From positions 29,806 to 93,805 of the forward strand of contig CAVTCR010000018.1 in assembly GCA_963733195.1 (NCBI GenBank): a stretch of DNA of 64,000 bases. Reading direction: 5' to 3'. Under the pieces are notes generated by a model. It saw nothing but the letters and a program-made list of their open reading frames with translations, searched no databases and was not told the DNA's origin. This document shows positions 1 to 64,000 of this stretch, one piece after another. The position numbers were made by a program, and so were the translations under genes. Source of the DNA: an uncultured delta proteobacterium. Lineage in GTDB: Bacteria > Desulfobacterota > Binatia > Bin18. Numbering within the stretch: position 1 is the first letter of the stretch; each line of letters opens with the position of its first letter.

Positions 1-2
1 CC

Positions 3-3000
3 CTGCTCACTGGCTTCTTCGCCTTTCATGCGCAGCACATCCGGTTGGATGGTTCAGTCGAACGGCTGCTGCCGGGAAATGACCCGGACAATCCATACTA
101 TCAATACTACGCGGAAGTCCGCGAGCTGTTCGGGAACGACGAAGTCGGCGTTATCGCCGTCGTCGCCGACAATATCTACGTCGCCGAGGTCTTGAACAAG
201 CTCCAACGTCTCACCAAAGAAATCGAAAAAGTCGATGGCGTCGCGAGTGTCCTGAGTCTCGCCAATGCGGTAGACCCGGTAGCCGATGTGACCGAGCCAC
301 CGTGGATCATGCCACAAATCCCAACCACTCCTGCGGCAGCCACGGCCCTACAAGAGAAGTTGGCTGACCGTCCGATTTACCTCAAAATCCTGGTGGCTCC
401 TGACGGACGGGCGGCGGCCATCAATATCTTTTTTGCTGAGATGAGCAACGACGAGTTCATGCACCGCGGCATTGATGACACGATCCAGAAAATTGTCGAG
501 CGGGAAAATACTACCGCCGTTCAAGAGCAACGGCCGGAACGATGGTACTACACCGGCTTGCCCCACTTTAAGGTCTACTCGACCAAGGTTATGCAACGTG
601 ACTTATCACGGTTGGTGCCGCTGATGCTGCTGTTTATCGTGCTGGTGTTGTTCTTTTGTTTCCGCTCGCTCCGCGGGGTTTTGCTTCCGACCCTGACAGT
701 GATTGTCAGTCTGATCTGGACCCTGGGCATTATGGTGCTCAGTGGCGGAGCTCTCAGCCTAGGCAGTATGGCCCTGCCACCGCTGGTGTTGGTAGTCGGT
801 GTCGCCTATTCGCTCCACGTAGTCGCCGAATATTACGAGCTCGCGCGCCCTAACCGTTCGCCCAAGGAAGTAGTGCTGGAGACTGTACGGAGGATCAACA
901 CGCCAGCCCTGATGGCCGCCCTCACAGCCGTGCTAGGGTTTTTCGTGCAAGCGCTGAATCCGATTGTCAGTATTCGCGAAATGGGCATCTACTCATCGCT
1001 CGGTATCACTTTGGCATTCGTATTCTCGCTGACTTTAGTGCCGGCGCTCCTCGCGATGCTGCGCCTGCCAAACCGACGCGTAGACACCTTCGCCCCGGGG
1101 CTCAGCGCTAGGCTGCGACGGTTAACGAGCACGGTCATGCAGCGCCGGAGCCTCATCATCACCGCGTGTGCTATTGTGGCACTCCTCGCGTTCAGCCAGA
1201 TTCCCTCGATCCGAGTCGATTCCGATTTTCAATCATTCTTCCGTCCGTCAGACTCCATTCGTCAGGCCACGGACGTGGTCAGTCATACCCTTGCGGGCAG
1301 CATGGCGTTTAATGTAGTAATCGACGGAACAACCCGCGACATAATGAAGCAATGGGAGACCCTACGACGCATACGTACCCTGCAAGAGGCAATCGACGCG
1401 TTGCCGGGAGTCGACAAGACGGTGTCGTTCGTCGATTACTGCTTACTCATCGACCGTGGCGTTCAAGAAGGGGGCGGTGGCCTCGAAGTCTCCCCCGAAG
1501 GAGAGTTGGTCGAGCCTACAGTTCAAGCATCTGGAAAGAAGACAACCTTTCTCGAAAATCCCGAGCAACTAAAAGCGGTTATGCAATTGTTTGCAGGGCG
1601 ACCGAAAAGCCTCGCCTTGGTGGTGAACCCCGAGTTCTCGCGCACCAACATCCTCGTACGCACTTCGCTGTCGGGCTCGAATGACATTGCTGCGACGGTG
1701 GACAAAATCAACACCCTGGCCGCCGAGATTCTTCCCCCCGAACTCAAAGCGCACCCGACCGGGAGCATTATTCTGCTGACAAAAACCATTGGGGACATTG
1801 TCAGCATTCAGGCGCAAAGCTTGACGCTCACCGCGGTAGTCATCTTCGTCCTGATGGCGGCCATGTTTCTTTCTGTTCGCGTAGGGGCCATCGCTATGAT
1901 CCCCTACCTCTTCACACTCCTGGCTTTCTTCGGCCTCATAGGAGCTTCAGGAGTCGTTTTCAATCTTGGCACTAACACCATCGCATTGGTCATCCTGGGG
2001 ATCACCGTAGATAGTACTATCCACCTCATGACGCGGCTGAGCTTTGAACTGCGAACCGGCGCCGATCAGGAACCAGCCCTGCTACAGACACTTGCTACGG
2101 TGGGCAAATCCAACCTCTACGTTTCCTCAAGCTTCTTCCTGGGCTTTCTTGTCTACGGCTTTTCCACTTTCGTTCCTATGCAACAGTTTGGTCTTCTCTC
2201 TGCGACTGCCATGATTGTAACGCTGGCAGCGAATGTCGTGTTGTTGCCGGCGCTGCTCGCCTCCCGTCGCATCCTCACTGTGTGGGACCTCTTGTATACG
2301 GTGACGCAGCTCACGCAGAAACTCGAACAGCGCGTAGCGGAACGCACCCAAGAGCTGCAAAAGGTGAATCGGCAACTGGAGGTGGCCTCCCGCCATAAAT
2401 CGGAGTTCTTGGCCCGCATGTCCCACGAACTGCGCACGCCCATGAACGCCATCATCGGCTTCACCCGCCTGGTCATGCGACGCTCTCAGAACATTCTGCC
2501 TAAGCATGAGCACGAGAACCTGGGGAAGGTCTTGATCAGTGCCGAGCACCTCCTGACGTTGATCAACGATATTCTCGACCTCTCCAAAGTCGAGGCGGGG
2601 CGGATGGAGGTCCATGCGGTTCGCTTCGAGTTGGAGCCGTTGATCAATCTGTGTCTCCACACGGTCGAGCCACTCATCAAGAACGAACGTCTCCGACTGG
2701 TGAAAAAGCTGGAGGGCGGCATGCCCGAGCTTTTTACAGATCAGGACAAGCTGAAGCAGATCCTCATGAACCTCTTGAGCAATGCCCTCAAGTTCACCGA
2801 AGCGGGGACGATTACGGTCACCGCCCAGCGTCAAGATAGACACGTCGTAATTTCCGTCGCGGACACCGGCATTGGCATCCCCGCGGATCAGTTAGCGCTG
2901 GTGTTTGAAGAATTTCACCAGGTAGACAACAGCGCCACTCGACAGTATAGCGGCACGGGCCTGGGGCTCTCGATCAGCCGCCACTTCGCGCAACTGTTGG

Positions 3001-3191
3001 GCGGAGACATCATGATACAAAGCACGATCGGGGTGGGCTCAACCTTCACCGTTAGTGTTCCGCTGCACTACGAAGCTGCTCAACTGGCTGCGCACGTTGC
3101 AGCGGTCTCCGTCCGTGACGTCGGGACTCCTGTGTTTGAAACCGGTTCGGTGGCGCTAGCCATAGACGATCCTACAAAGGTAAAGTCATGA
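3..3191 (+). CDS. MMPL/RND-family membrane protein fused to a HisKA-HATPase_c histidine kinase (5' end runs off the window)
   Basis: The frame is open from position 3 (LLTGFFAFHAQHIRLDGSVE). It has two MMPL repeats (large soluble loop plus TM helices, GxP motif 'YTGLPHF', 'LTLVPALL', 'VLLPALL'), then a coiled coil, H-box SHELRTPMNAIIGF, N-box NLLSNALKFT, G1 DTGIGI and G2 GTGLGLSI. Confidence 0.9.
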   Translation: MLTGFFAFHAQHIRLDGSVERLLPGNDPDNPYYQYYAEVRELFGNDEVGVIAVVADNIYVAEVLNKLQRLTKEIEKVDGVASVLSLANAVDPVADVTEPPWIMPQIPTTPAAATALQEKLADRPIYLKILVAPDGRAAAINIFFAEMSNDEFMHRGIDDTIQKIVERENTTAVQEQRPERWYYTGLPHFKVYSTKVMQRDLSRLVPLMLLFIVLVLFFCFRSLRGVLLPTLTVIVSLIWTLGIMVLSGGALSLGSMALPPLVLVVGVAYSLHVVAEYYELARPNRSPKEVVLETVRRINTPALMAALTAVLGFFVQALNPIVSIREMGIYSSLGITLAFVFSLTLVPALLAMLRLPNRRVDTFAPGLSARLRRLTSTVMQRRSLIITACAIVALLAFSQIPSIRVDSDFQSFFRPSDSIRQATDVVSHTLAGSMAFNVVIDGTTRDIMKQWETLRRIRTLQEAIDALPGVDKTVSFVDYCLLIDRGVQEGGGGLEVSPEGELVEPTVQASGKKTTFLENPEQLKAVMQLFAGRPKSLALVVNPEFSRTNILVRTSLSGSNDIAATVDKINTLAAEILPPELKAHPTGSIILLTKTIGDIVSIQAQSLTLTAVVIFVLMAAMFLSVRVGAIAMIPYLFTLLAFFGLIGASGVVFNLGTNTIALVILGITVDSTIHLMTRLSFELRTGADQEPALLQTLATVGKSNLYVSSSFFLGFLVYGFSTFVPMQQFGLLSATAMIVTLAANVVLLPALLASRRILTVWDLLYTVTQLTQKLEQRVAERTQELQKVNRQLEVASRHKSEFLARMSHELRTPMNAIIGFTRLVMRRSQNILPKHEHENLGKVLISAEHLLTLINDILDLSKVEAGRMEVHAVRFELEPLINLCLHTVEPLIKNERLRLVKKLEGGMPELFTDQDKLKQILMNLLSNALKFTEAGTITVTAQRQDRHVVISVADTGIGIPADQLALVFEEFHQVDNSATRQYSGTGLGLSISRHFAQLLGGDIMIQSTIGVGSTFTVSVPLHYEAAQLAAHVAAVSVRDVGTPVFETGSVALAIDDPTKVKS

Positions 3192-3553
3192 AGAAAATTC
3201 TGGTTGTAGAAGATGTGGAATTTAATCGCGATCTCCTCGTCCAACTCTTAGAGGACGACTACGAAGTCATTACCGCGCCTGATGGAGCGGCCGGGATCAT
3301 AGAAGCCGAGCGCGAACACCCCGACCTCATTCTCATGGATCTCTCGCTGCCGGTGGTCGATGGGTGGGAAGCGACTCGCCGAATCAAGGCCAACGCAGCA
3401 CTGCACAACATTCCACTCATTGCGCTGACGGCCCACGCGATGAGTGGCGATGTAGAAAAGGCCCGAGCGTGTGGCTGTGACGATTATCTGAGCAAGCCGC
3501 TCGATGAAGACCTATTGTTTGAGAAGATAAAGCAGTTTTTAGGAGAAAGGTAG
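3188..3553 (+). CDS. Single-domain response regulator (DivK/CheY-like)
   Basis: Motifs KKILVVED, DLILMDLSLP, IIALTA-like and YLSKP; ATGA overlap with the kinase stop. Confidence 0.93.
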   Translation: MKKILVVEDVEFNRDLLVQLLEDDYEVITAPDGAAGIIEAEREHPDLILMDLSLPVVDGWEATRRIKANAALHNIPLIALTAHAMSGDVEKARACGCDDYLSKPLDEDLLFEKIKQFLGER

Positions 3554-3575
3554 AGTATATTCAGGGACCGCCGGC

Positions 3576-4663
3576 ATGGAGGGATACGTAATGCCCGAAC
3601 GCCCCAAAATCCTCATCGTCGATGATGAGCCGTTCAACGTAGACTACCTGGAACAAGAACTAGCAGACCTTGGCTATGAGACAACCAGCGCCACCAACGG
3701 ACAGGAGGCCCTAGAGAAGGTAGCTGCCGAAGCCCCAGACCTGATTCTCCTCGATGTAATGATGCCAATCATGGACGGGTTCACAGTTTGTCGCACCCTG
3801 AAGGAGAGTGATGAGACACGGCTCATCCCCGTCGTGATCATGACTGCCCTGGATGGGATTGAGGATCGGATCAAAGGGATCGAGGCCGGGGCCGACGATT
3901 TTCTCACCAAACCCGTTAATGATCGAGAGTTACTCGCTCGCGTGCGGACCACCTTGAAACTGAAACACACGGTAGACCATAAGCTGAACGAACTCCGGCG
4001 GATCAAAGATCACTTTGCGAAGTTTGTGCCCGAGGCCGTGAAGCGGCTTAGCCACTGTCGACCCCGAGGCACCAGCGCTGGCGAGGAAGCATGAGCAAGA
4101 TGTGACGGTTCTCTTTCTTGGACATCAGTGGCTACACCCGTTTGAGCGAACGGCTACCGCCAGAGGTACTCAATACGCTGGTTGAACGTTATTTTTCTGC
4201 TTTTCTCGACCGTATCCATCAGGCCGACGGTGATATCAATGAAACTGCTGGTGATGGATTCATGGCCATTTTTCACGATGTTGATCGCTGCGTACACGCG
4301 GTCAAAGCTGTAGACACTGCGCTCGCCTTACTCGCGGCCACGGCAAGCGCTCAACCAAGAGAACCGTGAACATCCGCTCTCTATTCACATGGGTCTCAAC
4401 TCTGGGACCGCGTCTGGTTGGCGCGACTCGCTTTCGAAGGGATGCATGGCGCGCGCTGGACTTTCACAGCCAGTGGCCCAGTAACGAATCTTGCGGCGAG
4501 GTTGGCAGGCGTTGCCAAGGCCGAACACATCCTTATTGGCCCTGAGATAGTGCGCCGTCTTGGGGAAAGCTATCGCCTAGAAAAAGTAGGGCGCGAACGC
4601 TTGAAAAACATAACCGAAGCCATAGATATTTACCGCGTTATGGGTCGATCGGTTTTGCTGTGA
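3576..4663 (+). CDS. Receiver domain + class III nucleotide cyclase (split by several frameshifts)
   Basis: REC domain (ILIVDD, LLDVMMP, FLTKP), then cyclase motifs across ORFs 4118 and 4418: VLFLDISGYT, NETAGDGFMAIF, IHMGLNSG, GPVTNLAARL, LKN. Confidence 0.85.
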
Positions 4664-4715
4664 GGGTTGCTTTTCTCGACACAAGACCAAGGGAAAGAGT
4701 TCACTGCTCCTAATC

Positions 4716-5580
4716 TTACGGTCTCCTTTCTCCGGGTCCTGAAAACGGCGGCTTGACTTCTGTGACTGTAAGAATTTTCCAGGAACCGTTTTCTTTCTGA
4801 AGCGTGTACGAGGCACGTAGTTTCTCTAAAACAGATTGGTCTTTCTGGTAACGGGTTACATCAGCGACGATCAGCGCGGTTTCCTTCGTCAACGGCCAGA
4901 CCTGAAGTTGATCCGTCACCGATCGGCCCCAGCCGCGCTTGTGTAGGTCGGTCATGACGCGTTGATAGGCGCGCTCGTGATCAGCGACCGTCAGTGTCAC
5001 GATCATTCCCTGTTCGCCGAGCAAAAAGGCATGCGGGTGAGCCATACGAGCGAATAAATGCAGCGCGGTCCTCTTCATTGAAGCCATTGATGTAGTCGCG
5101 GTAAAACCTTTCGACTTCACTAATGATGGTCTTGGCATCAGCAACATTCTCCTGCGAACCCTCCGGTCCAACAAAAGGCGGCTTTACTTCAGTCAGCGTC
5201 AAAACTTTCCAGGCTCCACTATCTTTGCGCACAGTGTAACAATAGCGCCCGCTTTCCAGGATTGAATTGTCTTTTTTGTAGCGTGAGATGTCAGCCACAA
5301 GAAAGGCCATAATCTCGGCAATTGGCCACACCTGGAGTCGATTCACACCAGTATGATCCCAACCGCGTTCTTGAATCGAAGACATCACTTCTTGATAGAA
5401 TCGCTGTTGATCGGACTCTTTCGCGTTGATCGTCAGTCCATGTTCGCCACTGAGTATCCCGTTGGGGTAGCAGAACGAACGCAGGTACATGTCGGTATCC
5501 TCACGGTTGAAACCATCAATGAAGGTACGATAAAATGACTCCACTTCATTGGTGAGGGTAGTAGCATCCACCATAATCAT
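4716..5580 (-). CDS. Tandem two-domain NTF2/SnoaL-like protein (one frameshift near 5045)
   Basis: Two homologous repeats (EVESFYRTFIDGFN...GAWKVLTLTEVKPPF and EVERFYRDYINGFN...GSWKILTVTEVKPPF) are split over ORFs 4981-5580 and 4716-5174. Confidence 0.7.
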
Positions 5581-5627
5581 ACTCCTTTAAGCGATCCACA
5601 AAGTAGTAAAGTTCAACCTCTGACAAT

Positions 5628-5657
5628 AAAAAAAGGAGCCGACTTCCGACGGCCCCT
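5628..5657 (-). terminator. Probable intrinsic terminator downstream of the VOC gene
   Basis: On the minus strand, a GC hairpin AGGGGCCG...CGGCTCCT is followed by a T run. Confidence 0.5.
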
Positions 5658-5746
5658 GTATATCATGACAGGGTTCATTTGCAGTAGGGCACCCCTCCTG
5701 AAACTGTAACCATACCCCTGAGACATTCCTTAAATTGAAATCTTGC

Positions 5747-6139
5747 TTAGCGGTACGCCACAATTTCCAGCAGGTTCCCGTCCGGGTCAAGAAAATACAA
5801 ACAGTCGTGATCTCCCCAGTCAATCGGTCCGTAGGTCGGTATGCTGCGAGCCTTGAATACCTCCTGCGCCGCTTGCCAATCCGTACGGCTCACTGTGAAG
5901 GCGTGGTGTCCTTTGCCCAGGGGATTCTCGATCCGGTCCGTTACTCGTGGTGACAGATCTCGGCGCTCGAATAGTGCGAGGTTGAGATTACCGCACTGCA
6001 ATAACACTTGGTGACGACCGAAGCGTTGTACGACGGTCAGACCAAGGACTTCAGTATAGAAGCGTTCAGCACGGTCAAGATCGAAAACATCAACACCAAA
6101 ATGGTCGAGACAGAGTAGTTGCATGGGTGGATCGTACAC
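5747..6139 (-). CDS. VOC/glyoxalase family protein
   Basis: Motifs LDHFGVDVFDLDRAERFYTEVLGL, HHAF and YFLDPDGNLLEI. Confidence 0.9.
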   Translation of the reverse strand: MYDPPMQLLCLDHFGVDVFDLDRAERFYTEVLGLTVVQRFGRHQVLLQCGNLNLALFERRDLSPRVTDRIENPLGKGHHAFTVSRTDWQAAQEVFKARSIPTYGPIDWGDHDCLYFLDPDGNLLEIVAYR

Positions 6140-6252
6140 TAGCTACTGTTACACGAGAAGTGTAGAGCAGAGAATCAAGACGAGAAGACCCCAACGGGGT
6201 TGCTCCTACCATCATCAAGTGACAGAGTGCCAGGCGTCATGGAGGAAACCTC

Positions 6253-6689
6253 ATGCCTCTCTTCCAAGCGAGCATGGAATTCGTGGCGACGTTGGCATGC
6301 GCTATTTTCGCCGGGGCCGCACTCTACATTAACTTAGTCGAGCATCCGGCACGTATGGTCTGCGGCACGGAGATAGCAATACGCCAATGGGCACCAAGCT
6401 ACAAACGGGCTACATGGATGCAAGCACCGTTGGCCATTGTCGGATTTCTCGTGCCGTCCTTGCTTGGCTCGCAGGGTCAAGCCTATGGTGGCTATTCGGT
6501 GGAATGTTGCTCGGTCTGGTCGTTCTATTCACCTTCGTGATAATTCTGCCAACAAATAAACGGCTGCTGTCCCCGGGCCTCGATCAACGCGCAGAAGAAA
6601 CTCGACAGCTCTTGGAAAAATGGAGTCAATTACACGGTGTGAGAAGTGTGCTCAGCACCTTGGCCCTGCTTATTTTTCTGCTGCATTGA
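6253..6689 (+). CDS. DUF1772/anthrone-oxygenase-like membrane protein (frameshift near 6450)
   Basis: FAGAALYINLVEHPAR in the first frame, and ILPTNKRLL...W..LHGVR in the second frame. Confidence 0.75.
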
Positions 6690-6721
6690 CAACTCCTTCT
6701 AATATTTTAAGGAGATGAGCG

Positions 6722-7012
6722 ATGGAATTTTTGATCATAGCGTACGACGGTAAAGACCCTGAAGCAAAAGCACGTCGCTTATGCGTGCGTCAGGCTCATC
6801 TCGATGGTGTGCAAGCGATGAAACAAGCCGGCACCTTTATTAACGGCGGGGCTATTCTCGACGAGAACGGCGAGGTGATCGGTTCGACGCTCTACATGGA
6901 TTTTCCTTCGCGGGCAGATCTCGATCAGTGGTTAACCAGTGACCCTTATATCACCGGTGGTGTGTGGGTCGATATCGAGGTACGGCCAATCCGCCTAGCA
7001 TTTCGCTCGTAA
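6722..7012 (+). CDS. YciI family protein
   Basis: Motifs RLCVRQAHL, GGAILD..G..IGS and DPYITGGVW; AGGAG RBS upstream. Confidence 0.85.
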   Translation: MEFLIIAYDGKDPEAKARRLCVRQAHLDGVQAMKQAGTFINGGAILDENGEVIGSTLYMDFPSRADLDQWLTSDPYITGGVWVDIEVRPIRLAFRS

Positions 7013-7029
7013 TTTTTAGGAACAGGGAT

Positions 7030-7707
7030 GTGAGACAACATAGTACGCGTGCGATCGTTTGTCGTACACTGATCTTCATCTTTGCAGTAACAGCCTGTCA
7101 TCCTACGACTGTGTCGAAGGAAGCGACGCCAGAAGAAATCGCGACTTTCTTCAAAGGGTCCCACAAAAAGGTACTCACCTTCGTTGGGTACTCTGGCGCG
7201 GAGTATGAGGATAAAACAGCGATGCTTGATCAGGCAAAACGCATACTTGCCGAGTTTGATCACGCCAAAACGATCGTCAACATCGGCGCAACTCTCGATG
7301 GCATCGGTGCTATATACAAAGAAGCGAAGCACCGGGGATTTGTCACCACAGGTATCGTTTCCACTCAAGCACGAGAGGCGAAGGCCACACTCTCGCCGTA
7401 TGTTGATCATGTATTCTATGTCAAAGATACAACCTGGGGTGGACTGATGCAGGGCTCCGAGCAACTCTCACCAACCTCTACAGCAATAGTCAAATCTAGT
7501 GATGTCATCATCGGTATTGGCGGTGGTGAAGTCGCCCGAGACGAAATGCTCGTAGCAAAGCGGTTAGGCAAAGATGTTCGCTTTATCCCGGCGGACATGA
7601 ACCATCAGAGAGCTATTGAGAAGGCAGAGCAAAAGGGGCAACCCGCGCCAACAGAGTTCCGAGGTGCTACTCACGCAGTGTTTTCGTCAAATGTAGTGGG
7701 CGAATGA
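7030..7707 (+). CDS. Putative lipoprotein with SLOG/LOG-like Rossmannoid domain
   Basis: GTG start, signal peptide ending FAVTAC (lipobox-like), and motifs VLTFVGYSG, VNIGAT..GIG and SDVIIGIGGGEVARDE that resemble SLOG proteins. Confidence 0.55.
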   Translation: MRQHSTRAIVCRTLIFIFAVTACHPTTVSKEATPEEIATFFKGSHKKVLTFVGYSGAEYEDKTAMLDQAKRILAEFDHAKTIVNIGATLDGIGAIYKEAKHRGFVTTGIVSTQAREAKATLSPYVDHVFYVKDTTWGGLMQGSEQLSPTSTAIVKSSDVIIGIGGGEVARDEMLVAKRLGKDVRFIPADMNHQRAIEKAEQKGQPAPTEFRGATHAVFSSNVVGE

Positions 7708-8048
7708 TCCGCGCCTTAACTTTGCTTCCTATATCTTCGCTACCTCTCGCGTGAGGTCAAAGGAACGGATTGTGACATCACTCACACCAATATACTCCGG
7801 ATAGGTCTGTTGCTCCTTCATCGCTTCCTCCGTGCTCGAATCAGCTTCCATTCTAGTCACATTCGTGTTGAACAGTGTTGGTGCTAGATGACGTTCAGCG
7901 CTGAATTCCCTATATCCCTCTCCTCCTGTCGGGTGCTTTTATACTACAGAAGAGGCAGGAGAGGAAATTCCGTTCCTCCACTCGCTTGACTTCGTTGACC
8001 ACCGTGGCACCCTCGTGTCCTGTGAGTGTTTTTGCAAAGGAGTCTTTC

Positions 8049-9251
8049 ATGTCCCTCGCGGAAACATCTATCTCCCCTGGCTCTGATTCCCTCGATTCTC
8101 CGTCTCTCCTCGAAATCGCACGAAGATTCGCGCCACAAATCTGTCTTGTCTACGAGCAGATTGAGGCTGACCGCCGACTTCCATCCGTACTCGTCACCTC
8201 TCTAGCCGAGGCGGGCCTGTTTCGCATGTTGGTTCCCCACGCCCTTGGTGGGTTGGAAACCGATGTCATAACCATGCTTCAGGTTTTTGAGGAGTTAGCG
8301 AAAATCGATGGGTCGGTTGGGTGGTGCACCATGATTGGAGCAACCGGTGGACTAGTCAGCGCGTATTTACCAGAAAACACCGCTCGGACGATTTACGGGA
8401 GCGACCCACACGTCATCACAGGTGGAGCCTTAGCACCGACAGGCAAGGCCGTAGCTGTCGACGGTGGCTACCGCGTGAGCGGACGGTGGCAATTCAACAG
8501 TGGCTGTCAGCATTGCTCGTGGCTCATGGGTACCTGCATCATCTTCGACGGGGATACACCCCGTAAAGGCAAGAACGGTGAACTGGTATCAACCATGATG
8601 ATCTTTCCTGCCACCGACGTCGAGGTCATTGATACTTGGACAGTCTCCGGCTTACGAGGAAGCGGGAGTCATGACATCGCTGTGAATGACGTATTCGTCC
8701 CCGACGGCTACCATGCGTCTCTTGTCTCTGACCGCCCATTTCATAATGGGCTACTGTACCGATTCCCCATTTTCGGCTTACTCGCCTCCTCCGTAGCCAG
8801 CGTCGCCCTCGGCATGGCACGAGGCGCCATCAACACACTCAGGGAAATGGCACCTAAGAAACGTCTCACCACAACTCGCAAGCGGATGGTAGAGCGCGAG
8901 GTGGTACAGATGCAAGTCGCGCAAGCAGAAGGATTACTACGCTCTGGTCGGGCGTTTCTTTTCGATACCGTGCAGGAAGTGTGGAACAAGGTAAGTGCAC
9001 ATGTCGCGCCCTCTCTCGAACAGCGAGCGCTGTTACGCCTGGCTGCGACACAAGCAGCAATTCAAGCCGCACAGGCCATTGACCTCATGTACCATGCCGC
9101 AGGAACGAGTTCGATTTGGGCGCATAATCCTTTGCAACGTCACTTCCGAGATGTGCACGTTGTCACCCAGCATGCAATTCTCAGTACGCCCATCTATGAG
9201 ATGGCTGGCCGCGTGTTTCTTGGACAACCAACCGAAACGGCAATGCTCTAA
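8049..9251 (+). CDS. Acyl-CoA dehydrogenase-fold flavin-dependent monooxygenase (HsaA/IacA-like oxygenase component)
   Basis: Motifs AGLFRMLVPHALGG, DGSVGWC, GRWQFNSGC, DTWTVSGLRGSGSHD and LQRHFRDVH. Confidence 0.85.
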   Translation: MSLAETSISPGSDSLDSPSLLEIARRFAPQICLVYEQIEADRRLPSVLVTSLAEAGLFRMLVPHALGGLETDVITMLQVFEELAKIDGSVGWCTMIGATGGLVSAYLPENTARTIYGSDPHVITGGALAPTGKAVAVDGGYRVSGRWQFNSGCQHCSWLMGTCIIFDGDTPRKGKNGELVSTMMIFPATDVEVIDTWTVSGLRGSGSHDIAVNDVFVPDGYHASLVSDRPFHNGLLYRFPIFGLLASSVASVALGMARGAINTLREMAPKKRLTTTRKRMVEREVVQMQVAQAEGLLRSGRAFLFDTVQEVWNKVSAHVAPSLEQRALLRLAATQAAIQAAQAIDLMYHAAGTSSIWAHNPLQRHFRDVHVVTQHAILSTPIYEMAGRVFLGQPTETAML

Positions 9252-9305
9252 GATGCCCACAGCGTGTTTCTCTAATGAAGTGAGATGATCACAACCGGAG
9301 TTCTT

Positions 9306-9359
9306 GGCGGGACCGGCTTCTAGCCCGTCCTTCGTAACAGGCTGGAAGCCTATTCTACC
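9306..9359. repeat. REP-like palindrome pair
   Basis: GGCGGGACCGGCTTCTAGCCCGTC ... ACAGGCTGGAAGCCTATTCTACC form degenerate inverted copies between convergent genes. Confidence 0.55.
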
Positions 9360-9413
9360 CAGGTCTTACCCAATTCGGTTGTCAAAACTCGTTAGAGGTT
9401 AAAGTGGAGCGCT

Positions 9414-9985
9414 CTACCACTGACCAAGGTCGATGACGAGCGGTGTCACCGTCGGATCGTGATAGGGACCGTACACGCGGAACGGTAGCGTGGTCAGCAT
9501 TTCTGCGCCACGGGCAAGTAATTGTCCCGCGAGCGGAACCTTCGCCACACTACTCGTGATCCCATGGAGTGGCATGAACGAGGTCTTCAAGTCGAGCGTG
9601 TGCTGGCCCAGATCGATTTCGCCTGTAGCCTCAATACGGACGGAGTTACTCGCAAGAGACAAATTCGGAGTTACGGCCACTCCGTTCCCAAAAACAAAAT
9701 CCCCAGCAAGCGACGAAAACGCCAGGCCGTCGTTTGGTAGACGTGGCAGTTGAAAACTCAGTAGCTCTTGTAGACTCACGGCAGACCATAATCGCACCAA
9801 CATCGGTATTTGTTGAGCCATTCCATCAGCAATTGCAGCTGAACAGAGCCATGCCAAGCGACTTGCCGCTGATCAAGCTGCGATGACCATGTCGGAGCAA
9901 CGGCCCGAAGCTCAATCGTCTCAAGTTCTCCTTCGCTGCCACCAGTGCGACGGAAAATCGCAACCAACACCACATGCACGTTCAC
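9414..9985 (-). CDS. AsmA-like C-terminal domain protein (short, frameshifted)
   Basis: GLAFSSLAGDF.FGNG, ATGEIDL, VAKVPLAG and FRVYGPYHDPTV are typical of AsmA_2/YhdP C-termini. Confidence 0.65.
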
Positions 9986-9986
9986 C

Positions 9987-10889
9987 TCAGAATTTCGCTT
10001 CGTCTGGCCGAGCAGCAGGATCGGCAAGGAACTCTCGCAATACGCGGACATACGTTTCACCACCAGCCTCATGCAGGTTGTTGTGCCCGGCACCCTCGAT
10101 CGCGTAGAATCGCTTCGGTTGCGGTGCCAAGGCATACAACGCTTGTCCTTGATGAAACGGAACCGTCCAGTCTTCTGTGCCGTGGATAATTAACAGCGGA
10201 GAGGGGAACCGTTCGACTAAGCGAGCAGAATTCAGATCCTGATCCACAAGAAAAGCAAGCGGTGGTAACCGGAGCTCCCCCATGGCGCGTAAAGAGAGAA
10301 AGGGCGCAAGGAGAACAGCATGGCTCGGTGGGGTTTCCAGTGCAAGCGTTACCACCACTGCCGCCCCTAGTGACTCGCCAAGATACACCACCGGTCGGCC
10401 TGCAATCCAGCCGCGCTGCTGCGCACAGGCAATCGCTGCACGACCGTCATCTAGAATACCGGGAATAGACGGTTTCCCTCGGCTCTTACCAAAACCTTGA
10501 TAGTCAAACACAAAGTGACTGCCCCCCACGCGATTGTGCAGGAGGCGAAGATGGGCAAGACGATGACCAATGTTTCCTGCGTTGCCATGGAACCAGATAA
10601 ACAACGGGTCCGCCGTACCTGTAGGCGTCTGACGGCTTGGCACATACCATCCATGGAGCAAGCGACCGTCGGCTCCGCCAAACCACACTTCCTCATACGG
10701 CAATCCGTATGCCGCAGGTGAAGTATCGACCTTTGTATTTGGATGAAAGACAAAGGTATTCTTGAGCCAGTCGATCGGAGAGGTCAGTAACGAACCGAGC
10801 AGCGCACTGACCGAGGCCCAACCGATTTTCCAATTTACCGTGTTTGCGTCACTCATCATTGGCTTGATAATGTCACGAGCTTCATTCAT
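9987..10889 (-). CDS. Alpha/beta hydrolase (Bem46/ABHD13/YfhR-like)
   Basis: Motifs FHGNAGNI, FDYQGFGKS, GESLG nucleophile, IHGTED and GAGHNN. Confidence 0.9.
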   Translation of the reverse strand: MNEARDIIKPMMSDANTVNWKIGWASVSALLGSLLTSPIDWLKNTFVFHPNTKVDTSPAAYGLPYEEVWFGGADGRLLHGWYVPSRQTPTGTADPLFIWFHGNAGNIGHRLAHLRLLHNRVGGSHFVFDYQGFGKSRGKPSIPGILDDGRAAIACAQQRGWIAGRPVVYLGESLGAAVVVTLALETPPSHAVLLAPFLSLRAMGELRLPPLAFLVDQDLNSARLVERFPSPLLIIHGTEDWTVPFHQGQALYALAPQPKRFYAIEGAGHNNLHEAGGETYVRVLREFLADPAARPDEAKF

Positions 10890-10957
10890 TCTGCAGACTC
10901 ACGTCGTCCTAAGAATTATAGCGACGTCAGAAAAATTTCGCAGCAAGGAGGGGTGCC

Positions 10958-11839
10958 ATGTCGAATAAAGTTATCATCGAAGTACGGATTAATGAATATG
11001 CAATGCGCGACGCGAATCCTAACGTACCATATTCACCAGAAGAAATTTCTACCCAGGCATTAGAATGTTGGCGCGAAGGCGCATCGATCATTCACTATCA
11101 TGCTCGTGATTCCAAGACCGGCGCTCCAGCTTCGGACGCGAAGCTCTACGCTGACACCGTTCGTCGTATCAAAGAAAAAAGCGACGTTATTACGATGCCC
11201 ACGTTGGGTGCATGGTGGCTACCGTCGGTAGAGGCTCGTATCGCTCACATCGTCGAGATGGCCAAGGATCCCATGACCAGGCCAGACTTCGGACCGATCG
11301 ACATGGCAACTAGTAACGTCGATACCTACGATCCGCATGCACAACGCTTTAAGACCAATGAAACTGTCTATGTGAATACGACCAAAACCTGGCAGTTCTT
11401 TGCTGAAACCATGAAGTCGGTCGGCGTCAAACCTATCCAAGCATTGTGGAATGTGTCTTCGATTCGCGCAACCCAAGCATTTGTTGATATGGGCATCTTT
11501 ACCGAACCGGTCTATTGCGAACTCGTACTGACAGAAGACTGGTTGCTCAGCGGCCATCCCGGAACGGTCAAAGGTATGCAAGCATTTTTGGATTTCCTTC
11601 CGCAGAAACAGAACTGGCAGTGGTCGGTGTTGTGTGTCGGCGGCAACCTCTTTCCACTGGTCGCCGCGGCAATTGAGCGTGGAGGACACGTCTCGATCGG
11701 CCTGGGTGATTACCCGTACCCTGAGTTAGAGCGGCCCACGAATGCTCGCCTCGTCGCCCGCGTAGCTCAAATTGCACGGGAGATGGGACGTGAAGTTGCG
11801 ACGCCACAAGAAGCACGAGCAATGCTAGGACTGAAATAA
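10958..11839 (+). CDS. Beta-keto acid cleavage enzyme family (BKACE/Kce, DUF849)
   Basis: Motifs NPNVPYSPEEI, GASIIHYHARD, GGHVSIGLGD and REVATPQEAR. Confidence 0.9.
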   Translation: MSNKVIIEVRINEYAMRDANPNVPYSPEEISTQALECWREGASIIHYHARDSKTGAPASDAKLYADTVRRIKEKSDVITMPTLGAWWLPSVEARIAHIVEMAKDPMTRPDFGPIDMATSNVDTYDPHAQRFKTNETVYVNTTKTWQFFAETMKSVGVKPIQALWNVSSIRATQAFVDMGIFTEPVYCELVLTEDWLLSGHPGTVKGMQAFLDFLPQKQNWQWSVLCVGGNLFPLVAAAIERGGHVSIGLGDYPYPELERPTNARLVARVAQIAREMGREVATPQEARAMLGLK

Positions 11840-11851
11840 GAGGATGACGAC

Positions 11852-11925
11852 ATGGAATAGCTCACAGGAAAAGTCGCGGTCATCACTAGTGGTGCGAGCG
11901 GCATCGGCTTTGCCACTATCAATTC
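11852..11925 (+). pseudogene. N-terminal relic of a short-chain dehydrogenase
   Basis: Reads ME*LTGKVAVITSGASGIGFAT, the SDR TGxxxGIG motif, with an internal stop and then truncation. Confidence 0.65.
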
Positions 11926-11974
11926 GTCAACGGTTTGAACGCGTCGACAAGACGTTTGAAAAATAGAGGGCATC

Positions 11975-12514
11975 ATGAAAGGAATCGAAACGATTACTCC
12001 CCATCCGATCGTGCAAATGTGTTGGATGGTCGACGACATGGAAACAGCCGCAATGCAATGGGTACAAACGATGGGGGCTGGTCCGTTCTTCTTGCTCCCA
12101 CACATCCAGTTAGACGAACTCACTTATCGCGGCAAACCCGCAAAACTCGATCAGTCCTCCGCTGTCGGCCAATGGGGAGCAGTTCAAGTCGAATTATTTC
12201 AGCAACATTGCAACAATCCCTCCGGAGCCCGCGAGATGTTTGCGCCGGGACAGACTGGTCTTCAACATATCACCTGGTTTGCTAATGATATTGACGCTGA
12301 AACACGGCGACTAAATGTGCTCGGATTCGACACCGTGATGACGTGCCGCTTACCAGCCGTGGGTGGTTTGCGTTTAGCCTGGTACGACACCAGAAAAGTG
12401 TTCGGCGCGATGGTCGAAGTGTACGAAGAAGGCGACCTCATGCGCCGTTTTTATAGTCGAGTCGCTCGTGCTGCGGAAGGATGGAATGGAGAGAATCCCG
12501 TGCGATCGTTGTAG
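11975..12514 (+). CDS. VOC family protein (methylmalonyl-CoA epimerase-like)
   Basis: Motifs QMCWMVDDME, GAGPFF, QVELFQQ, GLQHI and YDTR..FGAMVEV. Confidence 0.8.
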   Translation: MKGIETITPHPIVQMCWMVDDMETAAMQWVQTMGAGPFFLLPHIQLDELTYRGKPAKLDQSSAVGQWGAVQVELFQQHCNNPSGAREMFAPGQTGLQHITWFANDIDAETRRLNVLGFDTVMTCRLPAVGGLRLAWYDTRKVFGAMVEVYEEGDLMRRFYSRVARAAEGWNGENPVRSL

Positions 12515-12547
12515 CAAACTGACCAGCAATACGATTGTTATAATTAT

Positions 12548-13913
12548 GGGTCTTCTGGGGGACGTGTGGGTAATTTACGTGGTTGAATAGGGCTGTACTC
12601 CGCATGGATATTGGCTTGCAAGTATTTTCTAGTGCGCTCGGAATTGGCATCCTGGGCGCATGGCTACCTCAACGAAACGAAAGCGGCGGCTCGTGGATGC
12701 GTATGCCTTCCCGGGTTTTCGTCCGCCCCCCGCGATACGCGGGATCTTTGGCGATCCGAAGGCGTGCGTTATTGATCTGGTCCGGCGGTCAAAAAAACAG
12801 CCTGCGGTTGCTGTGGTCGGATTTACAGGGGGTGGTACGATCGCCGCACCCGGCGCGTGCGCGATCTGTCCTGTGGCGATCGCCGCGTCTACCTGGAATT
12901 CGAGGTTCGGCGTGTGCAGTGCAAGAGCTGCGGCACGGTGAAGCGCGAACGGCTCGATTTTCTGGCCGCCAACCCCTTCTATACCCAGCGCTTCGCTCAC
13001 TACGTCGGCAAACGATGTCGCTCGGCGACGATCAAAGAGATTGCCGAGGAACTGCACCTGGATTGGGACACGGTCAAGGCGCTGGAGAAGCAGTACATGA
13101 CGGCGCAAGTGGCCAAGGCCGGAACGCCCGGGCCGCAGGTGATCGGCATCGACGAGATCGCGATTCGCAAAGGTCACACCTACCGCATCGTGGTGAGCGA
13201 TTTGATCCGACGGCGAGCGATCTGGTTTGGCGGCGAGGATCGCTCGGAAGCGAGCATGAGGCAGTTCTACGAGTGGCTTGGCCAGAGGAAGGCTGCGGGG
13301 ATTCGGCTGGCGGTGATGGACATGTGGAAGCCGTTTCGCAATGCGACTACGACGTATGCGCCGCAAGCGGCGATCCTGTTCGACAAGTTTCACATCATGT
13401 GTCATCTGGGCGACGCCCTCGACCAGGTGCGCAAGGCCGAGTATCGGCGGCTCAGTGGCAAAGACCGGCGCTACATCAAGGGGCAGAAATATACGCTGCT
13501 CTCGCATCGAGAGAATTTGACAAGCGCCGCGCGGCAAAGCTTGAAGGTCCTGCTCGCGGCGAACAAGCGGCTGCACACCGCCTCCTTGCTCAAGGAGTCC
13601 TTCGGCCAGCTCTGGGACTACGAGCGCGAGGGCTGGGCCCGGCGCTTCTTCGAGCACTGGCGCTGGAGAGAAAAGCAACGGATCAAATACAGAGTTGCGC
13701 GTTGATCGATCAAAATTGGATGGTATCGCCGCGTACTGCCAACCGCGAACAAGGTCTCGCTAGGCTTCGTCGAGGGGCTCAACAACAAGATTCGGGTCAT
13801 CGAGCGCCGCGCGTATGGCCTGCGCGACGAAGAGTATCTGCGCATGAAGACATCACCTTATGCTGCCGCCACTGTCAAAAATGCAATTTTACACACTCTT
13901 TTCCTAATCAACC
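12548..13913 (+). mobile_element. ISL3-family insertion sequence (transposase 12660-~13900, -1 frameshift site and later lesions)
   Basis: Zinc finger (RDLSCG...CKSCG), GIDE, DMWKPF, FDKFH and EGLNNKI motifs. Imperfect terminal IRs GGGTCTTCTGGGGGACGTGTGGGTAATT / GGTTGATTAGGAAAAGAGTGTGTAAAATT. An 8-bp TSD ATAATTAT lies at 12540-12547 and 13914-13921. Confidence 0.92.
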
Positions 13914-13924
13914 ATAATTATTAT

Positions 13925-14140
13925 CTCCTGCCCTAACGTAACAGGAAGTGCGGTCCCTCCTGAATGCAGTGCACGGAGTACTGTGGCTCATGGCCAATCT
14001 ATTCTATGGCGCCAGGGTACGCCTGATGGGATGTCTGCGGCTCCGCGTGAAAGACCTTGATTTCCACGCCAACCATGTCGTCGTCCGCGAAGGGAAAAGG
14101 GACAAGGGTCGGATCACTCTGCTCCCGGCCGTCGTTAACC
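13925..14140 (+). pseudogene. Integron integrase (IntI-like) internal fragment
   Basis: LT*QEVRSLL...LFYGARVRLMGCLRLRVKDLDF...VVREGKRDKGRITLLP matches the IntI box I region in degraded form. Confidence 0.75.
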
Positions 14141-14189
14141 GTGCACCGCATTCGCGTTCCCGCTTGGCCCGCAAGGCGGATTAAACCCT

Positions 14190-14296
14190 TAGAATTCTCC
14201 CTGGAACCTTGGTATCGCGAAGCCCGTGTCCGCCGCATTGGCGAAGGTCCATCAGAAGTGCATCGGATGGTGATTGCACGGGCGTTGTTCAGATGA
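14190..14296 (+). pseudogene. C-terminal relic of an acyl-CoA dehydrogenase
   Basis: Reads LEPWYREARVRRIGEGPSEVHRMVIARAL. Confidence 0.65.
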
Positions 14297-14349
14297 GGAA
14301 CAGTACACACAAAGGCTACGCCGCCTAACGTTCTGGAAGTCGGTGAAGT

Positions 14350-14843
14350 TACGTAGAGAACATTTTCTTGAAGAACTTTTTCCATAAACACTGTGCCTGG
14401 GCCGTCGTTATAACGTTCGATGAAATAAAAGCCGAGCTTGTGATAAAGCTTCATCGCCTGCGCCTGTACCTGCGCATCGGCAACTTCAAACCTGGCACGC
14501 TGATATCCTTTTGCCGTAGCGAAATCGATCAGTCGCTCCATCAGTAACCTACCGAGGCCTTGCCCGCGATAATCTTTGTAGAACCACAGACGCTTCAATT
14601 CGCAAATGTTCTCCTTGCCAGTGTCGCATGCCCAAAGTACCCACCACTCGGTCACCGTCAAGAACGACAAGGAACATGCCATTCTGCTTGAAATAATAGT
14701 TTTCAATATCTTCGAAATCAGCAAAGGGATCGATGTTGTAAAACGACTTCTTCCGATACTCCCCACAGTTCTTGACAAACAGTGAGAAGGACTTGTTTCG
14801 CCGCTTGATGTTGATGAGGTTGAATTGGTTGTATTGTGATCAT
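14350..14843 (-). CDS. GNAT acetyltransferase (frameshifted; 3' end approximate)
   Basis: Motifs CELKRLWF..DYRGQGLGR.L and AMKLYHKLGF; start MITIQPIQ with an AGGAGG RBS. Confidence 0.75.
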
Positions 14844-14965
14844 AGACGGAGACCTCCTTCCTGGAAAGCAGTCAAATCAGCTTACAAACCAGTATGACGC
14901 ACTACTTGAATTCCACCTGTTTATGGTGATCGGAAAGACACGGTCCATCTTTAGCGGTGCACCAC

Positions 14966-14999
14966 AATCAGTGACAAATTTTCATATTTGTCACTGATT
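14966..14999. promoter_or_regulatory. Perfect 14-bp inverted repeat in the divergent intergenic region
   Basis: AATCAGTGACAAAT-N6-ATTTGTCACTGATT. Confidence 0.5.
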
Positions 15000-15096
15000 T
15001 TTCCATAGAGGCTAAAGATTACTTTCCTAACACCGATCGTCAATTTTGAGCGAGGAAGTCAGGGGGCGTTAGTCTCGCTCAAATTCAACACTAGGT

Positions 15097-16060
15097 GTGA
15101 TAATGCAATCCGCACTCTCAGTGACTCATCCATCCGACTATACACTCTGGGAATGGCTTCGCGGGCTCTATCGTTTCAGCCGACCGGAATCCACGCTGGG
15201 TAGTGCAATCATGAGCGTAGCGATTTCCTTAGCGTTACTTCCGGCAGTACCCTACGAACCTATCGCATTCACCAAGATCGCTTGCTGCGTTCTCTCGTTG
15301 AGTCTGTGGACCATTGCCTGCCACGGCATCAATCAGATCTACGACTTACCAGTAGATCGCATCAACAAACCTGATTTCCCTCTGCCTTCAGGCGTAATGA
15401 CAGTGAGACAAGCGTGGGCAGTGAGTCTGGCATCTGGCATTGTCGGATCACTGTTGGCCTGGTGGGCAATGCCATGGTGGCTTGCATTGAGTTTTGTTGG
15501 ATCCATGACATGGGTGTCTCTCGTGTATTCCGTCCCACGTTTTGGTAGCCGTACCGTGCGACAAAGCCCATGGCTACCCAAGCTCCTCGTTATCTGTTTT
15601 CGAGCGATAGTGTATCCCGCGACCACGTTTCTGACCGTGTGGTACCTCGCACCTGCCCAATCCCTCGGGTTAGTATATCTGGCGTTTATTCTTACCTTTG
15701 CCGTACTCTTCTGCGTCGGCATGAACACTTTTGAGGACATCCCCGATATGCGGGGCGACCGGGAGGGGGGGTATCGCAGTTTTGCGCTCGTCTTAGGAGC
15801 AACCAAGACCGCTTGCATCTGCCTTGCTGCATTTGTCACCGCATTCCTCGGCCTCGCGATTTGGATTTATGCTTTTCCGCAGCTCTTTCGCGTAGGCCGG
15901 GGCTTGCCGTTGAAGCACTCTTACTCCTCGTCTTTGTCGTCGAGTTTTCCGGCTGCTACGTTCAGAGTTACGTTCGGACGGTGCCGGCGCCAAGCCGTTT
16001 TATACGTTCCTTTGGCGATTATATGCACTTCAATACGTTGCACTTATTATCATATTTGCT
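15097..16060 (+). CDS. UbiA-superfamily prenyltransferase, homogentisate phytyl/solanesyltransferase-like (3' frameshifts; end approximate)
   Basis: YRFSRP, NQIYDLPVDRINKP.FPLPSG (NQxxDxxxD) and EDIPDMRGD (KDxxDxxGD-like) motifs; multiple TM helices. Confidence 0.8.
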
Positions 16061-16159
16061 CCTATACAGAGTCCTGGCAGCATAGAAGAGTAAGAGTACA
16101 TTATCCATTCTCATTAACAGTGAGAGTAATGGCATGCTCCTGAGATTAAATTCTATAAG

Positions 16160-19100
16160 TTAAAAATCATTGACGATGGACGGAGCAATCAACTGTCTTC
16201 TGTCGAAGACCTTCCGCCTTGGAGCCTTCTCATCCAGCTCTTTAATTAACGCTTTTGCCTCTCGTAAGTCGGCAGTAGCAAAGCCTTCACGGAACCAATT
16301 GTAGGAGCTTTCTACCAATCGCTGAGCCTCTTGCTCTCTCCCTTGTTTTTTCCGCAACCGCGCCAGGCTGATAGCTGCCCGTAATTCCAGCGACTTCGCT
16401 TCTTGGCGCAGGCGACATCAAGGGCTCGTTGCAAACAACCTTCTGACTGTGACTTGTTAACCCGCGAGATAGATTGCAATTGCCTTGCTTTACCTTTAAG
16501 TTTGGTGCGTTTCTCTTCTTGATTTTTACTTTTCTGTTGAAGCAACAGTTCTCCCGTAAGTCGATGCAACTCGGCGTTCCACCAGCGGTCGCCGGTCCGA
16601 GCGGCAAGTGAAAATGCTTCACTCAAGACTTTAATTCCTGTCTCAGTGTCCCCGTCTCTTCCGCACGACTCGGCATGTAAAGAAAGATAATAAGACAACA
16701 AAATCTCCGCGCCCACCGCACGCCAGGAAGCAATTCCCTGACTGGATCGATGCAATTCCGTCCCTGAGCGTTCCCCTGAGTGGCTATTGCCCATCCTCGC
16801 AAAATCTCGCCCATACTTTTCCAAAGCGGAAAACTATGCTCAAGCGAAACGGTAATAGCCTGCCTCAGCTCGCAGTTGAGTCAGTTGCGGCTCTCCTCGA
16901 AGCTGATGGAGGCCCGCCCGCAAAACGAATGCATACGCTGAGCTATACGGATGAGCGCGTTTTTCAGCTAAGGTAAGAGCTTCCTCGCTCGTGGCTAACG
17001 CTTGATCTGGATAACCAAGAAACCAGAGAACATACGAGGCCCGAGAGAGACACGCTACACCAGGGTCCTGGCCATACACGGGAGCATGCGCATGGTGCTT
17101 CTGTGGATCATACAGGCTTCGACCTAGGTTCAGATGCTGCAAGCGCTGGTGAACTCACCCATGCTCGACAACCTCCCACCTAACGCTTGGTGAGCCTCTA
17201 GTAGCAGCGCTTGATCATTCTCCTCCTGTGCCACTTGCAGGAGCTGTTCTCCTAAATCACGGGCGGTCGCTAATTCCGCCCGAACGTAATAGAACGCGGC
17301 AAGGCCCCGGAGCACAGGAACAAGTTGCGGAGTTTGTCCGATCTGTTGACATAATTCGCGCGCACGGTCGTAGGCCTGCTTGGCTTCTGGGTCGGCATAG
17401 CCTTTGGTCGTCATCAATGCCACACCCAGGCCGATCTGGCATCTGAGTTCAAGATGCTTCCGCTCTAGTGTGTCAGTGAAAGTTTGCAGTAGCCCCAGTG
17501 CCCTGGTCAAATAGCGAATGCATTCAGGATAGGCAAATCGCTGTGTCGCCTGCTCTGCGGCTTGCTGCAAATACGCTACAGCACGGTGGAAGTCTCGTCC
17601 ATGTTCGAAGTGCAGTGCTAGCTCCGCAGCAATTTCTCCGGTGCGATCACAATAGCCCTGTTCAAGTCGCTCACCAATCCGTTGATGAAACTGTATCCGT
17701 TTTCCTGGTGTCAGCCTGCTGTACGACACCTCGTGATACAAGGTATGAATGAATTCATAACGTGCAGTGACTGTTCCATCCGGCCACGCGCGGAGTCTCT
17801 GTCTCTTGAATGAACTGACTCTGCCGCATGAGATCAGCACAACGCTCCTCAATCTCGAGCGGATCTCTGCCAGTGGCCGCTGCAATCACTGTAGAAGAAA
17901 ACTCACGGCCTTCGACACTTGCCGCTTCAAGAATCTGCCGGTCATCAACACTGAGGCGATCGAGTTTCTCCTCAATGGCTTGATGCAAGCTTTCCGGCAT
18001 GTGGAGATCTTCGACGTTCAACGACAACTTCCAACGTCCGCCTTTTTCGACCATCTGTTCGCGTAACATGTTCACCATATTCACCATGAACAGGGCATTT
18101 CCCTCGGTGCGACGATGGACCAGATCGGTTAACTCTGCCGAGAACACTTTTTCGAGAAGGTGCTTCCCTACATAAGTAGCAACCTCTTCCTTGTTCAACA
18201 GTGCCAGTGACAACTCTTCACACTGGTGGCGTACCTGCATTTCGCGCTTAATCTTTTTCAGCGGATGCCCAGTTGTCAGATCCGCAGGACGATAGGTACC
18301 AATCACCATCAACCGTATACGCTCTTGTCGTTGAGCCAAGTAAGCCAGCAGCTCCAGGGTCGAATAATCGCTCCAATGCAGATCTTCAAGTACCAAGATA
18401 AAGACAGTTTCATTGGTCAGGGCTTCGAGCGCATCCGCCATCTCCCGGAGCATACGTTGCTGGTTCGCACCCTGGATGCGCTGCTGCAAGCTTGCAACCT
18501 CCGCACTACTCAACAATGCAGGCATTTGGATCATCCAGGTGGGAGCATAGCGGCTCAGAAGTGCAGCTATCGGAGCCCCTCCTGGGTCACGGCACAAGCG
18601 ACCAAGTGCTTCTAAGATAGGCAAATAGGATTCACCCTCTCCATACTGCTCTAAGCATTGGCCGCGTCCGATCCGCACGCGCCTATCTGTCCGAACACGT
18701 GCTAAGAACATCTCGACTAGCGTCGTTTTGCCGATCCCAGGTTCCCCAGTGACAAACACGATCTGCCGCATGTTACGCCGCGCCTTGCCAAACCACTCGT
18801 CCAGTTGCTCAAGCTCATCCCTACGCCCAACGATATGCTCAAAGCCTTCACCAAGCTCCTTCTTGGTTGACAAAGCCTTCCCCTCCACCATTGGCCCGAT
18901 ATAGCGATACCCCTTTCGTCCTATAGTTTCGACGTATTGCGGGACCTTCGCATCATCCCCCAAGGCTTGGCGGATCTCACGGATGCAGACTCTGAGCACA
19001 ATATCAGTGACATACGCCCCTGCCCAAACGTACTTCAAGACTTGTGTTTTTGTGAGAGTATCGGGAGCGTGTTCGACCAACATTTGTAATACCTCTACCG

Positions 19101-19200
19101 ACGTTCGTCGTAAGGGTAATTGCTGATCTTCACGCCAGATATGTTTCTTTTCCGTGTCCAAGCGGAAAGGGCCAAAAGTGAGCTGAGAAACTCGTTCCAT
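16160..19200 (-). CDS. Winged-helix (Trans_reg_C) + AAA ATPase + TPR (STAND-type) transcriptional regulator, several frameshifts
   Basis: FGPFRLD...VETIGRKGYRY wHTH, Walker A GEPGIGKT, Walker B LEDLHWSD, TEGNALF, TPR region and C-terminal WFREGFATADL. Confidence 0.85.
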
Positions 19201-19219
19201 GTTCAATACTATAGCAAAC

Positions 19220-19267
19220 TGAACCAATCTGAACAGAAAGGTGAACAGTTCAGGGCTAAAGATGAAC
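19220..19267. promoter_or_regulatory. TGAAC direct repeats (candidate wHTH regulator binding sites)
   Basis: TGAAC occurs at 19220, 19230, 19242 and 19263, just upstream of the regulator start and divergent from the methyltransferase. Confidence 0.45.
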
Positions 19268-19384
19268 CAGTTACTTCTTTAAGGTGTTCTTGTGCAAAGA
19301 GCCTTCTAAGCTTTCGATTGGGAGAATGTAATGTTGTTGATTTCACGTCAATAACGCAGAAGACTTCCTCATAGGATAGTACAT

Positions 19385-20275
19385 ATGAGCCCTCAACCAC
19401 AAACTTTCGCAGCTTCACCAAACCTCTACCTCTCTCGTAGCTCAGACTTGCAGTCTGCCCTGACCAATACGTTTCGCGTTGCCCCTGATTCCTACACCAA
19501 GGACTGGATGGAATTCGATCCCACGGCCTATCTCAACGAATACTATTCTGACCTCGGCGAGGAAAATCTTGCAATTTTACAATTCTATGCTGACGTATTC
19601 CACGAGATGGACCAGAAAAGTACGATGCTCGACTTTGGGAGCGGTCCGACAATTTACTCTCTCATTTCAGCTGTTACGAAAATCAGAGAAATACAGATAG
19701 TTGAATATCTTGAAGCAAACCGCCTCGAACTCCGCAAATGGCTAACAAGAGATAACACCGCCTTCAACTGGCTCCCGTTCATCAAGAAAACTATCGAGTT
19801 AGAGCAAAAGGGGTGGTGCTCTGAGTTCGATCTTGCCCGTCGGGAGGCACAAATTCGTCATCATGTCACGGCAATTGGTCGCTGTGACGTCCGTCAGACG
19901 CCCCCGTTCGTCGGCGGACGACAAACGTATGATGTCGTCGTCTCCAATTTTTGCGCAGAATCTATCACTGACTCGTACGAAGAGTGGAAATTCTTTCTGA
20001 GGAATATCGCTTCGCTCGTCAAAGTCGGCGGTACCTTCATAATAACTACTCTGAAGAGAGCAACGAGCTACTCAGTCGGTTCTCGACGGTTTCCGGCTGT
20101 CAGTATTGATGAAGCGGACTTAACCTGTGCCCTGGCCGAGATGGGATTCTCTCCTGCGAGTCTCGAGATTCGCAGTGTACCAGCAGACCGCCCTAGCCGT
20201 CATTACCAAGGGCTCATGCTTGCAACTGCCGTGAAACACGATACTAAGCTAACAAGAGCGAGGCATTATGTCTGA
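19385..20275 (+). CDS. NNMT/PNMT/TEMT-family SAM-dependent methyltransferase
   Basis: FDPTAYLNEYY, LDFGSGPTIY, NRLELRKWL...AFNW, CDV, FCAES and SYSVG..RFP are all hallmarks of the NNMT/PNMT family. Confidence 0.88.
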   Translation: MSPQPQTFAASPNLYLSRSSDLQSALTNTFRVAPDSYTKDWMEFDPTAYLNEYYSDLGEENLAILQFYADVFHEMDQKSTMLDFGSGPTIYSLISAVTKIREIQIVEYLEANRLELRKWLTRDNTAFNWLPFIKKTIELEQKGWCSEFDLARREAQIRHHVTAIGRCDVRQTPPFVGGRQTYDVVVSNFCAESITDSYEEWKFFLRNIASLVKVGGTFIITTLKRATSYSVGSRRFPAVSIDEADLTCALAEMGFSPASLEIRSVPADRPSRHYQGLMLATAVKHDTKLTRARHYV

Positions 20276-20633
20276 GCAGATACGAGTTACCGTTATTGCC
20301 TTTACGCTCCTTGCCATCTCTGGTGTGTGTGATTCCTTGGGCTTTACTTACGCTGCTAGGATCTGGCATGACAATCTTATTCAATGGAGAGAACTTGCCC
20401 GGTCGGCGTGTGGCTTTGCCACAGGGATCACTATTTATTGGTTTACGATTCGCTATTTCTCAGAACTTGGCGTCGTCTCAGTTGAATTGCAGACGCTGAT
20501 CTGGTTCGGCACGACCCTTATTGGGGTTGCGGTGTTGAATGGCAGGTTTCTTCAGTGGCGCTCAATCGACCAAGCCGTTGCGATGCTCGTGCTTGTTGGT
20601 ATTGCTTGGTTACTCGTTCGAGTAGAGAACTAA
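20268..20633 (+). CDS. Small 4-TM membrane protein (SMR/DMT-like)
   Basis: 121 aa with four hydrophobic segments; overlaps the methyltransferase stop. Confidence 0.6.
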   Translation: MSEQIRVTVIAFTLLAISGVCDSLGFTYAARIWHDNLIQWRELARSACGFATGITIYWFTIRYFSELGVVSVELQTLIWFGTTLIGVAVLNGRFLQWRSIDQAVAMLVLVGIAWLLVRVEN

Positions 20634-20954
20634 ACGAACCGCCTTTGGTTTGCTTGCTCTCCTTCCACCAAGTCGCAGCTCATGACATTTGTCTACTGGA
20701 CAATGGGACTGCTTACTCTCGTCATTCTGGGCAGAGTGAAGGATCTCTCTGAAGAGACCCTTCGTTGCACTCAAGGTGACAGTCCTTTGATACTTCACTC
20801 CTCGCACTTTTCTCACTTTAGTCTTAGCTTCTCTTTGCTGCGTTCGCCCTTAAGCTTCTCCATCGCCAGCCGATAACATCGTTACAGGAATAAGAAAGAG
20901 CCCAACAGCTCCTGGGGAACCACATGAGGCTGTTCCTGTGGGGGTAACGTTCGT

Positions 20955-23027
20955 ATGCGATGGGGATCTCGCCCCTTGTGGCGTTTGCAACGAAGAGACA
21001 ACCAGACTTTTGCGCTCTACGTGCTTCGTGGAGCGGTGGTCGGAGTTTATTGTAGCGTCTTATTTCTTTCCCCTTTTCTTGCTCTCGCAGAAGAAGAAGG
21101 AGGGGCTTCAATATCGAGGGGGACTGAAGATATCTTCTTAGAAGAAATCCCCTCGGTCTATAGTGCCTCAAAGTATGCACAAAAAGTGACTGAAGCTCCC
21201 TCGTCGATCACCATCATCACCAGCGATGAAATTAAAAAGTATGGGTACCGGACTTTTGCCGATGTTTTGCAAAACGTAAACGGATTCTTTGTCACTTATG
21301 ACCGCAACTACAGCTACCTTGGCGTGCGCGGATTTAATCGCCCTGGCGATTATAATTCCCGCATTCTCCTACTCATCGATGGTCATCGACTCAACGACAA
21401 CCAATATGATCAAGCCGGATTGGGTACTGAGGCAGTCCTAGACGTTGACCTCATCGACCGTGTTGAGATTATTCGTGGTCCAAGTTCATCTCTCTATGGT
21501 ACCAATGCCTTTTTTGGCGTGATCAATGTCATCACCAAGCGCGGGCGTGACATTAAGGGGACCGAGCTTTCCACGGAGATTGGTAGCTTCAACTCCTATA
21601 AGGGTAGAGTGACCTACGGTAACCGCTTTCAAAACGGGCTCGAAGTACTCTTCTCAGCCTCCTTTTACGACAGCCATGGGCATCATCGTTTATTTTTTAA
21701 GGAATTTAATTCGCCAGCGACTAATAATGGAATAGCTAGAAACGGCGATGATGATCGGTTCCCTTATTTCTTCGCCAAGGTCTCCTTTGCCGATTTGACC
21801 TTACAGAGTGGGTTCTTATCCCGCAACAAAGGATACCCTACTGCCACCTATGGCACCGTATTTAATACAACCCGCAACCGTACTGTTGACGAGCATGGTT
21901 ACATCGATCTCAAGTACGAGCATGATTTTAGTCAATCGCTCAATCTTACGACCCGCCTGTACTACGACCGTTTCTATTACCGCGGCGATTACCTGTACAA
22001 CCCAGATCCCGCCGACAACAGGGTCCGAGTATTGAATCAGGACCATAACATCGGTGAGTGGTGGGGAGCCGAAACAAAACTTACAAAGCGACTGTGGCAA
22101 CGACATAAAGTCACAGTTGGTGCGGAGTACCAAGACAATTTTCGTCAAGACATGCGCAATAGTGATGACAACCCCTTTTCACTCAACCTCGATACTCACA
22201 AACACTCTCGCAACTGGGCGTTGTATTTCCAGGACGAGGTCACCCTACTGGACAATCTTCTCTTCAATGCCGGTATCCGGTACGACTATTATGATTCATT
22301 CGGTGGCACCCTGAATCCACGCCTCGCGTTAATTTACAACTTGAAACAGACGACGGTGAAACTCCTCTATGGGGAGGCTTTCCGGGCTCCAAGCGTCTAC
22401 GAGAAGTTCTATGTCGGTACAGGCTTCAAAGCGAACGCGAACCTCAAGCCAGAAAGCATTACCACATATGAAGTGGTCGTTGATCACTACTTGACGAAGT
22501 ATCTCCAAGCTAGCGCGGCAGGATATTACTACACTATCAAGGGACTGATTACTCAGACCCCCGATCCACAAGATGACTTGCTAGTGTTCCGTAACGACGA
22601 GTCAATTAAGGCAAAAGGACTTGAACTGGCACTTGACGGGAAATGGGCCTCAGGTTGGGAGGGACGCTTGGGCTATGCTATTCAGAAAACCGAAGATGGT
22701 ATGACCGGAAAACGCCTGACCAACTCCCCTCAACATATGGTGAAGTTTAACCTCATCGTGCCGCTCATTCACGATAAGCTATTCGCTGGGATAGAGTCGC
22801 GCTACATGAGTGCTCGACGCACGCTGTCTGGCAAAACTGCAAGTGATTATTTTCTCACGAACTTCACCTTGTTTAGTCAGAATCTGCTACGAGGGGTTGA
22901 GCTGTCAGGCAGTATCTATAACCTCTTCGACCAACGCTACGGTGATCCCGGTTCCGGTGAACATCGCCAGGAAATCATTGAGCAGGACGGGCGAACCTTC
23001 TGGATAAAACTCAAGTACGGCTTCTAA
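20955..23027 (+). CDS. TonB-dependent receptor
   Basis: Plug motifs SASKYAQKVTEAPSSITII, RILLLIDG and RVEIIRGPSSSLYGTNA; NLFDQRY; terminal aromatic residue (KYGF). Confidence 0.92.
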   Translation: MRWGSRPLWRLQRRDNQTFALYVLRGAVVGVYCSVLFLSPFLALAEEEGGASISRGTEDIFLEEIPSVYSASKYAQKVTEAPSSITIITSDEIKKYGYRTFADVLQNVNGFFVTYDRNYSYLGVRGFNRPGDYNSRILLLIDGHRLNDNQYDQAGLGTEAVLDVDLIDRVEIIRGPSSSLYGTNAFFGVINVITKRGRDIKGTELSTEIGSFNSYKGRVTYGNRFQNGLEVLFSASFYDSHGHHRLFFKEFNSPATNNGIARNGDDDRFPYFFAKVSFADLTLQSGFLSRNKGYPTATYGTVFNTTRNRTVDEHGYIDLKYEHDFSQSLNLTTRLYYDRFYYRGDYLYNPDPADNRVRVLNQDHNIGEWWGAETKLTKRLWQRHKVTVGAEYQDNFRQDMRNSDDNPFSLNLDTHKHSRNWALYFQDEVTLLDNLLFNAGIRYDYYDSFGGTLNPRLALIYNLKQTTVKLLYGEAFRAPSVYEKFYVGTGFKANANLKPESITTYEVVVDHYLTKYLQASAAGYYYTIKGLITQTPDPQDDLLVFRNDESIKAKGLELALDGKWASGWEGRLGYAIQKTEDGMTGKRLTNSPQHMVKFNLIVPLIHDKLFAGIESRYMSARRTLSGKTASDYFLTNFTLFSQNLLRGVELSGSIYNLFDQRYGDPGSGEHRQEIIEQDGRTFWIKLKYGF

Positions 23028-23033
23028 GCGAGC

Positions 23034-23999
23034 ATGTGGACCATGATCGGGTTCCCACGTCTTATCTCTTGCATCGCGACCCTGATCGCAGTGCTGCTGC
23101 TACTAGTGGGCGCGCGTCCTCTTGCCGTAGCTGCTGACGGCGGCCCGATCTTGATGGTGACCAGTCAGAAAACAGGACCATACAGAGACGTCATTACCGG
23201 CTTCCGTCAGTATTTCGCTAGCTTGAACGGCACTATCGGTCTCATTGAGGAGCACTCTCTCCAAGGAGACAAAGATAAAGCCCGCGAGATATTCAAAGAT
23301 GCCAAAGCACGGCACGCGCAGTTGATACTAACGGTAGGGTCTCTCGCGACGCAAGCGGCATTGCAAGAGGTCCCGGAGATCCCGACCGTTGCCAGTATGA
23401 TTCTCAGTGCGGCAGAACTCGGCCAAAGTCCCAACGCCACCGGTGTGGTACTCGACTTTCCGCTTGAAACACAGCTCCAGTGGCTGCAAAAGATTGCGCC
23501 TCAATCAAAGACCGTCGGTGTTCTCTTCAATCCCAAAGAGAACGGCAGCAAAATCGACTCGGCGACTAAAGTCGCTCGCTCTCTTGGCCTGACACTTCTC
23601 ACCGGAGAAGTAGAGACGCCACAGGCCCTCCCAGATGCACTTGAGAACCTTGCGAAGCACGCCGAAATCTTGTGGGGAGTCACCGACCAGACAGTGCTCT
23701 CACCGCAAACAGCGGAGCCCATTCTCCTGTTCTCTTTTCGTCACCGTATTCCTTTTACCGGTTTGTCCACTTCATGGGCCAAGGCAGGGGCTCTTTATGC
23801 CCTTGATCGCGATTACAAAGACGTTGGTATGCAGTGCGGGGAAATAGCTGCGAAGATGCTCCGTGGAACCCCGGCAAGCGCGATTCCTCCGCTCTCGCCT
23901 CGAAAGGTATTCTATGCATTGAACTTAAAAACCGCCGAGCACATGAAAATGACAATTCCTCAACCGCTAATCGATGGCGCACAGCAGGTGTTCCGCTAG
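23034..23999 (+). CDS. Periplasmic ABC-type substrate-binding / YfiR-like protein
   Basis: Signal peptide plus NATGV, VGVLFNP, GALYAL and LNLKTA motifs. Confidence 0.8.
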   Translation: MWTMIGFPRLISCIATLIAVLLLLVGARPLAVAADGGPILMVTSQKTGPYRDVITGFRQYFASLNGTIGLIEEHSLQGDKDKAREIFKDAKARHAQLILTVGSLATQAALQEVPEIPTVASMILSAAELGQSPNATGVVLDFPLETQLQWLQKIAPQSKTVGVLFNPKENGSKIDSATKVARSLGLTLLTGEVETPQALPDALENLAKHAEILWGVTDQTVLSPQTAEPILLFSFRHRIPFTGLSTSWAKAGALYALDRDYKDVGMQCGEIAAKMLRGTPASAIPPLSPRKVFYALNLKTAEHMKMTIPQPLIDGAQQVFR

Positions 24000-24005
24000 G
24001 AGGTC

Positions 24006-27000
24006 GTGCGAGCTATGAGTATCACTACTCGCATCGGTCTCATCACGAAGTTCAACCTCTTAGCGATTACACTGATTTTGTTAACCGCAATGGGGATCGC
24101 CTTCGTTCAGATCCATCGTGAAAAAACCGCGAGCTACGAAACCCTCCTCCACCGGGGACGGCTCACTGTTGCCATGATCGCACAGAATAGTGAGTATGCC
24201 ATCTATACAGAGAATCAAGCCTCGCTGCGGAGAATTGTCGACAGCGTCAGAGTTGATTCCGATATCGCGTATGTCGCGGTTCTCAATAAAGAAAAAAATA
24301 TCCTGCTTCTGGAGATCGCTGACTCGACTATCCAAATCCCACCATTTCCAGAGGAAACTCCAGGTCTCGACGCTACAACCTTGGCACGAGATATCATCAG
24401 CCCCGGGAATCGTAAGTCATATATCGACCTCTCCACTCCCGTCATCACAACGGCACAAACAGACCCGATAGAACTGTTTCCGGAATCGCTTCCAACTTCC
24501 GCCACTCCTCTTGTCATCGGATATGTCCAATTAGGATTGAGCCAAGACAGCCTTCGCAAGAACATTCAGGACTTTCTCATTTCTACCATCATCCTTACCC
24601 TCGTCATCGCCCTGATCGGTGTAATTGCAACCATTCTGCTTACGCAGCGTATCGCCTCGCCTATCCGAGCCTTAGTCCGCGCCACCCACGAAATTGCCGA
24701 GGGAAACTTAGATCAAGAAGTCGAGACAAAAAAGAATGACGAAATCAACGATCTCGCCACTGCCTTCAATACGATGCTGGCACGCTTACGCACGTCACGC
24801 GTAGAGGTCGAAAGTTATCAGCAGATGTTGGAGGCAAAAGTTGCGCACCGGACACAAGAATTGCAGGAGGCTACAGACAAAGCGTTTGCTTTAGCGCGAC
24901 AGGCAGAGGAAGCAAGTCAGGCCAAATCCCAGTTTCTCGCCAACATGAGCCATGAAATCCGCACCCCGATGAATGGCGTGTTAGGCATGACCGAATTACT
25001 GCTCGACAGCGGATTGAATGATAACCAGCACCGTTTTGCAGAGACCGTCCATCGATCTGGCGAAGCATTACTAGAGATCATTAATGATATTCTTGATTTC
25101 TCTAAAATTGAAGCAGGGAAACTAACACTGGAGTCTTTCACATTCGATCTCCGCCAGATTGTTGAAGAAGTGATGGAGCTACTCGCGGAACGTGCCCATC
25201 GAAAAGGTTTGGAACTTGCCTACCTGATTCACAACGAGGTGCCAACCGCCCTCATCGGCGATCCCGGTCGTGTTCGTCAAATCCTGATAAATCTGATCGG
25301 GAATGCTATTAAGTTTACCGAGCACGGAGAGGTCATCGTCGCAGTGCGGAAAATAGCTGTCACCTCTCAACCTGCGGATTTTTGCGGCTTACGATTCTCT
25401 GTCCGTGATACTGGTATCGGCCTTTCTCCAGAAGCACAGGCTCGACTCTTTCAGGCATTCTCCCAGGCCGATAGCTCAACGACACGTAAGTATGGCGGCA
25501 CAGGTTTGGGATTGGCGATTGCCAAACAACTTGTGCACCTGATGAACGGAGAGATTGGTGTAGATAGTGCTCCTGGACAAGGGTCAACTTTCTGGTTTAC
25601 AGCGATCTTCGCCATACAGCCGGAGTCTATTACTATCCCACGTCCCGCCGTCAACTTTTCTGGTTTGCATGTCCTCATAGTTGATGATAACGCTACCTGC
25701 CGCAACATCCTTCAGCATCAGCTCCGGACTTGGAATGCTTCCTGCGAGAGCACCGAAAGTGGCCCGCAAGCCCTCGACATTCTTCGCTCTGCTATTACCC
25801 AAGGAACGGCATATGACCTCGTCATCCTTGACCTGCATATGCCTCTTATCACCGGTGAAGAGTTGGCACTGGCAATCAAAGAAGACCCGAAGCTTTCTGC
25901 ATTGCCACTGCTCCTCCTTATCTCAGTCGGTCAGCGCAGTGATATCGAGGCTGGGCGCAGAGCTGGTGTGTCGGCATATCTGTCTAAACCACTTCGTCAA
26001 GCAGACCTTATTACCGCCCTCCAGACGGTAAAGAATGGAGAGGACAGTCGTCCATCAGTATCTGCAGAGGTAACGACTCAAGCCTCGCAGATGCCTCCCA
26101 GCAGATCTACGGTAAGGCCACGGTTCAATGCGCGGGTGCTTCTAACGGAAGATAATCTCGTCAACCAAGGAGTTGCACACACGATGCTCGAGGCATTAGG
26201 GTGTCAGGTTGATATCGCTAACCATGGCCGGGAAGCTGTAGAAGCAGTGGAGCGTACGACGTACGATCTAGTCTTTATGGACTGTCATATGCCGGAGATG
26301 GACGGTTTTGAAGCGACTCGGCTGATCCGAGAACGCGAAGCTGCGGCAGCAAAACTACAAACTGGGAAAGATGAGCGCGGCACGATGAATAGGGAACATC
26401 ACAGCTCTAATTCAGCATTCAGTATTCAGTATTCAGCATTTTCCCGTGTTCCTATCGTTGCCCTTACGGCTAATGCCATGGAGAAAGATCGTCAACACTG
26501 CCTTGATGCCGGAATGGACGATTACCTGAGCAAGCCGTTTTCACAAGAACAGTTAGCTACCGTCCTAGCTCGTCATCTCCCAACACATTCGCCCACCGCA
26601 GAGTCACAAGTGGAAACGACCCAGGACGCCCCTCCCCCAGTGCAAGCCGAGCCATCGGCAAACGTTCAGGTTCTTGCTCATAATCACACAGAAAGTGAGC
26701 AATCTTCGCCAATCGATGCAGCCGCCTTGAATCAGATTCGTGCGCTCCAACGTCCGAATGCACCCAGTGTCATACATAAAATTATCAACAGCTACCTTAA
26801 AGATGTCCCACAACTTCTCGAAGTGGCCCGGCAGGCAATCGCACAGAATGATTCCTCAACCTTGTACCGCACGGCGCACAACCTCAAATCTACCAGTGCC
26901 ACATTAGGCGCACGGAACTTGGCTGCACTGTGTAAGGAACTAGAAGCCATAGGGCGGGCGCAGACCACAGCCAAAGCTGATATGTTGTTGATGGCAATCG

Positions 27001-27047
27001 AGCAGGAATACGCGCAGGTTCAAAATGCGCTCACAACAGAGTTATAA
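24006..27047 (+). CDS. Hybrid sensor histidine kinase (periplasmic sensor, HAMP, HisKA, HATPase, two REC, Hpt)
   Basis: Two TM segments, HAMP ([11 protein letters not shown]), [16 protein letters not shown], two receiver domains and Hpt AHNLKSTS. Confidence 0.93.
26410..26437 (+). repeat. In-frame heptamer array ATTCAGY x4 inside a receiver domain
   Basis: ATTCAGC-ATTCAGT-ATTCAGT-ATTCAGC encodes [10 protein letters not shown] within an insertion before VPIVALTA. Confidence 0.8.
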
Positions 27048-27083
27048 ACGGAGCGCAGACCATTGGATCTCAACCGTAAAAAA

Positions 27084-27127
27084 TTTTAAGTTTCAAGTTT
27101 CAGGTTCGTTAACGTTGAACCTTGAAC
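27084..27127. repeat. Inverted heptamer arrays (hairpin) downstream of the kinase
   Basis: TTTTAAG-TTTCAAG-TTTCAGG ... GTTGAAC-CTTGAAC. Confidence 0.6.
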
Positions 27128-27222
27128 GAACTTTCCCCCCTAGACCACGTGTCCCTCCCACGCTATGTTTTTTGTCTCCATTGGCGGCACCCTGAGTCAA
27201 TTTCTTAGATGCCGGCGCACTT

Positions 27223-27306
27223 GCGAGGATGGCGGAACTGGCAGACGCGCTAGTTTGAGGGGCTAGTGGAGTAAAATCCGTGGGGGTTCAAGTCCCCCTC
27301 CTCGCA
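27223..27306 (+). tRNA. tRNA-Leu(GAG)
   Basis: Acceptor stem GCGAGGA/TCCTCGC, D-arm GGCGGAACTGGCAGACGC, anticodon arm CTAGT-TTGAGGG-GCTAG, long variable arm and GGGGGTTCAAGTCCCCC. Confidence 0.95.
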
Positions 27307-27366
27307 CTTTTCGAGATCAACAGTCATCACCGTTCAACTCCGTTGTTCCCACTCGTTACGGCCACT

Positions 27367-27394
27367 GTAGAGACGCGACATGTCGCGTCTCTAT
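27367..27394. repeat. GTAG-type REP-like palindrome
   Basis: GTAGAGACGCGACATGTCGCGTCTCTA. Confidence 0.7.
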
Positions 27395-27503
27395 CAGTCA
27401 TGAGAGAAGCGGACGCTGCATATGCCACGGCGTTTGTTGTTCGTAGGTACAGGCAACTCGCAACTCCAATAAAAACAATGAGAATTGACTCGTCAGAAGC
27501 GTT

Positions 27504-30134
27504 GTGAAACACAGGAAGGCTATGAATTATGAACCGAACGGTATTACGTTGTCCCCCTCTGCCACAGATCGCGTGCTTTTCACCCTTGAGAATGGGCTTC
27601 GGGTCGTCATCCAGGAGGATCACTTCGCCCCTGTCGTGGCGATTCAGATGTGGGTCAAGGCAGGAAGCGCCGATGAAACCCCAGATGTCGCCGGAGCTGC
27701 CCATGTCCACGAACATATGATTTTCAAAGGCACGGCACGTCGTCCTGTGGGTGCTATTGCGGCAGAAGTGGAATCTTCTGGTGGAAACATTAACGCGTTT
27801 ACGACTTCCGATCACACGGTTTATCATCTTGTGCTGGCGTCACGTTTTTTTGCCACAGGACTCGATATCATCGCCGACGCCCTACAGAACACTACGTTCG
27901 ATCCCCACGAACTGAGCAAAGAGCTGAATGTGGTAATGGAGGAATGGAAACGTAGCGAGGACTCGCCGACCTCACGGGCAGCAACCGAACTTTTTCGCTT
28001 AGCGTACGCGACGCATCCTTACGGACGTCCGGTGATCGGCTTTCGTGAAACGATCGAAGCCTTGAATCGCGAGCGCGTAGTCAATTTTTATCACCGTTGG
28101 TATCATCCCAATAACATGACGTTAGTCATTGTCGGGGATGTTGATATTGAAGCTACACGTCAGGAAGTACTCCGCCAGTTCGCAACAAGTAAAATCTCCC
28201 CTCTCCCCACACGTCCTCGTACTCCAGAACCGCCACAAAAAGGGCTTCGCCTTTCTGTCCTCGATATGAATGTCGAGGAGTTCTACTTGTACCTCAGTTT
28301 TCCGATTCCACCCGCTGATCACAAAGATGTCTATGCGCTTGACCTGTTGAGCTACATCCTCGGTGGCGGAGAAAGTTCACGGCTTGTGCAAGATCTTCAG
28401 GCTGATAAAGAACTGGTGAACTGGATTGCCGCGCATGCCTACACGCCACAAGATTCTGGCCTTTTTATCGTCACCGCTGCATTGGAGCATGACAAAATCT
28501 CCACCGCGTTAGAGGAGATTTTTGCTGCCGTCTTTCGGGCTAAATATGAACTCGTCTCCGCTGCCGAACTCGCACGTGCACGCACCAACTTAGAGAGCGA
28601 TTTCGTCTACCGCCGGGAAACCGTACAAGGACAGGCACGTCAGCTTGGCTATTTTCTCACGCTCTTCGACGATCCAGACTTTGATCGTCGCTACCTCGAC
28701 GGACTCGCCAGTGTCACCAGACGAGATCTGCAAGACGTCGCACAGCGTTACTTGAATCCAGAGACCCTTTCAGTCGTGTTCCTTGGATCAACTGCTGAGA
28801 CGACGCTCCCCTCCGCGCAGCAGATCCAATCCCTCTGTCAGCGGCTCGACCAGCCAGAACAGAAGCCGATTGCATCACCCTCGGTCCCATCAAAACGCCG
28901 AGACGCTGAGGTATCAGTCACGACGCTTAGTAATGGTGTTCGGTTACTGGTGAAAGAGCATCATGAAGTTCCGGTGATGTCGATTCAGGCAGTCGTTCTA
29001 GGTGGTTTGTTGTTTGAGAGTGAGCAGAACACCGGCATTAATAATTTTCTTGCTGGCTTGCTCACGCGTGGGAGTGAACGTTTCTCTCGTCTCGCATTGG
29101 CAGAGGCGGTCGAGTCGGTAGCCGGTAGTTTGCGCGGTTTCTCTGGTCGTAATAGCCTCGGTTTATCAGGCTCGTTTCTGACAACGTCGCGTGTCGATCA
29201 CGCGCTCGACTTGTTTCTTGAAACGCTTTTGCATCCAACCTTCCCTGAAGACGAGGTCGAAAAACGGCGACGCGAAACCTTGCTCGCATTCAAAAATCGC
29301 GAAGATGAGCTTTCACAAATTGCCTTTGACTTATTCTATTCGACCATCTTTACTGCTCATCCCTACCGCTTTCCCATCCTCGGTCATGAGGAGAGTGTCC
29401 GCACTCTCTCACGCAGCGAACTCGCTAGCTATTACACGACAGCCCTGAATCCAAAAAATCTGGTAATTAGTGTCGTTGGTGATGTTGACACATCACAGAT
29501 CGTCACTCAGCTTCGCGGTGCGTTAGAACTGATCCCACGTCCCTCTCACATCTTAGAGCTACCACCGCACGAACCGCGACCAACCTCCGGACGGCGGCAG
29601 CATAAAGAAGTCGATAAGCAGCAGGCGCATATCGTGCTTGGGTATCACGGCGTCTCGCTCTCACATGCAGACCGTTACGCGCTCAAAATTCTTGACGCTG
29701 TGCTTTCGCGCCAAGGGGGGCGACTCTTCTACGAAGTGCGAGAGCAGCGTGCACTGGCCTACTCGGTCTCCGCCTTTAGTATGGAAGGAGTCGCACCGGG
29801 AGTGTTTGGCATCTATTTAGGTACTGATCCTACCAAGGTTGATGAAGCCATCACTGCGGCACACAACGAACTCGACCGTGTACGAGAGGATCTCGTAGAG
29901 GGGCATGAAATCGAACAGGCGAAAAAATATCTCACGGGAAGTTATGAAATTTCCCTGCAATCAAATGGGGCTCAATCCGAAGAAATGGCGTTTAATGAAC
30001 TCTATGGGCTAGGCTACGATAATGGCCAACGGTATCTCGTTGCCTTGAACAAGGTCACAGGGGAAGATTTGCGGCGTGTTGCGCGCACCTATCTTGATCC
30101 GAATACAGAAACGTTAGTCGTCGTAGGAAAATGA
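27504..30134 (+). CDS. M16 (pitrilysin/PqqL-like) zinc peptidase, two-lobed
   Basis: Motifs LENGLRV, inverted zinc motif AHVHEHMIFKGT, NAFTTSDHT and HPYGRPVIG; a second lobe LSNGVRLL lacks HxxEH. Confidence 0.93.
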   Translation: MKHRKAMNYEPNGITLSPSATDRVLFTLENGLRVVIQEDHFAPVVAIQMWVKAGSADETPDVAGAAHVHEHMIFKGTARRPVGAIAAEVESSGGNINAFTTSDHTVYHLVLASRFFATGLDIIADALQNTTFDPHELSKELNVVMEEWKRSEDSPTSRAATELFRLAYATHPYGRPVIGFRETIEALNRERVVNFYHRWYHPNNMTLVIVGDVDIEATRQEVLRQFATSKISPLPTRPRTPEPPQKGLRLSVLDMNVEEFYLYLSFPIPPADHKDVYALDLLSYILGGGESSRLVQDLQADKELVNWIAAHAYTPQDSGLFIVTAALEHDKISTALEEIFAAVFRAKYELVSAAELARARTNLESDFVYRRETVQGQARQLGYFLTLFDDPDFDRRYLDGLASVTRRDLQDVAQRYLNPETLSVVFLGSTAETTLPSAQQIQSLCQRLDQPEQKPIASPSVPSKRRDAEVSVTTLSNGVRLLVKEHHEVPVMSIQAVVLGGLLFESEQNTGINNFLAGLLTRGSERFSRLALAEAVESVAGSLRGFSGRNSLGLSGSFLTTSRVDHALDLFLETLLHPTFPEDEVEKRRRETLLAFKNREDELSQIAFDLFYSTIFTAHPYRFPILGHEESVRTLSRSELASYYTTALNPKNLVISVVGDVDTSQIVTQLRGALELIPRPSHILELPPHEPRPTSGRRQHKEVDKQQAHIVLGYHGVSLSHADRYALKILDAVLSRQGGRLFYEVREQRALAYSVSAFSMEGVAPGVFGIYLGTDPTKVDEAITAAHNELDRVREDLVEGHEIEQAKKYLTGSYEISLQSNGAQSEEMAFNELYGLGYDNGQRYLVALNKVTGEDLRRVARTYLDPNTETLVVVGK

Positions 30135-30143
30135 AACAGCCAT

Positions 30144-30245
30144 CCCGAGTCCTGAGTGTAGAGTCCGAAGTCCGGAGCCTGAAGTCCGAAGTGCAAGATC
30201 AGTTTTCTTCTTCGACTCTGGAACTTGGACTCTTGACCCTAGACC
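30144..30245. repeat. Heptamer tandem arrays in inverted orientation (long hairpin)
   Basis: Seven NNNRAGY units at 30144-30192 (CCCGAGT, CCTGAGT, GTAGAGT, CCGAAGT...) and four inverted units at 30214-30241 (GACTCTG, GAACTTG, GACTCTT, GACCCTA). Confidence 0.8.
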
Positions 30246-30249
30246 TGCA

Positions 30250-31152
30250 GTTTCCTCGCCCCAATCCTGGCATTGCCTGTCTGTCTCTGTCCCACACGAT
30301 ACCGCAGAAGCAGTCGCCAATTTTCTTGTTGAGCTCGGCTCTGAAGGGGTTATCGAAGGGGAACGAGACTTAACGCAGCCAGCATCCCTCCTCACCAAGG
30401 TCCAAGGGTTTTTTCCGCTCTCGTGGTCTCAGGAGGAGTTGCGCTCTACATTGGTTGTGTATCTTCAGCAACTTGCAGCCGAGTTTCCCTACCTCGGCCA
30501 ACCGGAACCGCACATCTCAGAAATCACCAGTGACGCTTGGTCTGACCAATGGCGCGGCCATTTTCCACCCCTACCCGTCGGCCAAGGTTTTCTCGTGCTG
30601 CCACCATGGGAGTCACCCGCTGGATGGCCGGAACGAATTGCGCTCGTTATTAATCCGAGCATGGCGTTTGGCACCGGGCATCACGCCACAACGCAAGGAT
30701 GTTTAGAAGCGATTGAAGATGTATGTCGCGAGTATGGGCCACCGCGGAACGCCTTGGATCTCGGTACCGGCTCCGGAATTTTGGCCATCGCCTTGGCAAA
30801 ATTGGGAGCCCAAGAAATATGGGCAACAGACAACGACCCGATTGCCCTCAATGAGGCGCAGAAAAATGCGACAATAAATCAGACCGCTCAGTCCATTCGG
30901 CTCAGTGACGCCTCGGTCGAATCCCTACCTCTTCCCTTTTCTTTTGTTGTGGGAAATTTGTTTTCTTCTACTCTTGTTGCTTTAGCTCCAGCTCTCCTAA
31001 CCGCTGTCGCGCCTCAAGGGCATGCGATCCTTTCGGGTATTCAGCTTGACCAAGAAGCCGATGTTCTGGCAGCGTATGCTGCCCCGTTGTGGCAATTAGT
31101 TACGCGTTACCCTAAAGACGAATGGGTCACCTTAGTCATCCAGCGAACGTAA
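30250..31152 (+). CDS. prmA: Ribosomal protein L11 methyltransferase (start uncertain; possibly ATG 30131 with a frameshift)
   Basis: In-frame upstream WHCLSVSVPHDTAEAVANFLVELG; INPSMAFGTGHHATT; LDLGTGSGILAI; ILSGI. Confidence 0.9.
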   Translation, partial: VSSPQSWHCLSVSVPHDTAEAVANFLVELGSEGVIEGERDLTQPASLLTKVQGFFPLSWSQEELRSTLVVYLQQLAAEFPYLGQPEPHISEITSDAWSDQWRGHFPPLPVGQGFLVLPPWESPAGWPERIALVINPSMAFGTGHHATTQGCLEAIEDVCREYGPPRNALDLGTGSGILAIALAKLGAQEIWATDNDPIALNEAQKNATINQTAQSIRLSDASVESLPLPFSFVVGNLFSSTLVALAPALLTAVAPQGHAILSGIQLDQEADVLAAYAAPLWQLVTRYPKDEWVTLVIQRT

Positions 31153-31168
31153 GTGGTTTTTCCCTTTT

Positions 31169-31220
31169 CACGCAACACGTATCACGCATCATTCTTCACT
31201 CTTCATTCTTAATTCTTCAT
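31169..31220. repeat. Heptamer arrays (CACGYAW x3 then CATTCTT-like x4)
   Basis: CACGCAA-CACGTAT-CACGCAT-CATTCTT-CACTCTT-CATTCTT-AATTCTT lies between prmA and rsmE. Confidence 0.75.
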
Positions 31221-31229
31221 TATTGCCCC

Positions 31230-31985
31230 ATGCGCCGTTTCTTCGTTCCAGCCACGCAGATCCATGATTCCCGCACTTTCATTAGTGGTGATGAATTCCA
31301 TCATTTGCGTAATGTCCTCCGGCTCCACGTAGGTGCTGAGATAACGCTATGTGATGATCAGGGAAAAGAATATCACGGAATGATTGTGGCACTGTCTTCA
31401 ACCTCGGCAGAAATCGCTCTTCGTCACAGAGAGCGACTCTCTCCTCCACGCCTCCCTCTTACTCTTGCCCTTGGCCTATTGAAAGGTCAAAAGATGGATC
31501 TGGTCATTGAAAAGGTGACCGAGTTAGGTGTTGATTGTGTCGTTCCTTTCACGTCCACATTCACGATTTCCCAACTGCCAACGGAACGGCAAAACGAGCG
31601 GCTGTCTCGCTGGCAACGTATCGCCCAGAGCGCCGCGAAACAGTCAGGCAGTGTCATACCGCAGATACTCTCGCCCCAGACCTTTGAGCATCTCTGTGGC
31701 TCACAGCCACCGGACACGACCATGATCCTATTTTACGAACGTGAGCGAGAGGACACACTCAAAGCATTTGCTACCGAGCATCTCCATGTCTCTTCGCTGT
31801 GTATCATCGTGGGTCCAGAAGGTGGATTCGCGCCAGAAGAGATCGAGCTGGCACGCCGAGGAGGAATTCACATCCTTGGGCTCGGAGCACAGATCTTACG
31901 TGCAGAAACAGCAAGTATCGTCGCGGTTGCGTTGTGCCGATTCCTCTGGGATGGCGCAACAGTTCCCCCCTTGCTCCAGCGCTGA
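31230..31985 (+). CDS. rsmE: 16S rRNA m3U1498 methyltransferase
   Basis: Motifs MRRFFV, HHLRNVLRL, EKVTELGV, IVGPEGGF and ILRAETA. Confidence 0.95.
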   Translation: MRRFFVPATQIHDSRTFISGDEFHHLRNVLRLHVGAEITLCDDQGKEYHGMIVALSSTSAEIALRHRERLSPPRLPLTLALGLLKGQKMDLVIEKVTELGVDCVVPFTSTFTISQLPTERQNERLSRWQRIAQSAAKQSGSVIPQILSPQTFEHLCGSQPPDTTMILFYEREREDTLKAFATEHLHVSSLCIIVGPEGGFAPEEIELARRGGIHILGLGAQILRAETASIVAVALCRFLWDGATVPPLLQR

Positions 31986-32016
31986 AGAATGCCATAGCAT
32001 GCCGCACTGAACACAT

Positions 32017-32084
32017 AAAACGTAAAGCGTGAAACGTGATGCGGGATTCCGGCACTCTCTGGTTACGTTTTACGTCTCACGTTT
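32017..32084. repeat. Inverted heptamer arrays (hairpin) between rsmE and gshB
   Basis: AAAACGT-AAAGCGT-GAAACGT ... TACGTTT-TACGTCT-CACGTTT. Confidence 0.75.
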
Positions 32085-32137
32085 TATGCCACGGGATTCA
32101 ACGATCTCTGCAAATTTCTTAACCGAGGGCAATACCC

Positions 32138-33100
32138 ATGCGCTTCGCCTTTATCATGGACCCGATTCAGAACGTGTTAATCGATAAAGACACAACGTTT
32201 GTATTTATGCTGGAGTCTCAAGTCCAGGGCCATGAGGTATGGTACCTCGAAATGCGTGATCTCTTCGTCCACCGCTCACGAGCGATGGGACGTGCGCGCC
32301 ACATTGAACTCCGACGAGAGCTTGGTAACCATTTCACTTTTCATGGGGAAGCAACGGAACCGCTTGGCGCGTTTGACGCAGTGTTCATGCGCAAAGACCC
32401 ACCGTTTGACATCGCGTATTTGCACGCCACTCAGTTCCTCGACCTCGCCCAAAACGATGGGGCCTTTGTCATGAATAATCCGGCGGGATTACGCGCAGCC
32501 AACGAAAAACTCTTTGCGTTGAACTTCCCCAGCGTTATTCCCGCAACCTTAGTGTCACAAGATGCGCAACGGATCAAAGCGTTTATGGACGAACTCGGCG
32601 GAGAAATGATCATTAAGCCGGTCGATGGTCACGGCGGGTTTGGAATTTTCTATGGTCACCGCGATGATCGCAACATAAACTCATTGATAGAAACCATGAC
32701 CCATGAAGGGCGTGAACCAATTATTGCTCAGCAGTATATCCCCGAGGTCCGACAAGGAGATAAACGGTTAATCATGCTAAATGGCGCTCCCCTAGGATGT
32801 ACGCTTCGAGTCCCACGAGCAGATGAGCATCGCGGCAACATCCATGTCGGCGGCACCTGCGTGAAAGCCGAGATCACCGCACGAGATCGCGAGATTTGTC
32901 GCGAGGTCGGACCACGGCTACGACAGGAAGGACTTTACTTCGTCGGTCTCGACATCATTGGCGACTATCTTACCGAAGTGAACGTCACCAGCCCAACAGG
33001 AGTGCAGGAGATCAACGCGCTGAATGGCGTCAAGCTTGAAACCCAAGTCATTGAGTTTGTCGAGCGGCAGGTGGAAGAACGGAAGCGTGGCCGAGTATAA
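32138..33100 (+). CDS. gshB: Glutathione synthetase
   Basis: Motifs IMDPI...KDTT, MRKDPPFD, NEKL, KPVDGHGG.GIF, GDKR, RGNIHVGG and TEVNVTSPTG. Confidence 0.96.
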   Translation: MRFAFIMDPIQNVLIDKDTTFVFMLESQVQGHEVWYLEMRDLFVHRSRAMGRARHIELRRELGNHFTFHGEATEPLGAFDAVFMRKDPPFDIAYLHATQFLDLAQNDGAFVMNNPAGLRAANEKLFALNFPSVIPATLVSQDAQRIKAFMDELGGEMIIKPVDGHGGFGIFYGHRDDRNINSLIETMTHEGREPIIAQQYIPEVRQGDKRLIMLNGAPLGCTLRVPRADEHRGNIHVGGTCVKAEITARDREICREVGPRLRQEGLYFVGLDIIGDYLTEVNVTSPTGVQEINALNGVKLETQVIEFVERQVEERKRGRV

Positions 33101-33289
33101 ATCCAGGAGGTCATCATAAGATAAGGAGAATAGCAAACGCACTAATGCACAACGCAGTTCCGTTCAACCGGCTTTATTCGCCTTGCGGCGAGCAGACCAG
33201 GGAGTGTGCCTCCTGTGGCACTGTAGGACGGATTAAATCCTTGGCGTTCGGCCCATCTCATAACAGACTGATCGTCAACGAGGTACACC

Positions 33290-34126
33290 ATGAAACAAAT
33301 GGATCGGGCAGCCCTCGATGGCCTCGAACTTGAATACGAAGTCCAAGGTACTGGGGAGCCAGTCGTGCTGATGCATGCCGGCGTCTGCGCTGACTTTTTC
33401 AAGCCGCTCTTGAAGGAACCAGCTCTTACCAGCCGGTATCGCTTGCTCAGTTACCATCGTGTCGGCTATGCGGGCAGTACCCGCTTAGTTGGTGCGGTTA
33501 GCATCGCGCAACAGGCGGCCCATTGTCGCTCCCTGATGCGCTACCTCGGCATTGAGCGAGCACACATTATTGGGCACTCCTCCAGCGCGATGATGGCCCT
33601 CCAACTGGCCTTGGATGCTCCGGAGACGGTGCAAACCCTGGCCCTTCTGGATACAGCGCGACCCGCGCCATCGAGCGAGGTACAGATGGAGTTCATCAAA
33701 GCCGTCGTGCAACCTGCCTTGCAGCGTTACGACGCGAGCGACAAGGCCAGGGCCGTGGATACTTGGATGCAGGGGATCTGCGGGCCGGATTACCGGGCCG
33801 CGCTGGAGCAAGCCCTGCCAGACTCCTTTGACCAAGCCGTAGCTGACGCGGATACGTTCTTCGGCCAGGAACTGCCGGCGGTGCAGCAGTGGACGTTTAC
33901 ACAGGAAGACGCGCGTCGCATCATCCAGCCGGTCCTGGCTGTCCTGGGGGCGGAGAGCCGTCCAACCTTCCGCGAGCGACAGGAACTGTTGCTCGCTTGG
34001 TTGCCAGACGTAGAGTCCTTCATCCTCCCCAACGCGACACACCTGCTGCATGTGCAGAATCCCCGCGGCATGGCAGAGGGCCTGGCTGCCTTCTTCGCCC
34101 GTCACCCGCTCTTGGCATCTACCTGA
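33290..34126 (+). CDS. Alpha/beta hydrolase
   Basis: Motifs GTGEPVVLMHAG, YHRVGYAGS, IIGHSSSA and ATHLLH. Confidence 0.85.
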   Translation: MKQMDRAALDGLELEYEVQGTGEPVVLMHAGVCADFFKPLLKEPALTSRYRLLSYHRVGYAGSTRLVGAVSIAQQAAHCRSLMRYLGIERAHIIGHSSSAMMALQLALDAPETVQTLALLDTARPAPSSEVQMEFIKAVVQPALQRYDASDKARAVDTWMQGICGPDYRAALEQALPDSFDQAVADADTFFGQELPAVQQWTFTQEDARRIIQPVLAVLGAESRPTFRERQELLLAWLPDVESFILPNATHLLHVQNPRGMAEGLAAFFARHPLLAST

Positions 34127-34141
34127 AGGCGATTATGTCTT

Positions 34142-34264
34142 ACTTGACGCCATGGGTTCGCAGAAGCACAAATCTGGCAGTTTTGATGGAGTTGCAGCCT
34201 GTTCTGCGCCCAAATGATGGCACAATCTCTCCAAAACGCGAGGTCTGAGAGCTTGGCGTCAAGT
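34142..34264. repeat. 11-bp inverted repeats (possible IS-end relic or MITE)
   Basis: ACTTGACGCCA at 34142-34152 and TGGCGTCAAGT at 34254-34264. Confidence 0.45.
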
Positions 34265-34355
34265 TCGCCATAATTCCCAAAAGATTGGCAGGGGGAAGAT
34301 CGGGGGGCGTGCGAGAATTCTTCTCGTGTTTGTCGCCCTCTGAAGACAGCCGCCA

Positions 34356-35643
34356 CTACGCAGGGAGCGTAAACACGAAGGTCGCCCCCTGCCCAGGCTC
34401 GGATTCGACCCGGATGTGGCCACCATGGAGCTCGACGATCTTCTTGCAGATCGCGAGTCCCATGCCGATGCCTTCGTATTCCTTGCTGTTGTGCAGACGC
34501 TGAAACACGTTAAAGACACGCTCGCGGTGTTGCTCCGCAATGCCAATCCCGTTATCCGCGACGCTGATCTCCCACTGGTCATGCGCCTTTGTCGCACTCA
34601 CCCGCACGTGGGGGCGACGGTCGGGGTGACGGAATTTTACGGCATTGGTGATCAAGTTCTGAAACAGGGAGCGTAATTGACCTGCGTGTCCACGCACGGT
34701 CGGCAGCGGGTCGTGCTGCACGGTAGCCCCTGCCGCTGCGAGCTGCGAGTGCAGATCAGCCACGACTTCCTTGACTATCGTCGCGAGACTGGTGGGAAGC
34801 ACATCCTTACCAGTGGTGCTGAGATGCGCCAGGGCCAGCAGTGCCTCGATGCGCTGCTCCATCCGCTTGGCTCCGGCTACGGTAAAGGCGATGAATTCCT
34901 CTGCCTCCTGATCCAAGCGGCTGCTATACCGCTGGGCCAGCAATTGGGTATAGGACGTGACCGTCCGCAGCGGCTCCCGCAAGTCATGGCTCACGCTCGC
35001 GGCGAATTGCTCCAACTCCCGATTGCTCCGCTCTAACTCCGCTTGCTTGCTGCGGACGCTCGCCACGGCCTCAGTCACTTGGTAGGCAGCCGCAGTAAAC
35101 TCAGCTAGGCTGCTGAGGATGCGTACGTCTTCGGCATCAAACTTTCGCTGCTCGTCGTGGGCCATGAGCCAGAGGGTGCCTCTCACTTCCCCCGCAACAA
35201 AAAATGGCAGCAACAGCACCTCGACAATGGGAGGCTGCGCTTCATTAAGGTACGGATAGTAACGGCCTGGAGCGGACACGAGTTGCAGTTGCCGACGATC
35301 CACTACGATCCCACACGGACTGAAATCGCGCTGGGTCATGCCCCCCAGATGGGCTGCGAAGGCGCCGGCCAACGCCCGCCAGCGGAAGACCGCGTGTCCT
35401 TCATACTGCTCTATCAAGCTAATACCTGCCGTCTCAGCCTGGCAAAGTTCTCTGGCCACTTCGGTCACTCGTTGTAAAATGGATTCCGGCGCCTGGGCCA
35501 GTCCCCGAGCAAGCTCGACCAGGGCGCGATTTTCGGCTTGATAGTCTGGGGGTCGACGTGGCCGTTGTTGCGAGGGCGTGAGTAATGAAGATATCCTCTA
35601 GGCGAACCGCTTCCGGTATTTGACTTCCGTCGTGCTGCGTCAT
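34356..35643 (-). CDS. GAF-sensor histidine kinase (frameshift near 35560)
   Basis: GAF domain (AETAGISL, FSPCG, EVLLLPF), H-box SHDLREPL, NAVKF, DNGIGI and GMGLAI. Confidence 0.85.
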
Positions 35644-35810
35644 CGTCAGCTCCTGTGTAGGGGACAGTGTCAGCTGCAGACTCCTCTCACGCAGCCAACG
35701 CTTTGTGGTCACTTCTCCTTGAAAATCTCAAAGGACGATTCTCTGCATACACCGGTGTGGTTTTCACCTTGGCATACTTCAGACACTTCTGACCCTGTTC
35801 CCCTCTCCAG

Positions 35811-36251
35811 CTACGACGGCTCTTCCTCCCGCTCCCGCTCTGACCCTAGCCCGTGCTTCACCAGCCCCTTGATGGAACTAAAGTAGGCAGAAAAGTCCGC
35901 CAGAGATTTTTGCACATACGCGCTGGCGCCAAGAGCGAGACAGGACTGCTCTGCCCGCTCTCTGGGCGTACTACTCAGCACGACAATCGGGGTCGCGTGA
36001 TACGCCGGCAACTGTCGGATTGCGGTGAGGAGTTGGAGGCCGCTCATCGTGGGTAAGCTGAGGTCTAAGATAATGAGGGCAGGCGTCGGCACAGACGTTA
36101 AAGGGTAGGCTTTGCGCAGAAACGTAAGGGCCTCTGCCCCGTCGGGCATGGTCCAGAGCTGAAGATCCTGGCCACACTCTGCCACTGCCCGCTGAACGAG
36201 ATAGACATCCGCAGCACTGTCCTCGACCAAGAGAATGGCTTTTGTTGTCAT
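35811..36251 (-). CDS. Single-domain response regulator (Rcp1-like)
   Basis: Motifs ILLVEDSAAD, DGAEALTFL, LIILDLSLP and PIVVLSS. Confidence 0.88.
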   Translation of the reverse strand: MTTKAILLVEDSAADVYLVQRAVAECGQDLQLWTMPDGAEALTFLRKAYPLTSVPTPALIILDLSLPTMSGLQLLTAIRQLPAYHATPIVVLSSTPRERAEQSCLALGASAYVQKSLADFSAYFSSIKGLVKHGLGSEREREEEPS

Positions 36252-36554
36252 ACCTGCCTCAGCCTTGTTTCTATCCTAGTCCGAAATGCCGGGGAAGGAA
36301 GAGGCGGGCCGTTTTTATTTATGGCCTGCTGGAAGAGCGATCAGCAAAGAGGCAAGAGACAGAGATTCATGAATGGCATCATGAGCCATCTTAAGATTCT
36401 GGAAATCAGATCTAAGAGATAGCTTTACATACTCCAATCCAAGTTCGCCTTTTATGTGACGATAGGCAGACTCAAGCAGTTCCTCAAACTCAGACTCTTT
36501 GTTCATTCCTGACCTTGACTACTCTGACACAGCCTTACAATGAGAAGAATGGCT

Positions 36555-36863
36555 TCACAGCCTCTGGCTCTCATCTTCTCTTGCATCGAGAGCATTTCTT
36601 TGGAAGGTGACAGGTGTATCCCTACGGCTACGAAGACAGCGAAAGATACCCACTGCGCTGATAAGCGCCCAAAAGCTCTCAACAATCAACGCTGAGAGAT
36701 TGAAGTCGAACAGGAGTGAAACAACAAGGAAAGATGCACCTACCGCATTCAGGACGGAGTACGAGAGGTCCCGTGATGAGAGACGATCCAGTTGGAGCAG
36801 AAAGTATCCACCAAGGATGAAGATCGTCCCAACGATACCAAGCCACTGATGCCACACGCTCAT
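36555..36863 (-). CDS. Small membrane protein (CBU_0592-like)
   Basis: Reads GIVG..ILGGYFLLQ...YSVLNAVGA...FNLSALIVESFWALIS. Confidence 0.65.
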   Translation of the reverse strand: MSVWHQWLGIVGTIFILGGYFLLQLDRLSSRDLSYSVLNAVGASFLVVSLLFDFNLSALIVESFWALISAVGIFRCLRSRRDTPVTFQRNALDAREDESQRL

Positions 36864-37234
36864 TTTACGAATCATGTACGAAGCCACGCCCAGATGAAAC
36901 ACCCATGAGCATAACTGACGTACATGATGAAAGGCATACGTTGTGAATCTACCCTTGCATCCAACGTCGTACATGATCCAATAACCACGACGATGAAAGC
37001 GGCTTAGCACTCTGTCTAGTCATCTTGAACCAATCGAACGCAGCACCTGTGAGCAGTATTAGCCTGGGAAATAGCCCAAGGCATCTTACCTTGTGCAAGA
37101 ATAGGAGATTATGTAACAATCGGTGTGAATCATTCCAGGTCGGTGGATGTCATATACTGCAACGTGATCGACTTATACGGATCTGTATACTCATTACTTA
37201 GGCCCGAGGATATGGCAATGAGAGGAAAGGTAAG

Positions 37235-38467
37235 ATGCCCCTGCTCAGTCTGGTAGCCTCAAGTCCCGATGCTGTACGTCAGTTGACCATCGAGCAGATT
37301 GTTGCGACTGCTGGCGATGGAAGACTACGAGACGGGACGGAGTCTCAACGGGAATTGCGGGAGTATCTTCGGTTGGTGGCCATCGATGCGCTTGCAACAT
37401 ACGCAGACTATTGCCTTCGCAACGCCTTCCCTAAGAGTGGGCAGGTGCTGCAAGACATCGTTAATGAACTGGGAAGACGGCTTGAGTACGACGTCACGAA
37501 CGGTCGTTACCAAGGGACCACCAACGCAGTTGGTTTTGACGGCATCTGGCGTGATCCCTCAGGACATAGGCTCGTCATCGAGGTCAAGACTACCGATGCC
37601 TACCGGCTTTCTCTGGATACAATCGCTGGTTACAGGGATCAATTGCTTTCGCAGGCAACGTTGACAAGGCCATGCTCGATCTTGATTATTGTCGGACGGA
37701 TTGACACGGGAGAACTGGAGGCGCAGGTCCGTGGGTCTCGTCATGCATGGGATATCAGGCTCATCAGCGTTGATGCCTTGCTGAACCTCGTCCGAATAAA
37801 AGAGAGCGCGGACAGCCAAGAAACGATTGCCAAGATCCGTCTTCTTCTCACACCTCTTGAGTACACAAGGCTTGACGAACTTGTTGATGTAGTGTTCACG
37901 ACCACGCAGGATGTCGAAACAGCCGTTTCCGCTGAAACAGGGGAGCCATTAGAATCCGAGAGTCAAGGGCAAAGCGGGTCCTCTGATGAAAGCTCGTGGG
38001 AATTCACCCCAAGCGAAGTAATCCAAGAGATTCGGGAAAGGATTGTTGCTGCTCTTGGTCATCAACTAGATTGCAGTTTCGTCAAGAAGTCTAGGGCACT
38101 CTACTGGGATCCGAATCGGCGTCAGCGCATGGTGTGCACGGTGTCGAAGCGTTACTTGAACCAAAGCCTAGTCAAGTACTGGTACGCGTATCACCCGCAG
38201 TGGCATGAATTCCTCCGAGAGGGCGAGAACGGGTTCTTCGTGCTCGGGTGTACGGACCTCGACGTGGCTTTCTCACTGCCAGTAGCCATCGTTAGGGACC
38301 ACCTTGAGGAATTCCACACCACCGAAAAGAAGGACGGTTCAGGACTCTACTACCATATTAAGATCGTTGACGCGGGCTCGGAAAAGTACGCACTTCAGCT
38401 CCCGCGCTCTGGACGAACGCTCGTGCTAGATCCGTACTTAGTTCGGCTTGACAAGGTTAAGGCCTAA
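37235..38467 (+). CDS. PD-(D/E)XK restriction-endonuclease-like protein
   Basis: QDIVNELG..L.Y.V, GFDGIW and VIEVKT catalytic pattern (Mrr-like), followed by a separate C-terminal domain after an acidic linker. Confidence 0.65.
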   Translation: MPLLSLVASSPDAVRQLTIEQIVATAGDGRLRDGTESQRELREYLRLVAIDALATYADYCLRNAFPKSGQVLQDIVNELGRRLEYDVTNGRYQGTTNAVGFDGIWRDPSGHRLVIEVKTTDAYRLSLDTIAGYRDQLLSQATLTRPCSILIIVGRIDTGELEAQVRGSRHAWDIRLISVDALLNLVRIKESADSQETIAKIRLLLTPLEYTRLDELVDVVFTTTQDVETAVSAETGEPLESESQGQSGSSDESSWEFTPSEVIQEIRERIVAALGHQLDCSFVKKSRALYWDPNRRQRMVCTVSKRYLNQSLVKYWYAYHPQWHEFLREGENGFFVLGCTDLDVAFSLPVAIVRDHLEEFHTTEKKDGSGLYYHIKIVDAGSEKYALQLPRSGRTLVLDPYLVRLDKVKA

Positions 38468-38732
38468 CATTGTACTCCACCGCATTGCCCCCCATTTGCG
38501 ACAACAAGACCATACTTAATTCAATTAAGTCAGCTTGCACAAGAGGATACAGGCAACGCTAACTTACTAATATATCTGTCCCTGTGAGGCACCTCTACAC
38601 AGCACAATGTGTCACATTATCACCTTTCTTGTGTCTATGCCCATCTCTGTGACCAATTGATACACAGGGTGCAATGAACGTATTGAACACCAATGGAGAG
38701 AACACCTTGCGCATGCTCCTGAGTGTCGCTGG

Positions 38733-39047
38733 GTGTTTCACAAGGCAGGAGAGAAGATCGGGAGCTTTCGTAAGTCATGGGACCGGGCTTGCAAAGAAGC
38801 AAGCTTGTCTGATAGGAAAACCCCTCACGATTTCCGCAGGACAGCAGTGAGAAACTTGGTTCGTGCTGGTGTTCCTGAACGGGTGGCAATGATGATTACT
38901 GGTCATAAAACCCGTGATGTGTTCGAGCGTTACAATATTGTGTCTGCGGGTGACTTAGAAGAGGCAGCTAAACGGATTGATGGGATGATAGCAACGCAAA
39001 CAACTACAAGTTTAACTACATCACCCATTGAACCCATCACTGAACCC

Positions 39048-39062
<15 letters not shown>
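38733..39062 (+). pseudogene. Tyrosine integrase C-terminal fragment (copy A)
   Basis: PHDFRRTAVRN, TGHKT and RYNI (catalytic H-x-x-R, H, Y) are present; the N-terminal part is missing. Confidence 0.85.
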
Positions 39063-39113
<51 letters not shown>

Positions 39114-39309
39114 ACCCATACAGATTGTGATATAGAGGAATACAGGGAGTGAAGAGAGGCGATAGAGTAAGCCCGGGACTACGGTTTTACTCATCGCCCC
39201 TTTCTCTGTATTACGCCATATTCCTCAGTATCCGCTGCCGTTGGTTACAGTTTTGGTGACGGGTGTTGTTTGCTCTGACTCCGGTTGGTCGTGTGGTTTC
39301 TCCCTGGCT

Positions 39310-41518
39310 TTAATCACTGTGGAAATCCCCTCCCGTACCAAGGAATCCCGGTTTCACCTTGCTTGCCTGATTCCCTGACAAGCCGAAGGACGGGACTCCC
39401 GGAACGGCGGCGAACCTCGTGTCAGGGGCTAAGCAGAAAACATCCAACTGGGGGACCTTCGCTAATTTCAGGTTCGGTTGCTTCGCTGGCTCTCCCACAG
39501 GGGTAGGATTCTCCTCCTCAACTGTGGGCATTTCAGCGGGTTGGGGTTGGCGGATGGTCCAAAGGGCGAGGGCAACGGCGTGTTTGCAGGTGACTCCCGG
39601 TAGAGCGCATCCTTACACGAACAGGTAATTAGTGGTCACTAATTTATTCCCTCCTTATTTTTCAAGAGGTTGGGAGGCTTGAGATGGAGCAACTGGCGGA
39701 ATTTTTGGGCGCGCGTGGTCAGGCGACCGTAGACGGATACGGCGGACCGTGGCCGCGTTGTGCGCCATGACCGCCATCGTCAGTTGCACACAGGCACCGT
39801 GCCACCCTTTGTAGCGCAGTTGGCCAGCCCCCCGACTCAGCAAACTGGCGATGATACTTTCGACCACCGGACGACTGTAGCCTGCCGCGCAGGCCAGCTG
39901 CACTTGGCGGGGGGTGCGTTTGCGGTGCAAGTCGGCGGGGGTAAGCAGCTCCTGGATAGCCTCAGGCGACGGCGTGGGCGAGAGGGGCTCGACCGTGCGA
40001 GGGATACCAACTGTGAGGATGCCGCGGGCGTGCAGACTCTCCCGCAGCGTGGGGTCGTTCACGGCCAGATCCCCCGCCAGCGAGTGGATGCTGGGAGCAG
40101 GGCGCGTGGAGACGCGAGCACAGGCCGTCTGGACTTGGTCGACCAAGGGCAGGACGTAGCTGAGATCACTGGGATTGCCCACGGGCAGCTGCGCGGCGAA
40201 CACGAAGCCCGTGGCGGGCTCGGCGAGAATCCCGGGCTTGCGGCCAAACTGGGTGGGGCAGTTGCTCTTGCCTTTGCAGATCGGGGCAATGGTGGCATCA
40301 TAGGCATTGACGATTTTACAGCGGGTCAGGGGCTTGCCGTGGGTGAGGCGACGGGATGGAGTGGCAATCTGCTGATGGGCGGCGAGGGCGACGGTCAGGG
40401 TGGTGTCCCAGCGCGTCCGCTGGTCCTCCGTCAACTGGGGGGCGGTTTGCACCTGCGCCTGGGCGGTGCGCGCCAACGCCACCACGGGCTCGCCCGTCGT
40501 CAGCAGCTGGGTTTCGGTCTGCCGGACCAAACTCACAAAGACTTTCCCCTGCCCCCGGCATTGCCGCCCAAAGCGGCGCATAATCTTGGCGAGGTCCTGG
40601 TGCTGCTGCTGGGCCTGCGTCTTCAGGGCCGTGCCCTGGGTGGTACACTGCTCCGCGATCTGCGCGATGAGCTGGAGGACTTTTTTTTCGCCTTGTACAA
40701 GGTCGCGGCATCATTGACCCGTTGGCTGCCCTGCTCGCTGGGAAAGGTATCCACCACCAGGTGCGCCGGACTCACCACGCCTTGCTCGATCGCCGCCGCG
40801 GCCTGCAGCGCTAACAGCTCCTGGAGCAACGCCTCATCCAGACGACTGCGAAACTGGGTCAGCAGCTCAGGCAGCACGAAGTGGGCTTGGGTGCGGTTCA
40901 CCTGCACCTCCGTAATCCCGCAGGCATACATCACCGCTAAGTCCGTCCGCAGCTGGTTACAGATTTGTTCGTCGGAACAGTGCAGTTCATGCTTGAGTAA
41001 TTCCAGCGCCAACAACACGCGCGTCGCCACGGGGGCTCGTCCACGAGCGGTGGGAGTGGGAAACCGTTGGGCGAAGTTCCGCTCCACGGCAGCGACGAGT
41101 GCGGCCCACGGAAACGTGTCCGCCCACTGCCGCACCGGATGGGTCTCCGGGACGAAGTCGGCCACGACCAGCGGTCGCCCTGTTCCGGTTAACCAATGCT
41201 GGAGGTGACGCAGTAGGCCCATGCTCGACTCTCCTTCCTGCTGAGGTAGGCCCAGCATGAGAACGAGCAACTTCACTTGACAACCTTTGAAGAGGGCCGA
41301 ATAAATTGTAGCCACTAATTAAGTCCATGCCTGGCAATCGTACACCCGTCTCTTCCCCACACATTTTTACCAGTGCCGAATCTCACACGCGGATTGACAG
41401 TAAAGGTAATGGCTAGGCTGTTCTCGGTAAGGGCGTGTACGGCGCGTTGTAAACAATCAGGCGAGACACTTTTGAGGGCGGTCAAGGCGAGGAGGTTGGA
41501 GCACGAAGTGGTTGTCAT
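39310..41518 (-). pseudogene. SWIM zinc-finger protein gene interrupted by an IS
   Basis: The N-terminus is ORF 41315-41518. Beyond the IS it continues TCSCKDALYR(fs)GVTCKHAVAL, a CxC...CxH SWIM motif. Confidence 0.65.
39632..41315 (-). mobile_element. IS5/IS1182-like insertion sequence (transposase ~41223-39655, two frames)
   Basis: DUF772-like N-terminus (GRAP..TRVLL, SDEQIC), VVDT, KGKSNCPTQFGRK, GDL and R.VVESII. IRs GTGGTCACTAATTTATTC / GTGGCTACAATTTATTC, flanking TAATTA repeats (39626, 41316), and an A AAA AAG slippery site at 40680-40688. Confidence 0.85.
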
Positions 41519-41984
41519 TGCCGGAAATCCTCCGACTGGGTAGTAGTACAGTAGCGGCTCTCATTACCAGCGTTTCTGAGGGTCGCCAGCTCTGTCATAG
41601 TATTCCCGTACTGTGGCAGAGCGCTTCAGGGTCTCTTCTTTCTTGTGTTTACCTCCGTTCTTCCGTTTCTCAATTCACCGTAGCAGAGTCGTGTCCCAGT
41701 GTTAATAACAATCAGTTATCTAACCAATTGTTATTTACATATTGTGGCTCTGTCCCGCTGGCCACCAATAAATTGTCGCTCTGGTCCGCTTCACCTGCTT
41801 CGCTCTGATTGCCACGGAGGGTGGGATTTGGGGAGGTGCGGGTTGTGACGGATGGTAGGAGGGTGGTCCCAGGTGCAAAAGGGATCCTATTGGGCGGAGG
41901 AGTCCCGTTTCCATCCGAGTCTCTAACCGTTCGGGGTGTACTTCCCTCGTGCGCGTCCCGGATTTCCAAATGGTACCTTCAGTC

Positions 41985-43380
41985 GGGTGCATAACCAGCG
42001 AGTGGTAATCAGGCGGCAAGAGGCCCTTGCGTTTTCCAGTACGTCTGCCAGGACTGCTCGAGAAACACGCAGCGTAATTTGAGGAGGGCATTCACCTCTG
42101 TGACATTCCACCGCATGCCCGGGCCTTTGATGCGTCCCGCCGCGAGTTGCTTGCCCGCACTCTCAATCGCGCCCGAGCCGATGAAGTAGCCCTTCTGCCG
42201 ATAGGTCCCATAGCGCATGCGGTCCTGATTCTGTTCAAAGTAGTGCAGAATGGGTGCGAGGGCTGGGCGTAAGTCGAGGAAGGCGTGGAGATGGGTAATG
42301 ACCTGCGGGACTTGGTCGGCAAGCAGTAAGGTTTCGCGTTCTTTCACCCACGGGGTAACGAAGGCTGAGCCTTCGCCATAGATGATCTTGGCGGCGTCCC
42401 AGAGATATTCTTTGGCATGACTGAAATCGAGAATCTGCACGGCGTGCGGGAACAGGTCTTCCACCATATTCCAAATCCAGCGGGCGCCGTCAGCCAAGAC
42501 GATCACTTCTGCCGCTCGTTCTCCCCGTGCGTGACGATAGACCTCGGTAAAGATCGACCGAAACGCCTCACTATCCGTAATCTGGGCCTGCAAGATCTTG
42601 TGGAGAATTTCGTGCCGCTCCTTACTTACCTCTGCCACATCGTGGCCCGAGAAGGCGAGCACCGCTTTGGCTTCTCGATACCCTTGATCGTCTGGTCCCT
42701 CTTTCGGCTCGCGAGTCGGACACAGATGGCCATCGACTTCCAGATAGAGCCGATCGCCTTCGCGCCTGGGTAACGTTTGGTGATGCCCACTGGCCGTTAA
42801 GTGGGCGGCCTCGCGTAACGCCACGCGCCGCAACGTCATCGCATGATACTCACTGCCCAGCAAGGTCTGACAGACTTGCGGGGCTTGATGATACGGCACC
42901 ACCACCGCCAGTAAGGCCAGCTTCTCCCGCAACCGCCCTTGTTCCTTGCCTTCGACCAGCCCTAATTGCTCATCCAATGGACAACTCGGTCGCCCACACG
43001 CCGGACACACATAATACGCCCGCTCGACCGTCACCGTCCCGCAGTCAAACACGACTTCCCGCGTCCGCTCCCCTTTATACTGTTGCCACTGCCCACACTG
43101 CGGACACCGCCGCCGATTCCCGGCATAGCCCCGATCATAGCTCGCAATCTGCTCGGCGATGTGGGCTAATTTCGTCCGCCGCGCGATTTCCTCTGCCGCG
43201 TCTTCGATCGCAAAAATCCCCCGCCCCCCTTGCCGTCCAGCCAGCACTTCAAAGGCGACTTTGAGTTCCTTCGTGTCCGCCTTCGTCCGCCGTTTCATTG
43301 CTGCCCCTCCCGCTGCTCCGCTCGTTTCGCCTTGCCTTACCGCTTTTGTCTCCCTTTTGCCACTCAGCGGTTATGCACCC
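41985..43380 (-). mobile_element. ISKra4-family insertion sequence (transposase 42009-43298, intact)
   Basis: Motifs CPQCG, RAYYVCPAC, EVDG, LADGARWIW, LDFSHA and IGSGAIES...KGPGMRW. IRs GGGTGCATAACCAGCGAGTGGTAA / GGGTGCATAACCGCTGAGTGGCAA; flanks CCTTCAGTC / CCTTCAAGTC. Confidence 0.92.
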
Positions 43381-44025
43381 CCTTCAAGTCATCCCCACCC
43401 CCGCTCTTGGTAAAGTACCACCGCCAAGAAAAAAATCTGAAAATCCTAACCCGCTCACCGACCCCTTGGGCCCTGCGAAGTATCCGGCTTTCCCTGTCGT
43501 TGTCGTTCGATAACCCGAAGGGGAGGACTCCGCTCCGCGTGGCACGACCGGGTTGATTAACAAGACTCTCGGGGGCAGGTAAGGACGGTGGCCGGGGTGA
43601 TTTTCTGCCACCATTAACCCCTTGGCAATAGTCTCTCCGAGCTGGCAATTCTCACTTCTGGTCTCTCTGGAACCTAGCGACTTGGAGAGGCACTTTATTC
43701 CAGGTAACTGTTCACGGGGCGGACTGTTGCTGAGAACCTGCGATAAATGGACACTTTTTCACTAGCAGTCTGCTACAGAGGTTGTTTTTTCGTCGAAGAT
43801 TCCGCGCACTTTCTGTTCTATGCCGACAGACTTCAGCAAACCATGCGTATTCCCCGGGGTTTTCGCATTTTTGCTCGCATTTGGCTATCAATATTTTATT
43901 TCGTCCACCCCCTGAACGGGCACTATTCCAGAGAGGGCTCTTCATAAGTTGTATGTTCTTCTGGTTGCTTGCAGCGGGGCAGGAGCGTGGCGCTATAGTC
44001 ATCCCTTTTGGCAAGTTCACTTCGG

Positions 44026-46210
44026 TCAGGGAAGAGTGACAAGGGAGTTAGGACATTCCTTACTCCAACCGGCTATAAACCTGTTCACAGGAGCGGGGGC
44101 ATATCGAATAGAGAACATCTGCACAATGATATTTCCCCCATTGGTCACAGTATTCAAAGTTACCACTAATGGAAAATCCCTCCTCCCGCTGTCCAGAGGC
44201 AATTTGTTTCCATTGGTTAACAGTTGGCGTCCATTTAGTGTCAAGAACTTCGTCGCGGAGAGAATTGGCACCGATGGTAGCACCCGACATGAAACTTGTG
44301 CCGGAGGGTTTATCTTTGATGAATATTCTGGCTCGGTAGAGATGACGTTGCCTACCTTTCTCAGCAGGAGGCAGCGAACTATAGATGTTGGTCAAGAAAT
44401 TTGTAGCGGCTACCGGGCCAGTATTTTGGAAGTACAGGCGAATAGTCCCTTTCTTTCCTTTCTCTCCTTCCCTGGTCGGTGCAATGTATTCGGCTACGGT
44501 ACCGTCCGCTTTACCTAGTACCGTGTCTCGCAAGTTCATTAGCGGTATACTGAGAGCAACGTTCTTCCGGAGAGGTACGTATGCTCGTCCCCCACTATAC
44601 AATTCGATTAAGTGCCGCTGAACAGCAGGCGTTGGAAGCCCTCCAGCGAGCGGGGAAAACGCCGCAACAGACGGTGCGACGCGTGACCATTCTCCTGCTG
44701 GCGCACGCGGGGCTGTCCAACCAGGCAATTGCGGCCCAGGTGGGCACCTCGCGGAATTTGGTGCAGAAGTGGCGCAAGCGCTTTGCGCTGTATGAGCCAG
44801 CGCCGCTGCTGGCGGAGGAAGAAGTCGCTCCAGTGGCGCGCCTCGCCGCGTTGCACGATTTGCCCCGGTCGGGTCGCCCACCGGATTTTTCCCCCCCTGG
44901 CACGGCACACGGTCGTCGCCGTCGCCTGCCAAGGCGTTGACGAACGAGAGTTTGGCGGGTTTTCTCACTACAGCGTACGGGATTTGGCCCGGCTGGTGGC
45001 CGGGCGCGGGGAAATTATCACCATGAGCCCTTCCACGGTCCAACGGATTTTGGCAGCGGTGGTGCTCAAACCCCATCGCCTGCGCTATTTCTTGACCCGT
45101 ACCGATCCCTGGTTTGAGGAGAAGATGGCCGAGATTCTTGACCTCTATCTGCATCCCCCTCGACGCTGTCGGATTCTCTGCCTGGATGAGAAGACTCACA
45201 TCCAAGCCCTGGAGCGCTTGCATCCTACTCTGCCCCTGCGGCCAAGCTTGGTCGAACGCCAGGAGTTTGAGTATATCCGGCATGGCACGGTCGATCTCTT
45301 TGCCGCCTTTGATGTTGGCACTGGAGAAGTCTTCGCACAGTGCTATCAGCGCCATACCAATCGGGAGTTTCGCCACTTCTTGCGCGCGCTGCGCGCTCGC
45401 GACCCCGACAGTCGCTGGCATCTGATTGTGGACAACGCGGGCTATCATAAGAAACAAGCGGTGCTGGACTGGTGTGCCGCCCAACGGCCCAAGGTGACTC
45501 TCCACTGGTTGCCTACCCACGGCTCGTGGCTCAACCAAGTGGAGATTTGGTTCTCGATTTTGAGCCGCAAGTGCTTGCGTCGGGCCAGTGTCCGCTCCAC
45601 CCAGGACCTGCGGAACCTCATTCATCGCTTTATTCAAACCTGGAACACCCATTTTGCTCATCCCTTTGAGTGGACGTATACCGGCAAACCGCTGGCGGTT
45701 GCGCCCCAACACTACGAGTTACTCGCTGCCTGACCTGCTAACGCATTTATGAGACACGGTACTAGGCTCATATAAGGGCGCTGGCTATGAAGAGTATGGA
45801 CAGCAGGCCTTAACTTGATCGGTGGCAGCATCGGCAGCATCAATCGCAGCTTTAGCCGCTTTCCGAGTCTCACTCAGAGTGTTATACAGTAATATGAATG
45901 CTAGGACCCCAACAATGAGCGTCACGCTTTCAACCGCCAGCCTCCACTTTATCACGACACTCTGTGCCGCGTCTGCCGGTCTTCTTCTTGCTTGCTGGGG
46001 GTTGTAACATTGTGTGTCTCTTGCATGTTTACCTCCCAATCCTCCGATACCTTTTCACCTCTTGTTTTACGCCCGGTAATAGATTTTGTCTTTTCTTCTC
46101 CGTGGCTATTCTTCCCTTCTCTCCTTTTCTATTGAAGCTCTTCCCCCCAAAGCAAGGGAAACTGCTAGCCTCTTCACCTCTTGTAGGCTCTTCACTGTTG
46201 GTGTTATCGT
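44026..46210 (-). pseudogene. Single-TM membrane-anchored hypothetical protein interrupted by IS630 (boundaries approximate)
   Basis: TM segment and TRKAAKAA helix, then QRPYMS|LGKADGTVAE... resumes across the IS. Confidence 0.5.
44518..45762 (+). mobile_element. IS630-family insertion sequence (orfA 44581, orfB to 45733)
   Basis: HTH (V.KWRKRF, DLPRSGRP) and DDE motifs (CLDEKT, YIRHGT, IVDN, SWLNQVEIWF). IRs GTACCGTGTCTC / GAGACACGGTAC, TA (CTAG) duplication, and a T5C7 run at the frame junction. Confidence 0.93.
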
Positions 46211-46249
46211 TTATCTAGCAGATTCAAGAAGTAAACTGCGGGGGATCAA

Positions 46250-47210
46250 ATGGCAACGGGAAACGCAGAAGACATTTTTGCGGAGAGATTAGGAGTTTTC
46301 GAAAGGAGAACGAGCCACAGGAGAGACTCCCGAAGAGCAATTTGACCGATACTGTAAGGAAACTCTTTCTTCTGTGGAGAAACACCATTTCGACTACAAG
46401 ACAAAGCACGACCGCCGGAACCCGGACTTGGATGAATCCGACAAGAAGAACCTGGCCAAAGCTATTTCTGGCTTTGCCAATAGTGGCGGGGGTGTGTTGC
46501 TGTGGGGCGTTGATGAAGGACCGCCTCCAAGCCTGAAAGCGATTAGCGGAGTTGAGGCATTTCTTAAGCGCCTTCTCGACCTAGCAGGCCAAGCAACCGA
46601 CCCTAGGGTTCAAGGAATCGATGGGGAATGGTTTCCCTCGAAAGCTGACCCTGCGGCTGGCTATGCGGCCCTTCTCTTCCTGCAAGCCAATTACCCCCAC
46701 ATCGAGTGATACTTGATTTAAAAGAAGTCCAGCACCGCTACTACATTCGGACGGCCTCAAATTTCGATATTCCTTCTCATTCTTACCTTGAAGGGCTGTT
46801 CGGGCGACCTCCCGGCCAAAACTTGTTCCTGTGGTGAAGGCAAATTTTCCTTATAGTGCGACTTCTAGTAGTTGGACTGTCTCCTTTAACATCCGCAATG
46901 AGGGACAGGGACGGAAAATACGTCTGCATAGAATTCCCGTGGCAGGGGGGAATAAAGGAAGCCCCTTCTTTGTGGGCTCATCCAAGGTGCCTATGAGACC
47001 ACAACCCAACACCACAGCTTAATGTTTGAACTGCCTGGGACCAAGAGTGATCCATCCTGGAATGAGTGTTGGCTTTCAGGAATTACATTTGGAGCACTCA
47101 CCACATCTTCTTGGAAAGACTACCTCACTGGACTGCACGATCTACTGTGAGGGGTGTCCTCCCCGCTCCTTACGTCATCAAAGGAACGTTGCAGCGCCCT
47201 GGAGGTAAAT
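46250..47210 (+). CDS. Schlafen/AlbA_2 domain protein with C-terminal extension (multiple frameshifts, may be a pseudogene)
   Basis: Motifs EKHHFDYK, LAKAISGFANSGGGVLLWGVDE, PPH and RYYIR. Confidence 0.75.
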
Positions 47211-47714
47211 AAAAGGCTGTAGAATTTTGCAGGAGATGGTCGCTTTAAGGTTTTGGTCCTTCTTGGGCTAACTCGCTGACCATTTCTCCTAAGCGGCTTT
47301 TGGGGGCCGCACGATGAACGACCTCTCAACAGAAAGCCAACGGATCGCCACAGGGGGGAAGCTGGCAGCCGGGGACCTTTCGCGGTTGACGGCCAACTCC
47401 GACTTTGTGAGGGGAAACATTCTACCGATCGCTAGCACCCCAACGGCGGACGAGGAATGCGACCTAGAACAGCTTTTTCCGAAAGGCGAGTAGCATCCAG
47501 ACAGCCAGGTAAGCGACAGCACCAATATACCACGGTTGCCCTAAGCCATACTGCACCGTGCCCGCCACAACCATGCACGCCGTATGCTGAAGCAAGATTA
47601 GGGGGTCTCGAGTCGCCGGGTGCGTCAGCTTGGGGGGTAATGTTTCCGCTTGTCATAGTTTGCCCTCCTGGAAGGTGTGATCGGCCTTCTACCGTGTGGA
47701 GCCTCCTTTTCTTT

Positions 47715-47766
47715 ACCATCTCACAGTTAGGAGTGCAACTACCATCTCACAGTTAGGGGTGCAACT
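47715..47766. repeat. 26-bp tandem duplication
   Basis: ACCATCTCACAGTTAGGAGTGCAACT followed by ACCATCTCACAGTTAGGGGTGCAACT. Confidence 0.85.
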
Positions 47767-48089
47767 TTCCTATTATTGGCGTCTCCTATGTCGTAAGCTG
47801 ATTTATCGGGTCCCGGATAGAGTGCCAAAGGTACGGCAACCACTCATAGAAAGCGACACAAGGTAGGTCAGATGAACCACGTACCGGTCTGTTGCGTTAC
47901 CGTGATAAGTTCCTACAGTTTGACGGTGACATCTGTTCCAGGAACCGGGAAGCCAGGGAGGCGATACTGACCGCTTGCCCCTTGGAGGGATAACCCTCCC
48001 CCAAGTCTTGCGCCAAATTCTTGAACCACTGTGGCAAGAGCATCTCACCCGCTATTCCTGCTTGCCCGTCGGTCTCTCATAACCAAGGC

Positions 48090-48399
48090 GAGCGGCTTCA
48101 GCAACTTCTACAAAACCTGGGACCGGGCTTGCCGAGAGTCGGGAATTTCTGGTAAGGTCCCCCACGATTTCAGGCGAACAGCAGTCAGAAACTTGGTGCG
48201 TGCTGGTGTTCCTGAACGGGTAGCAATGATGATCACAGGTCACAAAACGAGAGACACCTTTGACAGGTATGACATTACGTCTTTTGGTGACCTTGAAGAG
48301 GCTGCCCGGAGGGTTGACGAGCAGATTGCACCACGAACGGTTACAAATTTGGTGACAATAGCCTCGGTCCCACCTGAAGACCAACCGCTAAGTCATTGA
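48090..48399 (+). pseudogene. Tyrosine integrase C-terminal fragment (copy B)
   Basis: WDRAC, PHDFRRTAVRNLVRAGVPERVAMMITGHKT and RYDI; a paralogue of 38733-39062. Confidence 0.85.
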
Positions 48400-48412
48400 A
48401 AAACCTGAATAT

Positions 48413-48485
<73 letters not shown>

Positions 48486-48541
48486 CCTTCTTCACCCAAT
48501 ACAAGCACGGTTCACATCCCCAAGCATGTGTCTCATATTTC

Positions 48542-48970
48542 TCAAATCGATGGCGGATGCCAACCTGCACTCACCCAATTCTGGCGTACCACCAAGGCAA
48601 TTTCGTTGTTGAGATTCAGCGCAGTTACAGTTGCACGCCCGCAGGCAGTGCGACCGTTCACCCACGTACCATCGTCGCTCCAATAGAAGTGACGCCGCCA
48701 CTTTTGCGTTCGTGGATTGAACAGTCGAACACGTCGTCTCGTTTGTGGATCGTATCCATGTGTTTGTATGCCTTTCGCGTTATTGCACAGACGGCAGGCC
48801 AGCCAAAGATTGTCCTCGTCGTCAGTACCACCTGTGGCTTTGGGAATGATGTGCTCGATTTCTAATACCTGCATCGCGTAACGTTGGTGCGTTAGGCAGT
48901 ACCCGCAGCGATTCTCAGCAGCGACACGAACACGAGAACTGAGGTCTTCGGCAATCTTTCGCGCGGTCAT
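48542..48970 (-). CDS. HNH endonuclease
   Basis: Motifs RCGYC, EIEHIIPK..GG, NL.LAC..CNNAK and LFNPR...W..HF.W. Confidence 0.92.
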   Translation of the reverse strand: MTARKIAEDLSSRVRVAAENRCGYCLTHQRYAMQVLEIEHIIPKATGGTDDEDNLWLACRLCNNAKGIQTHGYDPQTRRRVRLFNPRTQKWRRHFYWSDDGTWVNGRTACGRATVTALNLNNEIALVVRQNWVSAGWHPPSI

Positions 48971-49353
48971 GGCTGGAGCGGTGGAATCAAGCCACGCTTG
49001 ACCGCCTCTGCCAAAGCCTGAGATTGACGCAGGAGCCCCATTTCGTACATACGCATCAACGCAGCCAGCTCGGCCTGTTCCAGGTCAGTCAGCTCCTTGG
49101 CTTGCTGGCGACCTAGCAACTCGCTCAGGCGGCGATCAACTTCCGGTGCCAGGCGGAGTTCGGTGAGGGTGAGGACTTCACGGTCAGAAAGTTTGGCGAT
49201 GTTGCGGAGTTGCGTGATCGCATCAAGCGAGGGTAACGACGACGCTAACGCGGCTGCAATAATTTCTGACACGTTGCGCTTGGCACACGCGGCGAACTGA
49301 GCAACGCGTTCATATGTATCGTCCGGTAAATTGAGAATAAGTTGGGTGCTCAT
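48967..49353 (-). CDS. Small helical protein with RHH-like N-terminus (putative antitoxin partner of the HNH)
   Basis: Starts MSTQLILNLPDDTYERVAQFA, has an ATGA overlap with the HNH start, and ends ..QALAEAVKRGL. Confidence 0.7.
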   Translation of the reverse strand: MSTQLILNLPDDTYERVAQFAACAKRNVSEIIAAALASSLPSLDAITQLRNIAKLSDREVLTLTELRLAPEVDRRLSELLGRQQAKELTDLEQAELAALMRMYEMGLLRQSQALAEAVKRGLIPPLQP

Positions 49354-49362
49354 CGTGCGTTG

Positions 49363-49391
49363 ATTATATGCTGCAGCAAATGACGACTCAA
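49363..49391 (-). promoter_or_regulatory. Sigma70-type promoter for the antitoxin-HNH pair (near-leaderless)
   Basis: TTGAGT-N17-TATAAT on the minus strand, ending 10 bp before the ATG at 49353. Confidence 0.6.
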
Positions 49392-49412
49392 CAAAGGCAA
49401 GATGATCGCCTA

Positions 49413-49477
49413 AGTCGGTAGAGCAGAGGACTGAAAATCCTCGTGTCGACGGTTCAATTCCGCCCCTGCCCACCTTC
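49413..49477 (+). repeat. tRNA-Phe 3' duplicate (lacks the first 13 nt), attR-like
   Basis: 65-bp direct repeat of 48426-48490. Confidence 0.9.
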
Positions 49478-49490
49478 AAACTCCAAAGCG

Positions 49491-52490
49491 TTATTGCGGG
49501 CTAGATTCTCCTTTCAGGCGCTCTAGCAGAGCCTTCGCCTCTTGCAGATCAACGGTATCAAATCCTTCGGTAAACCAACGATATCCTTTTTCGAGCAAGC
49601 GGTAGGCTTCTTTCTCTTTGCCTTGCGCCGCCCAGGTGCTTCCCAGGCTGATCATCACACGCAGTTCGAGTGCCTTTGCTTTCTGTTGCTGGGCGATTTT
49701 GAGTGCTTGCCAAAAACATCTCTCAGCCTCTTCTTCGTTTTTCCTTGCCCTCTTCTCTGAAGCAGTTTCTTTCCTCAGCAAAGCGCCCATCAGTCGCCAC
49801 AACTCCGATTCATAAAACCGATCATCATTTACCTGCGCAATGGTAAGAGCTTCCTTCACTACCTGAAGCGCTTCTTCGATTTGGCTAGCCTTTCCATACG
49901 CCTCGCCGAGCAACCCCAAGTAATAGGGACGCGCCAGGATCGACCCATGTGTCTCTATAGCGTCCAAGCCCGTGCGAATCTGTTCAATGCCTGCTTGTAC
50001 ATCTCCACAGTCCGCTAAGGCCCACCCGCGATAGATCATGGCTGTCGCCGCACGAAAAGAGAAGCCTTGCTCTTGAGCCAGGGTGAGAAACGCATCCGCT
50101 GCTGCTAACGTAGCACGCCCTTCCCGGCGGCGTTGGTGCAGTACTGCCGCTTGGCCTAACACCATAGCGTGACTCAGTGGATCGGCGGATTGCTCCGCCA
50201 GGGCGTGAGCTTTATGCAGTGTTTGTTGTGCCTGATCGGGATAACCACGCATCCATAGGATGGAAATTAATGTGGTAAGGCACAGAATACCAGGATCTTC
50301 CCTCCCACTCGATGCTTGAGGATTATGTCGCTGTGGGTCGTACAGCGGCAGCGCTACCTCGATCTGCGCTTGGGCTAGAGAAAACTGACCTCGATTATAC
50401 GCAGTCATTCCTTGGAAGAGATAAGCCCATAACAGGAAGGTCCGATTCGCAGCGCGCCGAGCGATTCGGAGGAGTTGGCCTTCGAGTTCATGCGCCTGAC
50501 GTAATTTTCCACGCATGTGATACACACTGGCAAGGCCGGCCAATATGGGAAAGAGTCGGGGCGTCTTGCGGACTTCTTGGCTTAGTACGTGCGCACGCTC
50601 ATAGGCTGCGGCGACCGTAGGGGAGCCGTACCCATGTTCCATCGCTAGTGGAGCGGTGCGGGCAACCTGGAGCATAAGTTCCCGTTCGATTTGTTCACTA
50701 CTCGTTGGTAATTTTCTCAGGAGATTCAGCGCCGCATCGAAATGTGCGACTGCCTCTTTATGAGCGCTCCGTCGCAGTGCGTTCTCTCCGGCTTGTTGAT
50801 GGTAGTGCACGGCCCGAGGGTAGTTGCGGCCTCGCTCGAAGTGCAGAGCGACCTCACTCGCGATTACATTTACTTGAGCGCCATAGGTAACTTCTTGCTG
50901 CTTCGCAATCTGTTCGTGCAGCCGGACTCGTTTGTTCACCCCAACACGACGATAAAAGATATCGCGATAGAACGCATGAACGAAACGATAACAAGCAGCG
51001 ATCCTGCCATCGGGCCGTTCCGAGGTTCCGACGAATTGTAAGAATCGTCCTTGTCGCACTAAGGTATCACAACAGGTTTCTATCGTTTCGACATTTTCGG
51101 CCAACAGCGCCGCAACCAGCGCCGATGAGAATTCGCTATCAATGACACTCGCGACTTCCAGGAGATCCTGTTCTGCATCACTCAAATCTTCGATCTGCCG
51201 TGTAATGAAATGGGCCAGAGTCTTCGGAATTTCGACTGCCTCCGCTTTTATAGGAGCCGACAACATCGACTGGCCATCGACCGTAACGATTTGGCGTTGT
51301 CGCACTAACTCATCAAGAATGTTCGTTATGAAAAGTGGATTTCCCTCTGTCCCTCGGTGAATCGACTCAGCGAGTTTGCGAGAGAAGCGATGGGCTGGAA
51401 AGCGTTGTGAGAGATAGGTTTCGACATCCGCCTGGGTCAAGAAGCTTAGAGGCAATGTGTCGCTGTACCCGTGTACTTGCAGTTCATCAAGGACTCTCCT
51501 TAGCGGGAGGCGATTCCCTACCGTCTCGTTCGCCCGATACGTTGCAACGACCATCAGACGGGCCGGTTCTCGTCGTCGCGCCAGAACAGCCAGAAGTTCC
51601 AGTGTCGAATGGTCACTCCAGTGCAGGTCTTCGAGAGCAAGGACGAGCGGACCTTCTTGAGAGAGGACCTCTAACGTCTCTGCCATCTCGCGTAGCATGC
51701 GTTCTTGGGTTGCGCCCTGAGCGTTGCGCTGGAGCATTGGGAGTTCAGCTGCTTCCAGCAGGGTGGGCATTTGGATGAGCCACGTAGGAGCATGCCGATG
51801 AAGCACTTTCCTAATCTGCTTCCCGTCTGGCGTTCGGCACAAACGTCCTAGCGCTTCGAATATGGGTAGATACGGCTCCCCAGCTCCATAGTGTTCGATA
51901 CACTGCGCCTGGCCGACCCTTAGGGTGTAACGTGTCCGTAGTTGCGAAAGAAACGCGTCAACTAATGTCGTTTTTCCAATCCCGGCTTCGCCAGTCACGC
52001 AGACCAGACGACGCTCGCCGTTAAGGACGGTTCCGAACAGAGAGTGCAGTCGTGCGAGTTCAGAATCTCGACCCACGAAAGGCGTTGTTGGTTGCCAATT
52101 TTTAAGTATCGGTTGAGGAACATCGACAGATACCTTCCTCTTGCTTGCTGGAAACCGAGTATTCGCTACTTTTCCGACAAACCGGTAGCCACGACGATGA
52201 ACGGTTTCGATGAACCGTGGGGCTTTCGAATCATCACCAAACACCTCGCGAAGTTCCCGAACACAACTTTTGAGAGCAGAGTCGGTTACCCAGGTCCCTG
52301 GCCAAAGCGCCTCGAGAAGCTGATCTTTGGTGACTAACTGCTGTCTATGCTCAAGGAGATAACGGAGCACAGCGAAGGTCTTTGGTCTTAATCGCACGGC
52401 TGTGGCGCCTTTGGCATTCTCCCGCCACAGCTGCTCGTTGATCACATCGAGCCGAAAGGGTGGGAAATTCTCACAAACTGACGGTTTCAT
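49491..52490 (-). CDS. Winged-helix + AAA ATPase + TPR (STAND-type) transcriptional regulator, intact
   Basis: FPPFRLD...IETVHRRGYRF, GEAGIGKT, LEDLHWSD, TEGNPLF, TPRs and [11 protein letters not shown]. Confidence 0.92.
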   Translation of the reverse strand: MKPSVCENFPPFRLDVINEQLWRENAKGATAVRLRPKTFAVLRYLLEHRQQLVTKDQLLEALWPGTWVTDSALKSCVRELREVFGDDSKAPRFIETVHRRGYRFVGKVANTRFPASKRKVSVDVPQPILKNWQPTTPFVGRDSELARLHSLFGTVLNGERRLVCVTGEAGIGKTTLVDAFLSQLRTRYTLRVGQAQCIEHYGAGEPYLPIFEALGRLCRTPDGKQIRKVLHRHAPTWLIQMPTLLEAAELPMLQRNAQGATQERMLREMAETLEVLSQEGPLVLALEDLHWSDHSTLELLAVLARRREPARLMVVATYRANETVGNRLPLRRVLDELQVHGYSDTLPLSFLTQADVETYLSQRFPAHRFSRKLAESIHRGTEGNPLFITNILDELVRQRQIVTVDGQSMLSAPIKAEAVEIPKTLAHFITRQIEDLSDAEQDLLEVASVIDSEFSSALVAALLAENVETIETCCDTLVRQGRFLQFVGTSERPDGRIAACYRFVHAFYRDIFYRRVGVNKRVRLHEQIAKQQEVTYGAQVNVIASEVALHFERGRNYPRAVHYHQQAGENALRRSAHKEAVAHFDAALNLLRKLPTSSEQIERELMLQVARTAPLAMEHGYGSPTVAAAYERAHVLSQEVRKTPRLFPILAGLASVYHMRGKLRQAHELEGQLLRIARRAANRTFLLWAYLFQGMTAYNRGQFSLAQAQIEVALPLYDPQRHNPQASSGREDPGILCLTTLISILWMRGYPDQAQQTLHKAHALAEQSADPLSHAMVLGQAAVLHQRRREGRATLAAADAFLTLAQEQGFSFRAATAMIYRGWALADCGDVQAGIEQIRTGLDAIETHGSILARPYYLGLLGEAYGKASQIEEALQVVKEALTIAQVNDDRFYESELWRLMGALLRKETASEKRARKNEEEAERCFWQALKIAQQQKAKALELRVMISLGSTWAAQGKEKEAYRLLEKGYRWFTEGFDTVDLQEAKALLERLKGESSPQ

Positions 52491-52502
52491 GTTGGTGACC
52501 AC

Positions 52503-52530
52503 TCACACCAAAATTACACGAAAATTACAC
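52503..52530. promoter_or_regulatory. Three TYACAC direct repeats at 11-bp spacing
   Basis: TCACAC (52503), TTACAC (52514) and TTACAC (52525) lie between the regulator and the divergent secreted-protein gene. Confidence 0.55.
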
Positions 52531-52599
52531 GTCTTTTCTATGACTGTGGATAACCATTTCGCTAGGGTCGAAACAATTTTTGCTGATAGGAGGGACATC

Positions 52600-53163
52600 A
52601 TGAAACAACTCAAGACCCTGGCGATGGCGAGTGTCGTTGGATTCTCGTTGGTCGGAGGCGTTCATCCGACAGAGGCGAGAACGATTCAGTACCATGAACG
52701 GAGTGTAGGCTCCTTTCACGACACGGCGATTGATACGAACGGCGATGCCGTGCCCGCTACTCTGTCATTACTGAATGGGAATACAAGTGTAGGTTGGATG
52801 AGAGGAGAGACACTAGGTGAGTTCCGACCGCTGGGACCACACGACACCCCCACCGGAGAGTGTACAGCAGGCAACTTTGAGTTTACCCTCGTGAATGGGG
52901 TCGGAATCAATCGTTTTCGCGATGGGAGCATCTTAGTACTGGCGCCGACGTTCTCCGTGCTGTGCATTGACCCAGCATCGGGAACCGGCATCTTCATCAA
53001 TCGAGGAGTATTTCAGAGCCGGGGCAGTACAAAAAGATTCGCGGGAGCCTCGGGCTCGTGGGAAACACGAGGAACGGTCATCGGCTTAGTTGTCGGATTG
53101 AACGGCGCGGCAGTGGCTGGCACGGTTAATTTTGAACTTAAGGGAACGCTTCTCGTTCCCTAA
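52600..53163 (+). CDS. Secreted beta-rich hypothetical protein
   Basis: AGGAGG RBS, signal peptide ending TEA, two Cys, and a GSTKRFAGASG motif that resembles dirigent/allene-oxide-cyclase-like barrels. Confidence 0.7.
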   Translation: MKQLKTLAMASVVGFSLVGGVHPTEARTIQYHERSVGSFHDTAIDTNGDAVPATLSLLNGNTSVGWMRGETLGEFRPLGPHDTPTGECTAGNFEFTLVNGVGINRFRDGSILVLAPTFSVLCIDPASGTGIFINRGVFQSRGSTKRFAGASGSWETRGTVIGLVVGLNGAAVAGTVNFELKGTLLVP

Positions 53164-53417
53164 CTTCGCCAAGCTGAGAGCGTCGCTGTTTCTCCCGTGC
53201 AATATATCGATGGCGGCCGGATCCGCCATCGCTGCTTACGTCGGTATTGCTGGCTGCATCACCAAGAGGGTGTTATGCACTTTTGCACTGTCTGAAATTT
53301 TTCTATGAAAACTGGGAGAGTCCTCCCTGGCCTGAGTCTACTCGCAAGCCGTGAAGGAAATTCCTCCACGGCCCTGTGAGATATTGGCCTCAGGCGTAAC
53401 AGCAGAGACCGTTTCTA

Positions 53418-53810
53418 CTAGCGGTAACGCAAATTGCGTTCGACTTTGTAACGCTTGTGATCGTATCGACGGTCGATCTGGGCGAGCCGCTCCCGATAGC
53501 GCGGATCGCGGCGATCGCCCTCGTAGCGGCGATAGGCTTTCGCGCGAGCTTCACGCTCCTGACGCGCGAGCCGATTCATCGCCTTGTTGTATTTCCATTG
53601 GTTTTCTCCATACCTCCGCGAGGAATTGTATCCTCGATATCGTTCCCAACCAGTGTAGCGGCCAGCGTATGGATGACGGTAAGGCTCAGACCAAGAGCGT
53701 CGATGCTCATGAGAGCGGTAACTATCATGGGCAATTGCAGGCGGTGTCATCCACAGCAACGAAGCTAGAGGAAGAGCAGCCGCGATACTAGTCTTCAGTG
53801 GTGTTCTCAT
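53418..53810 (-). CDS. Secreted Arg/Tyr-rich low-complexity protein
   Basis: AGGAGG RBS, signal peptide ending AIA, and an R/Y/E-rich mature region. Confidence 0.6.
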   Translation of the reverse strand: MRTPLKTSIAAALPLASLLWMTPPAIAHDSYRSHEHRRSWSEPYRHPYAGRYTGWERYRGYNSSRRYGENQWKYNKAMNRLARQEREARAKAYRRYEGDRRDPRYRERLAQIDRRYDHKRYKVERNLRYR

Positions 53811-53907
53811 AAACACCTCCTTTCGGGAGGAAGAACACGCAATGAAGATGCCAGTTGCGGCCTTGAAAATTTCTCCAAGTGTCGCGCACTTGGGGTTCAA
53901 CGTTGAG

Positions 53908-53955
53908 GGACTGAAAATCTTCGTGTCGACGGTTCAATTCTGCCTTGCCCACCTT
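53908..53955 (+). repeat. Degenerate tRNA-Phe 3' fragment (old attR)
   Basis: GGACTGAAAATCTTCGTGTCGACGGTTCAATTCTGCCTTGCCCACCTT has a few substitutions relative to the tRNA. Confidence 0.85.
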
Positions 53956-54085
53956 TCAGACTTACGATCGGATTTTTATCTCGGCAACTTCCCCACTAAG
54001 GTTGTCACGTCACTTGCGGGTTCTCTCTCTTCGCCTTGACAGCAGCTCGCAGACAGGTCTATGGAACCACTTAGGAGGGCAACTC

Positions 54086-55772
54086 ATGTACGATGTTCTC
54101 ATTAAGAATGGCACGGTGGTCGATGGTACAGGGGCTCCGCAGCGTCGCGTTGATGTTGCGATCACAGGAGGCAAGATTGCAGCTATTGGTAAGATTATCG
54201 ATGGAGCAAAACGTGTCATCGATGCGTCTGACCTGATCGTCGCGCCTGGGTTTATCGACCCCCACACCCACTATGATGCGCAAATCTGCTGGGACCGGCC
54301 TCTCTCCTCGGCTTCTTGGCATGGTGTGACCACGGTCGTGATGGGAAACTGTGGCGTTGGCATCGCTCCTTGCCGTCCTGAGGCACGAGAGATTGCAACC
54401 TGGGATTTAGTCAACGTCGAAGGAATTCCGTTTGACACGTTAGCAAAAGGGATCACCTGGGACTGGGAGAGCTTCCCTGAATACATGGCTGCCGCCCAAC
54501 AACGGGGGTTAGGAATCAATCTTGCCTTTTTGGCGCCCCTCACCCCTTTTCGCCATTATGTGATGGGCGAGGAGTCGATGGAACGTACAGCAACAGCGAG
54601 TGAGATTACACAAATTCAAACGTTGCTGCGCGAGACGATGGCGGCGGGTGCCTTCGGGTGGACCACAACCACCATCCTCCAGCATGTGGGGTACAAAGGT
54701 CGGCCATTGGCCTGTCGGCAGGCCAGTCATGATGAACTGAAAGCCTATGCCAATGTGCTTAAAGCGTTGGGCAAAGGAGTGATTGAAACCACTCTGACCA
54801 AATCAGCCGGAATGCTGACCGATGAAGAGTACGACCTCCTCGATCTCTTACTCACAGAAAGTGGGCGACCGGTCACGTGGCTGGCAGTGGTCGATCGCGA
54901 TGACAAACCTGAAGCTGCTCAGGAATCCCTAAGTAAAGCCGAGCCGCTGATCAAGCGCGGTGGCATTCCGCAAGTGAATTGCCTGCCGATGAGCAACGAA
55001 TTTAACCTGCACAATCCCTTCCTCTTTGGTAGCCATCCCTCATGGAAACCGGCCTTCAACCAACCCGCTGAAGAACAAATGAAGGTGTACCGTGATCCGG
55101 CATTCCGCCAAGCGTTTCGTAAAGAGCTGGAAAGCCCGCGCATCTTCTCCGGCAACTGGAACTTGGTGGAAGTGAAAGACGTCCACAATCCCACATTGAA
55201 ATCGCTGGAAGGGAAGACTGTAGTGGAGGTGGCCCGGCAGCGCGGCAAGGACCCGCTCGATACCTTCTTTGATATTGCCTTAGAAGACAACCTTCAGACT
55301 GAATTTCTCATCGCGTTGTTTAACGTTCAGCCCGAGCGAGTAGCGAAACTGATTACCGACCCCCGAGGGATGATTGGTCTTTCTGATGGTGGTGCGCACG
55401 TCGATATGCACGACAATGCAGGATACTGTACCTATCTGTTAGGTACGTGGGTACGCGATAAACAGATCATGACTTTGGAACGAGCGATTCAGCGGGTCAC
55501 CTCTGAACCCGCAGCGTTTTTTGGTATCTACCGATCGTGGGATGTTGGCGGTTGGCAAAGCAGCAGATGTGGTGATCTTTGACTACAACACGATTGGGCC
55601 GAAGATTAGCCCGATTCGCCATCAAGAATGGCAGAGTGACCTACCGGCCGGTGGTCGCCGATTAGTCTGGCCAGCTGATCGTGGCGTGCAGTACACGATC
55701 GTCAATGGAGCGGTGTTGTACGAACAGCAACGCCACACGGGAGCACTGCCAGGGCAAGTGTTGCGGTCGTAG
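54086..55772 (+). CDS. N-acyl-D-amino-acid deacylase-like amidohydrolase (frameshift near 55530)
   Basis: Motifs IKNGTVVDGTG, PGFIDPHTHYD, GVTTVVMGNCG, SDGGAH and G..ADVVIFD. Confidence 0.9.
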
Positions 55773-55885
55773 CGCCAACAGGACGGCGACCGACGGCTTC
55801 TTGTTATCTTGGTGTAACCTGGAGCCAGGCGAGCATGACGAAAGCACTCGCACGGTAGGGTTCAGGGATAACGAATCTACTGATC

Positions 55886-58800
55886 ATGAAGTTCTCGGCA
55901 ATAGTGGAACAGGTCCTCGCAATGCTGCAACGCCAGGGGCGGATTTCATATCGCGCCCTCAAGCGTGAGTTTGACCTTGACGACGCATATATCGAGGATC
56001 TGAAGGAAGAGATCATCAAAGCCAGACGGTTGGCGGTCGATGAGGACGGCGCGGTTCTGGTATGGGTCGGCAACAGCAGTCCAGAGTCTAGAGTCCAGAG
56101 TCTGGAGTCAGAGGAACCAGGGCGAACATCCATCGTTCAGACGTCTAGATCCTTCAGACGCCAGCACCCTAGACGCGCCGCCGAGAGGGACGCCGGCAGT
56201 TAACCGTGATGTTCTGTGACCTCGTGGGCTCGACCGCGCTCTCGACGCAACTTGATCCCGGAAGAGCTACGCGAGGTGGTACAGCGCGTATCAAGAGACC
56301 TGCACAGAGGTGATCCGGCGGTACGACGGGTACGTTGCCCAACACTTGGGCGATGGGCTGTTGGTGTACTTCGGCTATCCGCTGGCGCACGAAGATGATG
56401 CCGCACGGGCCGTACGGACGGGGTTGGAGATCATTCGAGGCAATTCAAGAGGCTGTCCTTCCAGGAACGATGACAGTTACCCCATCCCTTGCAGGTCCGT
56501 ATCGGCATTCACACGGGTTTAGTGGTGGTTGGCGAGATCGGCAGTAGCGAGAAGCGCGAGATCTCTGGCGTTGGGCGAGACGCCCAACATTGCTGCTCGG
56601 GTGCCAGGGAACGCCAAGCCCGACAGGTGGTCATCAGCGCGGCGACCTATCGGCTGGTGGATGGCTTATTTGAGAGCTGAGGAACGTGGGCACCCCAGAC
56701 GCTAAAAGGCTCTCCACGCCTCTCTCGCTGTATCGAGTCATCAGCGAGAGCGAGGCGCAGAGCCGCTTTGAGGTGGGCGATGCGAAAAGGCTTGACGCCG
56801 CTAATCGGGCGAGATCGAAGAACTTGGCTTGTTGCGGCAGCGCTGGGAGCGGGCCAAAGAAGGCACGGCCAGGTGGTGTTCCTCAGCGGTGAGCCGGGGA
56901 TTGGCAAATCGCGGTTGGTACAGGCGTTCAAAGAGCAGCTGGGGCACGAAGGAGCGACCCGCATTGAGTTTCGCTGCTCGCCCTATCATCAGAACAGTGC
57001 CCTCTATCCGATCATCGAGCACCTGCAACGCCTGTTGCAGTTTACACGAGAGGATTTACCTGCTGTCAAACTTGAGAAACTCCAGCAGACGCTGAGCCAC
57101 TATCGCTTTCCTCAAGCGGACACGGTGCCCTTCTTGGCTGCGTTGTTGTCGTTACCATATCCCGAAGACTCTCCACCGATTACTGTGAGTCCGCAGAAGC
57201 AGAAAGAGAAGACCCAGGCCGCCTTAGTGGCGTGGCTCATCGAGGAAGCAGAACAGAAGACCGTCTACACCTCTGGGAAGACGTGCACTGGGCCGATCCC
57301 TCGACGTTAGAGGTGCTCACACTCTTGCTTGACCAAGTGCCTACGACACGACTGTTGGTGCTGCTGACGTTTCGCCCGGAATTCATACCACCCTGGAGCA
57401 ACCACTCCTACCTCAGTCAACTGTCACTGAACCGCTTAGAACGCAGTCAGGTCGAGGCGATGGTCGCGAAAGTCACGGGCGGCAAAGCTTTGCCTCCTGA
57501 GATAGTGCAACAAATCGTGACCAAGACCGATGGCGTGCCGTTGTTTGTCGAAGAATTGACGAAGAGCGTGGTGGAATCCGTAGGGGCGACGCATGGCGTC
57601 GCCCCTACAACTGGCAATTCCGGCGACGTTACAAGATTCGCTCATGGCCCGCTTGGATCGACTGGGAGCCGCCAAAGAGATTGCCCAGGTGGGCGCTACG
57701 ATCGGACGTGAATTTAACTACGACTTGCTCCAGGCCGTCTCGTCACTGAACGAAGAAGCATTACAGCAGGGACTGAAGCAATTGGTGGAAGCGGAGCTGG
57801 TGTATCAGCGCGGGTTGGTGCCCCAGGCCCACTATCTCTTCAAGCATGCGCTGATTCAGGACACGGCCTATCAATCCTTACTCAAGAGCACGCGCCAGCA
57901 GCTCCACCAGCAAATCGCTCAGGTGTTAGAAGAGCAATTCCCTGACACAAAAGAGAATCAGCCCGAACTCCTCGCCCACCACTACACCGAGGCGGGGCTC
58001 ATTGAGCAGGCCATTCCGTACTGGCAGCAGGCCGGACAGAGAGCGCATCAGCGCTCAGCCAATATTGAAGCGGTCAGCCATTTCACTAAAGGCTTGACGC
58101 TGCTCAAAATGCAACCGGACACCCCCGAACGCACCCAACAAGAACTGACGCTCCAAATTGGCCTGGGGCGTTCGCTGCTGATGACCAAGGGCCCTGGGGC
58201 GGTTGAGGTAGGAGAGACATACGCCCGAGCGCGCGAGTTGTGTCAGCAGGTGGCGGAAACTCCGCAACTCTTCCCTGTGTTGTGGGGACTGCGTGCATTC
58301 TATTCATTGCGAGGCGAGCACCAGACGGCCAGGGAGCTGGGGGAGCAGGTTTTGCACCTGGCCCAGAGCGCCCGGGATCCGGCTCTCCTCCTAGAGGCCC
58401 ACTACGCATTAGGGGTGCCCTTGTTCGTGCTGGGTGAGTTTGCCCTCGCCCGAAAGCACTTTGAGCAGGGCGTTGCCCTTTACGACCCTCAGCAGCATCA
58501 GTCTCATGCTCTCCTCTATGCACAAGACCCCGGAGTCGGATGCCTCACCCATGGGTCGAGGGTCCTCTGGGTGCTTGGCTATCCGGACCAGGCCCTAAAG
58601 GAAAGCCGCGACGCGCTGATCCTCGCACAGGAGCGTGCTCACCCCTACAGCTTGGCTTTTGCTCTCAGCTTTGCTGCACTGCTTCATCAAGAGCGCCGCG
58701 AGGAGGACACGGCCCGAGAGCGGGCCGAGGCGGCGATAGCGCTCGCTAGCGAACAGGGGTTTCCATTCTTGCTGGCAGTTGGGACGCTGGTGCGAGGTTG

Positions 58801-59300
58801 GGCGCTGGTGGAACAAGGCCAGGTGCAAGAGGGCATTGCCCAGATGCACCAAAACCGGGGTCCATTTGGTCTTTCCCTGCTGGCCGAGGCGTATGGAAAG
58901 GTGGGACAGGTAGAGGAAGGGTTGACTTTGTTGGCCCAGGTGTTGGCTGCAGTGGACAGAGTTAGGGGGCGTGAGGATGAGGCGGAACTGTATCGGCTGA
59001 AAGGGGAGCTGACGCTCATCAGTCGCCAAGGTCTCAAGGTCCAAGGTCCCAAAGTCGCCAAAGCGAAGCTGAAGAGTGTTTTCACAAAGCCATCGAGATT
59101 GCTCGTCAGCAGCAAGCAAAGTCGCTGGAGCTGCGGGCGGTGATGAGCTTGAGCGCGTCTGTGGCAACAACAAGGCAAGACAGACCGAAGCTCACGCAGC
59201 TGTTATCTGAGATTTACGCTGGTTCACCGAAGGGTTTGACACCAAGGACTTGCAAGAGGCGAAAGCGCTGTTGGAACAGCTGGCAGAGGCAGCCCGATGA
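55886..59300 (+). CDS. Class III cyclase + AAA ATPase + TPR protein, paralogue 1 (many frameshifts)
   Basis: Motifs [54 protein letters not shown] and FKHALIQD, plus TPRs. Confidence 0.85.
56078..56177 (+). repeat. Heptamer arrays inside the cyclase-STAND N-terminal linker
   Basis: AGTCCAG-AGTCTAG-AGTCCAG-AGTCTGG followed by degenerate inverted YAGAC units. Confidence 0.75.
57580..57608. repeat. GTAG-type REP-like palindrome within coding sequence
   Basis: GTAGGGGCGACGCATGGCGTCGCCCCTAC. Confidence 0.75.
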
Positions 59301-62300
59301 CGCTGATCAAGATCCTGGATCAGGTACGGGTGCTACTGCAAACAAAAGGGCGTGTCACTTATCGCCTGCTCCAAGTGCAGTTTCAGCTGTCCGATGATGC
59401 TCTTGCCGCCCTCAAGGAAGAGCTCATCGAAAGCGAACAAGTCGCCATCGATGAAGACGGGAAAGTACTGGTATGGATCGGTACGACGGCGGGAGTACGA
59501 TCCGCGGTTCAAAGTACTCACTTCCCTCAGTCTTCAGTCCCTCGTCCTCCCGAGGCAGAACGGCGCCAGTTGACGGTGCAGTTCATTGACCTGGTGGGGT
59601 CCACGACACTCTCGCAACAGCTCGATCCCGAAGACTATCATGCCCGCGTGCGTGGCCTATCAGACCGCCTGTCAGAAGGTCATTGCGCGCTATGAGGGCA
59701 TATCGCGCAATATCTGGGGGATGGCGTGCTGGTGTACTTTGGCTATCCGGTGGCGCATGAAGACGATGCGGTGCGGGCCGTGCGCGGCGGGATTAGAGAT
59801 CGTAGTGGCAGTCAGCCAGTTCGCTGTTTACGCCACCGTTACAGGTGCGCATTGGCATTCACACCGGGCCGGTGGTCGTGGGCGAGATCGGCGCAGGCGG
59901 AGCGCACGGAACGGCTGGCGTTGGGCGAGACGCCCAACATTGCTGCTCGGGTCCAGGGGGTAGCGGAGCCTGACACAGTGGTCATGAGTGCGGCGACGCA
60001 TCGTCTGGTGCAGGGCTTATTCGAGTGTCAGGACTTGGGACCCCAGACACTCAAAGGCATCTCTGCTCCAATGTCGGTGTATCGTGTCATCGGAGAGAGC
60101 GGCGCGCAGAGCCGCTTTGAGGTGGCCGTTGGTACAGGCTTAACGCCATTGGTCGGACGGAACGAAGAACTGGGCTTATTGCAGCGGCGCTGGACACAGG
60201 CCAAAGACGGGGCAGGCCAAGTCGTGTTGCTCAGTGGGGAGGCCGGGCATCGGCAAATCGCGTTTGGTGCAAGCACTCAAAGAGCAGGTACTGGCACGAG
60301 GGTGCCACGCGCATTGAGTTTCGCTGTTCGCCCTATCACCAGAACAGTGCCTTGTATCCTATCATCGATCATCTCCACCGCTTGTTGCAGTTTCAGCGCG
60401 AAGAGACACCGCAAATCAAGCTCAACAAACTCCAGCAGACGCTTGCTACCTATCGTTTCCCCCAAGCCGAGACCCTGCCATTATTAGCAGCTTTGCTTTC
60501 CTTACCCCAGCCTGAGGGTATTCCCCCTCTGACGCTGAGTCCGCAGAAGCAGAAGCAGAAGACGCAAGAAGCGTTGGTGGCGTGGATCATGGAAGAAGCG
60601 CAGAAGGCAGCGGTGTACTGCGCCTGGGAAGATCTGCACTGGGCCGATCCTTCCACACTAGAAGTGCTGACGCTATTTCTGGAACAAATTCCAACCGCAC
60701 GAGTGTTCTCGATATTAACCTTTCGGCCTGAGTTTACGCCGCCGTGGAGTCCACGGTCCTATTTCACCCAGCTCACACTCAATCGCTTGGGACGACCACA
60801 TGTCGAGGCCATGGTTGAGAAAGTCACCGGCGGAAAGGCTCTGCCAACAGAGATATTACAACAGATTGTGAGCTAAGACCGACGGAGTGCCCTTGTTTGT
60901 GGAAGAGCTGACCAAGATGGTCGTGGAGTCGGACTTAGTCACGAGAAGTAGACGGCCACTATGAGCTGAGCGGTGCGCCTACCGCCGCTGGCGATTCCCT
61001 CCACCTTACAAGACTCCCTCATGGCGCGCCTGGATCGCTTGGCCACTGTGCAGAGAGATCGCCCAAATCGGAGCTACGATCGGACGCGAATTTAACTATG
61101 CCTTACTCCAGGCCGTCTCACCGATCGACGAGGACATATTACAACAGGGACTGCGGCAGTTAGTCGAAGCCGAGCTGGTCTATCAGAGTGGCTCCCACCG
61201 CAGGCGCAGCTATCTCTTCAAGCATGCGCTGATTCAGGACACGGCCTATCAGTCGTTACTCAAGAGCCGCCGCCAGCAGTAGCATCAGCAGGTCGCCCAA
61301 GTGTTGGAAGAGCGGTTTCCCGAGACCAGCGAGATCCAACCGGAGTTACTAGCCCATCACTACACCGAGGCAGGACTCATCGCGCAGGCCATTCCCTATT
61401 GGCAGAAGGCAGGCAGAGAGCCACCCAGCGCTCGGCCAATGTGGAAGCGATAGCCACCTCACGAGGGGGCTGGAGTTACTCAAGACCCTGCCGGATACTC
61501 CTGAGCGCATCCAGCAAGAACTCACCCTACAACTTGCCCTGGGTCCTGCTCTGATTACCACCAAGGGCAATGCGGCCCCAGAAGTGGAGAAACTACGACT
61601 CGGGCGCGGGAGCTATGCCAGCAGGTGGGAGAACTCCTCAGCTCTTCCCCGTGCTGTGGGACTGCTCTGAGTTTTATCTAATCCGAGGGGAGCTACAGAC
61701 GGCCCGTGAGCTGGCGGAACAGTGCTGCCTCTAGCCCAAAGCATCCAAGACCCGTATCTTGCTGTTGCTGGCCCACTTGGGTACTGGGATAACATTGTGC
61801 TATCTTGGAGAGTTTCCCCGGCCCCGACAGCACTTGGAGCAGGCGATTGCGCTCTATGACCCTCAGCAGCACCCTCATCAGCACACTACGTCTGATGCGG
61901 CTACCGCATTCCGAGGCCCCTGGATTATGGCTATACCTGCCGATTGCCTGCCTATGAGCTGGACCCTGTGGTTTCTTGGCTATCCTGATCAGGCCCTGAA
62001 GAGGAGCCACGAGGCACTCACCTTGGCTCAAGGGCTGTCTCACCCCTATAGTCTAGCCTAGGCCCTTAAGCTTGCTGCCATAGTTCCATCGTCTCCGCCG
62101 AGAGGGGCAGGTAGCCCAAGAGCTGGCAGAGGCGGTGATTGAACTCGCTACCGAGCAGGGATTTCCGTACTGGATAGCGGTAGGGAACTCTTTTCCGGGG
62201 CTGGGCGCTAGCTGAGCAGGGCAGGGAGAAGAAGGGCTTGCACAGATGCGCCAGGGATTGGCGGCCTACCGGGCTACGGGAGCAGAGTTGGACAGCCGTA

Positions 62301-62758
62301 TTGTCTTGCTCTGCTGGCTGAGGCGTATGGGAAATGGGACAGGTAGAAGAAGGGCGACCGTGCTAGCCGAGGCCCTAGCTTTCGTGGACGACACTGGGGA
62401 GCGTTACTACGAGGCGGAGCTGTATCGGCTCAAAGGCGAACTTACGCTGCAAAAGTTACCAGGTGTCAGTAGTTCAGATTGTCAAGTTACCGAGCCCCAG
62501 ACCCTAACCCCCAGACCACCAAGGGGAAGCCGAAGAGTGTTTTCTCAAAGCCATCGAGATTGCCCAGCAGACAGCAGGCGAAGTCGCTGGAACTGCGTGC
62601 GGCAATGAGCTTGAGCCGCTGTGGCAGCGCAAGGCAAGAGAGCTGAAGCTCACCAGATGTTATCTGAGGTCTACAACTGGTTCACCGAAGGATTCGACAC
62701 CAAAGATTTACAAGAGGCAAAGGCGCTGTTGGACGCATTGGCGGAGGGGGCCGGATGA
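59297..62758 (+). CDS. Class III cyclase + AAA ATPase + TPR protein, paralogue 2 (many frameshifts and apparent stops; possibly a pseudogene)
   Basis: Motifs [40 protein letters not shown] and WFTEGFDT, plus TPRs; ATGA coupling at both ends. Confidence 0.8.
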
Positions 62759-64000
62759 AATTCTCCGTGGTCGTCGACCAAGTCGCCACCCTCCTCCAAC
62801 AGCCGCGGCGGTTGACCTATCGCGCGCTGAAGGTGCAGTTCGGGCTCGATGAGGAGCGCTAGAGGCACCCAAAGAGGAACTCATCGACGTGCAACAGGTC
62901 GCGCCGATGAAGACGGCAAAGTGCTGGTCTGGACAGGGGCAAGGGTTGTCCCTGCACCGAGCGAAGCAGCACGTCTTCGCCGCCATCGCCTCCTCCCGCG
63001 AGTTATACCCCTGTTCATTTGGCCGAGCGCATCCGTGCAGAACAAGCAGCGATGGAAGCCCGCGGCGCCACGAATGGCGAGCGCAAAATCATTACCGCTC
63101 TGTTTGCCGACCTCAAAGGCTCAACCGCGTTAATTGAAGATCTCGATCCCGAAGAGACCCGGCGCAATCATTGATCCCGCGCTACAGCTCATGATGGACG
63201 CCGTACATCGCTACGAAGGCTATGTCGCTCAAGCCCTAGGCGACGGATCTTCGCCCTTTCGGGGCACCGCATCGCCCATGAAGATCATCCTCAACGAGCG
63301 CTCTATGCCGCCTTACGGATGCAAGAGGAGATGCGCCGCTATGGCGATACGCTGCGGCCAAAGGGCTATCCTCCGCTGTTGATGCGCGTCGGAGTGAACA
63401 CGGGCGAAGTCGTGGTGCGTTCGATTCGTAAAGACGATCTCCATGCCGATTATGTACCGTGGGTCATTCCACCAATCTCGCGGCGCGCATGGAAAACCTG
63501 GCGGCCCCAGGATCGATTGTCGTCTGTACCTAGACTCACAAGCTGACCGAGGGTTACTTCGAATTCAAAGCGCTAGGGGGAGACCAGATCAAAGATATCG
63601 CCGAGCCGCTGAACATCTACGAAGTGCTAGGGGCGGGACCGCTACGCACCCGGATGCAGGTGACCGCCGCCCAGCGGGGACTGGCGCGGTTTGTCGGACG
63701 GCAAAGTGAGATGGAGCAACTGCAGAGAGCCTTAACGCAAGCGAAAGCCGAGGCACGGACAGATTGTCGGAGTAATAGGCGAGCCGGGGCTAGGCAAGTC
63801 CCGTCTGTTCCATGAATTCAAGTTGCTCGCGTCAGTGGCTGTCTGGTGCTGGAAGCTTTCTCTGTTTCCCACGACAAAGCGTATCCATATTTGCCGGTAA
63901 TTGAACTGTTCAAGAGTTACTTCCAGACTCGGCTGCACGATGATGAGCGTCACCCGGCGGGAGAAAGTCATTGGTCGTGTACTAGAACTCGATCGCAGTT
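62755..64000 (+). CDS. Class III cyclase + AAA ATPase protein, paralogue 3 (frameshifted, runs off the window)
   Basis: [11 protein letters not shown]-domain, GERKIITALFADLKGST, AQALGDG, RVGVNTGEVV, FVGR..E and GEPGLGKS. Confidence 0.8.

Follow-up and report, generated by a model that had tools for sequence, protein, structure and literature searches.

What a membrane body with the fold of a lipid pump is doing on the same polypeptide as a histidine kinase is the question raised by the first genes of the 64,000-nucleotide stretch analysed here (the window), part of a contig from an uncultured soil bacterium of the Binatia. On the forward strand, positions 3 to 3191 form a single unbroken frame, belonging to a gene (1..3191) that runs 58 nt further upstream to an ATG at G000:C18:29748 and comprises 1082 codons (1082 aa); residue numbers refer to this full protein, that is, the window-frame residue plus 20. 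Pfam models matched this frame for MMPL in two stretches (125.8 bits, cut-off 20.5), for the sterol-sensing and Patched SSD domains over TM2-6 (39.3 and 31.7 bits), for HisKA (63.2 bits, cut-off 26.9) and for HATPase_c (105.1 bits, cut-off 26.4). The open frame and these matches confirm what a sequence-only reading had described, one uninterrupted frame from a two-repeat MMPL/RND body to a full HisKA-HATPase kinase, and with the AF2 model and Foldseek they identify a genuine, rare fusion of a 12-helix body and a complete kinase.

Homologous fusions occur in independent assemblies, database proteins and metagenome contigs. The junction was found in five of 120 proteins among the matches listed (P0005, P0006, P0010, P0012 and P0013), it is read through by a further fragment (P0121), by two related genomes (G011 and G024) and by a metagenome contig (L112), and it is bridged by two short contigs from other soil samples (X6 record 27, 2001-2338, and X1 record 6, 2215-2365). 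Of 401 genomes sampled from the class, 3 had the architecture, as did 2 of the 150 best representatives from a library of 1.84 billion proteins, and a full-text literature search for histidine kinases fused to an MMPL or RND protein found no paper, leaving the architecture without a prior characterisation there. All parts of the locus are under purifying selection (dN/dS; pN/pS for the cyclase pieces).

In the AF2 model the body has an MmpL-type arrangement, with 12 TM helices and a pair of periplasmic domains (pLDDT 80-93). The best structural matches were the mycobacterial proteins MmpL3, MmpL4 and MmpL5 and the Burkholderia protein HpnN (E 1e-23 to 1e-19; target-normalised TM-score 0.65-0.78), RND exporters of lipids and siderophores whose structures have been solved and which, to our knowledge, carry no kinase. 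MmpL4/5/3 led these matches (E 1e-23; target-normalised TM-score 0.72-0.78), at only 13-16% sequence identity. The eukaryotic proteins Patched and NPC1, which signal via altered lipid distribution and not via a fused kinase, share the same RND fold (Foldseek E 1e-21 to 1e-18) but are no closer to the fusion body than the bacterial MmpL pumps. The fold proposed earlier therefore stands, the analogy with Patched-type sensing is not supported, and we found no supporting evidence for a hopanoid, sterol or other lipid as ligand, the HpnN (133.7 bits, cut-off 751.85) and HAE3 (203.4 bits, cut-off 351.9) models both scoring below cut-off on the body. Among the Asp-Tyr pairs that we take to be characteristic of MmpL proteins, only Tyr289 (TM4) and Asp690 (TM10) are left; the TM4 Asp of MmpL is Ala in the fusion body, as in the MMPL-kinase family. 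Tyr289 is kept in six of six kinase-type proteins and Asp690, Thr692 and His694 in five of six, with Ala at position 690 in one lineage, P0012. Given the TM4 replacement and this Ala690, active transport is uncertain, and the faster evolution of kinase-lineage bodies (dN/dS 0.26-0.34 vs 0.15 for the tail, G011 vs G024) would be consistent with a sensor that has stopped pumping.

The body of this copy is a mosaic. DNA similarity, the identity profile and trees all indicate that gene conversion from the paralogous MMPL-cNMP-binding lineage has replaced residues ~28-644 (15..1873, forward strand), a tract that takes in TM1-TM8 together with both periplasmic domains. The genome's own paralogue on contig C70 matches the fusion gene (84% at the DNA level) exactly from 15 to 1873 and then stops, contigs from two other samples follow the fusion gene as far as 1873 and diverge beyond it, identity per 50 residues changes over at residues ~650-750, and trees put the tract and the remaining body in different clades. 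The N-terminal 27 residues are those of the kinase lineage, as are TM9-TM12 (1874..2270, forward strand, delimited by tree, motif table and model helix limits), with the conserved Asp690/Thr692/His694 in TM10; when the tree is built from residues 648-786, the six kinase-type proteins all group in a single clade (support 0.995). Both breakpoints are in frame, the flanks on either side are syntenic with kinase-type loci, and the recombinant junction at 1873 was found in this assembly only. Compared with C70, the tract has a dN/dS ratio of 0.10; for the kinase tail, compared with its L006 orthologue, the ratio is 0.17.

The donor's family, much larger and annotated only as 'MMPL family transporter', is the sister of the kinase family and makes up 113 of the 120 nearest relatives among the matches listed, with 53-84% identity over the body among those same matches. 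The genome carries at least two such copies (C70, C10), and a third paralogue, on C58, lacks any C-terminal domain. The fusion point after TM12 is identical in the two families, but the C-terminal module is a cyclic-nucleotide-binding domain in the sister and a coiled coil plus kinase here, and the sister's body evolves more slowly than kinase-lineage bodies. At this point stands the juxtamembrane motif ILTVWDLLY, common to both lineages in the alignment, followed by a kinase-specific helical linker (TVTQLTQKLEQRVAE...) running up to the H-box (2271..2396, forward strand; alignment, model helix and independent contigs). The HisKA (DHp) domain (2397..2600, forward strand, PF00512) has its phospho-accepting His in SHELRTP, and the HATPase_c domain (2736..3065, forward strand, PF02518) contains LLSNALKF, DTGIGI, FEEFHQ and GTGLGLS, its N, G1, F and G2 boxes. 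This tail is the most conserved part of the protein, at 76-98% between lineages whose bodies share 30-60% identity. AF2 places a helix at 780-812 with low confidence, and pLDDT falls below 50 for residues 804-826, 877-911 and 924-1082, so the coupling path is not visible in the model.

The kinase gene is the second in a module of four, in the order receiver-X, MMPL-kinase, REC1, REC2-cyclase, which by sequence comparison is conserved in the relatives inspected, receiver and cyclase neighbours included. Receiver-X, the upstream gene (371 aa), consists of a receiver and an unnamed C-terminal domain. REC1 (3188..3553, forward strand; 90.3 bits) is a stand-alone receiver of 121 aa whose ATG overlaps the kinase stop (ATGA), as had been noticed; the label 'DivK-like' is a description only, since the DVU0259/DivK NCBIfam model reaches 55.2 bits against a cut-off of 160, and the best NCBIfam similarities of REC1 are to hybrid-kinase receivers, all below cut-off. 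In G011 the module is syntenic (receiver-X 82%, REC1 87% and REC2 87% at the amino-acid level), L006 has the kinase, REC1 and an intact 410-aa REC-cyclase, and L112 has receiver-X, MMPL-kinase and REC1; REC1 is 87% identical to its orthologues in all three. The receivers of REC-X and REC2 are identical at 96 of 128 positions (75%), REC1 and REC2 at 42 of 117, and the receiver Asp, Thr and Lys are all present. The kinase lacks a built-in receiver and the module an Hpt, so the earlier term phosphorelay does not apply in its strict sense. The cassette of kinase core, receiver and receiver-cyclase also sits behind ordinary sCache/HAMP/GAF, dCache and PAS sensors in other bacteria, and only the input is therefore unusual.

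The receiver-class III cyclase that had been read 22 nt downstream proved partly correct: a second receiver begins at 3576 (111 bits), but the gene (3576..4663, forward strand; orthologue-aligned start ATG 3591, from the ORF pieces and the L006 alignment) does not stay open throughout in this assembly. It breaks up into three pieces, 3576..4094, 4118..4369 and 4418..4663, of which only the middle one matches Guanylate_cyc (27.5 bits, cut-off 21.9), and against the intact L006 orthologue it has five extra single bases, at ~4045, 4117/4118, 4348, 4413 and 4432. Four of the five are missing from related contigs of other samples (90-96% identity), and the pieces show pN of 0.08-0.11 against pS of ~0.75 (saturated), similar to intact neighbours. 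Because rpoB (three frames) and rpoC (at least three) are also split in the same assembly, the breaks are most likely consensus errors of a noisy assembly.

As for the product, the PDB sequence that best matches the cyclase domain is Cya2 of Synechocystis (2W01, E 1.2e-17), a guanylate cyclase whose E488K variant has adenylate cyclase activity according to the available part of the source (PMC5995499). A Glu of the window cyclase aligns with Glu488 of Cya2, the residue that sets specificity there, and with the Lys of the E488K chain (6FHT), and because the purine pocket carries this Glu, as in Cya2, the product is probably cGMP. The second pocket position is Thr in the window and Gly in Cya2, so GTP preference is not assured; Cya2 is also regulated by a CHASE2 domain, whereas the window cyclase has a receiver. 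The motif INETAGDG, found in eight of nine cassette cyclases examined, is present in the window together with INETAGDGFMAIF and VTNLAAR, and FLDISGYT, seen in L006, is split in the window by the ~4117/4118 insertion.

Our preferred reading, to which we give a probability of about 0.5, is that a transporter-coupled 'transceptor' kinase drives a probably cGMP-forming cyclase, its sensing part having been replaced by conversion and the cyclase break being an artefact. The transceptor kinase with a cyclic-nucleotide output proposed from the letters is thus retained as the best reading, without its lipid part. That sequence-only reading had overlooked the fourth gene upstream, the large cNMP-binding sister family, the conversion mosaic, the frame breaks of the cyclase and its Glu-type, guanylyl-like pocket. 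Which way the signal runs, what class of substrate is handled, that cGMP is the product and what each receiver does are inferred. The RND body would bind or pump a hydrophobic envelope compound, and its conformational cycle would pass through TM12, ILTVWDLLY and the ~35-residue helical linker to a dimeric kinase core. The kinase would phosphorylate receiver-X, possibly a DNA-binding regulator, and REC2, which once phosphorylated would turn on the cyclase to form, probably, cGMP; REC1, dissimilar to the other receivers, may be a competing sink or modulator. In this genome's copy, TM1-8 and the periplasmic domains would have been swapped by gene conversion for the sequence of a cyclic-nucleotide-gated paralogue.

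Other explanations have to be weighed against this one. That the assembler joined an MMPL front and a kinase back from different genes is highly improbable: although the source is a metagenome bin of 87 contigs with 4.5% contamination, its reads were not found, and the front resembles the same-bin paralogue up to exactly base 1873, the domain junction at ~2270-2330 is shared with independent sequences, and both edges of the foreign tract are in frame and fall at homologous positions. Upstream (gene, intergenic block and first 27 codons) and downstream (TM9 to cyclase) the flanks correspond to the kinase-type loci in G011 and L112, and a chimera would require the assembler to have made two exact joins, 1.86 kb from each other, in sequences only ~65% identical. 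The locus might instead be decaying, with a disrupted start, a truly frameshifted cyclase and conversion as neutral noise. A 137-nt inverted-repeat element, inserted in codons 1-5, stands between the fusion gene and its native ribosome-binding site and has left a dead upstream start copy behind; the cyclase's five insertions in a span of 390 nt exceed the error density of rpoBC (~5 frame breaks in 8 kb); and a full junction match was not found in the same-genus genomes G001 (~84% complete) and G002 (~100% complete). Decay is nevertheless distinctly improbable, as neither the 3.25-kb fusion ORF nor REC1 is interrupted, the cyclase pieces carry no excess of amino-acid change, close relatives from other samples lack four of the extra bases, and the splitting of the essential rpoB and rpoC means that frame breaks in this assembly are mostly artefacts.

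Two further explanations accept the locus as real but read it differently. The kinase module could be a regulatory appendage of a working exporter, much as the sister family's cNMP-binding domain presumably serves its own transporter, with nucleotide or phosphorylation state, or bound phosphorylated REC1, gating transport and the receivers serving as inputs as much as outputs. The sister family speaks for this, as its cNMP-binding domain, a ligand-binding input and not an output, follows I(I/L)T(L/V)WDLL at exactly the same fusion point in those 113 of the 120 closest proteins among the matches listed, and so do the likeness of REC1 to hybrid-kinase receivers and the HELRT-type H-box, which is compatible with phosphatase activity. 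Such wiring is unlikely, however, since behind classical sensors the same cassette has a kinase that is plainly a transmitter, and the strong conservation of the tail is in keeping with a transmitter that stays constant while the sensor in front of it diversifies. We are similarly doubtful of a body that has no transport function and senses membrane lipid by Patched-like ligand binding, the strongest form of the sequence-only proposal: kinase-lineage bodies do sit on long branches, with dN/dS two- to three-fold above that of the cNMP-lineage body, Asp690 is lost in P0012 and the SSD/Patched models match TM2-6, but the TM10 triad is kept in the other five kinase-type proteins and Tyr289 in all six, the window's body derives from a transporter-type lineage maintained at dN/dS 0.10, and its fold favours Patched/NPC1 no more than MmpL pumps.

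A transporter-coupled kinase, as we prefer to read it, has precedents. The input domain of the 'Candidatus Kuenenia stuttgartiensis' Amt-kinase is trimeric. This ammonium sensor has an Amt domain fused to the kinase (PMC5764959), and CbrA of Pseudomonas, an SLC5 transporter-STAC-PAS-histidine kinase 'transceptor', is of a type called rare, whose transport-derived motions are proposed to control the kinase (PMC13022988). As far as the available excerpts of these sources go, CbrA shares with the MMPL-kinase a membrane transporter and a histidine kinase on one polypeptide, and the Amt-kinase shares a transporter-fold membrane domain as kinase input. The transporter fold of CbrA is, however, SLC5 (13 TM) and not RND/MMPL, STAC and PAS lie between membrane and kinase where only a short helical linker runs here from TM12 to the H-box, and its partner is a transcription factor where this module has a cyclase; the Amt-kinase, unlike the module here, has an Amt/Rh channel fold, a small hydrophilic ligand and, in those excerpts, no cyclase output. 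Transporter-kinase fusions are thus a known, rare kind, and with the cassette itself known behind ordinary sensors, the claim of a new signalling system as a whole does not hold. What the gene cluster does suggest is that the cell reads the cargo of a membrane pump and converts it to a chemical signal.

The sequence-only reading had described one uninterrupted frame that joins an MMPL/RND membrane body to a histidine kinase, coupled through ATGA to a receiver and followed after 22 bases by a second one, and this was borne out by both the translation and Pfam. The stop-free frame runs from 3 to 3191 of the window on the forward strand and, with an ATG 58 nt upstream of the window, encodes a 1082-residue protein (residue numbers refer to this full protein). 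Its Pfam families are MMPL (PF03176, 125.8 bits against a cut-off of 20.5, in two stretches or internal repeats), the sterol-sensing and Patched SSD models, which match TM2-6, HisKA (63.2 against 26.9) and HATPase_c (105.1 against 26.4), with HATPase_c_3 staying below its cut-off. The kinase motifs that we take to be H, N, G1, F and G2 are all readable, and by domains and motifs the protein is predicted to be a HisKA-type sensor histidine kinase. Its stop overlaps the ATG of REC1, a stand-alone receiver of 121 residues (3188..3553), as ATGA, and the receiver of the next gene, REC2-class III cyclase, starts 22 bases further on. The phosphorelay that had been proposed found no backing, since Pfam detected neither Response_reg nor Hpt in the fusion protein, and no Hpt in any of the four genes of the module (receiver-X, the MMPL-kinase, REC1 and REC2-cyclase); with no fused receiver and no Hpt, this is neither a hybrid kinase nor a multistep phosphorelay. 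REC1 also lost its description as DivK-like, as NF045717 scored 55.2 bits against a cut-off of 160. Within the body, the residues PYY (DPDNPYYQYY; window 144-152) are a three-residue insertion missing in all 14 aligned relatives shown, and look like a 9-nt tandem duplication.

An AlphaFold2 model of the monomer, built from 47 sequences, predicted 12 TM helices and two alpha/beta inserts, one after TM1 (residues 31-205) and one after TM7 (423-607), with pLDDT 80-93 in the inserts and over residues 1-790 as a whole, and low confidence in the kinase part. When searched with Foldseek against the PDB, the top structures were MmpL5, MmpL4 and MmpL3 (E 1e-23 to 1e-21, probability 1.00, TM-score 0.72-0.78 normalised to the target), followed in rank by NPC1L1, NCR1, HpnN and PTCH1. 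The RND body assumed from sequence was therefore recovered in the predicted structure, as a 12-TM, MmpL-like fold. The suggested link to hopanoid or lipid transporter families did not survive at the level of family models: HAE3 (TIGR00921), the best transporter model, reached 203.4 bits yet remained below its cut-off of 351.9, and HpnN (TIGR03480 / NF052374) reached 133.7 against 751.85. In MmpL3 the proton relay consists of Asp/Tyr pairs in TM4 and TM10. At these candidate positions, TM4 of the body reads A-Y-S-L-H, the MmpL Asp being replaced by Ala and Tyr289 kept, and in TM10, whose alignment with MmpL4 is unreliable, Asp690, Thr692 and His694 are kept in five of six proteins of the kinase type (MMPL plus kinase), P0012 having Ala at 690. 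Between G011 and G024, two other genomes, dN/dS is 0.26-0.34 in the body and 0.15 in the kinase tail, and tails are 76-98% identical between lineages with bodies only 30-60% identical, as would be expected of a sensor that diversifies ahead of a conserved transmitter.

The same architecture was found in independent sequences, though rarely. When a collection of 5.8 billion proteins was searched with the fusion protein, MMPL, HisKA and HATPase_c occurred together in five clusters (P0005, P0006, P0010, P0012 and P0013; 97-100% query coverage, 58-62% identity) among the best 120 of 7,980 scored hits. An exhaustive HMMER search of 1.84 billion representatives with a 220-residue query (TM11-12, linker and HisKA) gave two matches to the whole query among the best 150 taken, P0006 and P0121 (a 445-residue fragment, 92% identity), the others matching the kinase part only. 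A 270-residue junction query was found end to end in three of 401 sampled genomes of the class (the source genome, which is part of the sample, G011 and G024), all of one family, with seven unpublished genomes entering only as negatives. Among loci fetched with junction queries, an MMPL body preceded the kinase in one of 80 from genomes (L006) and one of 80 from metagenomes (L112). In NCBI these relatives are annotated as 'MMPL family transporter' and come from MAGs of 'Candidatus Binatia' or 'Deltaproteobacteria'. The source assembly is an uncultured bin, 93% complete, with 4.5% contamination and many consensus indels; the concern that the junction at ~2270-2330 was a chimera of this assembly is countered by two short contigs from other samples (records 27 and 6) that bridge it. 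The fusion is real but rare among relatives of its linker, the range that these searches cover.

Most of the best relatives listed (113 of 120) were of another type, proteins of ~920 residues up to 84% identical over the body and ending in a cyclic-nucleotide-binding domain (PF00027; the cNMP type). Both types share their fusion point, the juxtamembrane motif I(I/L)T(L/V)WDLL(Y/H) after TM12, and part afterwards. The source genome itself encodes cNMP-type paralogues at G000:C70:76639-79431 (P0003) and, split over three frames, at G000:C10:63006-65827, as well as an MMPL paralogue without a tail at G000:C58:27058-29514. Because MMPL-type matches occur in 52 of 54 family genomes, the co-occurrence of fusion and cNMP paralogue is uninformative. 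The gene after the C10 paralogue (C10:61632-62927) encodes 431 residues with a signal-peptide-like N-terminus, presumably an outer-membrane lipoprotein-sorting-like (DUF1329-like) partner. A sister family with such a tail would imply that cAMP or cGMP gates RND transport after translation, and no description of this gating, or of cNMP-domain RND proteins, was found in a body of mostly open-access full texts.

The window and the G011 contig carrying P0005 have four consecutive genes in common and nothing beyond: receiver-X (371 residues, 82% identity), the fusion (61% overall), REC1 (87%) and REC2 (87%). Conservation of the receiver and cyclase neighbours, which the sequence-only reading had regarded as part of one system, was also seen in L006, with the fusion, REC1 and an intact REC-cyclase, and L112 holds receiver-X, the fusion and REC1 before the contig ends; receiver-X homologues also lie on contigs equal in length to those of P0010 and P0013, which hints that they share them. 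The receiver domain of receiver-X shares 75% identity (96/128) with that of REC2, and REC1 shares 36% with REC2; these values suggest that one kinase serves two look-alike receivers and one different. The cassette cyclase was found in 8 of 84 loci by tblastn with cyclase pieces. In 11 inspected loci the inputs before kinase core, REC1 and REC-cyclase were hybrid kinases with sCache-HAMP-GAF, dCache-HAMP or PAS-GAF sensors, plus one Ser/Thr-kinase fusion (L007) with receiver-X upstream and no cyclase nearby. By this comparison the kinase core, REC1 and REC-cyclase are not special to MMPL proteins and only the input is unusual. As a separate observation, pS of the kinase tail (window 2271-3188) is 0.42-0.45 against L006 and G011, and that of the flanking REC1, REC2 and cyclase 0.65-0.77, which hints either that the kinase part underwent a second exchange, later than the first, or that it is constrained at the nucleotide level.

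Receiver-X lies at L001:26-1141 (C18:28331-29446), and its C-terminal domain (residues 150-371, ~220 residues) is matched by no Pfam model. The domain is widespread, with 1,696 proteins at E ≤ 0.001, is fused elsewhere to alpha/beta hydrolases, class III cyclase, LuxR, TPR and AAA modules, and has invariants that include F26, G30, W33, R43, C208, Y210 and W220 (domain numbering). The ESM Atlas offered unnamed clusters only, at 0.93, and Foldseek against the PDB nothing at E ≤ 0.001; its weak rows (E 0.2-2) were mostly winged-helix structures of OmpR/PhoB, EmbR and AfsR over 55-80 residues, a lead only towards a winged-helix-like fold.

The receiver-cyclase gene is read in the window as three ORF pieces (3576..4094, 4118..4369 and 4418..4663), so that of what had been observed from the sequence alone the fusion frame, the receivers and the cyclase domain stood, and the cyclase's single open frame did not. 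The middle piece matches the guanylate cyclase family (PF00211, 27.5 bits against 21.9), and the motifs FLDISGYT (in L006), GDGFMAIF and VTNLAAR (both in the window) contain the two metal Asp, the Asn and the Arg that we assume to be catalytic. The domain matches class III cyclases in the PDB at E 1e-17, best of all Cya2 (2W01, E 1.2e-17), and by family match and catalytic residues it is predicted to be a class III nucleotidyl cyclase. The family motif INETAGDG occurs in the window, in one paralogue from the same genome and in eight of the nine cassette cyclases examined, and its Glu aligns with Glu488 of Cya2 (2W01) and with the Lys of the E488K chain 6FHT; the second pocket residue is Thr in the window and Gly in Cya2. 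Cya2 is described as a guanylate cyclase whose substrate preference is switched by a single active-site exchange, the E488K variant having adenylate cyclase activity (PMC5995499). From this pocket, a preference for GTP is probable.

Upstream, an element of 137 nt whose terminal inverted repeats measure 18 nt sits within codons 1-5 of the fusion gene (L086:1294-1456, window -207 to -45), flanked by the 13-nt direct repeat TGGAACGCGTCTA. The upstream repeat copy is a dead start (GTG GAA CGC GTC TAG) preceded by the native Shine-Dalgarno, a sequence also conserved in G011 and L112, and the downstream copy is the live ATG. Further copies lie at G000:C22:54051-54180 (73% identity) and in another genome on G296:C453 (70%), and matches occur in three of 55 family genomes, one over 23 bases only; the element looks like a MITE. 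The only Rfam match of the conserved intergenic block upstream, Hrs13, was rejected because its 14.8 bits (E 0.68) fell short of the gathering score, 52. A scan of L086 1-6500 gave four promoter-like sites (shuffled sequence, 3.3 ± 1.7) and nine terminator-like ones (shuffled sequence, 6.1 ± 3.1); none lies at an expected place, so the scan is uninformative.

The fusion gene is itself a mosaic. In 50-residue windows, residues 51-650 are 82-100% identical to the cNMP-type P0001 and 28-68% to kinase types, and residues 751-1050 are 76-96% identical to kinase types. The tree of residues 648-786 groups six kinase-type proteins, the window's included, in one clade (support 0.995); in that of residues 25-640 the five others form a clade with long branches (0.93), and the window's protein sits beside P0001 among the cNMP type. 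Likeness to the C70 paralogue in DNA runs from 15 to 1873 of the window at 84% and ends abruptly, and two contigs from other samples (records 26 and 10) match until 1873 and diverge beyond. Residues 1-27 are of the kinase type (MERVYHFIVHRP...), unlike the cNMP type (MQRIFRLIVD...), and the upstream gene, a 107-nt intergenic block and ~1854 to 4647 are 74-81% identical in DNA to the kinase-type loci of G011 and L112. The switch between trees, the C70 boundaries and the kinase-type flanks together indicate an internal, in-frame conversion tract of ~1.86 kb, which by the helix limits of the model would cover TM1-TM8 and both periplasmic domains and leave TM9-TM12, the linker and the kinase. Against C70 the tract has a dS of 0.66, so C70 itself was not the donor, and a dN/dS of 0.10, so the sequence stayed under purifying selection. 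Recurrent body swaps in every kinase lineage were rejected, as the five other kinase-type bodies form that one clade and only the window's protein is mosaic. The mosaic would thus be a natural domain swap, in which pump-type TM1-8 and periplasmic domains are workable with sensor-type TM9-12 and kinase, and it points to TM9-12 plus the juxtamembrane motif as the coupling unit.

Two rival readings concern the integrity of the locus. One takes the gene for an assembly chimera of an MMPL front and a kinase back. The recombinant junction itself was seen in this assembly alone, and in every read run compared, at most 12% of the words sampled from window 1-4700 were present. From the reads of other soil and rhizosphere samples (X1, X2, X3 and X6) came short contigs only, of relatives at 90-96% likeness, with no listed piece spanning the whole stretch or crossing base 1873, and depth in bins 1885-2198 of these relatives' reads is low or nil and hence uninformative on the junction. 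A chimera, however, requires two precise homologous joins between sequences ~65% identical, and we regard it as very improbable. The other reading, that of a decaying locus, is less remote but still unlikely, and concerns the broken cyclase. Compared with the intact L006 orthologue (a 410-residue ORF), the window has five extra single bases (~4045, 4117/4118, 4348, 4413 and 4432) and no other coding indel; five breaks in 390 nt exceed the density in rpoBC, which gives real inactivation some weight. Yet four of the five bases are missing from relatives' contigs of 90-96% likeness in other soil and rhizosphere samples, and pN of the cyclase pieces is 0.08-0.11 at saturated pS (~0.75), like the 0.076-0.097 of the intact REC1 and REC2, and so gives no sign of relaxed selection. 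Elsewhere in the genome the essential gene rpoB is in three frame pieces and rpoC, likewise essential, in at least three, with one in-frame TGA (G000:C71:133111-141235), a measure of the assembly's indel load; four paralogous histidine kinases are frame-split too, as is the MMPL paralogue on C10. For these reasons we read the breaks as probably assembly artefacts, or at least very recent. Programmed frameshifting was rejected because there are five separate sites. In the G011 MAG the REC-cyclase (L096, reverse strand, ~10,100-10,700 of the reversed locus) has one break, ...VERYF|SAFL..., in a T run, which may be a consensus error. Elsewhere in the window, two ORFs overlap in different frames at 4716-5580 on the reverse strand (a tandem pair of similar ~150-residue domains) and again at 6253-6689 on the forward strand (a small membrane protein); these, too, look like places where the assembly has a single-base break in the frame.

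Anatomy, conservation, selection and mosaic are established; the functions proposed here are what we infer from them. In our working model the RND body would bind or pump a hydrophobic envelope compound, and its conformation would be relayed to the kinase dimer through TM9-12, the motif ILTVWDLLY and the helical linker. The kinase would phosphorylate REC2 and thereby turn the cyclase on, probably producing cGMP, and would also phosphorylate receiver-X, perhaps acting on transcription, with REC1 as a sink or modulator. The earlier interpretation, a lipid-sensing transceptor kinase feeding a phosphorelay and a cyclic-nucleotide signal, is supported in part. The wiring might also run in reverse, the kinase module gating the pump, or the body might be a pure receptor that does not pump; we consider either unlikely, and neither more so than the other. 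The working model can be extended to a closed cGMP circuit, to which we give a probability of roughly 0.15: one envelope compound would be common to the MMPL-kinase, which samples it, and to the paralogous MMPL exporters, cGMP from the cyclase would bind the exporters' C-terminal cyclic-nucleotide domains and switch them on, and the 1.86-kb conversion, which covers TM1-8 and both periplasmic domains, would match the specificity of sensor to exporter and so keep the two matched to one compound.

Proteins of similar principle are known. CbrA, an SLC5-STAC-PAS-kinase called rare by its authors (PMC13022988), likewise joins a transporter domain to a histidine kinase within a single polypeptide, but the window's protein has the RND fold, lacks STAC and PAS and has a cyclase output. 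The Kuenenia Amt-kinase (PMC5764959) follows the same transceptor principle, from which the window's protein differs in fold and again in its cyclase output. It is therefore like the transceptor kinases in principle and a member of neither the CbrA nor the Amt-kinase family. Prior characterisation of this architecture did not surface: among the mostly open-access full texts covered, none dealt with a kinase fused to an MMPL or RND protein.

Little is understood of how bacteria monitor the state of their envelope lipids or how heavily their efflux pumps are loaded, and to our knowledge the control of RND pumps is normally transcriptional only, exerted through separate sensors. A pump-fold protein wired to a kinase would put the RND fold on the very short list of transporter-kinase 'transceptors' and so represent a new two-component input. 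If the cGMP circuit were true, this would be the first RND-fold receptor kinase, its paralogues the first cyclic-nucleotide-gated RND pumps, and the signal between them a new role for cGMP in bacteria.
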